Source: Mytilus californianus (Eukaryota). From it: a stretch of DNA of 64,000 nucleotides. The notes beneath the pieces are model-generated. The model saw nothing but the letters and a program-made list of their open reading frames with translations. It was not told where the DNA came from and searched no databases. The stretch is from the NCBI RefSeq assembly GCF_021869535.1, contig NW_026262593.1:54808001-54872000 (forward strand), read 5' to 3'. The translations under genes were made by a program, and so were the position numbers. Below are positions 1 to 64,000 of the stretch, one piece after another; the stretch's first letter is position 1, and each line of letters starts with the position of its first letter.

Positions 1-470
1 ACCCTGCTGACTGCCATTGGCGATTGCCAAATAAACGGATCACCGATGTAATAAATGGATCTTAATTATAAATTAAATAATAAACAGAAAACAATAAACT
101 TGCGGAAAAGATGGTATACCGCAAACAAAAGGTGCAACGGTTTTTGTACACCATATCCGGATTTCGACAATTTATGTCTCTTTAGTGATGTTAGGAATCG
201 AAACGGTATTTGGAAAGCCATACAATTTACCTCAAATAAGGATAGACTCTTGAATTTTGAGGAGTCAAAATAGGATGAACGGATCTTATAAACCGGAAGG
301 CAAACACAATTCAAGCACAAATGAAAAAATATAAACAAGTCTAATTTGAAAACAAAGTCCAAACCTATGATTGCGTTGGATAAAAACCGCAATTTTTATA
401 CGTGTGCATGCAAAACAAATTTCTTGTTAGAGGGGTCTATATATATATATAAACAAGTCTAAATTGAAAA
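1..470 (+). repeat. Partial copy of a ~540-bp monomer repeat family that ends in (TA)n; same family at 29205-29428, 33901-34039 and 34065-35355
   Basis: 1-140 matches 33901-34030 (accctgctgactgccattggcgattgccaaataaacggatcac). 335-437 matches 29222-29327 (aaacaagtcta..ttgaaaac..aaacctatgattgcgttggataaaaaccgc). TA run at 438-450. Confidence 0.85.
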
Positions 471-1743
471 TATATATAATTGATATAACGAAAATAAGAG
501 AACAATTAATTTCTATTTCAATTATAGACTTGCGAAATAACGGTAAATATCTTTTTTAAACAATTTTTATTGCACATTTGATAATTGTAATTGAGATTAG
601 TAGCATTGCAACAAAGTCTCTGAAGACTGACTGATATCTAGATATCGATCTAAAGTATGCAGTATCAGGTTATCCTTAAGAATAAACATGTATATAGTAT
701 CTGTCAATTAGCTTGCAATCAACAACCACTGAATGAATATTATTTGTCGATAATACGTTATAGATGTGAAATGAATATAAACAAAAACGTGCATGCAAGA
801 CTTAGTTAAGTATATAAGCATACATTGGTTCAATAATTTCGATTACCGACCGTGCGAGTGCTTTATAGCTAGTAAACGGTCGTTAAAATCCCCCATAAGT
901 AAGTAATTTCGATGACATTTAAATTAAAAAAAAAACTCGTTTCATATGACTTCAATTTTATTATCTAAGAAACCAAGCTATCTACAAAAACTAATCATGC
1001 CAACAGAACCATTATAATGAGATCAAGGTCAGGGTAACCCAACAAGATAGACATGTTAAACTTACATCATTTTAGTACATAAGATAAGGTTGACCTGTTA
1101 ATTATAATATCCGAACAACGGACCTTGAATCAATAGTTTACTTTATTATACCTCAGTATGTTTTTTCTATATAAAAAATAATGAAATAGTTGTGCTATTT
1201 CATTCCACAGACTATTTGCCAGTCAATAGTTTCAAAGACTATTACCCCGGTTAATAGTTTCATAATCATCTTTCCCGTACTTTTTCATGCTTATTTTTCA
1301 TTGGACAATAATGATGTCATTGACTATTTTGCTTGGCAACGTCAAACTCTAATATTGTAAACGGTATAATCTGTTTTTGTCGATTGTAATTTCACTTGCA
1401 AGAAGCAATTATAAAAGGGAGAAAATCTTCGCGCGCATTTTTTAAAGATCTAATATGGGTTCGGTCGTCGTATTCTAAAAGCGAATTTGCGTTTGGTGTA
1501 CTTTAGCTTAAATCTATCATATGCACGGAAAATTTAACACAACTATTTCTAGTCTTGATTGCAATTAATGAAATATTTACAAATACAAGAAGAACTATAA
1601 AAAAAAACCGTATAGTTCATCTTGTGCATGTCAAGTTATGTGACATTTTTTCTTTTCTTTCAGATGATATATGTACACTTTTAGAAAATAAGTTAATTTG
1701 GTATATAAAAACACTTAATGACTGTGTTGTTCAGTACAATAAA

Positions 1744-1887
1744 ACACCTAATGACTGGTTCTGCGGGTAATATCAAGTTTGTAGTCCCTTCGCATACCAA
1801 CTATTGCTCTCGGCTTTGCCTCAAGCAATAGTTGGTATCTCAGGGACACCAAACTTGCTATTACCCGCACACCCAGTCAATAGGTGT
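1744..1887. mobile_element. ~144-bp palindromic (foldback) MITE-like element
   Basis: Arms pair almost end to end: acacctaatgactgg/ccagtcaataggtgt, tgcgggtaat/attacccgca, caagttt/aaacttg, ataccaactattgct/agcaatagttggtat, with a ~15-nt loop. Confidence 0.75.
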
Positions 1888-2029
1888 AAATTAACCAATA
1901 AACCTTGATAATTATTTTGGTCAGTTCAATTCTGTCAGAAAAACTCTTTTTTTTGTGCCTGACGAACATGTGAAAAAATTACTGGGGGATTAAAAGTAAG
2001 TTTGATTTGTTTTCAAAAGTTAAAGACAC

Positions 2030-2218
2030 TTGGGACAGACATTAAACGTTTGCCATTTCTATTTTGTCATTTTGGGGCCTTTTCTAGCTTACTATGCGGT
2101 ATTAGTTTTGTTCATTGCTGAATGCCGTATGGTGACTATAAATTTGCTTTTATGTCATTTGGTATCTGGTAGAGAGTTGTTTTAATGGCAATCAAACCAC
2201 ATATTCTTATTTTTGTAT
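2030..2218 (+). repeat. 5'-truncated copy of the abundant PLE 3'-tail family
   Basis: Ends gagagttgttttaatggcaatcaaaccacatattcttatttt, homologous to the Naiad 3' end at 33853-33890. Confidence 0.7.
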
Positions 2219-4099
2219 TAATATGTTGTTTTAAGATAATGGCTGATTTGTACGTTTTTTTCTGATATTTAGTTAAGTGGTAATTGGAATCATGAAATCA
2301 ATAAGATATTTACGCGAAGTTTAGAACCATTACAAACATCTAACTGCACGAAAAAGGAAAATGTTACTTTAAACTTCTTATTTGTGCGCTCTGTAGTAAT
2401 ACAGTATTTCCATTTTCTTTCTATGAATTTCTATGAATTGGTGTATAGTTTAGGTTAGACATCAATGAAACAAAAACAAGGCCCAATATAGCGTCCCTGC
2501 AGGATATATATTGTAACATTTTCAAGAGTAACGAAGACCAATAATTAACAAATAACTTATATAATTACGATTAACTATGAAACGTAACAGTAGCGTAACA
2601 GCACAACATAAGAACAAACTATTACAATCGATGAAAAATATATATTATTATGTACGAACTCCATGAAATGTTTTCCTTGCACTTAACAACATTTGAATAT
2701 AAAGTTTTTACATTATTTATTTTTGAGATATAATTAAGAACATCTGTTCAATTTACTACACTTTTGAAAGAAAAATCATTTTATATAATGCTTTCCGAAT
2801 TTGTCTCTTCTGAAATATAATCGAATATAACCAAACCTGAAGTTACGACCATGGAATGGATACAATTAAATTGCCAAATCAATATCTAAGTTGAAGAAAT
2901 GAAATGAAAATGAAATCTTGCCTAAAACCATCCATGCCTGTGAGAAACTCAAGTCGATTGTACAAACATAGAAACAACTATATCTTTAACGAGGCATATG
3001 TGACTTCTTTCTGTTAAATAATGCAACCGTCTAAAGAAATTCTGAAATTATTAAGCAACTAAGTTTTTAAATACCTTAGGCAAATTTGATGTTAGATGGA
3101 TTTTCATATCTTACGAAAACAACTATGAATAAAACAACTTATACAGTAAGCAGAAAACCATTACAATATTACTCTAATTTTGACAGCTACAACTCCCCTA
3201 TTTCAAGTTTTCGTGAATAAAACAAATTATCTAACATTTGTAGAAAACGATATTTAAAAAAAAAAAAATTGAAGCATTTAACAAAGACTAAAAAATAAAC
3301 TGAATAAGCCTGTTTAATGATTAGAAATATGGTTTGGTTTCAAATAACGGAACGAGACTTACCTTTCCGAATACTGTAATTGAATGACTTTACAAAAAGT
3401 ACAAACTGTGCCAAATTGCATTTGCAACAGTTTTTTGTACCTCAAATTGCAAATGCAAACACCGTATCATTTTTAAATCTTTAGAAACAGACATTTACAT
3501 TGATGAATACCATGAACACTTTTTGCATATTTCTATCTGTTATGATTCAGACCATTTGATTGATAGATAAACATTGATATACATAAATATCAAGGAAAGT
3601 AATACATTACCACCTGAACTGAAATAAAATGAAATGTCTTACTTAAATATTAAAACACATTTATTTTTCTCAACGTCTCGGTGACTTTCCGTCAATGAAA
3701 TAAACATTTAAATGATACTTAATAAAGATAAAGATGGCTAAATTGGTATAACAATATGACATTTAATTGACAAGCAAGGACTACGGTAAATTTCCCGTTA
3801 CCTTCTTTGATATATTTTAGTTACAGATTGTTTACAAAAGGAACATCTGAAAAAATTTCTAACAGTAATTTTCATTGATTAAGATCAAGAAAGACATACA
3901 TCTGCCCATGCTGACTCCTTGAAGTGTAGATCACAATTATTAAACTTTCTGAGAGCAAATTCTTTGATTCATTGAAAAAGATTAAATACTCGGTGGATGT
4001 ACAAGAAACAACGACTCACAAAAGGAACACTAAATGAGGACCTTGTAAACTCAGACGATATCAAAACTCGATAAATATAAAAGTTGTGGAATGACTGTC

Positions 4100-4580
4100 A
4101 ATGAGTCAAAAGAGGGGCGAAAGATACCAAAGGAACATACAAACTCATAGGTCGAAAATAAACTGACAACGCCATGACTAAAAAAGAAAAAGACAAACAG
4201 ACAAACAATAGTACACAAAACACAACATAGAAAACTAAAAACTGAGCAACACAAACCCCACCAAAACCTGGGGATGATCGCAGGTGCTCCGGAATGGTAA
4301 TCAGATCCTGCTCCACATGTGGCACCTGTCGTGTTGCTCATGTTAGTACAAAACCCAGTAATAAGTCTAATACGATAGGTCATCTTCGGGAAAAGGGGAC
4401 GGGATTGTAGTTACAACATTAGGAACATATCCGCTATCATTTGTGAAACGGATATTCCGTAACGGCAAACCAATTCGTGATGGCGTCCGTACAATGTACG
4501 AAGGGATGATTTCAACTTCACCACTTGGAACTCTTGGTTTATTACCTGGAACTCTTGGTTTATTAGCTTGGAACTCATGG
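4100..4580 (-). mobile_element. 5'-truncated Penelope-like element: RT thumb C-terminus plus 3' UTR
   Basis: A minus frame not shown in the track reads LINQEFQVINQEFQVVKLKSSLRTLYGRHHELVCRYGISVSQMIADMFLML*, homologous to KLLN*GFRYHKLRKTFAKFFHRYKDLISKF of the Naiad. No endonuclease follows the stop. A 21-22-nt tandem duplication sits at the 5' junction. Confidence 0.75.
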
Positions 4581-5349
4581 TTCAACTGACTACCAAATTC
4601 CAAATGACGTGGCTGTAAGCAACCTTATGTCGACAAATAGAGAATCCTGTTTGCACAATATTTGCAAAGTAGCAAATAAAATCAAATGTTCAATGGTGGT
4701 CTATGTAAGAGCTAACCACCAGACATATACCACATATTTCCAACTGGTTTGTATATTTCACACCGAGAGCCTTACACTTATTCATGTAAAAAATCAGCAG
4801 AACTGCTAAACAGAAAGTTGTCTATCTGTTATTTTCCCTGTGTTTAACAACGCCGCTCACATGCTTGAACAATTTCCTGAGATAAATACGCACTTTTCAT
4901 TGACGTAGACCACACGTTGAAATATTAACAAGAAAAGGTAAGAATATGTACATAGTCTATACAGTATCTGTGAATTTTGTACAATATACCAATCAACAAC
5001 AGGCAATCTAAAAGATCAAATTTGCTGTAGTAATGATGAGCAATAAAGTCACCGGTATGTTAAATCTTTAAAACAATGATAATTAAATGCAAACAAACGG
5101 CTAAATTAACCAAATTAGAGTAATAAGGCAGACAGAAACCAATTATATTTACTGCATTACTTGTTTCTGCTTCGGAACATGTACAAAAATGCTGTGGCGG
5201 GATTGAACGTGTTTAAGTCGTGTTTCAGATCAACTACGAAACTATCTTCTTTAGGTCTAGTTTTAATCAGATAAATTCCTAGTGGTAAAGGGGACGTTTT
5301 TCAATTGACAAATTGACAAGAGGATGTCATGAGCATGATGACCGATATA

Positions 5350-5545
5350 AAATATCTTTGTCACAGAAGACAACGAATATGTTCCGAGTGTCGTATCCAT
5401 TCTCCCGACAACAGATTTTCAAAGTCTATAACAACATTCCAGGAGTACCTGCGTATAGAGGAAAATTTTCCCAAGCTTATAAGATATTTTAGAAGTTGCA
5501 ATGCTCATCATGATTTCCATAATAGGAGATTGATGCTTACACTGA
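5350..5545 (+). mobile_element. Degenerate PLE RT-thumb fragment
   Basis: With one frameshift it reads NNIPGVPAYRGKFS/LIRYFRSCNAHHDFHNRRLMLT, matching DVPLAPSYGVYISQLVRYARVCSDVIDFNKR of the Naiad RT. Confidence 0.55.
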
Positions 5546-6040
5546 TGTCGAATTCATCCTTTGCGACGGTTTACAAACTTCATACGGAAATATTATCTTT
5601 AATAATCTGTATGTCTTAATTTCATAAACCCTCTTTATATCATTTAGATTATTACAAAGTTCAGATTGCCCAAATTAAATAATAATTTTGCTTACATTTC
5701 TAGTAATTAAGTTATTTTCAATCCAATCTTTGATTTTTTTATTTAACAATAAGACAACATGAGTTTTTAATACTTTTTTTAAAACCATGTCTATAATTGT
5801 GTTATGTTTAGATCAAGCAAACTCGTCCTACTTACCATCAGTGTAGTAATTCCGTTCAGTAGTACCTGGGAAATGCGATAAAAAATATCAGTTGAACAAA
5901 AGTACAGAAAAGATGTTTGCAATACTATCCTCGCCTCTACATGGAGGGTTTAAAGACGAAAATTATAGCAGTTGGTCTATTGGTTTATTGTTAACATGTG
6001 AATTTTGGAGAAAAAAAAGGAAAATATAATATCATATTAA

Positions 6041-6206
6041 GGAAATAACAGTTCTGAAGGTGAAGAGTTACCGACGCCAATTGACGATTTGACGGTTGCA
6101 AATGAAGCTCTACTGGCGACCCGTAGCGGAGAGAGTAAAACGAATATTTTCTACCGTCAAATCAAAATTGACGGCGGCAACTTTTCAACTACAGTACTGT
6201 TATTCC
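6041..6206. mobile_element. MITE-like inverted-repeat element
   Basis: ggaaataacagt/actgttattcc termini; internal arms gttaccgacgccaattgacgatttgacggt and accgtcaaatcaaaattgacggcggcaac. Confidence 0.6.
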
Positions 6207-6510
6207 TGTTCTAATTCATCACAAAAAAAGAAAACAAAATGTGTTAGAGCTTGAAGAAAAATATATATTTGAAACGTCTTGAACGATATTGGCGCATATA
6301 CGTCATACAAATGAGAACTTACAAACTGAAGAGTATTGCTTTTTCCTCAAATAAGGAAAAATCACACCAAAACGGCGTTTTTGAGGTAGGTGTTGTTTAT
6401 TTTTATGATAATATTGTAAACCAAACATTTGTTTATCAAAGCAATTTTAAATGGCGGGTCATAAGTGTTCTATTCTCCTAATCACATGATCATAATAATG
6501 TATTGTGACT

Positions 6511-7619
6511 CTTAATAAACCTGCCATATTAGTCTTATATGACTTATGGTAAGTCTTGGCAACTTTAATAATCAAAAACTGTCTACATTCATTTGTTGCC
6601 TTACTCGGGTAATAGTTAAGACAATATTGGAAAGCATTCAGATGATAAGAAATAAAATAAAATCGGTTATTATGGAATTTACATATATATAAAAATTAGT
6701 TTTTTTTTGTTTTTTTTTTAACAGAAAACGATAATAGAAATTGTTCAGAAAATAGCAGCAATTTTTATACTATCAAACTTGATACTATGTTGGCCTTAAA
6801 TTCACACTTCATTTGTACGACTTCTCAAGTTATCAGGATGAGGCCTATGTTACTATACAAATGAAACATGATATATCAACCATACGTATTTAGCATATTT
6901 GGGCTAAAATAACTGTGTTGAAAACTCGACATGCATTATGGTCACATTTTTCGATTAGAATATCATGTTTTGTATTTAAAGCTTGGTCAGTTGAAAAGAA
7001 GATTTCTGTGAAAAATTGAGTTTACCAAAACACGCAAAATTTGAATAAAAATAAGCTAAAACTTATCTTAATAAACCTGCCATATTAGTCTTATATGACT
7101 TATGGTAAGTCTTGGCAACTTTAATAATCAAAAACTGTCTACATTCATTTGTTGCCTTACTCGGGTAATAGTTAAGACAATATTGGAAAGCATTCAGATG
7201 ATAAGAAATAAAATAAAATCGGTTATTATGGAATTTACATATATATAAAAATTAGTTTTTTTTTGTTTTTTTTTTAACAGAAAACGATAATAGAAATTGT
7301 TCAGAAAATAGCAGCAATTTTTATACTATCAAACTTGATACTATGTTGGCCTTAAATTCACACTTCATTTGTACGACTTCTCAAGTTATCAGGATGAGGC
7401 CTATGTTACTATACAAATGAAACATGATATATCAACCATACGTATTTAGCATATTTGGGCTAAAATAACTGTGTTGAAAACTCCACATGCATTATGGTCA
7501 CATTTTTCGATTAGAATATCATGTTTTGTATTTAAAGCTTGGTCAGTTGAAAAGAAGATTTCTGTGAAAAATTGAGTTTACCAAAACACGCAAAATTTGA
7601 ATAAAAATAAGCTAAAACT
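6511..7619 (+). repeat. Near-perfect direct tandem duplication, period 556 bp
   Basis: 6511-7063 repeats at 7067-7619. One substitution seen by eye (aactcgacatg vs aactccacatg). Confidence 0.95.
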
Positions 7620-8959
7620 GTAAAAAGTGTTTTCATTTCTAGCATAAATTAATCAATGATACCAACCCAATAATAGAATACTATAAATAGACGCGCGTAA
7701 GTAATTTGTAAAAATTACACTAATCTCTTACTTATTTTGTGGTTTAATGTGAATGAAATATTAGAGATGAGATCAAATTGACTATGGTTGGGTATGGTTG
7801 GTATCATAAATATTCAAATAATAAACGGATATCTTGTTTTATTACCTATTATTATGATTTAATTCATATAACATTGTCATTGGCATGACCTTTTGCACGG
7901 GTATAAGTCGTACTTGTTGATTTGTCATTTACATATACTGGCATGTGTTAAGTTTAAAAAGGGGTTCACCGGCTGTAGCTATTATGTAATGGATGGATAA
8001 GACAGATTTTACTTCCAACCATTGCATGATGAATGTATTGTTTTAACTTTTTAAATCGGATTTCATATATGTACATCCTTTAAGATAAGAGAACAAAATG
8101 AAATAAAAGAGTACGCTTGTTTTTGGTGTGTTGTTTTATCTCTCATGTTTATGTACCATGAACTTAATGTAAACACTTTTTTGGTTTTGGCGAAAGACTG
8201 ACTTTTTTTAAGGATTATAAGGAACAAACTTTTGTTGAAGTCTACCGATATGTAAGAGTTCAGTAGATACCACAAATTTAAGAAATTACATTTAATACAT
8301 GTTAATAATCGTTTTTTTCAACTTTAAAAAATACTAAATTAATCAAAATGGCGTCCAAATTCAAAATTGCACCGTAAAAATGTCAAAGTTTGAAGGTATT
8401 TCACTATCAATAATGAATAGAAAGTTAACAGATTTGTGAGACTAATCAGGAGTTGTAGACACAGGCCTACAGTGTATTAATTATACCAGAGGACATAGAT
8501 CATGTTTTCAAAATGGCGGCAAAATTCAAAATGGCGCCGTAGAAAATGTCCAAATTTGACGGTTTTTTTGTGTTATAATGTGGTTTAAATGATACACAAA
8601 TAATAAAACATCTATTTGGATACTTAAACCAACGAGTATAATATATGTTTGTAAGAGATAAACTACGAAATAAAATTTGCCGATACCAAACAAAATGGCG
8701 TCTCTGACCAGCTTTAAATTTTCAGTTTTTGTTAATATTTACACGACTTCCGAAAATGTATCAATGAAAAATATGTATTAAACCTTACAAAGATACAAGA
8801 CAAGTATTATACTTTTTTTAAATGGGAGCATAAATAAATATTGCGCATCAAAAGTTATTATTTGGCATAACAACTTTTTAGAACACATTCAAATTATCAT
8901 GTATTCAAAATAAGAATCAAATGCAGGATAATCAAATTTAGAACAGTCTCAATCAGTTT

Positions 8960-10520
8960 CCCTCTCATAGCCCGGTGAGCGATTACATAATGCTTTGCAT
9001 TTCATTGCTGCTTTCAAGCATAATTTCGTACAGCTACAGTGGATAAGCTCTTAACATGACATCGTAGCTTTTGCAAGCACTGACCAGAATGGCAATCATG
9101 TATCATCAGGTGTTTGTCAACCAGATGAATCTGGTGATGGCATACCAGGATTTGCGACTAACAAATAACACCAAAAACCACTTACTTGGTAAGCTTCACG
9201 TTTCCCGTGTCATAGTAGTGCATCTCGTGTAGAAGAAATATTTTCAATAATTGTTCTTGTCTTCTGAGTGAAAGTTTTTTCTTAATTCACTCACTTTATC
9301 AAATGAACCGGACCGACCACACAAAAGCACAAAATACCCTTCTATTACTTTTATTACTTTTAAAATTTCCACTTTATTTGTATTTTGAATAATTTGCACA
9401 AATGCTTCTTATGATTCCTCACATATGGACCATATGTCCAAAGCTGAAATCTTATCCTTCTGAAAAAAACTGACACTGTGCCACAACCAGTGAAAGTATG
9501 TAACAATGGTAAGTCTTTCTACTTCGATGTTCCTAGAGCAAGTCATAATCAATGAACTGAAATATTAGTTAAGTCTCTGAAAACGGATTTCTAAGTTTCA
9601 ATAGTGTTCACAAAACATTCAGGACTGTTTTTCAGATCATTTTTCAACCTAGGCATTTTAACCCCAGCAAACATTCATCTACCAAGTGCTTCTAGATTTC
9701 ACTTTAATCCAACAGCACCACCATCTGTTTTAGCACACGTATTATTTTGTTCGTGGGCTTGGTCAATAGCCATACAAGAAAACTTCTTCTCTGTCTTGTT
9801 AACCACACAATTTCTGTCAACGAATGCTTTGTGAATTTCTTGATTCAATTTTGATAAATGAAGCATGTCACGTTGAGGAATTGGCACCATCGTGAATAGT
9901 TGGTGTGATTGAGCTCAAAGAACCAAGGGATAATCTTAGCGAGAGCTTTTAGATATACAAAGAAGGTAGTCTCACATTTATACCCTACAAATACCAATAC
10001 TGTCAATTCAAATCGCAGGATAACATACCATAATTTAAAATGAATACATTATTTAGATCTGTCCAAACACCACCTTTCAAGTTCTTAGATTACCTTATCA
10101 TCATTCAAAGAATCTGCGTACTGTCAGTAATTGTTTGACAAAAAACGGTAAAGTGTGCATGCTGTAACTTGGTGTGGTCTACATGATTTTGTAAAATGAG
10201 AAGTCCTCAAGAATGAATCTACTGTACCGGATGAAGTAACGTGGGAATTTTCTAAACCACTAGTCCGTCCACTACCTCCAAGCCAACTACTATACATCCG
10301 AGGCCAGCTCCATTGTACTAATTTTGCTACTGTGAAAAGTGTTTGGTCAAAAGCCGCAACAGGAGGTCGACCTCGATTTAGCTTTCTTACTGCTCTTAGA
10401 AAAATGTCCAATGAATGTCGTCTCATTGCAATAGTTTTAGCTTGCTTCAAAGATAGAAAGATAAATTGTTTTCATGGTCCTTATCGCTTGTTTTGTTCTG
10501 GTGTTCAGAGGAGAGTATGA
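8960..10520 (-). mobile_element. Decayed, internally deleted AcademX-like DNA transposon (Academ transposase region, XPG-like domain, Cys-rich finger)
   Basis: Minus-strand fragments in order: PVAAFDQTLFTVAKLVQWSWP..SSWLGGSG..GTVDSFLRTSH..HQVTA (10124-10450); RDMLHL..VVNKTEKKFSCMAIDQAHEQNNTCAKTDGGAVGL (9699-9890); LLHTFTGCGTVSVF, XPG H3TH-like (~9465-9510); PSPDSSG*..PFWSVLAKATMSC*ELIHCSCTKLCLKAAMKCKALC (~8975-9160). Family assigned from recalled motif architecture. Confidence 0.65.
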
Positions 10521-10544
10521 TGTAGTTTTGTCATGTTGCTTCGG

Positions 10545-11330
10545 ATAATCTGAAATAGTCAAATATTTACAATGGAATGATATATTTTGCTTTTGTTATA
10601 AATTGTGGGAATGCTGAGAAAAATGAAAAAAACGCCAGCCGTAAAATTCACCTTTCTATATAATTGTTGTTATTTCTAAAGGGTGAGAATAAGAATCTTA
10701 GATTTAAAATCTGACATTATTTTCTACAGAACGTTGCATGCATTTTACAAGCATTGATCGCTACATTTTTACATGCTAAAATCCACTGCTTGTTAACTTA
10801 TGTTATTCCAGCAAGTTGTTATTCAAGTAATAAGATGTTACACCATGTAACTGCTACATATTCTATTTTATTTCAAAGCTATACTTCATTCATTAAAATA
10901 GTACAAATTAAAGCTTACACACGGATCTTGGATGGAAGATTGATAACAACTGATTGCGAATGCTTGCACTTGGATTTTGAGCTTGGTGAACTAAAGTCGG
11001 ATCGACTTAAATAGGTGAGAAAAGAGACAGATTAAGATTTTATACATATTCTATCTGCACTGAAAACGACTCGGGTTATTTATAATGGTCAATTTGACAA
11101 CCAGAAACAATATTTGTATTCGCCTCCTATCATATCTTTATATGAATACAGGATGGTTAGAAAATTTAAATGACACCTTATTAATTTCGTGCGTCCGAAA
11201 AGTTCAAACTCAAAACATTGAAGGTCATGAAGGGATGTATAAGAACTTAACACGTGAAACAAAGTGTTAAAACACCTCATCATATTTTACACAAATATAG
11301 ATAAAAGGAGATGTGGGGTACACATCAGTT
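10545..11330 (+). repeat. Duplicated intergenic block S1 (paralogous to 15630-16370 and 52690-53250)
   Basis: Shared text such as gccgtaaaattcacctttctatataattg, atgctaaaatccact, caccatgtaactgcta, acacggatc. Confidence 0.85.
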
Positions 11331-11379
11331 CTTTGAGATGCCGATCTTCTTTTAAAAACTCTAACCAATTAGTAGTTAC

Positions 11380-12050
11380 ATGTACTATGGCCGCATAACA
11401 GACAAACTAAGGGACGTCGGGCGTTAATTTTATCGCGCATCTTTGAATGCTATCTTGGGGAAATTTATTCAACGGATTGAACAGAGTGGATTTCACGTGT
11501 CAGGAGCGAACTTGAATATACAATGTTCGAACGGATTTTCGGGTTTATTGCACATTGCTACTGTTAAATATCAACTGTGACTCAAAATATGAATCATTTT
11601 TTAGGTGTGCGTAGGGAACGAGTTCAGAATGGATTCATGTTTGCATTGTGTCAAACATCTAGTATTTTACAATATCAATATGGGTGTTCTTCATTATAGA
11701 AACAACAGGGTTCTTTTTCAGCGAATACGTATAATGTTTGAGATAAGTTGAAGTCAAACTTATCAACGTCATGACAAACCATATGACGTCGGTGTTCAGT
11801 GCGGGTCAACGTTTCAACTACCGGTCTAGCACATTTCACAACACAAAGTCATATGTGAATTATATCAAATTTTAGGAAGAGATAAGAAGAGGAATTGTCG
11901 AAGATACTACCTGTATATGATATCATTGGTAAGACCTCGATCCTGAAAACTTTCAGCTTACAATTCTCAATTAAGAAGGCTAGTCATTTCAGCTTGTGCG
12001 CCGTTGTTATTTCAATGAATTTAAATGAAATCAAATGACTCCTGTAATAT
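11380..12050 (+). repeat. Duplicated intergenic block S2 (paralogous to 48100-48780)
   Basis: Shared gaacgagttcagaatggattca, gggtt.attgcacattg, ttatcaacgtca, ccgttgttatttcaatgaat. Confidence 0.8.
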
Positions 12051-12212
12051 TTAGATATGACCCCTTTTGTATATGATAAAGTACATCTTTTCTTAAGCTA
12101 ACTAAAGAAAACTTTTGGAAAAGTAAGTCTGACAAAGACTGTCAACAATCATATAGCAATAACAAATAGTGGGACATAACAATGGGTACCGTAATAATCT
12201 CGATTTCTTATA

Positions 12213-12421
12213 CTGTGGATTCATTTATTTTCGTGGGTATCAAATTTCGTGGATCGAGGAAATCTTGCAGTTTCGTGGATATTTGATTTCGTTGTTTTGT
12301 CAATCTCAGCATACAAAGTCTATGGAAAATTTGTAATTCGTTGAACATTTGAATTCGTGGTTTACTTGTACCCACGAAACCCACGAAAATTGGTACCCAA
12401 CGAATAATAATGAATCCACAG
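12213..12421. mobile_element. Tc1/mariner-type MITE with TA target duplication
   Basis: TA|ctgtggattcatt ... aatgaatccacag|TA (TA at 12211-12 and 12422-23); internal ttcgtgg/ccacgaa repeats. Confidence 0.8.
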
Positions 12422-12424
12422 TAC

Positions 12425-12700
12425 TTTATTATACCCCCTCCCTTTTTTTACCTCTGTCTGTCCGTCCGTCCATTCGCCAGTCCTTCAGTCCGTCAGACCG
12501 TCCGTCCATCCCATGAATACTTTTTGCCGCATCTTTCTCATGAACTACATGACAAGGATTTCTGAAATTTGGTTTCAGGGTTTATATAAGTCAGCTATAC
12601 CGTGCGATGCGTTTTCAGATTCATCACTCAACAATTTCCTGTTTACCGAACACTTACATATATATCATCAGTGAGCAGTAGCTCGCAGTTTCACTTGTTG
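12425..12700 (+). mobile_element. HINE/DINE-like (Helentron-associated) non-autonomous element
   Basis: ttattataccc start, (GTCC)n microsatellite at ~12457-12510, 3' stem (gtgagc..gctcgc) before ttgtt. Confidence 0.5.
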
Positions 12701-13543
12701 TGGAAGGTTTACAAAACTTTTATAAATATGCTACAGTACTAGTTTCAATTGTGTTTACAATTTTTAAAACAAAGACTCAAACCATATTTGTAGAAAAAAA
12801 AGGCTAATTTTCAAAAAACAAAATCATTATTATATTAGATTCAAAATGCGATTTAAGTTTGTATTTTTAAACTTACATTATATCTTTTTTCAAGTTATAT
12901 TATTGATGTACTGTGTATGTACGCACTTGAACTTGGTGTAAGTTTTTTTCTTCATACCTGTTTCACCAGTACGGCAAAACAGGAAGACACACCCATAACA
13001 CAAATAGCTGAAACAAGAACAAAAACAAAATATCCAAAATCTAACAAATTTAATCAAAACAAACGCTAACACTTAAATATTTCCATAAAAGTGCAAACTT
13101 CAAAAAAAGAGCAAACTGTTATTGAGTAATAAATTGCTGAACACTTGATTTTCCTTAAATATCTTGTACAAGTGAGAGTATTTTTGTAGTCATCTTGTGA
13201 AATACCTTTTTAGATAACCAGTCATTGAAAAAGAAAATATGTCTTTGAAAAGTCAAAGAAAAAATCGCACCGAATACTCATAATTAAATTCAAACTTCTG
13301 ATTTCAATATTTTTATTCACTTTATATAGTACCCAAGTAAGACTTGACCTTAAATTATCTAATCCATCTTCTCATGAAATCATAGTGACAGTCACATTGT
13401 CTCCTATCTTCTGTTTAACACCTTTGACACTGCCCAGACTAATCATATTTTATAAGTATTTTGTCATGCTGCTATTTGTCTGAAATTTATATAATTGTAC
13501 ATAGAATACAAAAGCTATATTCTCTGCATTATTAACAAAATAT

Positions 13544-15229
13544 TCAGTTTGTAACTTTGTATAGGAAGCATTGTCCTAAAAAATTACACACAACGAGTGT
13601 GTTGGTTTTACAGTTGTAGTGTATTGCTCTAGGTGTTTGCAATCCATCTTTTTTTGTCAAGAGGACTCTTGATTCCTTCCCATCGTGTCCTACTACTACC
13701 AATTGATTATTATCCCTACACGCTACGAAAGTATTTCCAGAAGCATCGTTAGTTATATCGGTCGGATAAGCTGATTTCCGACAGTTGAATTTCCAACGAA
13801 CTTCTCCACTCAACTCAGTCGAGAAGACAGCATCCCTATGGTGTGATGTATAATAAAGTTTGTCATTCAGCACTGAACAATGAAGGGAGTTATCAGCTGT
13901 CGACAACGTTGCCAAGGTATTACCAGAAAGATCAAAGAACTGAATGATCTGGTTGTAGAGACTCACGACTAATTGTTCGCCTGTACTAAAAATACCGTGG
14001 CAGTCGTCTTCCGTAGGTATAGTCCTTTGTACATTCGATGAGTTTAAATCAACAATAACAAATTTCTTTGCAAAAAGTAATGTTGTAGCAACTCTGTCTT
14101 TATCTATTACTGTCACATCTAAACATTGATCGTCAATTTGTACGTTTTTGATATGCTCGCCTTCTTGGTTCATGATAACAAGTCTTTTGTTTAACGATTG
14201 ATCGGCAAACACGATTCTCCCGTTGTCGAACATATCGATACCTGTTATAAGCGTTTTGTTGGATGTTCCATCTGCCATGTAGAATGAGCGGATATTTGTC
14301 AATTTAATGTTATCTACAGTGTTAGAAATAGGAACATAAATCTGTCCCTGCTTCTCCTTCTTAAGAAGAGTTTTCTTTGATGACGAAGAATTCACTTCTA
14401 TTTTCCCTAATTCTGTGACGTCTTTCTCGAACTTCATAAGTGTCGGTGAACATTTTATGTAAATATCACAATGGTTCATTTTCTGATCGGTTTGTAAGGA
14501 CATCCAATCTTTTTCTTCTATCTCAATTCTTTTATTCCATTCGTGTATACCAAGGAAAGCTTGGAAATTTGACGCGTGTCGCTTAGTTTTTTCCAAATCA
14601 CCACTGATGTTTTCAACTTTTGTGCGCATTTCTGAGAGCTTTTTAATAAAACTATCAATATTTCCGATCTGTTTTTTCTCCATGTTGTCCAACTTATCCA
14701 AAAGATCTTTTTCTAGTTTAATTAAATGATCATTTATTGCTGCTCGGATATTTTGCACTTCAGAAATGATTTTATTTTTCTGAACTCCAAAAGATGCTCG
14801 ATTATTTTGTTTCTCAGTTATCAGATTGCCAATAAGTGCGCTGATGTCTTTTGCCCTATCTTCTAAATCTGCAAATGCAGCAGACGACTTTGCTCCTTCC
14901 ACTACTTCCGATAATGGCTTCAATTTTTGACAGATACCATGTTCCTCTGAAACACAAGACACACAACATGGTTCGTTGTGAATTACACAATAGAAGTCGA
15001 ATTTTAAATTGTGACGCATGCATTTCTGTATGATTGCAGCAACAGAACTTGGCAGTTTCTGGTAATCTTTTATAGGTATTGGTTTATGGTTCTTTGATAA
15101 ACCCATGCGGCCATGTTGTCTTTCGCATTTATTACATATGGCTTCTTCACATTCTGAACACCAAACGGAGGCAGATTTTGTTATGTTATCTGTCATACAA
15201 ATATCGCATATCGGTACGGATGACGCCAT
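13544..15229 (-). CDS. RING-less TRIM-like protein (B-box1, B-box2, coiled coil, NHL/beta-propeller), 561 aa, single coding exon (copy 1)
   Basis: Open frame MASSVPICDIC..WCSECEEAICNKC..H (B-box1); CMRHNLKFDFYCVIHNEPCCVSCVSEEHGIC (B-box2); helical segment; propeller blades ITGIDMFDNGRIVFAD, DVTVID, PTDITNDASGNTFVAC, PRAIHY. Start set at 15229 because the track's MSFVFQFY lies in a splice-acceptor tract. Confidence 0.9.
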   Translation of the reverse strand: MASSVPICDICMTDNITKSASVWCSECEEAICNKCERQHGRMGLSKNHKPIPIKDYQKLPSSVAAIIQKCMRHNLKFDFYCVIHNEPCCVSCVSEEHGICQKLKPLSEVVEGAKSSAAFADLEDRAKDISALIGNLITEKQNNRASFGVQKNKIISEVQNIRAAINDHLIKLEKDLLDKLDNMEKKQIGNIDSFIKKLSEMRTKVENISGDLEKTKRHASNFQAFLGIHEWNKRIEIEEKDWMSLQTDQKMNHCDIYIKCSPTLMKFEKDVTELGKIEVNSSSSKKTLLKKEKQGQIYVPISNTVDNIKLTNIRSFYMADGTSNKTLITGIDMFDNGRIVFADQSLNKRLVIMNQEGEHIKNVQIDDQCLDVTVIDKDRVATTLLFAKKFVIVDLNSSNVQRTIPTEDDCHGIFSTGEQLVVSLYNQIIQFFDLSGNTLATLSTADNSLHCSVLNDKLYYTSHHRDAVFSTELSGEVRWKFNCRKSAYPTDITNDASGNTFVACRDNNQLVVVGHDGKESRVLLTKKDGLQTPRAIHYNCKTNTLVVCNFLGQCFLYKVTN

Positions 15230-15250
15230 ATAAAACTGAAAAACGAAAGA
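15230..15250 (-). promoter_or_regulatory. Splice acceptor of a 5'-UTR intron, 6 nt before the ATG (same in all four full-length copies)
   Basis: TTTTTCAG + 6 nt + ATG on the minus strand, AG at 15237-36. Equivalent AG at 43327-26, 51480-79 and 61034-33. Confidence 0.7.
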
Positions 15251-15629
15251 CACTTTAGTTTACTTTTTCAACTTTTTTTTATTGCGAAAAATTACATAAT
15301 AAAAGTTAAACTAGATGCCTTGTAAAGCCTGAATCGGTTAGCTGGCAAGAAAATGCAATGTTTAATCTTATTTTCAACTTTTTTGGGATAAATTGTTTTA
15401 TTGTACTGGTCGTTTATTTTGTTTAATAAACTTAACGAGTAGTGGAATAAAACATTAATTTCTTTGTCAAATTTAGTTAACCCCTAAAAAAAGATTGCCC
15501 CGGAAAAACACAATGATTAGAAAGCTTCATATCTACCGAAGACAAGGGAAACATAAATATATTAGAAAAACTGGGCTTTACCCTTTGCCTGGCAGAGTTA
15601 AATATAGATGTTACTTCGGAAATTCTCAA

Positions 15630-16370
15630 CCAGTCAAATATTTACAGTTGAATGATATATTTTGTTCTTTTTATATATCGTGGGAATGTTGAGAAAAATT
15701 GAAAAAAAGCCATCCGTAAAATTCACCTTTCTTTATAATTGCTGTTATTTTTAAAGGGTGAGAATAAGAATCTTAGATTTAAAATCTGACAATTTTTTTT
15801 ACAGAACGATGCATACATTTGTACATGCTAAAATCCACTACTGATATTTTTCCAGCAATTTGTAATTCAAGTAATAAGATGACACACCATGTAACTGCTA
15901 CATATTCTTTTTTATTTCAAAGCTTTACTTCAACCATTAAAATAGTACTTATTAAAGCTTACACACGGATCATGGATGGGCGATTGATAACAACTGATTG
16001 CGAATGCTTGCACTTGAATTTTGAGCCAGGTGAGGTAAAGTCGAATCGACCCGAAAAGGTGAGAGAAAAAAAACGGATCAAGATTTTATACCTAGTCTCT
16101 CTGCACTGAAAAAAGGTTATTTATGATGGTCAATTTGGAAACCAGAAACAATACTTGTATTAGCGTCCTATCAAATCTTCATATGAATACAAGACGGTAA
16201 GAAAATCAAAATGACACCTTATTAATTTCGTGCGTCCTAAGAGTTCAAACCCAAACAATTGAAAGTCATTAAGGGATGTATAAGAACTTAACACGTGAAA
16301 CAAACTATTGAAACACCTCATCATATTTTACACAATTATAGATAAAAGGAGATGTGGGGTATACGTCAGT
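15630..16370 (+). repeat. Duplicated block S1, upstream of copy 1
   Basis: Colinear similarity with 10545-11330 and 52690-53250. Confidence 0.85.
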
Positions 16371-18202
16371 ACGACAGCCACCCAACGATGAAAATAATCT
16401 AAAGACATCAAGTGGGCAATATGCTGTGTTCACTTCTATATGTCTATTAGTTCTATGTTAAATAGTTATAACGAATATGTAGAACAACTTTATCAGAAAT
16501 AAATTCACTTGCTACCCTCTTAATTCACTGAAAACAACTTTTGGTTCCATAGTATTAGACTAGCAAAAATTTACAAAAGTATGAATATGACGGTATATAC
16601 AGTGATAGCGTTTTAAACAGAATACACACATTGAACGTTGGTGGCGAAAGATCCAGAGTTTTGATAAATAGAACGTTTTATCAATTATTTTAAAGTTTGA
16701 TTGATTGTTTGTAAGTATAAGAATATAGAAAAATACAAAAAAAAAAGTCCAATGTAATTTCAAAATGGGGAAGACTATAAAAATTGACCAAATCAAACCG
16801 AACCCATCAACTGAAGAAGTTAAAAGTCAACTGTCATATTCCTGAGTTGATACAGGCATTTTCCGAGAAAAAATGGTGGGTTACAGCTTTTTATGTAGCT
16901 GACTATACATAGGGACTCTGTGGGAACGTCACGTCAATAAACTCATATCTGCCGTAATGCATAATTGGTGTTATCGACGTTGGTAAAATTACAAAAAAAA
17001 AAAAACTTTTTCATTCAATGTCAGTTAAAAATAACATATCACAGGAAACATGAACTTTAGCTCTTCAAACTAGGCTAAAAGTTATAGACTTTACCTTTTC
17101 GTATCTATATTTCATAATAATGTTAAACTCGGTAATATTATCCACAACGTTTATTTTCCGCTATCATATGCAACAATTTACTATCTTATCGGGACCTCGC
17201 GCTATTTATAGAAACGTAAAGAGACATCAAATTTTTGCATGCATCATCCTGAAGTTGAGAACAGTAAAATTTTGTAGGTATCCTAATCCAATTTCGTCAA
17301 CAAGGTGTCTAATTTTGAAGAAAATCAACAAAATTTTGAGTTTTCCCCCGAAAAGATACCCCATGTTCACATATTTTCCAAGGATCCATCGCTCCTCGCA
17401 ATCTACAGCATATCATCTTTACAACAATGTCCAGTTTATGTAAATGTGTTACGAATTGACGAAACGCCAGTGCGTCAAAGGCGGCAAGGTCCAGCATTAA
17501 AAGAACCAAAAAAGCGCCGTAACGTTAGATTTATTCACTGTTCACATCATCATGCAGTCAGTTAAACTTTCAATTTCTGTTAACAAATTTACACTGACGA
17601 ACGTAATGGTTGCGTTATTCACGATCCATTGTTGTCAATTAATCAGATAATTAATTCGAATACATATTTACTTGCTCAAATACGACACAGATTGGCTCGA
17701 AAACTAACTTCATGAAATATTGTCATTATAGATACCTGATAAGGGTCCATTCCCTTTGTTTATAAAAAATAGTTTGAGGTACTGTACAGGATATTTTGAA
17801 CACTTGAATTCACATAACTTTAAAATAAAAATTGTAATGCAATAGTAAGAGTTAAGTATAAATAATTTATTTACTCAACCAATAAAACTTTCCTTTAAAG
17901 AAAAATATATTATTATAATGGAATTCAAACAAAATATGCAATACATGCGACGTAAAATTTTTCTATTTTAAAAATTAGAATGGTCCAGGTTTTGTAAAAA
18001 ATGTTGAAAAAATAAACTATCCCCCCCCCCCCCTTTTCCAAAAAAAAAAAAAAAACAAAAACAAAAACAAAATTAAAACAAGACGAAAAAGAAAAGTCAA
18101 AATGATTTAACGAAAAATTAAAATGAAAATAAGCAAAACAAGCAAAAAAGAATTAACAACATCATGTCTTATCTTAAAATAATATGGATACAAACAAAAT
18201 AA

Positions 18203-18335
18203 AAATAAGGAGATGTGGTATGATTGCCAAAGAGACAACTATCCATCAAAGCCCAAATGAAGTGGATGTAAGAAATTAAAAGCAATCGCGTACGGCCTTC
18301 AACAATGAGAAAAAAACATACCCTATGGTCGGCTA
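18203..18335 (-). repeat. Short PLE 3'-tail family copy
   Basis: aaggagatgtggtatgattgccaaagagacaact is the reverse complement of the tail motif at 33853-33890. Confidence 0.7.
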
Positions 18336-18769
18336 TAAAAGCTTGTTATTGATTGTCCTCAGTTATTACCATTCAGTATTGATTAAATTTGAAGGAAACA
18401 AGTATAATATTTATAATAAGCATTTGATTCAACATTCAATAATAACGAGTGTATTTCGCGCAGACTATCACACACTGCAAAATTATGGAGAAAATAGTTG
18501 GATCATTTGAATTTCATATGCAGTTATCAATTATCTTTTGGTTTACACGTCACAAGTCATTAAACAAAGAAATGCGAGAAGACTATCACTTAAAAACAAA
18601 CTGCCAAAGCCTTTGAAGATGAGGATTTGCAGCAAAGAACTAGAATATATCGATTCAGAAGAATGATCCAAAAACGGCGGAATCTTTTCCCATCCATCGT
18701 TTTTAAACACGTGTGTTTTTGCCGCCGAACATGCGCAGATTTATTTTCATATCTAATTATAACATTCAC

Positions 18770-18982
18770 TTGAAGAAAGATCGATCGCGATCGATCTTAG
18801 CGCTTACACTTGACGAAAGATCGATTCAAATAAGATCGATCTTTTTAAAACCACCTCTGGAGGTGGACTTTTTAAGTCTGATTGAAGATCGACCTTTCCC
18901 GTTTACATTAGACTAAGGATCGATCTTTTTAAGATCGATCTCAAGAATGATCGATCTTTTTTATAAGTGTAAACGGGGTCTT
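18770..18982. mobile_element. MITE fragment rich in GATCGATC palindromes, with a Harbinger-like end
   Basis: About eight (A/G/T)GATCGAT(C) copies; terminus agtgtaaacggggtctta, with an internal inverted cccgtttaca at ~18898. Confidence 0.45.
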
Positions 18983-20198
18983 AGAAAGTTACATAAATGC
19001 TTCCAATCAATTAACACTAAACCACTCACTAAATTCATTTCGAAATTGAAAAATTGCTGCACTTATTTGAACCAGGCGTATGTCAAAGTGTTGCAAATAT
19101 ATGTTTAAAATCTAACAACATTTATCAAGTTGAATTAAGATTTTTTTACCACGATACAGTTTATATTAATGTGATTTAGATTTACATGTTACAGCGTTCA
19201 TTCATAATAATATCATTTTTAAAACTATATCTCCCTGAAAATCTTAAAGTTCCTTTCAAATTATATATATTATATATAGATTAAAGAAAGTTGTATAGAA
19301 TCTAGCTGTTTTTAACCCAGATGTATTATTTCTAAGCTTGAACATTTTGTAACTTGAATTAAAAATATGCATGGCTATACTATCCCTTTTTAAACCAAAT
19401 TGTTTGCCCAGGTTTTTCGGATGGATGTAAGACCCTTATTGAAGCGGCTGTACATTAGCTGTTTGGTATATCGGATGCATAAATACGAGGCAACAGTATG
19501 TCAACTTTAAATTTGAAGCCTTGTTTGCGGAGAGCATTTATCTTTCTGCAAGGCAAATCCACACACATACTTAACAATCCTGCTATAACGTTTGAAGTCT
19601 TAATTTCCTGCCCTTCATTCCGCGATCGTCTATTTTTGAAGACCATAAATAAATGAATAATTTGATTTGCTAACTTATTGAGCATATATGAAATGTTTGC
19701 CACTGGACATAAAGCCAATTATGATTATAAACCACATATCGTGTCATGTATAAAGATCAATCTACAGATGAATAAGAGTTTCTTAGCTGGTTTGACTCCT
19801 TCATGTGAAATAGTTGTCGTTTTCATCCACCACCACACGTATTTATTCAAATACATGCATTGTAATATTTCGATTAAATATTTTTGAAAAATAACATCTT
19901 ATTATTCAACAAGTTTTTTTACTTGGAGGTTACAAGTCCGAAGTATTCTAGAGTCTAAATCAATATATATTGAAGATTTTACAATAAAAATTACACATAT
20001 CTATCTAGTAATTCAAAAGGTTATTCAGTGCTATATATTGTTGTAGGGGACAGTTTTAAAACAGTATTTATAAACAAAATATTATAAAATGATATTCAAA
20101 ATTTTGCATTGAAAGACATCCTTAAAATAACTAAAATGATTTGTATCTGACATACAAGAAGGAGTGTTACTTTAGAGTTTAGTGTGGTGAAGCTGAAG

Positions 20199-20320
20199 CA
20201 CGCCTCCGGGTGCGAGATTTTCTAACTGTGTTGATGCGCATTGGTAGTCTTCGGCTTTTTTCTGCTCTTTGGTCGGGTTGTTGTCTCTTTGGCCATCCCC
20301 GTTTCTATTCTCAATTTTAT
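20199..20320 (+). repeat. Short interspersed repeat (copies also at 28250-28363, 46924-47030, ~49455-49525)
   Basis: Shared ccgggtgcg...ggtcgggttgttgtctc...tt(t/c)(c/t)attctc. Confidence 0.7.
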
Positions 20321-20789
20321 TGGTTTTGTTAAAGTATGCTATTCTTCTTCATTGTTGTGGTACAAATGTATATGTAGAAAATGAAAGGATATGGAATAAC
20401 AATCTACCTAAGTTGCAGCTATGACCCATAATTAGGTGATATGTTTTTAAAGAAATGTCATAATGTTGTGGTTAGACCTTCAAAGTATACACGAAAAGAT
20501 ACCATACTCTAAATATTGATAATGATGAAGACTCTTTGGAAATTGTCCGGATGTCTAATATATTCAAGGAAATTTAGCTCTATTTTTTTCAGAAGAAAGA
20601 TACCAACATAATAATATCCGAACATGGCCATATTAAATTAGATTTAATTCATAACATATAATGGAATTGTTCATATTTTAAGTCCATATTTTGAATTGAA
20701 TGTATGGATGAGTGCCTGCACATATATATGTTACGTATATACAGGCCTGTGTTATTCTCATTTTCTGTACATACAAGATATGTACAGTG

Positions 20790-21120
20790 GCATGTCTTCA
20801 TCCTTGAACCCCAAAGGTGACTGGTGGTATAGAAATATGGTTTTCCCCCGACCACAAGTAAAACCCTTAGCAAAGTGGAGCATCCGTGTGGATGTGCGGG
20901 ATGTGTAAATACGCAACCACGTCCGGTTAGAATAGGGACGAATTGAGGTCCTTGAAGAGAGAGTACCACGCTCCTTGCACGTTAAGAACTTTTGCAGCAA
21001 CTCTTTTATGGGTCCGTGGTTAGCCTGATGAAAGGAAGAAAATTCATGCCCTATCCATTATACCCACATTTTCAGCTGGTGACTGTTAAAATTCCCCTCC
21101 TTTTCCCCGATCGATCCCTA
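20790..21120 (+). mobile_element. Probable SINE with Deu/Nin-like central domain
   Basis: GC-richer island containing agggacgaattgaggtcc...gcacgttaagaac, resembling the recalled Nin/Deu core. tRNA head not confidently seen. Confidence 0.35.
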
Positions 21121-24100
21121 TTACAGAACAAAGCTATTACATCTATTCATATTTTGTTCTCATCCTGAATGTGTTTGAAATATTTGCCATTGGACATGAA
21201 ACAAACTTATAATATTTTTTTTATCTTGGCTCATGAATGAAAGGAGATGTATACAGTAACAAGACAGCAACGTAACCACAAAAAATAATTAGTAATAAAA
21301 AAATTAAAAACACAAATCCAGGCACGTATCATATTTATTATGCACATAATTTGTTTTTCATATTTACTGCAAATTATAACTCAAAAGCGTCAAAAGAAAG
21401 ACAAGCAGCTTTGCTTCAAGTTATGATTTTGTATGCTTAATTTATTATTACTGTCTGAAATCTGGAAATCTTTGAGGTTGATGTAGAGGGTTTCACATGG
21501 AAAGGTGGATTGAAACAAATTTTCTTTGATTTTATCATAATAAAAAATGGTAGAACTAGAAGTCAGTTCTTACCCTGGACCTTTTAGACAAACCGACATG
21601 TGCATCCAACAATGGTAGCCTTATTCAACACTTGCTACACTTCTAAAATAAGAAACTGCTATTTGTGTAAATCATATGGTCAAATGGTAAGTACATGGAA
21701 ATTAAAAATTCAATACATTTGAAAATTTCGTTTTTTAATGTTTTGTGCGAACTAGTACAGTTTCCCGTATTTTCCTGTGCGAAATAAGATTTTCACGTAC
21801 AATGGTCATACACTATAAAAAATAGTTAGTTTTTGCATCCTTTCTGCTCATTTTGTGTATGATGTGTGCTGCAGTAGTTATATGACTAAGTTTTTAAGTA
21901 AGTTTTTATTGTAAATTGGAATGTTGGCAGACAAAAGGTACATATTCACGAATATCAGGCAGATGCTTGGGGTCAAAGGTCAAACCTAAAAATGAAAACT
22001 CTTGTCCTAGTATATTTCTACCACATACATATTTCAAATAATAAATGCTTTTTGTGTATTTTTTTCATTAAAAAAAATCTTACAGAGTCCTTACTATACA
22101 TCCCACTAGTATGACAGTTGTTTACATTTCCGCTATATTGCAAATTGGATGAACAACACACTATCTTAAAAGGATATGGGACAATAATGAGGTTGCAGCA
22201 ACTAAAAGTTTGTCAACAAACATCACAACAAACTAGAAAATAAAAAAAAACATCATTAAAAGTCCTTTAAAAAAGGATCAATTAACTAATTAACTTTACA
22301 TTAACCTATGAAGATATATATTAACATATAAATGATAAAATACTATCTATGCCAGCAATCAGAACAAAATTGTTATAGATGCCACTGTTATGGTTGTAGA
22401 TAAGTTGTAGTTTTATTACGTTCCTCCTGGAAAGGTTGAACGGATAAAGTATTCGATAAAAAATTACAAACAAAATTAACTCTCAATTTCATCTTCAGAA
22501 AACAATAGTTTTGATCAGTAAATGAACATTCGGTGGTATGTTTATACCAAGTGTCTAATTAAAACATTAAGACAAACATTGTGATGATATCTATCAAATA
22601 TAAAGCATATACATAAATGATAGATAAACTGACAATCCGGTGTACATCAGGCAATGGAGGTGTCTGAGAAAAACGATAAAATAAACTGCTGAAACCCGGA
22701 TAAATTCCAAATTATCAATAAGAAATTTTATTTTAAAAACGACAGGAACGCAGACAACTGAATCAGTCATTACTAAGACATTATATTTTCCAAATCTAGG
22801 TATAGAAATAACATCTGTTTGCCTTGAAATGGCCGATGTTTTTAAATAAATAAAATTACACCAATTATCTACGCGTAATTTTTATTTGGTTGACACTAAT
22901 CAAGTATTTCAACAGCTGTTATACAATTTATTTGATAGTATAATTTATGTTGCTATACATATCAATATGAATGCTATAAGCGGAATGTTGGTTTCATAAA
23001 TTACTTCCCCCTGGGCCTCAGGAGATTAACTTTGATGTTTTAATCAAAGGAAAACGAGAGAAATTAAACTTTACTAAATTGGAAAACAAGAAAGGGGTTT
23101 CATATTATTGAATACTATCCATTTTTTTCCATTGTGGCTTTCGAATAGAAAGATAATTGCAGTCCATTAAAAAAAAACAGAAACCACCGACACAAATAAC
23201 TATAAGACATCCATGCCATTTAAACTGCTTTTGTAAATTCAGAAATTATTTTGCAAAAGCGCACACTGCAACTTGGTGATTATTGCTGTATTAAACAATT
23301 GCATTCTGAATCATCTGATACATATATCTGAATGCGGATTTTCCTAAAATCGGAATAATTGTTTTTTGCATTTATGTCCATTCGTGTAGAATAAATGCAC
23401 GCACATTTGAATCATACTGAAAATTGAACTTTTTAATGACTTTCCACATAAGAAAATTAGCAAAATGTATAGTTCGTGCATTTCATATAAGACGTCAGTT
23501 GCTGTATAATACATAACATCTAAATTATTTATATATTTAATCTAATTAATTTAACATTTCTTTTAATTTTGAATTAATTGAGAGGTATTATATTAACATG
23601 AAGTCCGTGATCTTGTATAAAGTTATTAAGTCATATAGGTGACTCATAGGTCCAATGAGCCGGGTGTAACATTGACTATACAAACTCTGTAATTGTGTTA
23701 TATTTTTTGACATATGTTCACAAGTCACTATAATAAACTGATTACTTACTTACTTACTTGCACGCAATAGGTTTTGAATTTACAGTAATTCACTAGATCT
23801 GAGAGGTATATTATCCTATTTCTTCAGAAAATATGAAAATTTGATAATAGCATTTTTTGAAAAGTTAGACAAAAACCTACTTGCTCAGCTTGTCAACCAT
23901 AATATGTCACAAAAAATACTTTAGAAACTTTGTACAAGTTGTATAACAGCCTGATGACAGTATTGTTATCATCTAGTACCGTCACGTAAAATTTGTCCAC
24001 CACGTTACCATCCATGTTTTGACAAAGGACAAAATACTGTTATTTACCTTTGATTGATATGGTATGATGCCATTCAATTGTTCCTTTTGATTAAAAAAAC

Positions 24101-25899
24101 TCTGATGCTTACAAAAAAGAAACAAAATTATAAAACACAAAGTGTTATAACCGTCTGCTGACCGAAATGCAACCAAGAAGTAGTGTCATGTGATTTCTAG
24201 AATACGGTTACGTCCCTTTGACTGTTTGAGCCTAGATACGGTCTGATATCATTTAATAAAACTCGAAGTTATGATTGTCTGCCATGACGTCATGGAATAA
24301 CTAATGCAATGAAGTTGAAATATATAAAACTGATTACTTATTTTATTGGTTAATTTGGCATTTAAACAAATGGAATTTATATTATCTAAAAACACATATG
24401 ACTAATATATACAAAAGGAATGATTAACTAGACAGAAAAAATATCAGAAACGTCATTAATGTGATACTCTTGCTGACAAGTTAACACAAAAACTGAGGGT
24501 CTTGATGGGGTTTACACAATATAGTATACTTGTGAAAATTATAAAATTACGGAAAAAATTAAGAACGATAAAATAAACTAAACAATTAGGTATACAGAAT
24601 CAAAAGGTGCTAAAAAATGTCCTAAGAATTCAAGAGGACACTAATTACAAACGCCATCATGAATAATAAACTAACGTTTTTGGTCATAAAATTATTTTTG
24701 GTTGACCATATCAATGATATCTGTTTAGAACTTTTTTTGAGATTTCCAAAGGTTTTATCATGTTATGATATAATGCAGTTTCAAACCAAGTTAATTAAAA
24801 AGAAAATAAATTTCATCCTCAACTTCAATGTTTCAAAATTTGAGGATTATATACCGTACCTAAGTGCTTACTATCTGACTCTTTCTATCTCTTACTTTTG
24901 TGAATCGAAACAAACGTAGTGAATACTTGCCGGTCAGCATCATTTAATACTGTAAAACATATTCATGTGGAAAATAAATTTATCACTGTAAATATTCGAT
25001 AAAGTCTTAACTTATTATCACTCTGGGTATTTAATCATCATGAAATTCAGACTTCTTAAAACAAAGGTATAATGAAATTAACTGTTGACACAGAGATATG
25101 CCTCGACTATCGGCATAAAATTCAGAAAAAACCTAATCTGATGGACAGCAACATTGCTTGTCAATGCACTCACTGCACTATGTTCTAGTGATCACGGTCT
25201 TACAATGGTCGACACGCTGATATGAACAGATAGTAATTAAACTTTATAGAAAAAAAAATCGTTGTTTATTGTAAAACGTTCCTATGAATAAAAGCAACAT
25301 CTTACGCATCCTTTTTGTTTGTTGGACCAGACCAAAATTTATTATTTCGTCATCTTTTATACATTTTATTGGATAGTTTTTTTTTAAATTTAATTTGCTT
25401 ACTAATACGAATTGTTAGATCAATAATCAGTGTTTCATAAATTATTTCATTTAAGCCCCTGGAGATTTTTGCCGTGTTTTTTTTAGAGAACATTAAAAAA
25501 TAAATCAGCTTCAATTTGAACAGAGGAGATTGGGCTTCATTTAGAAATACCTTTTACTGCCTCTTTTGGTAAAATCATAATTAAAATCAATAGGAGCAGG
25601 GTATTTTCAATTTCTTGTTAGTGCTCCAATTTGTTAAAAAGTTTATAATGGGTTTTTTTTAGAGACAGAACAGTAAAAGACAAAATTATTCAAAATACCA
25701 TTCATGCCGCTAACAATGATATACCAGATTTTAAGGAAGAGATGTATCTTCTTACTTCAGAAAACTAAAACAAAACCACTTAAGCAAAACTTTCAATAAA
25801 TTAATATTCTATAGAAATAGCCATTTAATACTTACTTTATGAATCAGTCATAAAAAAATCCCCAATTAATACTGCAGGTATTTTGTTTAAGTTTGATAA

Positions 25900-26940
25900 C
25901 ACACTGTCAACAGAAAGGAAAATATGACACGTGGTATAGCTTTCACGAGTGACAACATACGGAAATGTTCTTTTGACTCTTATAGTGTTTACACTAAACA
26001 GGAAAAAACTCTTATTTCAACTTTATGTATGTATTGGTAATTGTTTAATTTTTGTCATTAAATAAACTATTGTTTTGATCTTATGGGGCGGATATATTTA
26101 ATGTTCACTATGATGTTGAAAATTGATCTGTACAATCAGTTTGAATTGCATACACTTAATAATAGTCTACATTGATAAGCTCGACCTTAAGACAACATGA
26201 ACAAGTGAAATACAATAATATTGAACGTGTATGACAAAATGTTTATCAAACAAAATATGTTATGGACGTGACAGAAGTGCGTTTAAAGGAATATTATATA
26301 TCCGAAATTATAAGTTAGGGATTTTGTTATCAAAAACTTCTCAAACTTTTAATAAATCAAAATCACACAGATACTATACCCGTAGAATTTGTTTTAAAAC
26401 GACAAATCACACCCTAGTAAGTACGATATAGGTAAAATACGATCCATATTAACGTATTGATCTTTTGAATAAACAAATTCTTAGTGACATTTTAATAAAG
26501 TCTTTGAATATTCTATCGGTACGGCCATTGATTTTTTTAAATAAATTAAAACATAACTAATAATGTATTACTACGGCTTTGCAAAAACTTATTATCCTAC
26601 AACTTGCTGATGTTTTATACACATATTATGGCATTCAATTAGGTCATGATTTTCTCAGACTGTGTATGATGTCTTAATGATGGTTTAATTTTATTCATCT
26701 ATCTAATATGATTTTTTTTGTACAAAGTCACTGAGGAAATAAAACAATTCAATCGTCAACACTTATGTAGAATTATTTGGAGAATATATTCAAATAAATA
26801 ACATCTTGATAACTGACTCTTTGAAACATGTGCACTGACTTTGGATAATAGTGAGTGGTTGCCTTTGAACTTATTTTGAAAAGATACAAAACACACAAAT
26901 AGAAGTACCCCTTTATCATCGGTAAGTATTAGATACAATA
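25900..26940 (+). repeat. Duplicated intergenic block S3 (paralogous to 45770-46850)
   Basis: Shared ctgtcaacagaaagg, ggtaaaatacgatc, ttgatcttttgaa.aaacaaattct.agtgacatt, ttgataactgactctt, gtgagtggt. Confidence 0.85.
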
Positions 26941-28059
26941 CAAAAGTAACAAAGAAACAGGCCGGTAACAACCGTTGCCGGATAGTTTTTCTGCACGAGT
27001 AGTTATAGGTGAAGACCTTGACCTGACTACAAGTGCAGAAGAACTATACGTCAAGTTGTTTCCGGTCTGTTTTTTGTTACCTTTGTTTTGTATCTGACTT
27101 GGACGATGTTTCAAGAAAAACGTAGTACATTTTGCATTTAGAAGAGGTAGCAAAATTAAACAGATTAGAAACTTAAATGGCCATATACATGTACCAGTTA
27201 ATGTAAGTTACAGTTTAAACAAACTGTTTTTTTTCACTTCCCTTCAGCCGAAATTTATTTTCTCAAGAAATTCAAGAATCTAATAATTTTATAAAAAAGA
27301 ACCATGTCAAGTAAAAGATGAATGTCGTACGCATTTGAGACTTTTTAAAATGCAACTTCGCAAGTAAGTAATGTATGAAAAAGATTTCAGAGGTAGGCAA
27401 GCTAACATTTGAATTTTTATTTGGGGAAAAACGGAAAAGAGGGGGGGGGGGGGGGGGGGGTTAAATCATATTTAAAATAAACAGGCTTGATCTTTTTTTT
27501 GTTGAAAAAATGCAGGATGTGCCATTCCATTCCCCCATTCCCATTAAGAAGTAATAAAAATCGTACGTTTGCTACCATATATATGAATTCAACTTCATTA
27601 ACAATACAAATGTACAAAAATAATGAATTGCCTATTTCATTAGTGAATGAAATGTTATGAAAAAATGGATTTTGTTTTGTTATTTGATATATATATAGGC
27701 ATATATTTTGGATTTTTTTTTTTTAATTTTCATGCTTATAGGTTTTTATTTGTCTCTTATACTGTTGATCAGGATTAAGCACGTGTTACAATATCATCCA
27801 ATCGCAGCTTACTGTCCAAAATTTGGTGACATAAATTCAGTGATTTTCTTCAAGATTTGCTGCCTATTTGAACATGTATTACACGGACACATTTTATTTA
27901 CCGGATTATTCGTGCATTGGTGAGTTGATAGGGATTTTATCTTTTGATTAGATTTGATTTTTTTATATATATTTCCTGTCTTTTTTTTGAAATATAAATG
28001 TCGTTTAAGTAATAAGTGCCCATTAACTCATTGATCATGCACGAGTGATTCTATTCATA

Positions 28060-28121
28060 AAAAGTGTCCGTGTAACAACTAAAAAGTGTCCGTGTATCAT
28101 CTTAAAAGTGTCCGTGTAACA
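28060..28121 (+). repeat. Minisatellite, 3 x 22 bp (aaaagtgtccgtgta core)
   Basis: Cores at 28060, 28082 and 28104. Confidence 0.85.
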
Positions 28122-29204
28122 CCCGTTAATGTACTGTTTTTCTATGGCTCTGCTAGGGGCAAAGTCGTACAAGATATTATGGCATCATTATTATATGTGC
28201 CCTGAAGAAATCATAACATTCACATCGTGATAAACATTTATATATGTGTAGGCCCGTTTCCGGGTTTGCAATTTTATTGCTGCGTTGAGGACCCATTGAT
28301 GGACTTTGGCTCTTTTGTGTTTTGGTCGGGTTGTTGTCATTGAAATCAAGTTTCCATTCTCTATGCTATGTTTACGTTTTTTAGGATTAAAAATATTGCT
28401 TTTTTTTCATATCAATGTTAAATTTTCGAAGATCACGAGATCGAATATTCGTGTTTTTACATACTCAAGATGTATAGAATAAATAGACGTCTGAACAATG
28501 TCAACTATGAAACAAAAAAAAAACCCTTTCTCTATAAATGAATGTATATATCAGTCTAAAACGTAACATCACCGCCCAGGAAAAACCTAAAAAACTTTAC
28601 TAAAGAAAATGTGTATGGAGACCTGTGTTACGGCGCAAATACAATGCACGCACGGGACATTGATGCCGATCTTCATAAAAAAAAATATCTATAAATATCA
28701 ATTATTATTATATTGAAGATTAATGTTGAGCGTCTGCGGCTAGAATGCTTTTCAAACACTAAGAATAAAAAATTAAAACCCGCTTTCAACTCATTTACAT
28801 AAAAATACTTATTGACACTATCCAAATCATTCGTCCGCGTAACCACTTGTACAACTACGGCCAAAACCGCCAAAGCAGACCGTTCTTAAAAACGATCCTT
28901 TTAGACAACATTTTCCCGCTTTTCTCCGGAACGCGGAAAAATAAATATATTCAATAGGATATGTAATGCTGGTTGCCATTCAAATCAATTGTTGATACAA
29001 TGATTTGCAGCCGCTTTTGTTTATCATTTGTATTGCTATCCCAATGCAGTGCATTTTGCAATGGTGATTTTTATCTGTGTAATATGTTTTATCATTAGTA
29101 GCGATAGCCAGTTATAGGTTGTTGATCCAATGATCTCAAATCAATAAGTCGTGTAGTACTTAATTACAATGAAGGAAGTTGCATATGTCTGAGCACCGCT
29201 TATA

Positions 29205-29428
29205 TATATATATAAATATATATACAAGTCTAAATTGAAAACAACGTTCAAACCTATGATTGCGTTGGATAAAAACCGCAATTTTTATACGTGTGCACGC
29301 CAAACAAATTTCTTGTTAGAGGGGTCTAAATACAGCACAAACAACATTTTCCAAAAGACCAAAAAAGTGACAAAGTATATTTTAACCAAACGCATTTGAC
29401 TAACAGGTCGAACAACAAATGTTCTTAA
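29205..29428 (+). repeat. Left part of the (TA)n-anchored 540-bp family copy interrupted by the Naiad
   Basis: Ends gttcTTAA. The uninterrupted monomer reads gttcTTAAaccctgct (reverse complement of ~34598-34613), and the sequence resumes at 33901. Confidence 0.85.
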
Positions 29429-29734
29429 TTTTTTTAATTATGGGTTGTTTGCCTGTGAGAGAGCTTTCACATGTTTATATCTTTGTTCTTAATTGTCAAT
29501 TATATATTATGGTGTTTGGATGTATAAATACTCATCCACGCCTGCTATCTTTATTATTGCCCCTGCTATGGTTTTACTAAGATTTCTTACAATCTCTGTG
29601 TTTGCCCTGTGTTTCTTATATGTCAGTATTATAATACTTAAGTCTTTACGTCGGGCCTTTTATAACAGTTTTTGTAAAATTTCTTTTACTGCTTTGCCTA
29701 TTATTTCCTATTCCGTAATTGTGATCCTTATTCA

Positions 29735-32700
29735 TTGTTACAACCTCCGGTCTTTTTTTATTTTGCCTATACCCCCTTTTTAATTATCATTATTTTACGC
29801 AATGGAAAGAAAATTATTAACAACACAACTTCTAGGATATCCACGTGCTTAAACAAACGTATTTGTAATGCCTCTACAGCCAGATTGTTTAACAAAAATG
29901 CGCGTGGATATCCACAAATTTTCCCGTGCAATGCCAAAAAGTGACTAACCTGTTTTAGATTAACTTCACAAAATACTGTACGGTCAACAGTGAACGGAAG
30001 AGCTTTTTCGCTCTCCTTTTCCTGTGACATTACCTGAAAAACTCAAAACCTTATATATGTGGTAACTTGAACCCTATCTAAGTGTGGTATTCAATATGTG
30101 GGACAGACGGGACGAGCGTATTACAAAAGAAATCAAGAACTCCTTTACCGCTTTCGTAGACCTAAAAAATTCAAAAGTTTGATATATCAACATTTAGATA
30201 AGCACAATCACAATCTAAAATTCATTAAATTCCAACCACTTGAAACCGTTCAGAAAAAACCAGGAGAATCACACAAGCAATTTGAAAAATCACGTGAAGT
30301 TTGCGAATTATTTTGGATAAAAAGACTTCAAACAGCTTATCCTCTCGGTCTTAATGACAAAATATTAGGACAGGGGAACATAACTAAAACTTCAATCGAT
30401 GTCATTAATATTGTCGATAAACGACTTAAAAATAAAAGGTCTCATGGCAAACGCAAAAACCGTAATCAACGTATTATACATCGTATAAATTATACACTTG
30501 CTGATCTGTTATCTATAATAAAAAATAATGGCAGACATCAAGTATTATGCAAACTGGGTCAGATACCAATAAGTAAATCATATGCTATTTTTCTGGAGTG
30601 TGATACAATTTCTTTTTTTAGCCCAATGTATGAATACACCCGTATTATTACAGCCTTTTGTCATCATAGGCTATTTCCTAGTATCGATAAACCTGAAAAT
30701 CATAAACGGCATTTTCTTAAATTAAAATATATAAATAGAGGTATTGATTTTATTAACTTATCTAGTATATTCAATGACTCTACCATCCAAAGCCAAATAC
30801 CTCCATATTTTGATAATATAGAACCACCTATCATTTCGTATTCTTATAAAAAACCCAGCAGAAGTTTGATTTTCAATTATACGTCAGTTACATCAGACGT
30901 CAATATAGAAAATAATGTTCCTTCCACTTGAGATTTTGAAACATCTAGTTTTAGATATGATCCCTATGGTCATGTCCCCACAGGAGACCCCAACATCGTC
31001 GAAGACCGTGAGGTCATAACTGTTCTTAAGAAAGGACCGAAATATCTTCCTCCATCTAAAATAGATTGGAAACAGTGTCGTCAGATCATTAAAGACGCTC
31101 TGTCTGTCTACTGTAAAAATTGGTGTAAACGTGAAAAATCTGAAAAAAAATCTCTAGACAGTTATTTGAATAAAATTATGAATACTGTTAATATTCGTAT
31201 ATCTCATTTTGAAAACAATTCTGAAATTAGTAATAGGGTCCATGATATTCCCATTTCCAGAATAAAAAATAAACTCCAAGTACTCGCAAAGCGGTTTGTG
31301 TTCGTACCGGCAGACAAAGCAGCAAATAATGCAGTGATGGTGTGACGCATATACTACACAGAAGTTCTCGAAAACGAAATTACAAATTCATCTACATTCA
31401 GGTCCGTACGCTCCACAGAGAGTCAAATTGTAAACAAGCATATCACTGCCACTACCCAGCTTAAAGCCTCTTCCGAACATTTGAAAGTCCCTACTATGTA
31501 CTGGTTACCTAAATTGCACAAAAAACCATTTAAATTCCGTTTCATCTCCGCATCTAGTAAGTGTTCTACTACTAATCTATCAATGCTTCTAACTACCTCC
31601 CTTACTACTATCAAAGAACTTGTTATTAACTTTCGTAATAAAGCTTATGAAAATAATGGTATTAATTATTTTTGGAGTGTTAAAAATTCTTTAGAGGTTT
31701 TAGATAAAATACATGCTTTTGATGGTCCTTTTAATTCTGTTGACAGTTATGATTCTTCTACTCTCTATACTACACTTCCACACAATCTTATCAAGAAAAC
31801 GTTTTCATATTTAATTAAATGGTCTTTTCAAAAATCTCATTACAAATTTATTTGCTGTAACTCGTTTAAAGCCTTTTTCTGTAACGAAAAAAGGAAAGTA
31901 TGCTAGATACACTTACTGGAAATGTGAAGATATGATTGAAGCTTTAAATGTTCTCCTGGACAACATATATGTACGTTTCGGCGATAGAGTGTATCGACAA
32001 GTAGAAGGTATTTCTATGGGCACTAACTGCGCCCCTTTAATAGCAGATTTATTCCTGTATTGCTATGAATCTCAGTTTATGACCAAACTCAGTAAAGACA
32101 CGTCATTGTTACATTTGGTTGATACATTCAACAAACCTTCCGTTATCTAGATGATATTTTTTCGTTAAATAATCCAGAGTTCTCTAAATATACTACCAAA
32201 ATTTACCCAATAGAACTTACTTTAACTAAATCTAACATAAACAGCAGTAGTTGTCCTTTTCTGGATTTGGACATTTCAATCTCTAAAGGAAAACTCCATA
32301 CGAAAATTTACGACAAAAGAGACGATTTTTCATTCCCTATTGTTAATTTTCCTTTTTTACACGGCGATGTTCCTTTGGCTCCATCATACGGTGTTTATAT
32401 ATCCCAACTCGTTCGTTATGCCCGTGTGTGTAGTGATGTCATAGATTTTAACAAACGTAATCAATGCATCACTGGTAAATTATTAAATTAAGGATTTCGT
32501 TACCATAAATTACGTAAAACTTTTGCTAAGTTCTTTCATAGATACAAAGATTTGATTAGTAAATTTGGCTGTACTTGTAGAAAACTGATTAAAAACTGTA
32601 TTTCACATCTTAAATTTTACGGTAATATTGTTCTTAAAGCGCGGAAATCACTATGTGATCCGTGTAAACTCATCGAACCTTCAAACAAACTTATTAGTAA

Positions 32701-32794
32701 AGGTTATCTTACCAATGTTGTATTTACATCTTTGAATATAGTTTACATTGGCACTAATATCGATTTTGTCATCAGCAAATTAAAACATAACTAA
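29735..32794 (+). pseudogene. Naiad EN-RT polyprotein ORF with five in-frame TGA (putative Sec); this copy has two compensating frameshifts and one TAA
   Basis: One frame from 29735 to ~31885, broken only by TGA at 29942, 30035, 30068, 30929 and 31343. +1 A in an A-run at ~31885, -1 at ~32134, TAA (probably from CAA) at 32489, terminal TAA 32792-94. True start codon uncertain. Confidence 0.85.
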
Positions 32795-32937
32795 ATTTGT
32801 ATGTTTTTCAAGCGGGATGTATAAAGACACACCCACGTTCGTTTAGATCTATAAAGAGGTTAAACTCCTAACTATCCTACTGTCTGTCGATATATTTATT
32901 TTTGGCATTGCACTAGTCATGTCTTCTTTGTTTGTCC

Positions 32938-32980
32938 ATGACGTTAAAATACTAAATCCCTGGGATGTGTTTTAGTTGAT
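32938..32980 (+). promoter_or_regulatory. SECIS element (type II) in the Naiad 3' UTR
   Basis: ATGAC core (32938-42); 10-bp helix II gttaaaatac/gtgttttagt (32943-52/32967-76); unpaired AA (32954-55); ministem atcc/ggat with ctg loop; TGAT 3' core (32977-80), giving the U.U/G.A/A.G/C.U quartet. Confidence 0.8.
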
Positions 32981-33900
32981 TTTAGTCTCTGATGCATAAT
33001 TTTTTATTATTAATTGTTTTGGCTTTTAACTAGCTGTCAGTAACTACGAGTACTCTCAAATCGTACTTTCTTGTTTATTTGACCTGTTGATACTACTTGT
33101 ATTGCTTTTTTGTTATTTAATGTTATTCAGGGTTATATCTGGTCTATATGCTAGCTTTGATAAGTGTTTGGTATAACTATAAATTTTCACTTCGTACTAT
33201 GAACAAAATTATTTATTTTGTAAAAATATTTCCTTTCTCTATTAGTACTGTACACGTTTACCTAAAAAAAATATCTTCATTTACCTGAATTTAAAGTTAT
33301 TGCAAATGGCTGATATTTTTGTTCGAGCTTATTGTTTTTCTTTAATTGTTCAACATTTCTTACCGATATAACATGTTACTTTTATTATTCTTCCCTTAGT
33401 TTATTTATTTTGTATTTACATTGTGTCATAGGTCAAATTTATTTGTTCAGTGTATGTTCAATGGTGTTAATATGTCCTTTGATTGAGTTAAGCTATTTCA
33501 GTTGATATTTTATAGTGTGTATTTCTTTGCTGTGATGTTACACTATTGTTTCAGAAAAAGGGTTAAGGTTTGGTACCATTAAAACGTTTAAACCCGCTGC
33601 ATTTGTTTGCACCTGTCCTAAGTCAGGAATCTGATGTTCAGTAGTTGTCGTTTGTTGATGTGGTTCATAAGTGTTTTCTCCTATCTCGTTTTTTATATAG
33701 ATTAGACCGTTGGTTTTCCCGTTTGAATGGTTTTACACTAGTTATTTTTTTGGGGTCCTTTATAGCTTACTGGTCGGTGTGAGCCAAGGCTCCGTGTTGA
33801 AGACCGTACTGTGACCTATAATGGTTTACTTTTATAAATTTTGACTTGGATGGAGAGTTGTCTCATTGGCACTCATACCACATCTTTTTATATCTATTAA

Positions 33901-35355
33901 ACCCTGCTGACTGCCATTGGCGATTGCCAAATAAACGGATCACAAGGTGTAATAAATGGATCTTAATTATAAATTTAATACCAAACAGAAAACAATAAAC
34001 TTGCGGCAAAGATGGTATACCGCAAGCAAAGGTGCAAAGATATATATATATATATATATACATAAGAGGTTTAAGAACATCCGTTGTTCGACCTGCTAGT
34101 TAAATGCGTTTTGTTAAAATATACTTTTTCACTTTTTTGGTCTTTTGGAAAATGTTTGTGCTGAATTTAGACTCCTCTACCAAGAAATTTGTTGTGCATA
34201 CACACGTATAAAAATTGCGGTTTTTATCCAACGCAATCATAGGTTTGAACGTTGTTTTCAATTTAGACTTTGTTTATTTTTTCGTTTGGGCTTGTATTAT
34301 ATTTGCCTTCGGGTTTATATGATCCGTTCATCCTATTTCGACTCTTCAAAATTTAAGAGTCTATCCTAAATTGAGGTAAATTATATGGTCTTCCAAATAA
34401 TGTTTCGATTCCTAACATCACTGAAGAGACATTAATTGTCGAAATTCGGATATGGTGTACCAATTTTTGCACCTTATTTTTGTGGTATATCATCTTTTCC
34501 GCAAGTTTATTGTTTTCTGTTTGGTATTAAATGAAAAATTAAGATTCATTTTGTTACATCTGGTGATCCGTTTATTTGGCAATCGCCAATGGCAGTCAGC
34601 AGGGTTTAAGAACATCCGTTGTTCGACCTGCTAGTCAAATGCGTTTTGTTAAAATATACTTTTTCACTTTTTTGGTCTTTTGGAAAATGTTGTTTGTGCT
34701 GTATTTAGACCCCTCTACCAAGACATTTGTTTTGCATGCACACGTATAAAAATTGCGGTTTTTTATCCAACGCAATCATAGGTTTGAACGTTGTTTTCAA
34801 TTTAGACTTGTTTACATTTTTTCGTTTGGGCTTGTATTATATTTGCCTTCTGGTTTATATATGATCCGTTCATCCTATTTCGACTCTTCAAAATTCAAGA
34901 GTCTATCCTAAATTGAGGTAAATTTTATGGTCTTCCAAATACTGTTTCGATTCCTGACATCACTGAAGAGACATTAATTGTCGAAATCCGGATATGGTGT
35001 ACCAATTTATGCACCTTTTTTTTGCGGTATACCATCTTTTCCGCAAGTTTATTGTTTTCTGTTTGGTATTAAATTAATAGTTAAGATCCATTTTGTTACA
35101 TCTGGTGATCCGTTTATTTGGCAATCGCCAATGGCAGTCAGCAGGGTTTACGAACATCCGTTGTTCGACCTGCTAGTCAAATGCGTTTTGTTAAAATATA
35201 CTTTTTCACTTTTTTGGTCTTTCGGAAAATGTTGTTTGTGCTATATTTAGACCCCTCCACCAAGAAATTTGTTTTGCATGCACACGTATAAAAATTACGG
35301 TTTTTATCCAACGCAATCATAGGTTTGAACGTTGTTTTCAATTTAGACTTGTTTA
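33901..35355. repeat. Remainder of the forward 540-bp copy (33901-34039), a (TA)n run, then a reverse array of ~2.4 monomers (34065-35355) ending in (TA)n
   Basis: (aa/ac)gaacatccgttgttcgacctgctag recurs at 34073, 34608 and 35150 (periods 535 and 542). Confidence 0.85.
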
Positions 35356-35924
35356 TATATATATAAAAACTACAGTAATTTGTAGAGAAAGATATCAAGA
35401 TCGCGTTATCAAACATTTTTAAAAAGTTTACTATAAAAAACAATGAGAGCCAGCATTTTCGCATTTTTGTAACACAAAAAATGGTAAGTACATTTTTCCA
35501 GTTTTATTAAAAAAATATATTAAGTTTGACGTATTGGGAATCTCCACTTATATTCGAAATTCGTTCAAGGTTTTTAAAGCATACAAGAGAATTGTGCTGC
35601 ATTTGTTTTAAGAAGGTTACGATGAAATATTACATAACTGTAAACGGTTTAACGAACATATGCAGACACTGTTGTGATACATCAAAATAAAGAAGCAATT
35701 GCAAAAATCAATTGGAAAGATCTTGTTTCTACTCACGCTTGTTGTGAATACAATTCAAATGAATATAAACCTAAGCATATCTTCATATTTAGAACAGAAA
35801 TTCCCTATTTAAAATAAATATTTGCTCCAATATTTTGAAAAGAATTTGAATTTTCAAATTAAAACTATTTCTTTTTTCCAAGTTTATTGATGTGCTGTTC
35901 TACCGTGGTATTTCTCCAAATAAA

Positions 35925-36590
35925 AATATAGAGATATGGTATGATTGCCAATGAGACACCTATCCACCAAAGTTCAAATATAGTGTATGTTAGCAGTTAT
36001 AGGCAACCGTACGGCCTAATGAAAAAACCCCATACCGTTTGGTCAGCTATAAAAGGCCCGACATGAAAAATAAAAAAACAATTCAATTGAAAACAACTAA
36101 CGGCCTAGTTTCATTTTGAATTTAAAACAAAACAATTTCCGAAAAACAAACTTGACAGACATGAACCAACATAAACAAGTAAAATACAGCCTCTTGACTT
36201 TGGACAGGCAAATGTTTGTGAGCGCTCAATCCTCTCCTTAACTGGGATAATACTGTAGCAGCACTACAAAGAAAACAAACACTATTAAAAGCAGTTGAAA
36301 AAAGCTTAACTCATCAGATCGATACAAAAAAAAACATAAAACAAAAAGACAGACAGGACGTGGCAGGGTTTATATCCATCCCCTATCCCTAAAATCATAA
36401 AAGAGAATAAGTACAGAGTACTCGCAGTAACTGACAGCTAGTTCAAGTTCAAAGCAAATAAAAGCTAATAAAAAAATCATATATTTATGACTAAATATCA
36501 ATCAGTATACATTCAGCATCCAATGAATCAAGTGTGAATATGGCATTAACAGTCAGAGAAAAATATGACCTCGTGCAATTACATCTTTTG
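35925..36590 (-). mobile_element. 5'-truncated relative of the Naiad 3' UTR with a degenerate SECIS, inserted in a TRIM-like remnant
   Basis: Reverse complement matches aactagctgtcagt.act.cgagtactct and the terminal tail. The 5' part attgcacgaggtcat...ATGCc..cact..ttggatg..TTGAT aligns with 32907-32985. Confidence 0.7.
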
Positions 36591-37170
36591 CAAAGACATA
36601 TACTTTCGTACTACTCTTGCAAGCAAGAAAAACATTACCAGATGAATCGTTTGTTATACCATCCGGAAGATCGTATCTCTTGCAGTACGATGTCCATTCA
36701 TTTTCGTCTCGAATGCTCGGTCACTACTTTCTGTGGCATTATAAACCTTGCTATGCAAGAAATTGTAAAGACAAAAGTAAACGAGAGAAATGAACGACCT
36801 GAAAGGTATGATTATCGATGCTGACTACTTTTGTTTCACCCGCAAAAAAACCCAACTGAAATACTCATCGCTCATTGATATAAATCGTAGCACCTGTGAT
36901 GAGTCAGTGTCGACGTTAGCAGTTTCTTCTTTTTTACTAATTATAATGTTGTAGCAATCGTTGTTGTGTCTATGACTGCAACACCGAAACAAATCTCATT
37001 TAGTTGTATGATTTTTTATTAATTCACCTTTTTTGCTCATTAAAGCAAGACGTCGATTTGACGAAATGTCGGCTAGAACAATTCTTCCATCATCTAACTG
37101 ATCAATATCTGAATGAATGTGTACCCGATGTCCCGACGGTGTTTGAAAAGATCAATTTGTTGTCAATTGA
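36590..37170 (-). pseudogene. Divergent TRIM-like beta-propeller remnant (not in ORF track)
   Basis: Minus-strand pieces DIDQLDDGRIVLADISSNRRLALMSKKGELIK / QLNEICFGVAVIDTTTIATTL / VVSIDNHTFQVVHFS / KVYNATESSDRAF / WTSYCKRYDLPDGITNDSSGNVFLACKSS are colinear with copies 1 and 4; several frameshifts. Confidence 0.8.
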
Positions 37171-38319
37171 ATTCTATGTTCAGCTGAAATAATAACAATT
37201 TATTTTCAGTTGTAGTTCAATTAAAGTTCAATGAAGATTATTAACGGGTGAAATATAAAAATAAAAATCAGCTAAATGGAAAAAAAATGTTGGTTTGAGA
37301 AAAAAATCAGTTTGAACGTGACATTGTGCTAGGATTTTCATGTTCTGATATAGAATGACAACATAAAATTAGGTAATGATCATAACTAACAGAACTTCAA
37401 GAACTTTTCATTCCAACATATATAAACGTTTTACTTAAAGTGAACTTAATCGTCAATAAAACTAGATGCTAACGATCAACTCGCATTTTGCAAAACACTG
37501 AAACAATGCAACAGTATATATGTGTCTTCAATTGAAAATGGGTATGCCAAAATCTAGGCTTGCTTGTCATTGTTTTCTTGACAAAATCTTCATCTGCTCA
37601 TTATATTAATCCAGATAATACAATGTATTAGTCAATTATATAAAAAATAGATATCGAATTGTGATTTAAAGTCTATTGACGATTTCATTCATATATATTT
37701 AATATCTATAGGTCCTGCATGATTGTTTATTTTTGATGTTCAAACTTTGAACTTTCAGTCGATCTATAATTATAATAGTTTTGTTAGAATCACTAAAATT
37801 GATCAATAATCACCATTTAAGGGCAATACATTTTCTGTCTATTTGAAGATTTTTCTATGCTTATAATTTTGTTAAATTAAACTTTCCTCTATCTTTGATA
37901 GTTTTCACCAAAAATCGCAAAATAATGGGTAACCATCAGTAGTGAAGGAAAACAATTCCTATTAAGTGCCGACAGATGAGTTATCAATGTTGGCTTTTCA
38001 CATGTTTCAGTAGATCTTATTTTGCTGATCATATTTACTTTTTCTCTCTTCTTACTATAACCTCTTTGAAAACGGGTAAAAGCTCGTCATTCAAAAACAA
38101 TAACTCATATCGCTTGATGACTCATTTGTAGATTTTTTTTTGTATGTGCTGTTGTATTTGCATGTATATTCTTTTAACTTAGCACTGCTTTGAGTAAACA
38201 TTTTTTATTAGTTTTTAACAACGCTACGCTCATTATTATGGTAATATCAACCAATCATAGAATAAAGCCAATACTGTCAAAATTGTTCGGTGAAAAGTAT
38301 TACAGCATATACAGAGAGC

Positions 38320-38885
38320 CTATTAGTTGCATTTAGTCTTTGATGCATGATTTTTTTATTAGTTGTTAGTGGCTTTAAACTAGCTGTCAGTAACTGCGAG
38401 TACTCTCAGATCTGAACTTAGTGTCTTTTTGTTGTTGGGATATACAAGTACCCTCCACTTCCACTCTGTGTTTTTGTTATATGTATTTCTATTTGTATCC
38501 ATCTGATGAGTTAAGCCTTTTTCAACTGATTTTTATAGTTCGTTCTTATGTTGTACTGTTTCACTACTGTCCCAGGTTAGGGGGAGTGTTGGGATCCCGC
38601 TAACATGTTTAACCCCGCCACATTCTGTATGTATGTGCCTGTCCCAAGTCAGAAGCCTGTGATTCAGTGGTTGTCGTTTGTTAATGTGTTACATATTTGT
38701 TTTTCGTTCATGTTTTTTGTACATAAATTAGGCCGTTAGTTGTCTCGTTATAGCTAAATGTGCGGTATGGGCTTTGCTCATTTTTGAAGGCTGTACGATG
38801 ACCTATAGTTGTTAATTTCTGTGTCATTTGGTCTCTTGTGGAGAGTTATCTCATTGGCAATCATACCACATCTTCTTTTTTATAT
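38320..38885 (+). mobile_element. 5'-truncated copy of the Naiad-related 3' tail family
   Basis: ttagttgcatttagtctttgatgcat matches 32972-32997, aactagctgtcagtaactgcgagtactctca matches 33028-33058, and it ends ggagagttatctcattggcaatcataccacatcttctttt. Confidence 0.8.
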
Positions 38886-41633
38886 TTAAACTTGTGTCTG
38901 TTTCTGGAATTTTTGATAAATCTCGTATTTAGTTTTGTTGTTATCTTATTGTCATATTGACTTTTACCAAATATTTCTTTTAGTTTATATCTTCAATGAT
39001 GTGACGAAAATGGTCAACGTATTTCTTCTCCAAGCAAGCATCATTGATGAGCAAGACGTAAGACGGATCGGTGGTTCGTAGTTTGAATAATGTTTCAGGG
39101 TAGGACTGTGCATATCTTCAACTTGACTGTAACCTTTGAACTAGCACTTTAATAGTCGTGTCAGTCTATTAAAAACAGGGTATATCTGTACCCCATGTAC
39201 ACGTTATCGCCATCATTATGACATAGTTGATACTAGACGTTAAACAATAAATCAATTAACCAGGAAAACAAAACAGTGCAGATTTGGATGCGTTCGATGC
39301 GTATATCAAACTTAATTAAAATTATTATTCTTAAATTTTTGCTCTACATAGTGATCATGTCTAAATACGAATCGAAATAAGCACCAACACGCGAAAAATA
39401 AGAAAAAAAACTATCTTTAACACTTCTGCCTTTATTTGGAAAATAAACGATAAAACTGATTGGAATATTTTCAGGGCATCTGAGCACACTTATAACATGT
39501 ATACTGATATCAATACAATTAACTAAACAAAAAAAGTCTATCCTTGAAGCTGAATTTTCTATTGGAAACTTAAACAAATCAAATCGGTATCGAAAGTTTT
39601 GGGACAACGAACCTCAATGAACCTGACATTTTGATGTATAACAGAAGAGAAAGCAATCGCTTGAAAAGAATTCATGACAAAACCCACGACTGTAATAGCA
39701 AGAAGGGTATGAATTTCTCTGACGTTTATCATGTGCGAAAAGCTAAGTTCCAAGATAAGCAAACACTCTGAAATTAAAACAAATTATTCCAATCAGGTTA
39801 CAGGATTCTGGGATATTTTAAAGGCAAACACAATAGTATTGCCCCTCCACAGATTATGAACCCAAAAAATAAGTCCGAACAATTTACAGAAGAGAAAGAC
39901 ACGAGTGCTGTTTTAAGTAGCTATTTTTATTCTTTCGGTAAGGATTCTCTAATAAAATGTATTATGCCAGATGATGATAATGATTTTCTCTCGAGTATAT
40001 AAAACGACGAATTTTCTTCCGATTCGAATATTTCAGTAAATATAGGTAGACCGCAAATTGGTCTAATTTCAAGGAACCTTAAGTCACGTTAACACATGCT
40101 ATAGGTAAAATCTCTTTGTTCTTACTGTGCTATAATCTGAATAATGCACAGCTAAGATGTGCATTAACTACCTCAGATATACTGTACAGTACAACAGTAC
40201 TCTTACCTTTATGCGCGGTTCCTGGATTTTGAAGGGGTGTAATTATAAAAAAATTTAAAAATATCACCAAGTGTAGCTAGACTAAAAACAGTTTTGACAA
40301 TTTTATGCTAAATCACGATACGGTGTCAAATCCAAGTTTGGACGACCGATTCGCCCCCACCCCTGAATCCGCCATCTGCCTTGAAGTAACGACATAATTG
40401 ATCAAATGACAACTTTGTACAAACATCGTAGTTTCAAAATAGGAAATAGAAAGGTTTCTAATTTCTCAAACTGGGACATAGAATATTTCATTATATTTTG
40501 TGTACAATGTAAATCTTAAATCAGTGTTTTAAAGTCAGAGTAGATAAAGCTATTTTTTATAATTTCTGCCAAAAAAAAAAGAAATGAATTTTAGAGTATC
40601 TAAATAAATGAAATCTGATTTGGATTAGTTTTAGACTCAATGGAATTTATAACCGGAATTAATTAAGACTTTTTAAAAATGTATACCTTTTTAGTGACTA
40701 TTTTGGGGATTGTATTAAAGTTTGTGCCAAACCAGAGGGGATAATCTGCAGATCATCAATCAGACTTCCTTTAGATGCGCCATGTCTTCAAAATATAATA
40801 CAGTAGAAAACAAAATTTTAACCAGAAATGTGTTTTATCTACCATTTAATTGTAATTCTCCAAATAATGTAACAATTTAGGAAGAAGCCCAAATATTAAA
40901 GAAAGTTAATAATTTAAAACTTACCAAATGTTTACTACTTCCCCCTTTCTTTACCCTACAAGAAACTTTCCTAGGAGCCGTGGATTGCGAAATATCATCC
41001 GCATATTTCCAAAACGTTAATGGGCTATAACTCATATGAGCAGTATTCTTACAGTTTTCGCCTGCTGAAATACAAAATATGTATTTGTCGATTTTGTTTT
41101 GATATTCATTTTAGATGTTTGCAGTTTTTATATCTGCTATTGTTACAAAAATGGGAAAACTACGTCATTTAATGACAATAACTCCTGCATGGAAACAGTC
41201 GACAATCATGACAATCTCGGCTATGTTGACTCTTTTATAGATCTTGTCTTACTGATATTTTGCAAAGTTTCTTGAACTTCAAGATTCAAATTATAAGGAG
41301 TCTGGCGACAATGTGTTTAAAAAAAACTCACAAAAGAAAGGAAACAGTGTGACCGTTTTCTCTTTTTGAACTATACATTGTGATTGTTATGAACAGCATA
41401 ATTAAAAGTTGAATTTTACATTGAAAATATCTAGAATAAAACATATAAATAAAATGTTTTAAATTTAACAAGAGTATAGCACCTATAGGTTAATTTACAA
41501 AGGTATTTCACTCGGTGACTATGAAAACATTTCCACTAAAACAAAATATTATTAGAAAAGCAAGTGTTCAGTGATGGACTGCTAAATCTCATATGTAAAA
41601 AGCAATTTATCTGCGGTATTATAAAACAAATCA

Positions 41634-43319
41634 TTATGTAACTTTGTACACGAAGCATTTTCCAGAATAATTACACACAAGAAGTATGTTGGTTTTTTAC
41701 GATTGTAATGTTTTGCTGTAGGTTTTATCAATCCAGCTTCATTTTTCAAGAGGACTCTTGATTCCATCCCTTCTTCTCCTACTACAATCAACTGATTACT
41801 ATCCCTACAAGCTACAAAAATATTTCCAGACGTATCGTTTGTTATACCAGTCGTAAAATCTGATTACTGACAGTCACATTTCCAACAAACTTCTCCATTC
41901 AAATCAGTTGAGTAGACTGCATTACTTCTAGGTGTGGTATAATAAAGTTTGTCATTCAACACGGAATAATGAAGGGAGATATCGGTTGTTGACAACGTTG
42001 ACAAGGTTTTACCAGAAAGATCAAAGAACTGAATGGTTTAGTTGTCAAGACTGACGACCAACTGTTCACCTGTACTAAAAATACCAAAGCAATCGCGTTT
42101 CGTAGGTATAGTTATTTGTACTTCTGATGAGATTACATCAACAATAACAACTTTCTTCTTGGAAACAGTTGTAGCAACTGTGTCTTTATCTATTACAGCA
42201 ACATCATAGCATTGATCGTTAAGTTGTTTGTTTTTGATAAGCTCGCCTCCTTGATTCATGATAACAAGTCTTTTGTTTAACCGTTCGTAATCCGCCAGCA
42301 CAATTCTCCTGTCATCGAACATATCGATACCTGTGATAACAGTTTTGTTGAACTGGTGTCTGGAAAGAGCGAACATTTGTCAATTTAATGTTATTTAAAG
42401 TGTTAGAAATAGGAACGAAAATCTGTCCCTGCTTCTCCTTCTTAAGAAGAACTTTCTTTGAGGACGAAAACTTAACTTCTATCTTTCCTAATTCTGCGAC
42501 GTCTTTCTCGAACTTCATAAGTATCGGTGAACATGTTATGTGAATATCACAATGGTTCATTATCTGGTTGCTTTGTAAGGACATCCAATCTTTTTCTTCT
42601 ATCTCAATTGTTTTATTCCATTCATGTATACCAAGGAAAGCTTAGAAATTCGACGCGTGTTGCTAAGTGTTTTCCAAATCAACACTTATGTTTTCTACTT
42701 TTCTGCGCATTTCTGAGAGCTTTTTAATAAAACACGTAAAACTATCAATATTTCCGTTCTGTTTGTTCTCCATGTTGTCTAATTTGTCCAAAAGATCTTT
42801 TTCTAGTGTTACTAAATGATTATTTATTGCTGCTCGGATATTTTGCACTTCAGAAATGATTTTCTTTTTCTGAACTCCTAAAGATGCTCGATTATTTTGT
42901 TTCTCAGTTATCAGATTGCCAATTAGTGCGCTGATGTCTTTTGTCCTATCTTCTAAATCTGCAAATTCAGCAGACAACTTTACTCCTCCAATAACTTCTG
43001 ATAATGGCTTCAATTTTTGACAGGTGCAATGTTTTTCTGCAATGCAAGACACACAGCATGGCTCGTTGTGAATTACACAATAGAAGTCGAATTTTAAATT
43101 GTGACGCATGCATTTCTGTTTGATTGCAGCAACAGAACTAGGCAGTTTCTGGTAATCTTTTATAGGTATTGTTTTATGGTTCTTTGATAAACCCATGCGG
43201 CCATGTTGTCTTTCGCATTCATTACATATGGCTTTTTCACATTCTGAACACCAAACAGAGGCAGAGTTTGTTATGTTATCTGTCATACATATATCGCATA
43301 TCGGTACGGATGACGCCAT
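41634..43319 (-). pseudogene. TRIM-like copy 2: intact 218-aa N-terminal ORF, disrupted C-terminal half
   Basis: MASSVPICDIC.. to TAG at 42665-63; further stops at ~42642, 42040-38 and ~41866; frameshifts at ~42352 and ~41695; homologous stop after YKVT at 41636-34. Confidence 0.9.
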
Positions 43320-44328
43320 TTGAAACTGAAAAAACAGTTTACTTTTTCATAACTTTTGTTTTTATTACGAAAAACTACATGATAACAAAAATTTCATTCC
43401 AAGAAAATTTACGCTGCGTTTCCGAATCTTGATTTGAAAATTGAAAATGTCCTGATGATCCGGAACTGATTATTTGTTTATTCACAAATACTAGTAGTAT
43501 GATTTGAAGAGAAGCGGTTATCTGTCTTAACTTTAAACTAAAAAGACAAGCACAACGTTTTCGCTCCTTATAGATTGCAGACAACTTTTAAATGACATTG
43601 TAAAAGTAAAACTAGAGCTCTCTTAAGGGCATCTGATACAGTTTCACGTTATATTGTCATTTTTATAATTTTGAAATATGTTGTAGGCCTGGACGAGTTA
43701 TAAAAGAAATCACCAAATAAAACATATAGGTCACCGTGCTTATATTCTAGAAAATTGAGGTTGAAAATTGGGGTATTTTGCACTTTTATAAAAAAGTTAA
43801 GCATAGTTATAAAATTTTTGGAGTAGATATTCTTCGTCATAAATTGATAAGATTGGATTCAATCTGATACTGTGATTAGTAATAATAAGGGAAAAATAAA
43901 TCCCTACAAGAATGACTAGTTAATTATTCAAGCCATGCTTAAAATTACGGATAAGATGCTCAAACTAGGATATTTTTTTACCTTAAAATGTGGAAATGGA
44001 GAGGTTTTTAAATGTCATTTTTCTTATATTCCTACATTAACTGCATTTTTCCATGCTTACTCAAAATAGCAAATAAAAAAAATATGTCACCGTGCTGAAT
44101 TCGAAGATAAATCGCGGTTTATCCTAAGAATTGCGACTCCCCTTTATAACCTCAACGTTAGCGTGAAAAAGCACGACGTCGGTGGCAGACAATTTCGACC
44201 TCTCCCGTCAATTATATCTGCAAGTTTCAGATGTATAAAAATTGCTTATAAAGAGCTACCTATAAATTGGTAATATTGATTTGGGAAATAAAAACATGTG
44301 TATCATAAATACCTCTCTGTGTTTGTTA

Positions 44329-44972
44329 CGGAAGCCGGTTAGTGTCATGGTGGAGTTTTATTTTTAGGTCATTATAACGACTTAGCATATCTAACTCGTT
44401 ATGACAACTTAGCTAACTTGTTTTAACGACTTAGCTAACTCGTTTAAACAATTTAGCTAACTCGTTTTAACGACTTAGTTAACTCGTGAAAACAACTTAG
44501 CTAACTCGTTTAAACTACTTAGCTAACTCGTTATAACGACTTAGCTAATCTACCTCGTAATGACAACTTAGCTAACTCGTTAAAACGACTTAGCTTACTC
44601 GTTTAAACAACTTAACTAACTCGTTAAAACAACTAAGCGAACTCATTATAACGACTGAGCTAACTCGTTATAACAACTTACCTAAGTTAAGTTGTTTAAA
44701 CGAGTTAGCTTGGTCGTTTAAACGAGGTAGCTAATTCGTTATAACAAGTTATCTAAGTTGTTATAACGAGTTAGATAAGGTAAGTTGTTATAACGAGTAA
44801 GCTAAGTCGTTTAAACGCGTTAGTTTAATAGTTTTACAGAGTTAGCTAAGCCGTTAAAACAAGTTAGCTAAGTTATTTAACGAGTTAGATATGCTGAATT
44901 GTTATAACAAGTTAGCTAAGTCGTTATAACGACTTAAAAATAAAACTCCACCAGGACACTAACCGGCTTCCG
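44329..44972. mobile_element. Foldback element: ~45-bp TIRs, inverted arms of 22-bp tandem repeats, TA TSD
   Basis: TA|cggaagccggttagtgtc.tggtggagttttattttta ... taaaaataaaactccacca.gacactaaccggcttccg|TA; roughly 14 units of tttaacgacttagctaactcgt on the left arm and roughly 11 inverted units on the right. Confidence 0.9.
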
Positions 44973-45769
44973 TAGTTTGTGATCCAAGTGAAAAACATCT
45001 CAAGCATAGTTATTGCGGACTGTTGATATTTTTTTAACGGCTTAATTTAAAGACTCGCGGCAATTTAGAACTTGACATGCAGGTACCGTACACACTCGTG
45101 TATTGTTTTAGACCATATGTTGACCTCTAGATGGCTTTTTTGTTTTTTGGTTGGTGGGCTGTTGTTTCATTAACATACCCCTTAAAATCGTGTTATTCAC
45201 ATTTTTATCTCTTTTAAGAATTTCACATTTATTCATAAAATCAAACTGTTATTCGGGTCAATGATTAAAGTTGAAGAAAACTTGAAGGCTCCTACTGTTT
45301 TTAACCAGTTTTTAAATACTAGTATAAAAAAGAAGATGTATTATGATTGCCAATGAAACCAATTGACACAGTTCACTTGTATCAATTTATTTCCATTGGA
45401 TCGCGACACGAAGGTTACTTACATGAAGTCTTTTCCTGCAAACGGAACTTGTCAGAAAACAAAAACAAAAAATCTTATATAGCAGAATCTTCAATTTGTT
45501 AAAGGAGGCTTTTACCAGACAGAGAAACTATACAATAATTTTGATATTTTTCTTAATTTTTGATTTGGGAAAAATGATTGAATTAATATCTGGAAGACTG
45601 GACATGTTACTTTTACATCCACCATAACTTTGGTTTTGATTTGGTCCTTTTTATTCCTCTCACAAATTTCAACATATACCGTCCGAAATTACGATTTTAA
45701 AGCAAGTCACTTCCAATAAAAATATCCCACAACAACGACTGCAGGTCCTTTGTTCAATATTGAAAAAAA

Positions 45770-46850
45770 AACTGTCAACAGAAAGGTAACTAAGAAGCTA
45801 TGTCACGTTATATAGCTCTTACACGTGACAAACTACGATTATATTCCTATAACTGTTATACTGTTTGTTGACACTAAAAAAAAGATTACACTTACTTTAG
45901 TTTTATATTAACGTTATATGTTTGCATTGATAGTTGTTTATTTTTGTTATTTAATGACCTATTGTTTTGATTTTAAGGTTCAGTTGAATTTATTATATGT
46001 GTACGATCAATTTGAATTGCATGCACTTGATGATATACTAAATTGATAAGCTTGACAATAAAACCAGTGTAATACAATAACCTGAAACGATCATGACCTA
46101 CAAAATAGTAATCGACCACAATATGGTATGCCCGTGACAGTAGTGACGTTATAGATTCAAAGGAATGTAATATCTATTAAACTATAAGTCATGGATTTCG
46201 TTATCGAAAACTACTCAAATTTTTAATAAATCAAAGTTACACAGATGTGGTTTTAAAATTTAACTATACTGGTAGAATTATTCTTTAAAACGGCAAATCA
46301 CATCCTAATTTGTACGTTAAAGGTAAAATACGATCTATGTCAACCTCTTGATCTTTTGAACAAACAAATTCTGAGTGACATTCTAATTAAATCTTTGAAT
46401 ATTGATTCTATCGGAGGCATTGATTTTGTTTAAATAAATTAAAAAATAACTAATAATGTATTGCTACACCTTTGCAAAAAAATATTGTCCTACTATATAT
46501 ATAGCTACCTGTCGATGTTTTATACTTATAATTTGGCATTGCAAAAGTTCGTGCATTTTTCAGACTGTGTTTGATGTTTTAATACTTAAGAAGTTAAATT
46601 TTGTTCATTTATTCAATCCAATTTTTTATTTATAAACAAGGTCAGTGAGAAAATAATGATATTTACCGTCAACGTTTGTGATGAATAATGTGTAAAATCC
46701 ATTTTTGTATAAGAAAACCTTGATAACTGACTCTTTCCTTGATTTTTTTGCAATGAAATTGAATATGAAAGTGAGTGGTAGTCATTTAACTTCATTTTGA
46801 AACAAAAACGAATATCACAAATATATATACTATATTATCGGTAAGGTATT
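45770..46850 (+). repeat. Duplicated block S3 (paralogous to 25900-26940); followed by block S4 (47275-47490, paralogous to 28985-29185)
   Basis: Colinear similarity; S4 shares gatagcc.gttatagg.tg..gatc..atgatctcaaa..aataagtc.tgta..acttaatt.caatgaaggaa. Confidence 0.8.
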
Positions 46851-48099
46851 AACTCATAATTATCATTTGTACCCTAATAGCATCATTACATTTACCTTGA
46901 TGGAAACAAGTATATATATTGCAGCACACTTCCGGGTGCGGAATTTTCTTAGTGCGTTGATGATCCAATGGTGGCCTTGGGCTTTTGTCGGGTTGTTTTC
47001 TCATTGACACATTCCAGTTTCTATTCTCTTATGTTTATATGTTTTAGTATTTAGAAGATCATGTTTATTTATAGCAATGGTAAAGATTTACAGATCACAA
47101 GTTTGAACATACGTGTTTTTTAATGTACTGAAGCTGCTATATTAGTCTCAGATACCTGAGGGAGGGTCTCCTTTCTAATAAATTAATCTTTAATTATATT
47201 GCTATGTAATTATCCGTCCTAACACCGGTTATCACAAGGCATAGCCAGTAGGATCTGTAATGTCGATTGTCATTCAAAACAATAATTTATGCCATCATTT
47301 ACAGCAGCTTTTGTCTGTCGAATGTTTTGCTATTGCAATTCAAAGTGTTTTGCTAATGTGATTTTGATCTGTGTTTTCTGTTGTATCTACAGTATCGATA
47401 GCCGGTTATAGGGTGTGGATCAGATAATCTCAAAATAATAAGTCATGTAACACTTAATTCCAATGAAGGAATTCGAATATATCTGAACGTCACTTATTTT
47501 TAAAAACGATAATAGTAATTTGTAATGAAGATATACATGTCGCATTACAGAACGATCCAAATGATGTTTTTCAAATGTTAATCTATATGCTATCTAATAT
47601 ATACACATGACCGTGTCAAATGTTTGCAAAGCGAGGAAGGCGTGCAAGAATAATATGTACAGGTTTGGTAACAACAAGCAGCTTTGTTGTATTATTAAAG
47701 TCTCAAATCACGATTTCGTAAAACTTATCTTCAAACGCCCTTAGGCAAAGTAATGCTTTGGGCCACTTTTGATAATATATTTCTTCACATGTTTGGGTAT
47801 TTATACATCCTTGTCTTTCATTTTTTTTTGGATATGAGCGTTCTTATAAAGGTTAAATTATTCTGTTCGTGGCATTTTGTATGGTTATTTACATTTTCGT
47901 GGAAAAAGGCTATACGCATGGGTTTTACTTTTCAAAAAGTAATCCGTGCATCTTTAGAGTATCTTATCTCAGGAAAAAATATAATGACGATTATTCTTTG
48001 TTTGTATTCCTTATGTAGCATCAACTTTGTTACATTTTCTTTTGTTTAAAATAACGTTCTTCGTCTTAAGATTTTAACCAATTAATAGTTAACTGTATT

Positions 48100-48780
48100 A
48101 GATCCGCATAATAACAGACGCACTTGGGATAAAACTTATGGCGATGATCTTGACCAGCATCTTTGAATTTTCTCTATTGAGTGTTATAGAAACTTATTCA
48201 GTATACTTAAAAGTTTGTATTCAACGCGTAAGAATCAAACTTGAATATTCGATGTTCAGAACAGATTATTGGGTTTATTGCACATTGTCTTTGTTAGATA
48301 TCAGCTTTGAGTCAAAATTAGAAGCTTTTAGTCAAGTGGACATAGCGAACGAGTTCAGAATGGATTCACGCATGTATTGTGTCGAACATCTGGTATTTTA
48401 CAATATCAATATTTGTGTTACGGTTTTCTTTGTGACATCAAAAAGGTGCCATATATATTTGAGATAAGTTGAGGTCAATCTTATCAACGTCAAGTCAAAC
48501 AATATGTAGTCCGTGGACAGTTTGGTCAACGTTTTAAAAGCTGGACTAGCATATTTGACATCATAAAGCCGTGTATGTATGATTTGTAATTTTATTAAGA
48601 GAATATTACATGGAATGTCGAAGATATTGACTGCATGTGATAAATTAAATAGGACCTAAATTCTTAAAACTTTCAGTTTACAATTCAATCATAATCAATT
48701 AAGCAGGTTAGTCATTACAGTATGTTCCCCGTTGTTATTTCAATGAATGTAAACGAAATCAAATGACTGCTGTAATCACA
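48100..48780 (+). repeat. Duplicated block S2 (paralogous to 11380-12050)
   Basis: Colinear similarity, e.g. gaacgagttcagaatggattca and gaatgtcgaagata. Confidence 0.8.
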
Positions 48781-48829
48781 AAATGAAAGTAGTTCCCACC
48801 AAACTGACTTAAGAAAAAAACAATTCGTG

Positions 48830-48950
48830 ATGCATCCTTTTTCGCCGTTGCTGCCGCCGCCATCGCCTCGACCACCACCACCGCCACTGCCGGAAAAACA
48901 TTGCGTATATCTCGCTTTTCGCGACATTCGTCGCAGGCGAGACAAACATT
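48830..48950 (+). mobile_element. Small HINE-like element with (GCC/ACC)n microsatellite and 3' hairpin
   Basis: ttttcgccgttgctgccgccgcc...accaccacc; hairpin tctcgc..cgcgac-attc-gtcgc..gcgaga. Confidence 0.45.
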
Positions 48951-49797
48951 ACCGCAAAAAACCGTAAAAGATCATTTATCAATGGGACATAGTATTGACT
49001 ATCATAATAATCTCAATTTGTAATCTATTACGATTACAATTAAAAGAAAATGTTCAATTCTAAAACTAAAACCATATTAAGAACAGAATATCCCCACTAT
49101 TTCAAAAACCTTATAATACCATATTTGCTCTACAATTTCGATAAGAGTTTGTTTCTTAAAACTTATAGCATGTCTATTTCAAGTTATTTGTGTGCTGTTA
49201 ATGTACGAACAGACCTTGGTATGAGTTTTTTCTCCGTACCTACTTCGAATGTAACAGTATGCAAAGCAAGAAAACACAATACAAATAGCACAAACAAGAA
49301 CACAACATGTAAAAAAAAACAACAACAACAGAAAAAACAAACAACAAAAATTGAAACAAAACTAACAAGAACACTAAAATATTTACATTAAAGTGCAAAC
49401 GTGTATCTAGTTATTAATTGCTGGACACTTGCTTTCCTATTAACGTTTTGTACAAATGGACGTTTGTTCTGCTTTTTGGTCGGATCGTTGTCTTTTTGAC
49501 ACATTCCCCGTATCCATTCTCTCAATCTCTATTCTATACTCTTGTTAAGAATTTAAAACTTTTCTTTTTTTTAAATATGATTTCTTTTATATGAAAAAAA
49601 AAAGAAATTTAATTAGTAAAACTCCAATATTAGTTGCTTTTACTCATCTTTTAATGTGCAAATAGTTCAAACAAAGTAGACAGGCACACTGTTTCGTTTC
49701 TTCCATTAGTTTCTGTTAATATATTTGACGCAAGACTAATCATGATTTGAATCTAGGAGATTACTTTTTGCAAGTTATCAGACTATGCAGACAAAAT

Positions 49798-51472
49798 TTA
49801 GTTTGTAACTTTGCATACAAAGCAATGTCCTAATAAATTGCACACAACGAGTGTGTTGGTTTTACAGTTGTAGTGTATGGCTTTAGGTTTGTTTAGTCCG
49901 TCTTCTTTTGTTAAGAGGACCCTTGATTCCTTCCCCTCGTGTCCTACTACCACTAATCGATTACTATTCATACAAGCCACATAAATATTTCTATACCCAT
50001 CGTTAGCTATACCAGTGGGATAATCTGAATTCTTACAGGAATATTTCCAACGAACTTCTCCATTCAGATCAGAAGAGTAGACAGCACCCCTATTGTATGT
50101 TGAATAATACAATTTATCATTCATCACGGAACAATGAACGGAGATATCGGCTGTTGACATCGTTGACAAGGTTTTACCAGAAAGATCAAAGAACTGAATG
50201 GTTAAGTTGTCAACACTGTCTACAAACTGTTCATTTGTACTAATAATACCGTAGCATTGGTCTTTCGTAGGTATAGTCCTTTGTACTTTTGTTGAGTTTA
50301 CATCAACAATAACAACTTTCTTCGAGAAAACTAATGTTGTAGCAATTGTGTCTTTATCTATTACAGCAACATCATAACATTGATCGTCAAGTGGTACGGT
50401 TTTGATATGCTCACCTTCTTGGTTCATGATAACATGTCTTTTGTTTAACAAATGATCAGCAAGCACGATTCTCCCGTCGTCGAATATATCGATACCTGAT
50501 ATAAGCATGGTTCTATTTGCTCCATCTGATGTCTGGAAAGAACGAATATTTGTTAATCTAATGTTATCTATAGTGTTAGAAGCTGGAACGAACATCTGTC
50601 CCTGTTTTTCCTTAATAAGAAGAATTTTCTTTGAGGACGAAAACTTAACTTCAATCTTCCCTAATTCTGCGACGACTTCTTCATAAGTATCGGTAAAAAT
50701 GTTACGTGAATATCACAATGGTTCATTATCTGGTTGGTTTGTAAAGATATCCAATCTGTTTCTTCTATTTCAATTATTCTATTCCATTCATGTATACCAA
50801 GGAAGGCTTGGAAATTTGAAGCGTGTTGCTTAGTGTTTTCCTAATCAACACTTATGTTTTCTACTTTTCTACGCATTTCTGAGAGCTTTTCAATAAAACT
50901 ATTTATATTTACGTTTTGTTTTTTCTCCATGTTGTCCAACTTATTCAAAAGATCTTTTTCTAGTTTAACTAAATAATTATTTATTGCTGCTCGGATATTT
51001 TGCACTTCAGAAACTATTTTATTTTTCTGAACTCCTAAAGATGCTCGATTATTTTGTTTCTCAGTTATCAGATTCCCAATAAGTACGCTGATGTCTTTTG
51101 TCCTATCTTCTAAATCTGCAAATGCAGCAGATGACTTTAATCCTCCCACTTCTTCTGATAATGGCTTCAATTTTTGACAGGTGCCATGTTTTTCTGCAAT
51201 GCAAGACACACAGCACGGTTCGTTGTGAACTAATAGAAGTCGAATTTTAAATTGTGACGCATGCATTTCTGTTTGATTGCATCAACAGAACTAGGCAGTT
51301 TCTGGTAATCTTTTATAGGTATTGTTTTATGATTTTTTGATAAACCCATGTGGCCATGTTGTCTTTTGCATTCACTGCATATGGCTTCTTCACATTTTGA
51401 ACACCAAACAGAGGCAGATTTTGTTATGTTATCTGTCATACAGATATCGCATATCGGTACTGATGACGCCAT
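49798..51472 (-). pseudogene. TRIM-like copy 3: disrupted N-terminal half, uninterrupted 265-aa propeller ORF (49798-50595)
   Basis: 4-nt deletion at ~51230 (FDFY*), TTG>TAG at 50843-41, ~7-nt deletion at ~50678; frame then open through the ATG at 50595 to KVTN*. Confidence 0.9.
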
Positions 51473-52020
51473 ATAAAACTGAAAAACAAAAGATACTTTA
51501 GTTTACTTTTTCAGAATTTTTGTTTTTATTACGAAAAACCACATAATAAAAAGTTCAGTCCAAGGAAATATACGCTGCGTTCCGAATCTTGATTTGAAAA
51601 TAAAAATTGTCCTTATGATCCGGAATTGATTATTTGTTTATTCACAAATACTAGTAGTATGATTTGAAGAGAAGCGATTATCTTTCTTAACTGTACACTA
51701 ACGTTTACATTCCTTATAGATTGCAGACAACTTTGAAATGACAATGTAAAAATAAAACTAGATACCTCGATACCTGGATCGGTCAGCTGGCAAGAAAATG
51801 CAACATGCGCAATGTTTAATCTTATTTCCAAACATTTGTGGGATGTATTGTTTTATGGTCCTTGTCGCTTATTTTATTAAATAATCTTAACGAGTAGTGG
51901 AATAAACCATTAGTTTCTTTGTTAAAATTACCATTAAAAAAAGATTGCCCCGAAAAAAAAAACAATTTTCTTGGATAAAAAGCTTCATATCTACCGAATG
52001 CAAGGTAAACAGAAATATAT

Positions 52021-52140
52021 AGACAATAATAGTGTATTGACTTGACATATCAATGATATAAGGATGAGGCTTAGAAACGGGGAAATGCGAGGCTCTGCCT
52101 TATATCGTTGTTATGTCAAATCAATACACTATTATTGTCT
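52021..52140. mobile_element. 120-bp hairpin MITE inserted upstream of copy 3
   Basis: Perfect 20-bp TIR agacaataatagtgtattga/tcaatacactattattgtct, pairing continues inward (tgacat/atgtca, gatataagg/ccttatatc). Not seen in the paralogous region upstream of copy 1. Confidence 0.85.
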
Positions 52141-52689
52141 TTATACTGCAATCTAGAAAACATAATTCTCAATTGTTGTTTATTGTGTTATTGTGTTTAT
52201 ATAATTTAAATATTGGGAAAAATTCACCTTAAAAAAGGCCTCATATCTGGCGGAGTAATATTATAATACAATAAAATGTGAGCAATTGAAACCAATCCGA
52301 TGGTGAACGAAATATCAACAATAAGCATAAAACGTAATGATTTACAGGCTTTAAACAAAATATATTAACAAGTGAAATATGATTTTCCCAAAATTGTAAA
52401 AGAAATAAGTTTGAGTCGTTTAACGCTTCGTTGTTTACATTGGAAACAAAGACAGGTTGAAGAGGTCATCATGAATAATTTAATATAGTTCCGGCAGCTA
52501 CTATTTAAATATCCATGAGGAAAAGTGATATCGGGTCAGTAACTGTACATGACATAGAAATATACAGTCAACGCATTTTGCCTGCTCAAATAGAACGAGT
52601 GCAGTATACATCAGAAAACCCGGGCTTTACCTATTGCCCGGCAGAGTTAAATAGGGTGGTCAGAGGGGAGTATGATGTATTTGTGTCAT

Positions 52690-53250
52690 GTTACTTCGGA
52701 TAATCTAAACCAATCAATCCAATATTTACAGTAAAATGATATGTTTTGATCTTGTTATATATTGTGGGAATGTTGAGAGAAATGGAATAAAACCAGCCGT
52801 AAAATTCACCTTTCTATATAATTGTTGATATTTATAAAAAAGTGGGAATACAAATTTTAGATTTTAAATCTGAAAATTCTGTTAACAGAACGATTCATGC
52901 ATCTTACAAGCAGTTATCGCTACATCTTTACATGCTAAAATCCACTGCTTGTTAACTTATATTATTCCATCAATTTGTAATTCAAGTAATAAGATGTTTC
53001 ACCATGTAACTGCTAAATATTCTATTTTATTTCAAAGTTAAACGTCAACCATTAACATAATACTTATTAAAACTTACACACGGATCAAGGATGAACGATT
53101 ACTAACAACTGATAGCGAAAGTTTGCACTTGAATTTAATCCAGGTCGGCTACAGTCAGATCGACATAAAAAGGTGAGAGAAAAAAACAAATCAAAATTTT
53201 ATACCTGTTTTATCTGCACAAAAAAAAAAAACTCGGGTTATCTATGATTG
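52690..53250 (+). repeat. Duplicated block S1, upstream of copy 3
   Basis: Colinear similarity with 15630-16130 and 10545-11080. Confidence 0.85.
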
Positions 53251-56200
53251 ATAACAAAAAGATTAAATAGCTCGTATCATCTATAAATATATCAATTTAC
53301 GTATAACACTTAATATTCAGTGTATAGTGATATATCATGAAATTTGTGAAGAACGCGAGTGTTGACAGAATTAGGAACCAGGTTGCAATATTTAGTACTT
53401 TTCATGGAATATTTAAACATAAAAAAATCAATAAACTATAAAAAAAAAAAAAGAAAATATCACTAAAAGATTATAGCATGTATAGTCTTGTTTACAGATC
53501 AGATGAAGTTTCCACCACTTAAATACGGTAATTCTTGTCGTTAGTGATTTCTATATGTTCTGTGACTAGCAATATTATATGCACGTACAGAATATCTGTT
53601 AAAAAAATCAGAGACAAAATCAACTCGTTCATACTTTTTCATAAAAATAAGTTGCTAAAGTACATTAGGTAAAAGTTTTGATCAGATAATGAATAATAAT
53701 CAGCAATTTTATACCTAGTGTTTCTACAATAATTCAGCAGCATCTGATTGTTTCATTATTTCTGTTTAATGCTACATTCAGCACTACTGGCTATTTCAGG
53801 TTTTTTGGTTGAGGAATACAGAGTAGAGCGTCCGTAGAGAAGAAGCAACACACCAATTCAGATTTGAATCGAACGCACCTGTCATGTGAGGGTTTTGAAA
53901 TGCGGATCTCAGTGTTGACATGCTATTGATACAGTAGTTGAACTACCTAGACAATTTATCAATTTCTTGTTATACTATTAACCATCACCTTTTATAAAAC
54001 AAATATTAAAGACTAGAAAAACAACAGTCAAATATCTATGAGATAATGAAGGCCAAGGGAAAAAGATGTAACAATCTGTTGTAACACAAGTTTACATCAG
54101 AGCAATCAATGAAAAACGTCAATGATGAAAATTTTCATTATCTAGAACAAAAAATGTCTATCTTTTTCAAATTGTTTAAAGAAACGTGACACTTTTGAGA
54201 AATAGATCATTGTGATACTGTTGATCATGTTAATGATATTCTTAAACTGTAGCTAGAATCTAGAAATGGTTTATTTTAACATCTGAAAAAGTTTCATATA
54301 CATCGCTCTAAATGAGGATTTTTGTGAAGTGTTGGTATCCGATAAAAAGAACGGAGATTTCTCTGGTCTTTTAGTTAAAATATAGAAAGATGGAGGATTT
54401 GTGACTATCTGAAATAACCTATTTTGTGAATGATTTAGAAATACGCTAAAATGTGTGATATGTGTGATAAACAGCTTAAAAAATCAGTGCAACAAGAAAT
54501 TAAAGTATGTTCCTTATAAATAATAATAGGGAAGATAATTAAACATAAATGCAGATTTATTTCAAATTACATAATAGCACAATCAAGAAAAATGTTTGTG
54601 GTATTGAAATAACAGTTATTTAATATGGCTAACGAACTGTACAAACAACTAAAGACTTTCTCACATTGAGGAAGACTTTTTATTCGCTTCGACTCACCTA
54701 TTTTCCCACTGTTTTTCGTTATCAGATTCAATTAATAAAACAAAAAAGTACAAACCACACAATTATTAACCACAAATATAAATACATAGACATATAAGTT
54801 ATTAATTTCATTAATATCATTTAGTCTATTGTGGAGAGTTGTCTCATAAGGTCAAAATATTTATCTACAGATTAGAAATAAACTAGTTTTAGCTTTGTGA
54901 AAGACTTGTCGACTACAGCGACTTGAAACTGCTATGAGTATAGAAATGAGTATACGTCATATATTGTCTGTTTTAGAAATGCGACACCCATTGGAGTACC
55001 TCATTTAGGCTATTTCAGAGACACGGGTTGTTGATATATTATTATTTGTAACATGTCTACCCCGGGCTGGCACCTTTGCTACAGATTATCAGTCCCTGGA
55101 TATAAAGTCCACCACTTGTCAGTGTTTCCATTGAAGTACGAACAAATGATTCATTTTGTCTGGAACCTTCTATATCCTACGATTGATTAACTCACTTAGA
55201 GAAAGTTATCTTTACATAATGTAAGGTGTTTCAATCAGGTCTGTTCGGTTATAATGTTCTGATGTATATCATAAATACAGCTACCCAAAAGCTTAGTCAC
55301 GAGCGAACCTGGTGACGATTATTCCAGAAATACGTGATTTTTAGGACAGAAATAATGAGTTTTTGGTGTTTCTACCACTAAGTAGGTACTAATCCTGTCA
55401 CATTATCAATTTTCAAGGTTACCATTCAATAAACCGCCAGTGATCCGGTGTTAATTTGAATAATACATTTAGATTGAATTTTGTAAATTTCCATTTAATT
55501 TAATCATAATTTTAATTAGCAGAAACTAAGGTTGTAATGTTCTCAGTCAAAGTTTACATATAATGGTTATTTAAATTTCATTACTCGATTTTTGGTTATT
55601 CGCATTTCAAAATATAAAAGTTTTAATTTTGTTGAATGAAAGCTGACAGTATTGGAGTAAAATATTTTAGCTAGGTCGAAGCATTTTAAACTAAAATATT
55701 TGGAAAACATAGTATTTATTAGTAATGTGCAAGTCAAAGTGGCATAAACCAGTGTGTCTTTTGGATTCGTCCATCAAAACTATATTAACGTATGATTTTG
55801 AAACATGCAAGATGTATTCGTACCTATCTATTATCCGCGGAAAAGAATTTGCAAACTATATCAACTAATATGTTATATTGTCTATAATTTAGGCGACGAC
55901 AGTAATCCACTAATGCTAAAATATTGGAAATCGACCAAGAATAGACATATCATGGTTAAATATTGCGTGTTTTGATAAATGTCAGTTCTTGAATACCATA
56001 TGCATCTTTGTTTTTCATATTGCTGATTTATAGTTAGTTAATTCCTGTTTTAACTACGAATATCCAACAACACTTCGTTATCATTGATAACCAGCTTATC
56101 GAGTATTTTTTTAATTCTAGGAATTAAAACCACATCTAGTAAAGTCATGCATGTTATGTCTTATACATTCTTAATTTTGCTTTTAAGAAATATGCATATG

Positions 56201-57344
56201 TTCTTAACATGTGTGCATGAGAACATTTTCTCAGTAGGGCATTGTAATTTTGGTATTTCTTTTTTCCTCTTTATAAATTAGATCCTTACTGTGTAAATAT
56301 GACGTCGCTTTCTTTTTGTTACATTTTGTAACACATATGGTTTTTTTTTCAAGACAAATATTTTACTTACAGTTACAAATCTATTCTAATTGATATCCCC
56401 CCCCTCCCCCCCCCCAAAAAAAAAAAACAAAATTCTATTTCGGAATTATTGATATCATATATATATTGAACATACTGAACGAACAGTTTGACATTAACAT
56501 GATTAATTTCTTCTCATATTTTTCCAGACAAAAGGTCAAAATTTTACAAAGCTTAATTACAGACAGATGTTATCATGATTTAAAAAAATTTACACATGTT
56601 ACGTGATGAATTACAAAAAAGATATTTCTTAAAAGGATTTGTTTTTGGATCTCAACAGCGAATATCCAAAACAGGAAATTCAAAGTCATGAGCTTGGAAA
56701 CGAAATATGTTGTGTGCGGACGAAATGTTTATCAATTGACTAGCTCTTCTACTTTATCCAAACTTTGTTGAGCCTAAATTAATTTATATTTGTTTAATTA
56801 GTTGTTTCCTACATGAAAGTAATGACATTGTTAAAAGACTGAAATTTAAATTATGAATGTCAAAGCAAAGCAAATTTTCAACTTTTCAGGATGAGATACT
56901 ATAACTTTTTCTTTAAGAGAAACGTAAAGCATGTTAAAGAAAAAGGTATGACAACAAGAACATGTATAATAATAATTATTGTAAGTCATATTGAATTAAT
57001 TATAATAGAAACGTTTGAAAATAAATCGAAACACATTTAATAGATAATAGTAAATCATTTGATCAGTGATAACTTCCCACTTACATAGGTGTTAATTTCA
57101 CCGCAAACATGTAGTCTGATGAGTAGAACAAATTGGAAATACAAGATACGACAGGACATTGACAAACAAAATTCAGTGACACACTGAGAAGGGCTTTTTG
57201 AATGTATAAAATATGTTGTAAAAGGCATATGAAAACAGATAACGTTTACCATAAAACGTAAAGATTATTGTTTTGTCAATTCTGCTCTCTTTTAAATCGG
57301 TTCCATAAGATCTCAATGAACTACAATTTAAACTATGTTACATG

Positions 57345-57975
57345 GTTATGTTTGTATACGAGGCATTGTCAAGATACATAACACACAAGAAGGAAGTATT
57401 TTTCGAGCTTGTAATGTGTTGCTCTACGTTTCTGTAGCCCATTTTTGTTGGTCAAAAGTATTAAAGATTTCTTCCCATCGTTTTCTAATACCACTACTTG
57501 ATGACATTTCTCGCAAATTTCCAATATATTTCCCCAACGCATTTTAGGTTATATCCTTTTTGCATGTTGTATAATCGTATTCCTGGCAGAAAAATTTCCT
57601 ACTAACTTCTCCATTCATATTAGCTGCGTACACTGCGTACACTGCATCAAGCTGGTGTGTGGTATAACAATATTTGTCATGAAACACGGAACAATAAATG
57701 GAGTTCTTGAATGTTTTAACACAGTTGATAAGGTATTACAAGAATGATCAAATAACTGAATGATCTGTTTGACGAGATTGACGACTAATTAATGACTTGA
57801 ATAAGTTTTACCGCCATATTTAGCACTTGGTGATATAGACCTTTGTACTTTTGACGAGTTAACATCTACAATATCAATCTATTTCTCATGAAACATTAAT
57901 GTTGTAGAAACTTTGTCTTTATATATCCCTGCTACATCATAACATTGATCCTCAAGCTGTATAGATTTAATAAGC
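57345..57975 (-). pseudogene. TRIM-like beta-propeller remnant (not in ORF track)
   Basis: Minus strand LVVNLVKQIIQLFDHSCNTLSTV (cf. LVVSLYNQIIQFFDLSGNTLATL). Nucleotide blocks tttgtcatgaaacacggaacaat, aacttctccattca, acatcataacattgatc and gtttgtatacgaggcattgtc match the 3' half of the intact copies. Confidence 0.8.
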
Positions 57976-58734
57976 TCGGGAAATTATAGTCTACAATCAT
58001 AAGTAATTGAAATAAACGTTCTATAGATTTCAATCGTCGAAGGACTTTTCTTGATTTACATTCATCAAAAACGCTCAAAGCTAAACATTTCAAAAATAAT
58101 AGATAGGTACAGGATTTGACTGACAGATTCGTTTCTCTAATTCTTAGATCTTGTTTTACTGATTATGTTTCCTTCTTAGATTGTATGTCTATCATCTACA
58201 TTTTATTTTAAATAAAATGCAAAAATGATTAAATAACAGTCAATTAAGGGCAATAACTCCTATTAGTAGTCGACTTACATTTGCTGTTGAGTTAACTGAT
58301 TTTTATATATTTGGTGTTACGGATCTTTTTGCTGTTTACTATTTGTCTGTAGCTACAGTTTTGCACCAAAATTAGCTATTATCATCATTAAAGGGTTAAA
58401 ACTCATATATGGTTCATCTGACAGTTTTGGCCTTTTTCTGCATAAAGATCTTGTTTCATTGACCATTTTAACTGTTTATAGTTTCTATCGTTCTACATTA
58501 GCTTTTGCCGTCAACACACACATGACTAAATAATATCATTAAATGCAAAAACATATGCAAGGATATAAATGACAACACCGGCTATGCTGACCTCTATTGT
58601 TGACTTGTCTTGCTGAACGTTTTTTTCTGTTAGAATTTCTCTCAAACTACATGTTTAAAGATAATCAGGAAGATAGACAAAACCATCAGAACAATATTAT
58701 GAATTGCCAGTAGGTACTTGAATCGATTACACAT

Positions 58735-58885
58735 TTTGCCATGTGGGGTTGTTTTAAGCTGACTAGACGGTAAATGTTTTGCTCAGTGTTTAAGGCAGTA
58801 TGGTGACCTATAATTACTAACATCCGTTTTTTTACTCTGTTGGCTACTTGTGTCATAGGCAATCAAACCACATATCCATATTTTA
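58735..58885 (+). repeat. Short PLE 3'-tail family copy
   Basis: gaaggc.gta.ggtgacctata-like block and tail tgtgtcataggcaatcaaaccacatatcc. Confidence 0.6.
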
Positions 58886-59337
58886 TATAAGATTTTTGTC
58901 AAATTCAAAGGTTAACGTCGTGGACGACGGACGTAGTGATGACAAAAGCTCACATTGTCCCTTGTTTGGCGACAAAGGGGTTTAACAGAATTTTATGGAA
59001 GAAAGGTAACATTGTGCCCGTTTTCTCCTTTTGTACTGTTTTTCATGAATAAGATAATTACTAGTAAATGCCAAATTTTATTTTGAAATATATAAAACAA
59101 ATGAAACATTACAAATAAAGAGTTTCTAATTTCAACAAAAGTTCAGCATAGGGTTATTTTCAATGTTATTCACAGATAGTTGTTCTGTTTCATTAGTCTG
59201 TTATTTACAAAGTTATTTCACTTAATAACTGGAAAAAATACTTCAACCAGAACAAGATTATTACAAGGAAAGTGTTAAGCGAGGACTGACAATGTGACAA
59301 TGTAATACAATACAAGCGGTATGAACAAATCATTATT

Positions 59338-61026
59338 TCAGTTTGCTACTTTATATTGCAAGCATTTTCCGGATCGATTACACACTAAGAGAATGTTGGT
59401 TTTACGATTGTAGTGTAATGCTATAGGTTTCTGCAGTCCATCTTTCTCTGTCAAGAGAACTCTGGATTTCTCACCATCTCTTCCTACCACCATTAACTGA
59501 TTACTACCCAAGCAAGCTATGAATATATTTCCAGACGCATCGTTAATTATTCCAGTCGGATCAGCTGATTTCTGACAGTCAAATTTCCAACAAATTTCTC
59601 CATTCAATTCAGTCGAGTAGACAGCATCACTAGTGAATGTTGTATAATAAAGTTTGTCATTCAACACGGAACAATGAAAGGAGTAATCGGCTGTTGACAA
59701 AGTAGACAAGGTTTTACCAGAAAGATCAAAGAACTGAATGGTCTTGTTCCAGAGACTGACGACAAATTGTTCACCTGTATTAATAATACCGTAGCAGTTG
59801 TCTTTCATAGGTAAAGTCCTTTGCACTTTTGATAAGTTTATATCTACAATAATAACTTTTCTCTCATAAGTTAATGTTGTAGCAACTGTGTCTTTATCTA
59901 TTACTGCAACATCAAAACATTTTTCTACAACTGGTACGGTTTTGATTAGCCCGCCTTTTTGATTCATGATAACAAGTCTTTTGTTTAACTGTTGGCTATC
60001 GGCCAACACGATTCTTCCGTCGTCGAACATATCGATACCGGTTATAAGTATATTCCTAGATTCTCCATCGGGTGTCTGAAAGGAGCAAATATTTGTTAAT
60101 TTGATTGTATCTATAGTGTAAGAAATGGGAACGAGCATCTGTCCCTGTTTCTCTTTCTTTAGAAGAATTTTTTGTGAGGACAAAAACTTCACTTCTAACT
60201 CCCCTAGTTCTTTGACGTCTTTCTCAAACATCATAAATATCGGCGAAAATTTAATGTGAATATCAACATTATCCATAGTCTGATCGGTTTGAAAAGACAT
60301 CCAATCTTTTTCTTTCTTTTCTATTTTTGTATTCAATTCATGTATACCCAGGAAAGCTTGGAATTCGGAAGCGTGTTGTTTGATCTGTTTTAAATCTCTT
60401 ACTATTTGATCGACATTTGTACGCATTTCTGAGATCGTTTTGATAAAACTATCAATACGTTTTCGTTGTTCTTTCTCTTCATTGTCCAATTTATCCAAAA
60501 GATCCAATTGAAGTTTATCTAAATGTTTAATTATTGCCTTTCGGACATTTTGTACTTCGGAAATGATTCTTTTTTTCTGAAATTCAATTCTTGCCTTATT
60601 ATCTTGTTTATCCTTTATCAGATTGCAGATTAGTTCACTAATGTCTTTCGCCCTATCTTCTAAATCTTCAAATGCAGCAGATGATTTCACACCTTCCACG
60701 ACTTCCGTTAATGGCTTCAATGTTTTACAGGTGTAATGTTTCTGAGACACACAGGACACACAGCATGGCTCGTTGTGAATTAAGCAGTAAAAGTCTAATT
60801 CCCTATTGTGAACTTTACACTCCTGTGTAATGTCAGCAACAGAACTAGGAAGTTTTCGGTAATCTTCTATAGGTATTGGTTGATGGTTCTTTGTTAATTT
60901 CATTCGGCTATGTTGTTGTTCACAATCTTTACAAATGGCTTCTTCACATTCTGCACACCAAACAGAGGCAGGTTTTGTCGTATCATCTGTCATACAAATA
61001 TCGCATATTGGTACGGATGTCGCCAT
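59338..61026 (-). CDS. RING-less TRIM-like protein (B-box1, B-box2, coiled coil, NHL/beta-propeller), 562 aa (copy 4)
   Basis: Open ORF MATSVPICDIC..CAECEEAICKDC..H; CKVHNRELDFYCLIHNEPCCVSCVSQKHYTC; ITGIDMFDDGRIVLAD; PTGIINDASGNIFIAC; colinear with copy 1. Confidence 0.92.
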   Translation of the reverse strand: MATSVPICDICMTDDTTKPASVWCAECEEAICKDCEQQHSRMKLTKNHQPIPIEDYRKLPSSVADITQECKVHNRELDFYCLIHNEPCCVSCVSQKHYTCKTLKPLTEVVEGVKSSAAFEDLEDRAKDISELICNLIKDKQDNKARIEFQKKRIISEVQNVRKAIIKHLDKLQLDLLDKLDNEEKEQRKRIDSFIKTISEMRTNVDQIVRDLKQIKQHASEFQAFLGIHELNTKIEKKEKDWMSFQTDQTMDNVDIHIKFSPIFMMFEKDVKELGELEVKFLSSQKILLKKEKQGQMLVPISYTIDTIKLTNICSFQTPDGESRNILITGIDMFDDGRIVLADSQQLNKRLVIMNQKGGLIKTVPVVEKCFDVAVIDKDTVATTLTYERKVIIVDINLSKVQRTLPMKDNCYGIINTGEQFVVSLWNKTIQFFDLSGKTLSTLSTADYSFHCSVLNDKLYYTTFTSDAVYSTELNGEICWKFDCQKSADPTGIINDASGNIFIACLGSNQLMVVGRDGEKSRVLLTEKDGLQKPIALHYNRKTNILLVCNRSGKCLQYKVAN

Positions 61027-62445
61027 TTTTTACTGAAAAAAAAATCATTAGATTTATTTGAATGTCATATGTTTTAATTAAGATAACATTTGATGATACA
61101 TTATTAAATGTTAAGTCCAGGCAAAGTAAACCATGCTGTTGAAATTGCAAATGCATTTAGGTACGGCAATTGGTCCGAATGGTTTAAATGTTATTATTTA
61201 AGCAGAAACATCGCAGTTATGAATATATTTTATGTAACCGTAATCACCAAATAAATAAGAAAATAACTTGTTTTGAGTTTCTACTATTTATCGCTATTTT
61301 GGTAATTAAAAAGTGCCTTACTCTGTAAATCGGGTAGCAAAAACTCTATAGTGTTTACATTCAGCTTACTAACAAATATGATTAGTAGATGACTGAAAAT
61401 TTTTATGAAAATATATTTTTTTGTAAAACTAAAAGTACCTAGGAGCACATCTCGCTCACCTCAAAGAAAATGGAATGTTGACATCTATTTTCACCTATTT
61501 CAAGATCAAGTTAATTTCAGGATACACATAATTCATTTTTATTTAATTAGCTTTTGGGGGGTTGTTTCAAATAAAATCAAAACAATGTAGAGGTAGATCA
61601 AATCCTCGTGAATTTATTCACACGACTTTGTTTTTTTTTAAATAGGTAGATTGGGCAACAGGAAACAACACTTGTTTGTCTTTTTTATATTAATATTATT
61701 AACACAAATTAATTAACCGAAACCAAAGCGTAGGTACACGCCACCTTAAGCTTCTGCCTATCTATAATACTAAAATAACTAGCCTAAGGTTCAATTTGTT
61801 AGCCGGCATGACGTTCAAACAACGAATCAAAGAATTCAACTGTATATATAAATAATCGGGTGAAACACAATAACGGGGACATTTACAATTGGTCTTTGTT
61901 ATGTAAGCTCTACAGCTAACTTAAATACATTTGGATGCCAGTTGTCTGTTTTTGATATTTGGCATGACATGTTTTAACCTCATTCAAAATTTTGAGATTC
62001 TATCTTGAATAGTTATTGAACACCAGTGATATTAGTGGTCTAAAAATGGTCATTTTCAGACGTTATGCGGTTGCGCTTCAAACTTAGCATTATTTTTATC
62101 TTTAAAATCTTTTTAACAGTAAGTGTAATGATCATTTCTCATGATATCAGTTACAGATTATTAAATGACGATTAAAATGATTCCAACATTACAAAAATCT
62201 GAGCTAATTTAAAAATATAACATGCAGAATTGTAAAAGTGGTGCTTCGTTATACATTTTTTCAATTTATTAAGTGTTGATCATTTATGGCCCTGAAAATA
62301 AAACTAATTGCAAGATTATTCATTAATATGTTTGTCAACATACTCGCATATTATAATACTAAAATAAAATACAGTTTTTTAATGATATGATTCATACAGA
62401 ATTTTTGAAATTTTCAAAGTAGTAAATAATATTTTTCAAAGAAGT

Positions 62446-63667
62446 GTAGTGTCCGTAACCAGCTTATTATTCTCCTAGAAAGAATAGCTACAGTAAACAT
62501 TAAGCTATTTTTCTTTATAGATTTGGCACTTAACAGTAACATTATAACAACATTTAAAACCTTCTAATTAGAATTAAGTCACAATAAATTAAAATATGGT
62601 TACGGACACTACAAAAATGATGTAGCGTTCGTAACCATGATATTATAAATATTTTTATTTCATCAAAATAGGCTTAATTTCTAGGTTCTATGATGTCTAC
62701 TTTGCTGCATCATCATTGTCTTCTGATTAAAAATTAAAAAAAAATATGCAAACAGATAACTGTTAAAAATGTGTGAGCTGATAGTAATCCTTGACGTACT
62801 AGTTTAAAACCAGAAAATCTTATTGTAAAACCCCCATTTGGTATCAGTCTGTCATAAACTCAACAGATGAGTTCTTTTGTAATATTAGGTTAAGAAAATT
62901 CATCTTCATGACTATGTTAATGGTTTTTATATCTTCTGATTATTTTTGTAGTGTCCGTAACCCAGGATTTTTTTTATTTTTGAGTCCAAAAAATTAAATA
63001 TCTTTTTCATTTTTCAAAAATCTCTTGTTTTTTTCTTCCTCCATTGATTTATACCATGTATACTAGCATGTAGATTTGTTAAAGACCTGTACTTGACATT
63101 AGTATATGTCATTTTATGAAATACACTAAAAAGTTAATTTAATGAACTCAAGTACATTTGAAGGTAAAGAATGCTTTGTTTTTGGTTTATCTACAATTCT
63201 GGTAGTGTCTCATGATAGAACAAAACATTTATTTCATGAAAATCTGTAGAAACAATTACTCTTTAATCCACAAAAAGTATGTACATTTTAGAAAATTGTT
63301 CGAAAAAGTAGTGTCCGTAACCATCAATATTTCTTTTTTTCTGATTAGCAAATGTAGTTCTATGGATTTTCTTTTCAGAAATATATTTTTTATCATTCCT
63401 TTAAGTGCATAGCACCACCTTGCTCAGAATATGTCTATGGTTTTATTTCAGATTTGAAATGGTTTAACTTTGTCCCATTCATGTCAACATGGCATGTATG
63501 CTTACATGTAAATAACTTTAATTACATATTTATTTACACTCATGGGTCATTTTGTTGTTAACAAATGTAAACAATAAAAAGAAAATACAAAAATTTAATT
63601 TGTTACCTATGAAAAGTTATTCATATTGAGTTAATAATAATTATAAAATCAATGTAGTGTCCTTAAC
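62446..63667. repeat. Dispersed 15-bp motif GTAGTGTCCGTAACC, six copies including one inverted pair
   Basis: Copies at 62446, 62598 (reverse), 62622 (gtagcgttcgtaacc), 62948, 63308 and 63654 (gtagtgtccttaac). Confidence 0.75.
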
Positions 63668-64000
63668 TCAAATAATTTATAGAGTTTATTTTAGATACCA
63701 TTTATGTACGGAATTTATTTTCTGCTGTGATTTATATTACAATGAATAGAAGTTCAACGCTTAATGGTTTTGATGGGCTACATGTAATTAGTCTTTTATT
63801 TTAAGCATGTGCTGTTCTTACATAATCCTTTTTTTTACTTATTAAGGAAGGGGGTATAATTTTGCAGAATGCTAAAGTTCAACTTTATTCCTGTGATTTT
63901 TTTTTTTTTTTTTTTTTTTGGTATTTTGTTGATATATTGCATTGGAAGCAAAATTATGCAAAAAGACATGAGATAGTTCATTAAAGACAAATATTTCTAG

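Follow-up and report, generated by a model that had tools for sequence, protein, structure and literature searches.

Results

Structure and damage of the element copy

The window, a 64,000-nucleotide stretch of Mytilus californianus contig NW_026262593.1, contains on its forward strand a Naiad-type Penelope-like element copy with the following features, the five in-frame TGA codons being numbered U1 to U5:

29424..33898, + strand: Naiad-type Penelope-like element copy, full-length but damaged, ~4.47 kb
29789..32794, + strand: family ORF of 1001 codons plus TAA (GIY-YIG endonuclease, linker, reverse transcriptase)
29789..29791, + strand: start-codon site, ATT in the window copy through private loss of ATG (ATG in 16/17 covering copies)
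29927..29953, + strand: CX4-U-xx-C zinc-knuckle-like motif (C NAKK U LT C), with U1 (TGA 29942-29944) as the second Cys of CX4CxxC
30035..30037, + strand: U2 (TGA), conserved Cys immediately before the GIY motif (Cys in 7/7 Cys-type homologues)
30050..30103, + strand: GIY-YIG core (LIY ... YVG) containing U3 (TGA 30068-30070), first Cys of CCHH; second Cys at 30083-30085
30929..30937, + strand: linker CxC motif, U-D-C in the family, with U4 (TGA 30929-30931) as the first Cys
31313..31345, + strand: DKA motif (31313-31321) and U5 (TGA 31343-31345), eight residues past DKA
32144..32155, + strand: catalytic YLDD motif of the reverse transcriptase (RT)
32792..32794, + strand: true stop TAA (TAA in 27/28 covering copies)
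32930..32993, + strand: SECIS element in the 3' UTR, starting 143 nt past the TAA stop
33551..33634, + strand: putative circularly permuted (P5-open) twister-like ribozyme motif in the 3' tail

Sister copies in the genome aligned to the window copy from 29424 or 29430 to 33898 with 92-98% nucleotide identity. A first look at the genome gave 8010 candidate loci for the family, and 5' truncation was common among its copies. The window copy sat within an inverted repeat of another element; (TA)n runs, the microsatellites into which Naiads preferentially insert (Craig et al. 2021), lay ~200 bp upstream and ~140 bp downstream of it, with none at its ends, and no partial copy was found next to it on the upstream side.

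The ORFs at 29735-29944, 30098-30931 and 31481-31906 shared one frame, as the first-pass annotation had stated, and the gaps between them were broken by TGA only. Between 29789 and 31885 this frame held five stops, all TGA (29942, 30035, 30068, 30929 and 31343), and translation of 29735-33100 revealed no in-frame TAA or TAG from 29735 to 31903. The translation reproduced the five contexts that had been quoted: PCNAKK-(TGA)-LTC at 29942-29944, CDIT-(TGA)-KTQNLIY at 30035-30037, VVT-(TGA)-TLSKCGIQYVGQT at 30068-30070, VPST-(TGA)-DF at 30929-30931 and DKAANNAVMV-(TGA)-RIYY at 31343-31345. The proposed end of the feature at 31906 had to be abandoned. The TAG at 31904-31906 arises from a private 1-nt insertion in the A-run at 31887-31892 (extra base absent from 29/29 other covering copies), and the family ORF continues to the TAA at 32792-32794. 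The frame is restored by a private 1-nt deletion near 32134, a lesion missing in 28 of the 29 other covering copies, and a further private change, CAA>TAA at 32489-32491, was absent in all 28 other covering copies. The 'MILRNGK' start was kept in diverged families, with an in-frame stop two codons 5' of it in the related contigs L032 and L034. Private lesions were present in all of ~20 full-length copies sampled, a sample picked by similarity to the damaged window copy.

The element belongs to the Naiad clade

The GIY-YIG domain (LIY...YVGQT, 30050-30103) lay N-terminal to the RT YLDD motif within a single family ORF, which is the Naiad order. This ORF was collinear with the Cys-type Naiad P0091, in which Pfam placed GIY-YIG at residues 96-151 (22.7 bits; cut-off 22.6) and RVT_1 at residues 653-809 (E = 6e-4). 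The C-NAKK-U-LT-C and U-TLSK-C...H..H motifs matched the homologue Cys column by column, with two Cys replaced by TGA. The linker read U-D-C in 32-33 of 33 copies and aligned with the CxC of all homologues, both columns being Cys in every homologue aligned, and PADKAANN (31307-31330) carried DKA instead of DKG. Pfam found nothing meaningful on the window's seven inter-stop pieces and nothing above its cut-offs on the family RT and endonuclease (EN) pieces, the best hit of an unbroken sister-copy RT piece being RVT_1 at E = 0.02; a PDB sequence search with an unbroken sister-copy RT piece gave no match at E <= 1.

A pseudo-LTR arrangement was also observed: the 5' ends of L002 and L006 were directly preceded by a piece of 3' end, 114 bp or 484 bp long, L061 was a 4181-bp head-to-tail tandem, and RNA reads joined 33898 to 29430. 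Other Naiad families were present in the genome, a second one showing 905-residue frames that read through one TGA and 4020-bp tandems on C13.

The 3' tail held a twister-like motif in the order GGGU-UAAGG, palindromic P1 region, UAA-ACCC-GC, P3 hairpin and CCUG-UCCUAAGU-CAGG. Its P2, pseudoknot T1 and P3 were each maintained by compensatory changes across families. Rfam matched Twister-P5 in the related contig L031 (23.4 bits) and twister-P1 in L036 (22.4 bits), and gave no twister match in the window copy itself. No hammerhead ribozyme was matched on either strand of 29300-34100 at E <= 10.

The five TGA codons are retained at conserved Cys positions

Each of the five TGA sites was matched by Cys in the full-length Cys-type Naiad homologues, without exception among those covering it. 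The earlier assignment of these codons to expected Cys positions was thus right for all five, and the motif names were refined: 29942 is the second knuckle Cys and 30035 the pre-GIY Cys, while 30068 is the first Cys of CCHH, 30929 the first linker CxC Cys and 31343 the Cys eight residues past DKA. The 'DF' quoted after 30929 applies to the window copy, where 30935-30937 is TTT (F) through a private TGT>TTT change; the family reads U-D-C, with TGT in 33/33 other copies. The Cys replaced at the five sites are presumably metal-binding.

Fixation of the TGAs across copies, proposed earlier as a check, was borne out: of 132 codon observations, taken from 37 distinct genomic copies, 125 were TGA (U1, 19/20; U2, 18/21; U3, 20/22; U4, 32/33; U5, 36/36). 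The other codons at these sites were TTA, TAA, CGA, CCA and ATA, without any TGT or TGC, and look like random decay. TGA loss (5.3%) was close to that expected under neutral decay (3.8%), indicating that the TGAs were already present in the source element.

Private in-frame stops at non-U codons of the 37 copies comprised 30 TAA, 11 TAG and 13 TGA, in agreement with the expectation that chance stops should be mostly TAA or TAG. With a TGA share of ~0.24, five TGAs out of five stops would arise with p ~ 0.24^5 = 8e-4. Five random sites would all land in strictly conserved Cys columns, of which the 699-codon segment has 8, with p ~4e-11. U2 to U5 were among those 8 columns; U1 was left out by the strict criterion through the misalignment of a single truncated homologue, and the site was Cys in every covering homologue. 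The placement of the TGAs exceeds chance. Assembly or sequencing error was ruled out, since dozens of copies, as well as independently assembled metagenomes, carry the same TGAs. An alternative nuclear code in which TGA is sense everywhere was likewise ruled out: the other Cys of the ORF are TGT or TGC, Trp is TGG, and TGA is confined to conserved Cys columns.

TGA and TGT are exchanged among diverged families under coding constraint

Marine-metagenome families carried TGA or TGT at the same sites, and U2 was TGA in all eight external contigs covering it (L031-L036, L061-L066). Contigs L032-L035 (89% amino acid identity) had TGA at all five sites. L031 (66%) had TGA at U1-U4 and TGT at U5, with an additional TGA at the position of the window Cys 32429, and L036 (64%) had TGT at U4. 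Six TGAs were found in L065/L066 (65%), where the first knuckle Cys (29927) was also TGA. In L061/L062 (39%), TGA occurred only at U2, U3 and U5, with TGT at U4, and U1 was TGT in L061-L063. No non-TGA stops occurred within the ~930-940-codon alignments of L031, L032 and L036. In a 13-sequence tree, all Sec-type families formed one clade (support 100/99) separate from the Cys-type Naiads. Public protein collections held only 277-278-residue inter-TGA pieces of the family ORF.

The dN/dS ratio 3' of U1 was 0.166 against L032 (dS 0.27) and 0.087 against L031. Per TGA-bounded segment, the ratio against L032 was 0.08-0.36, below 0.4 wherever it was computable. Inside the genome, subfamily-diagnostic codon changes comprised 56 synonymous and 22 non-synonymous changes. 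These comparisons indicate that purifying selection acts on every TGA-bounded segment with a computable ratio, and that the sequence 3' of each TGA evolves as coding sequence.

SECIS element, tRNA-Sec genes and transcription

The SECIS element has AUGA at 32938-32941 and the 3' GA at 32978-32979, a helix II of 10 bp, and AAA plus a mini-stem at its apex. In the window copy, where a private AC>TT change (32931-32932) weakens helix I, it scored 33.3 bits (E = 7e-4) with Rfam SECIS_1, whose gathering score is 35; scores elsewhere were 38.4 bits in copy L018 and 33.0 bits in L031. One of 20 sister copies scanned passed the gathering threshold, and the other 19 were treated as just below it rather than as lacking the element because their sequences were nearly identical. 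A scanner demanding >=8 consecutive pairs missed the SECIS of L036 and L065, in which helix II has internal mismatches, and both were added by eye and with RNAalifold. The RNAalifold consensus from 6 sequences of five families had 18 pairs, 5 of them with compensatory double changes, and the AUGA/AAA/GA core was invariant across the five families, with the remaining 3' UTR strongly diverged. A single SECIS was found for the five UGAs, at a distance of as much as 3 kb on their 3' side; vertebrate SelenoP has two SECIS.

The host genome contained two tRNA-Sec genes (79.6 and 77 bits; Rfam cut-off 47). In a stranded RNA-seq run, ~6% of the run gave 10-36x sense coverage over the ORF, and the reads showed the family state at the private lesions of the window copy. 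RNA editing of the UGAs found no support among the best-supported read differences, none of which lay at a TGA codon and beyond which there were 233 further ones.

Discussion

Interpretation of the in-frame UGA codons

The fixation of the TGAs, their alignment with Cys, the TGA/TGT exchange, the coding constraint past every TGA, the SECIS, the host tRNA-Sec and the sense RNA together mean that the selenoprotein reading of the five UGAs, put forward in the first-pass annotation as a putative selenoprotein Naiad, is strongly supported at the level of sequence. We consider it very probable that the copy at 29424-33898 is dead and belongs to a high-copy Penelope-like retrotransposon of the Naiad clade that was active recently, and, jointly with this, that five UGAs were decoded as selenocysteine in the transposing lineage. 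This lineage would carry a single 1001-codon ORF, with Sec decoding directed by the one 3' UTR SECIS together with the host Sec machinery and translation running to the UAA at 32792. In the predicted product a CxC linker joins the N-terminal GIY-YIG endonuclease to the C-terminal reverse transcriptase, with Sec taking the place of five conserved Cys (the second of CX4CxxC, the pre-GIY Cys, the first of CCHH, the first of CxC and the Cys at DKA+8). That Sec rather than another residue stands at each UGA, and that the full-length protein is made, is what we infer from these features.

If the TGAs were instead true nonsense codons of a non-autonomous or dead lineage copied in trans by an intact Cys-coding Naiad, damage somewhere in every sampled copy would be expected, other Naiad families do share the genome, and an all-TGA pattern would follow at Cys sites, since TGA is the only stop that is one step from a Cys codon. 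Such a lineage would hardly show dN/dS of 0.09-0.17 past the TGAs across lineages with saturated dS, a 56:22 synonymous bias, or the same TGAs without other stops in families 39-66% identical in protein. Nor does it fit that five of about nine conserved Cys columns were hit and no other codon, or that the SECIS is conserved with compensatory changes, and we regard this explanation as close to refuted. Readthrough without Sec, by near-cognate Cys or Trp insertion, a suppressor tRNA or generic programmed readthrough with an incidental SECIS-like hairpin, has slightly more in its favour and is still improbable. UGA-to-Cys miscoding occurs in some selenoproteins under limiting selenium and offers a precedent, the SECIS score lies marginally under the Rfam cut-off in most copies, and Sec insertion at the UGAs is itself deduced. 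An incidental hairpin is difficult to reconcile with an invariant SECIS core and covarying helices in five families amid a strongly diverged 3' UTR, and TGA located only in Cys columns and swapped only with TGT is the signature of Sec/Cys pairs. In addition, five low-efficiency events in series would leave almost no RT, and the published clam and spider Naiads carry grade-A SECIS (PMC8557442).

It has also to be considered whether the UGAs serve mainly as regulated terminators, yielding short N-terminal or EN-only products and rare EN-RT, so that selenium status throttles transposition. Decoding of UGA as Sec is described as inefficient in general and as varying with position (Turanov 2013 and Wen 1998, as cited in PMC8557442), two of the UGAs mark domain boundaries, U4 following EN plus linker and U5 standing at the entry to the RT, and the number of UGAs climbs from 3 to 6 across the clade. 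Termination at U1-U3, however, would release peptides of 51-93 residues without evident function, and the proposal still requires Sec insertion, making it a refinement of five-Sec decoding rather than a replacement; as the main role of the UGAs we judge it very unlikely.

Relation to known selenoprotein Naiads and other systems

Sec-coding transposons have been described in a single paper, in four families from two clams and two spiders (PMC8557442), so the first-pass annotation was correct that Sec-encoding Naiads are established in these hosts. Craig et al. 2021 reported 3-4 UGAs in these families, the clam ones being Naiad_Mmer (Mercenaria mercenaria, 3 UGA) and Naiad_Scon (Sinonovacula constricta, 4 UGA), and the U5 position, the Cys after DKA, is Sec in all four (PMC8557442). 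The Sec-Naiad phenomenon was therefore already published in 2021; what is new is the family, the host Mytilus californianus, the five Sec codons and Sec in the CxC linker.

The clam Sec-Naiads share with the mussel family the clade, the architecture, a single 3' UTR SECIS and a bivalve host (PMC8557442), as well as UGA at the pre-GIY, first CCHH and DKA+8 Cys, corresponding to U2, U3 and U5. They differ in having venerid or pharid rather than mytilid hosts and 3-4 rather than five UGAs, the mussel family adding Sec at the second CX4CxxC knuckle Cys and the first linker CxC Cys. By comparison of descriptions, the linker CxC is absent from the paper's list of Sec sites (PMC8557442). The SECIS also starts 143 nt past the stop in the mussel family, compared with 1-21 nt or overlap with the stop in the published families. 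The spider Naiad_Sdum and Naiad_Smim (Stegodyphus) likewise have Sec in the CX2-5CxxC knuckle (at the first, or the first and second, Cys), at the pre-GIY Cys and after DKA, whereas their host is an arthropod, their origin was inferred by the authors to be independent, and they are without Sec in CCHH or CxC (PMC8557442). The metagenomic L065/L066 have TGA at both knuckle Cys as in Naiad_Sdum, yet fall in the bivalve-type clade.

The Cys-type Naiads P0091, P0110, P0114 and P0172 have the same domain order, CX2-5CxxC, GIY-YIG with CCHH, KR-rich region, CxC, DKA and YxDD, but Cys at all five sites. The Mytilus galloprovincialis Naiad counted in PMC8557442 is likewise of Cys type, and the mussel Naiads of that paper have a 5-residue knuckle insert, which the Sec-type mussel family lacks. 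SelenoP, which is especially Sec-rich in bivalves (Baclaocos 2019, as cited in PMC8557442), resembles the mussel family in decoding multiple UGAs per ORF with a 3'-UTR SECIS. It is unrelated in protein and function, and its Sec lie mostly in a C-terminal transport tail, whereas those of the mussel family would occupy conserved Cys positions in the RT and zinc-finger-like motifs, with one SECIS detected.

With six Sec codons predicted in the related L065/L066 family, we lean slightly towards a broader picture in which bivalve Naiads form a radiating clade where Sec progressively replaces conserved Cys, from 3 basal to 5 and then 6, with reversions to Cys. The basal three would be the pre-GIY, CCHH-1 and DKA+8 sites, and later sites would include the CxC linker and an RT C-terminal Cys. 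As part of the same picture, no known protein other than SelenoP would be richer in Sec than these, and a single SECIS lying 1.6-3 kb 3' of the UGAs would serve them all. If it is true, thousands of SECIS-bearing copies would be dispersed in Mytilus genomes, and could offer a natural model of processive Sec decoding as well as raw material for new host selenoproteins.

These findings would extend Sec-coding transposons to mytilid mussels and to a wider marine clade whose members turn up readily in ocean metagenomes. The Sec codon count would span 3-6, with repeated Sec/Cys exchange at defined metal-ligand positions, including the Naiad-specific CxC. Repeat and gene annotation of bivalves will break such ORFs at each TGA. 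Since its young copies run into the thousands and sense RNA is detectable, Mytilus would be convenient for testing how multiple UGAs are decoded with a single SECIS, and the family may allow testing whether dispersed, transposon-borne SECIS elements seed new selenoprotein genes.

Family ORF and lesions of the window copy

We translated 29735-33100 in the frame proposed by the first-pass annotation and recovered all five peptide contexts that it had quoted. Its three ORFs lie in a single common frame, which contains five stops, every one TGA (U1-U5, at 29942, 30035, 30068, 30929 and 31343), with no TAA or TAG before 31904. Searching the window's own genome (G000; 1.652 Gb, 175 contigs) at the DNA level with 29735-32800 as query gave 8010 first-look candidates; identity was 92-98% for the 40 that were scored, and many were 5'-truncated. 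Alignment of 29 sister copies placed the element ends at 29424/29430 and 33898 (length about 4.47 kb). Features private to the window copy were identified by column-by-column comparison with the other copies.

Private features of the window copy (+ strand)
29789-29791: start loss, ATG>ATT
30935-30937: TGT>TTT
31887-31892: extra A in an A-run
near 32134: loss of one base
32489: CAA>TAA

The extra A at 31887-31892 is the first frameshift and produces the TAG at 31904 at which the originally annotated interval ended. In the other copies the frame continues to a TAA at 32792-32794, and the family ORF is therefore 29789-32794, or 1001 codons. Its 'MILRNGK' start is kept in diverged families, and L032 and L034, two related contigs from outside G000, have an in-frame stop two codons upstream of it. 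Pairwise nucleotide divergence among 37 distinct copies (median 2.5%, minimum 0.7%) points to a recent burst. Comparisons were always between individual copies or individual codons, and stops were written as X.

The window copy is bracketed, in inverted orientation, by a repeat unit unrelated to it and some 185-250 bp long (29245-29428 and 34068-34251), which recurs downstream at 34542-34790 and 35084-35331 and also adjoins the 3' end of L004, a sister copy. (TA)n runs occur at roughly 29205-29230 and 34040-34062, and the window copy seems to be nested in another repeat. At 38323-38878 lies a 3'-tail fragment from a related Naiad family; its identity to 32972-33889 is 73-86%.

TGA codons as a family feature at conserved cysteine positions

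Among the copies covering each site, TGA was found at U1 in 19 of 20, U2 in 18 of 21, U3 in 20 of 22, U4 in 32 of 33 and U5 in 36 of 36, amounting to 125 of 132 observations over 37 distinct copies; the other codons were TTA, TAA, CGA, CCA and ATA. This 5.3% loss is close to what average decay in these copies predicts for an arbitrary codon (3.8%); the TGAs were therefore already in the transposing element and did not arise after insertion. The premise that random decay in AT-rich sequence yields mostly TAA and TAG was also borne out, as private stops at all non-U codons of the 37 copies comprised 30 TAA, 11 TAG and 13 TGA.

An exhaustive profile search with the 277-residue U3-U4 piece as query retrieved full-length relatives of 892-996 residues that encode Cys at all five sites (Cys-type Naiads). 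In a MAFFT alignment, the five columns were Cys in every homologue covering them, in agreement with the earlier claim that the TGAs occupy expected Cys positions. The 699-codon segment has eight strictly conserved Cys columns, at four of which the window family has TGA; U1, outside these four, is Cys in all homologues having that region.

Positions of the five in-frame TGA codons (+ strand)
U1, 29942: second Cys of the CX4CxxC knuckle
U2, 30035: Cys immediately before the GIY motif
U3, 30068: first Cys of CCHH
U4, 30929: first Cys of the linker CxC
U5, 31343: Cys 8 residues after DKA

Relatives outside the genome and coding constraint

A word-indexed search of proteins yielded mostly sequences of 277-278 residues, derived from marine and aquatic metagenomes and from Logan assemblies; they correspond to the same inter-TGA piece as in the window family. 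The codon opposite each U site was then read on the relatives' contigs.

Codons at the U sites in related contigs (percentages, amino acid identity)
L032-L035, 89%: U1-U5 all TGA
L031, 66%: U1-U4 TGA, U5 TGT; extra TGA opposite the window Cys at 32429
L065/L066, 65%: U1-U5 TGA, and a sixth opposite the window's first knuckle Cys (29927)
L036, 64%: U2, U3 and U5 TGA, U4 TGT; contig stops short of U1
L064, 64%: U1-U4 TGA; U5 not covered
L063, 41%: U1 TGT, U2-U4 TGA; U5 not covered
L061/L062, 39%: U1 and U4 TGT; U2, U3 and U5 TGA

No non-TGA stop occurred within the 928-940 aligned codons of L031, L032 and L036. Nei-Gojobori comparison of the window with L032 gave dN/dS values of 0.09, 0, 0.17, 0.36, 0.13, 0.08 and 0.15 in successive segments after U1, and 0.166 overall (dS 0.27). 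The overall value against L031 was 0.087, with dS saturated, and the comparison with L036 gave pN 0.205 and pS 0.80. Within G000, the codon differences that the L017/L018 subfamily shares and that set it apart from 80% or more of the other copies comprised 56 synonymous and 22 non-synonymous changes. These results bear on the alternative that the TGAs mark a dead or non-autonomous lineage: a lineage cut short at codon 52 would not maintain such constraint over some 950 codons downstream, and this reading is excluded for practical purposes.

In a maximum-likelihood tree of 13 sequences, the TGA-bearing families formed one clade (100/99), separate from six Cys-type Naiads. With midpoint rooting and this small sample, families with three U sites were basal and those with five or six formed the crown, so that an order of Sec (selenocysteine) codon gains is only suggested. 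On L064, a Tc1/mariner-type DDE_3 transposase gene (3038-4063) adjoins the Sec-Naiad fragment, a neighbour consistent with an origin of this contig from an animal genome.

A second, very young Naiad family is present in G000 (contig C13, 18889379-18899170, and many other places), with 66-71% amino acid identity to the metagenome queries and many identical-scoring copies. Its frames span 905 residues when one TGA is read through, it forms head-to-tail arrays that repeat every 4020 bp, and at U4 it probably encodes Cys, with TGA at U3 and U5.

Predicted SECIS and twister-like motif in the 3' region

At 32930-32993 (+), Rfam SECIS_1 matched at 33.3 bits (gathering score 35; E = 7e-4); no other plausible Rfam match was found in 29300-34100 on either strand at E <= 10. 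Helix I (GACU/AGUC in other copies) is disrupted in the window copy by a private AC>TT change at 32931-32932. Scores elsewhere were 38.4 bits in the sister copy L018, 33.0 in L031 and 28.4 in L032-L034. RNAalifold (six sequences, five families) predicted a standard SECIS architecture, with helix I, an internal loop containing invariant AUGA and 3' UGA, a 10-bp helix II, and an apical AAA accompanied by a mini-stem of 3 bp. Of the 18 pairs, five stay paired via changes on both sides, and the 3' UTRs of the SECIS-bearing families align poorly apart from a few blocks. The SECIS starts 143 nt beyond the stop in the window and at a distance of 61-142 nt in relatives; that of the distant L061/L062 family overlaps the ORF end.

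Weak, sub-threshold Rfam twister matches were observed in the 3' tails of L031 (Twister-P5, 23.4 bits) and L036 (twister-P1, 22.4 bits).

Positions of the twister-like motif
window 33551-33634
L031 3747-3815
L036 3137-3225
L033 3761-3830

The homologous window stretch had no Rfam match, yet its layout is the same as in L031 and L036: GGGU-UAAGG, a palindromic region, UAA-ACCC-GC, a hairpin, then CCUG-UCCUAAGU-CAGG. Across families, compensatory changes maintain P2 (GGGU/ACCC, GGGA/UCCC, GGGG/CCCC), pseudoknot T1 (AGG/CCU, GGG/CCC) and the P3 hairpin (at least three complementary versions), and the P1 region holds the palindromes GGUACC, GGAUCC and GAGCGCUC. The Naiad 3' tail is predicted to hold a circularly permuted (P5-open) twister-like ribozyme motif. 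Naiads have been described as lacking hammerheads, and twister goes unmentioned (PMC8557442).

Host tRNA-Sec genes and RNA reads

G000 has two tRNA-Sec genes (79.6 and 77.0 bits, cut-off 47). On contig C154 (27755505-27807263), at least 50 tRNA-like units repeat in tandem every 728 bp; each scored 42.8 bits against the tRNA-Sec model, below the cut-off, and the array most likely consists of long-variable-arm tRNA genes.

The window copy's 31-mers were present at 55-62% in public runs of two organisms and at 37-38% in 'mollusc metagenome' RNA runs. Two raw-read RNA runs were mapped onto 29430-33898. One of them, X23, behaves as stranded: with about 6% of the run, the ORF was covered 10-36x in one orientation and no more than 2x in the opposite one, and the majority orientation is sense RNA, assuming a conventionally built library. 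The reads carried the family state where the window copy has its private lesions, with the A at 31887 absent from 12 of 16 reads and a T inserted after 32134 in 28 of 38 and 11 of 20. None of the read differences listed for this interval fell in TGA codons. Reads connecting 33898 back to 29430 indicate that head-to-tail copies are transcribed. Over the last 450 nt (33450-33898), RNA depth was 10- to 100-fold above that of the ORF, reflecting either a tail shared with truncated or non-autonomous copies of much greater abundance, or a separate RNA that accumulates.

Comparison with published Naiads and proposed mechanism

Naiads were defined by Craig et al. 2021 (PMC8557442), who described four Sec-coding families from clams and spiders, the hosts named in the first-pass annotation: Naiad_Mmer and Naiad_Smim with three UGAs, and Naiad_Sdum and Naiad_Scon with four. 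All four have UGA before GIY-YIG and 8 residues after DKA; the extra sites are the first CCHH Cys in clam families and the knuckle Cys in spider families. Compared by description, the window family has all three clam sites and adds the second knuckle Cys and the first CxC Cys, the latter not among the Sec sites given in that paper, and its host is a mytilid mussel rather than a clam or spider. The M. galloprovincialis Naiad bears no Sec-coding mark and is stated to have a 5-residue knuckle insert (PMC8557442), which the window family lacks. Full-text literature searches found no later paper on Sec-coding transposons. The kind of element is therefore known; what is new is the family, the lineage of its host, how many Sec codons it has and one of the Sec positions.

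In the proposed mechanism, the element would be transcribed, probably from tandem or pseudo-LTR arrangements, and the 1001-codon ORF would be carried on a single mRNA. SECIS-bound factors would bring Sec-tRNA to each of the five UGAs, and the UAA at 32792 would terminate translation. Four of the five Sec would stand in for Cys of the endonuclease and linker, in zinc-finger-like or CxC motifs; the fifth would take the place of a conserved Cys on the N-terminal side of the RT. What the window family shows directly are the sequence-level signatures of Sec decoding; that Sec is inserted, how efficiently, and with what catalytic or regulatory benefit is inferred. One possible benefit would be the coupling of transposition to selenium supply.
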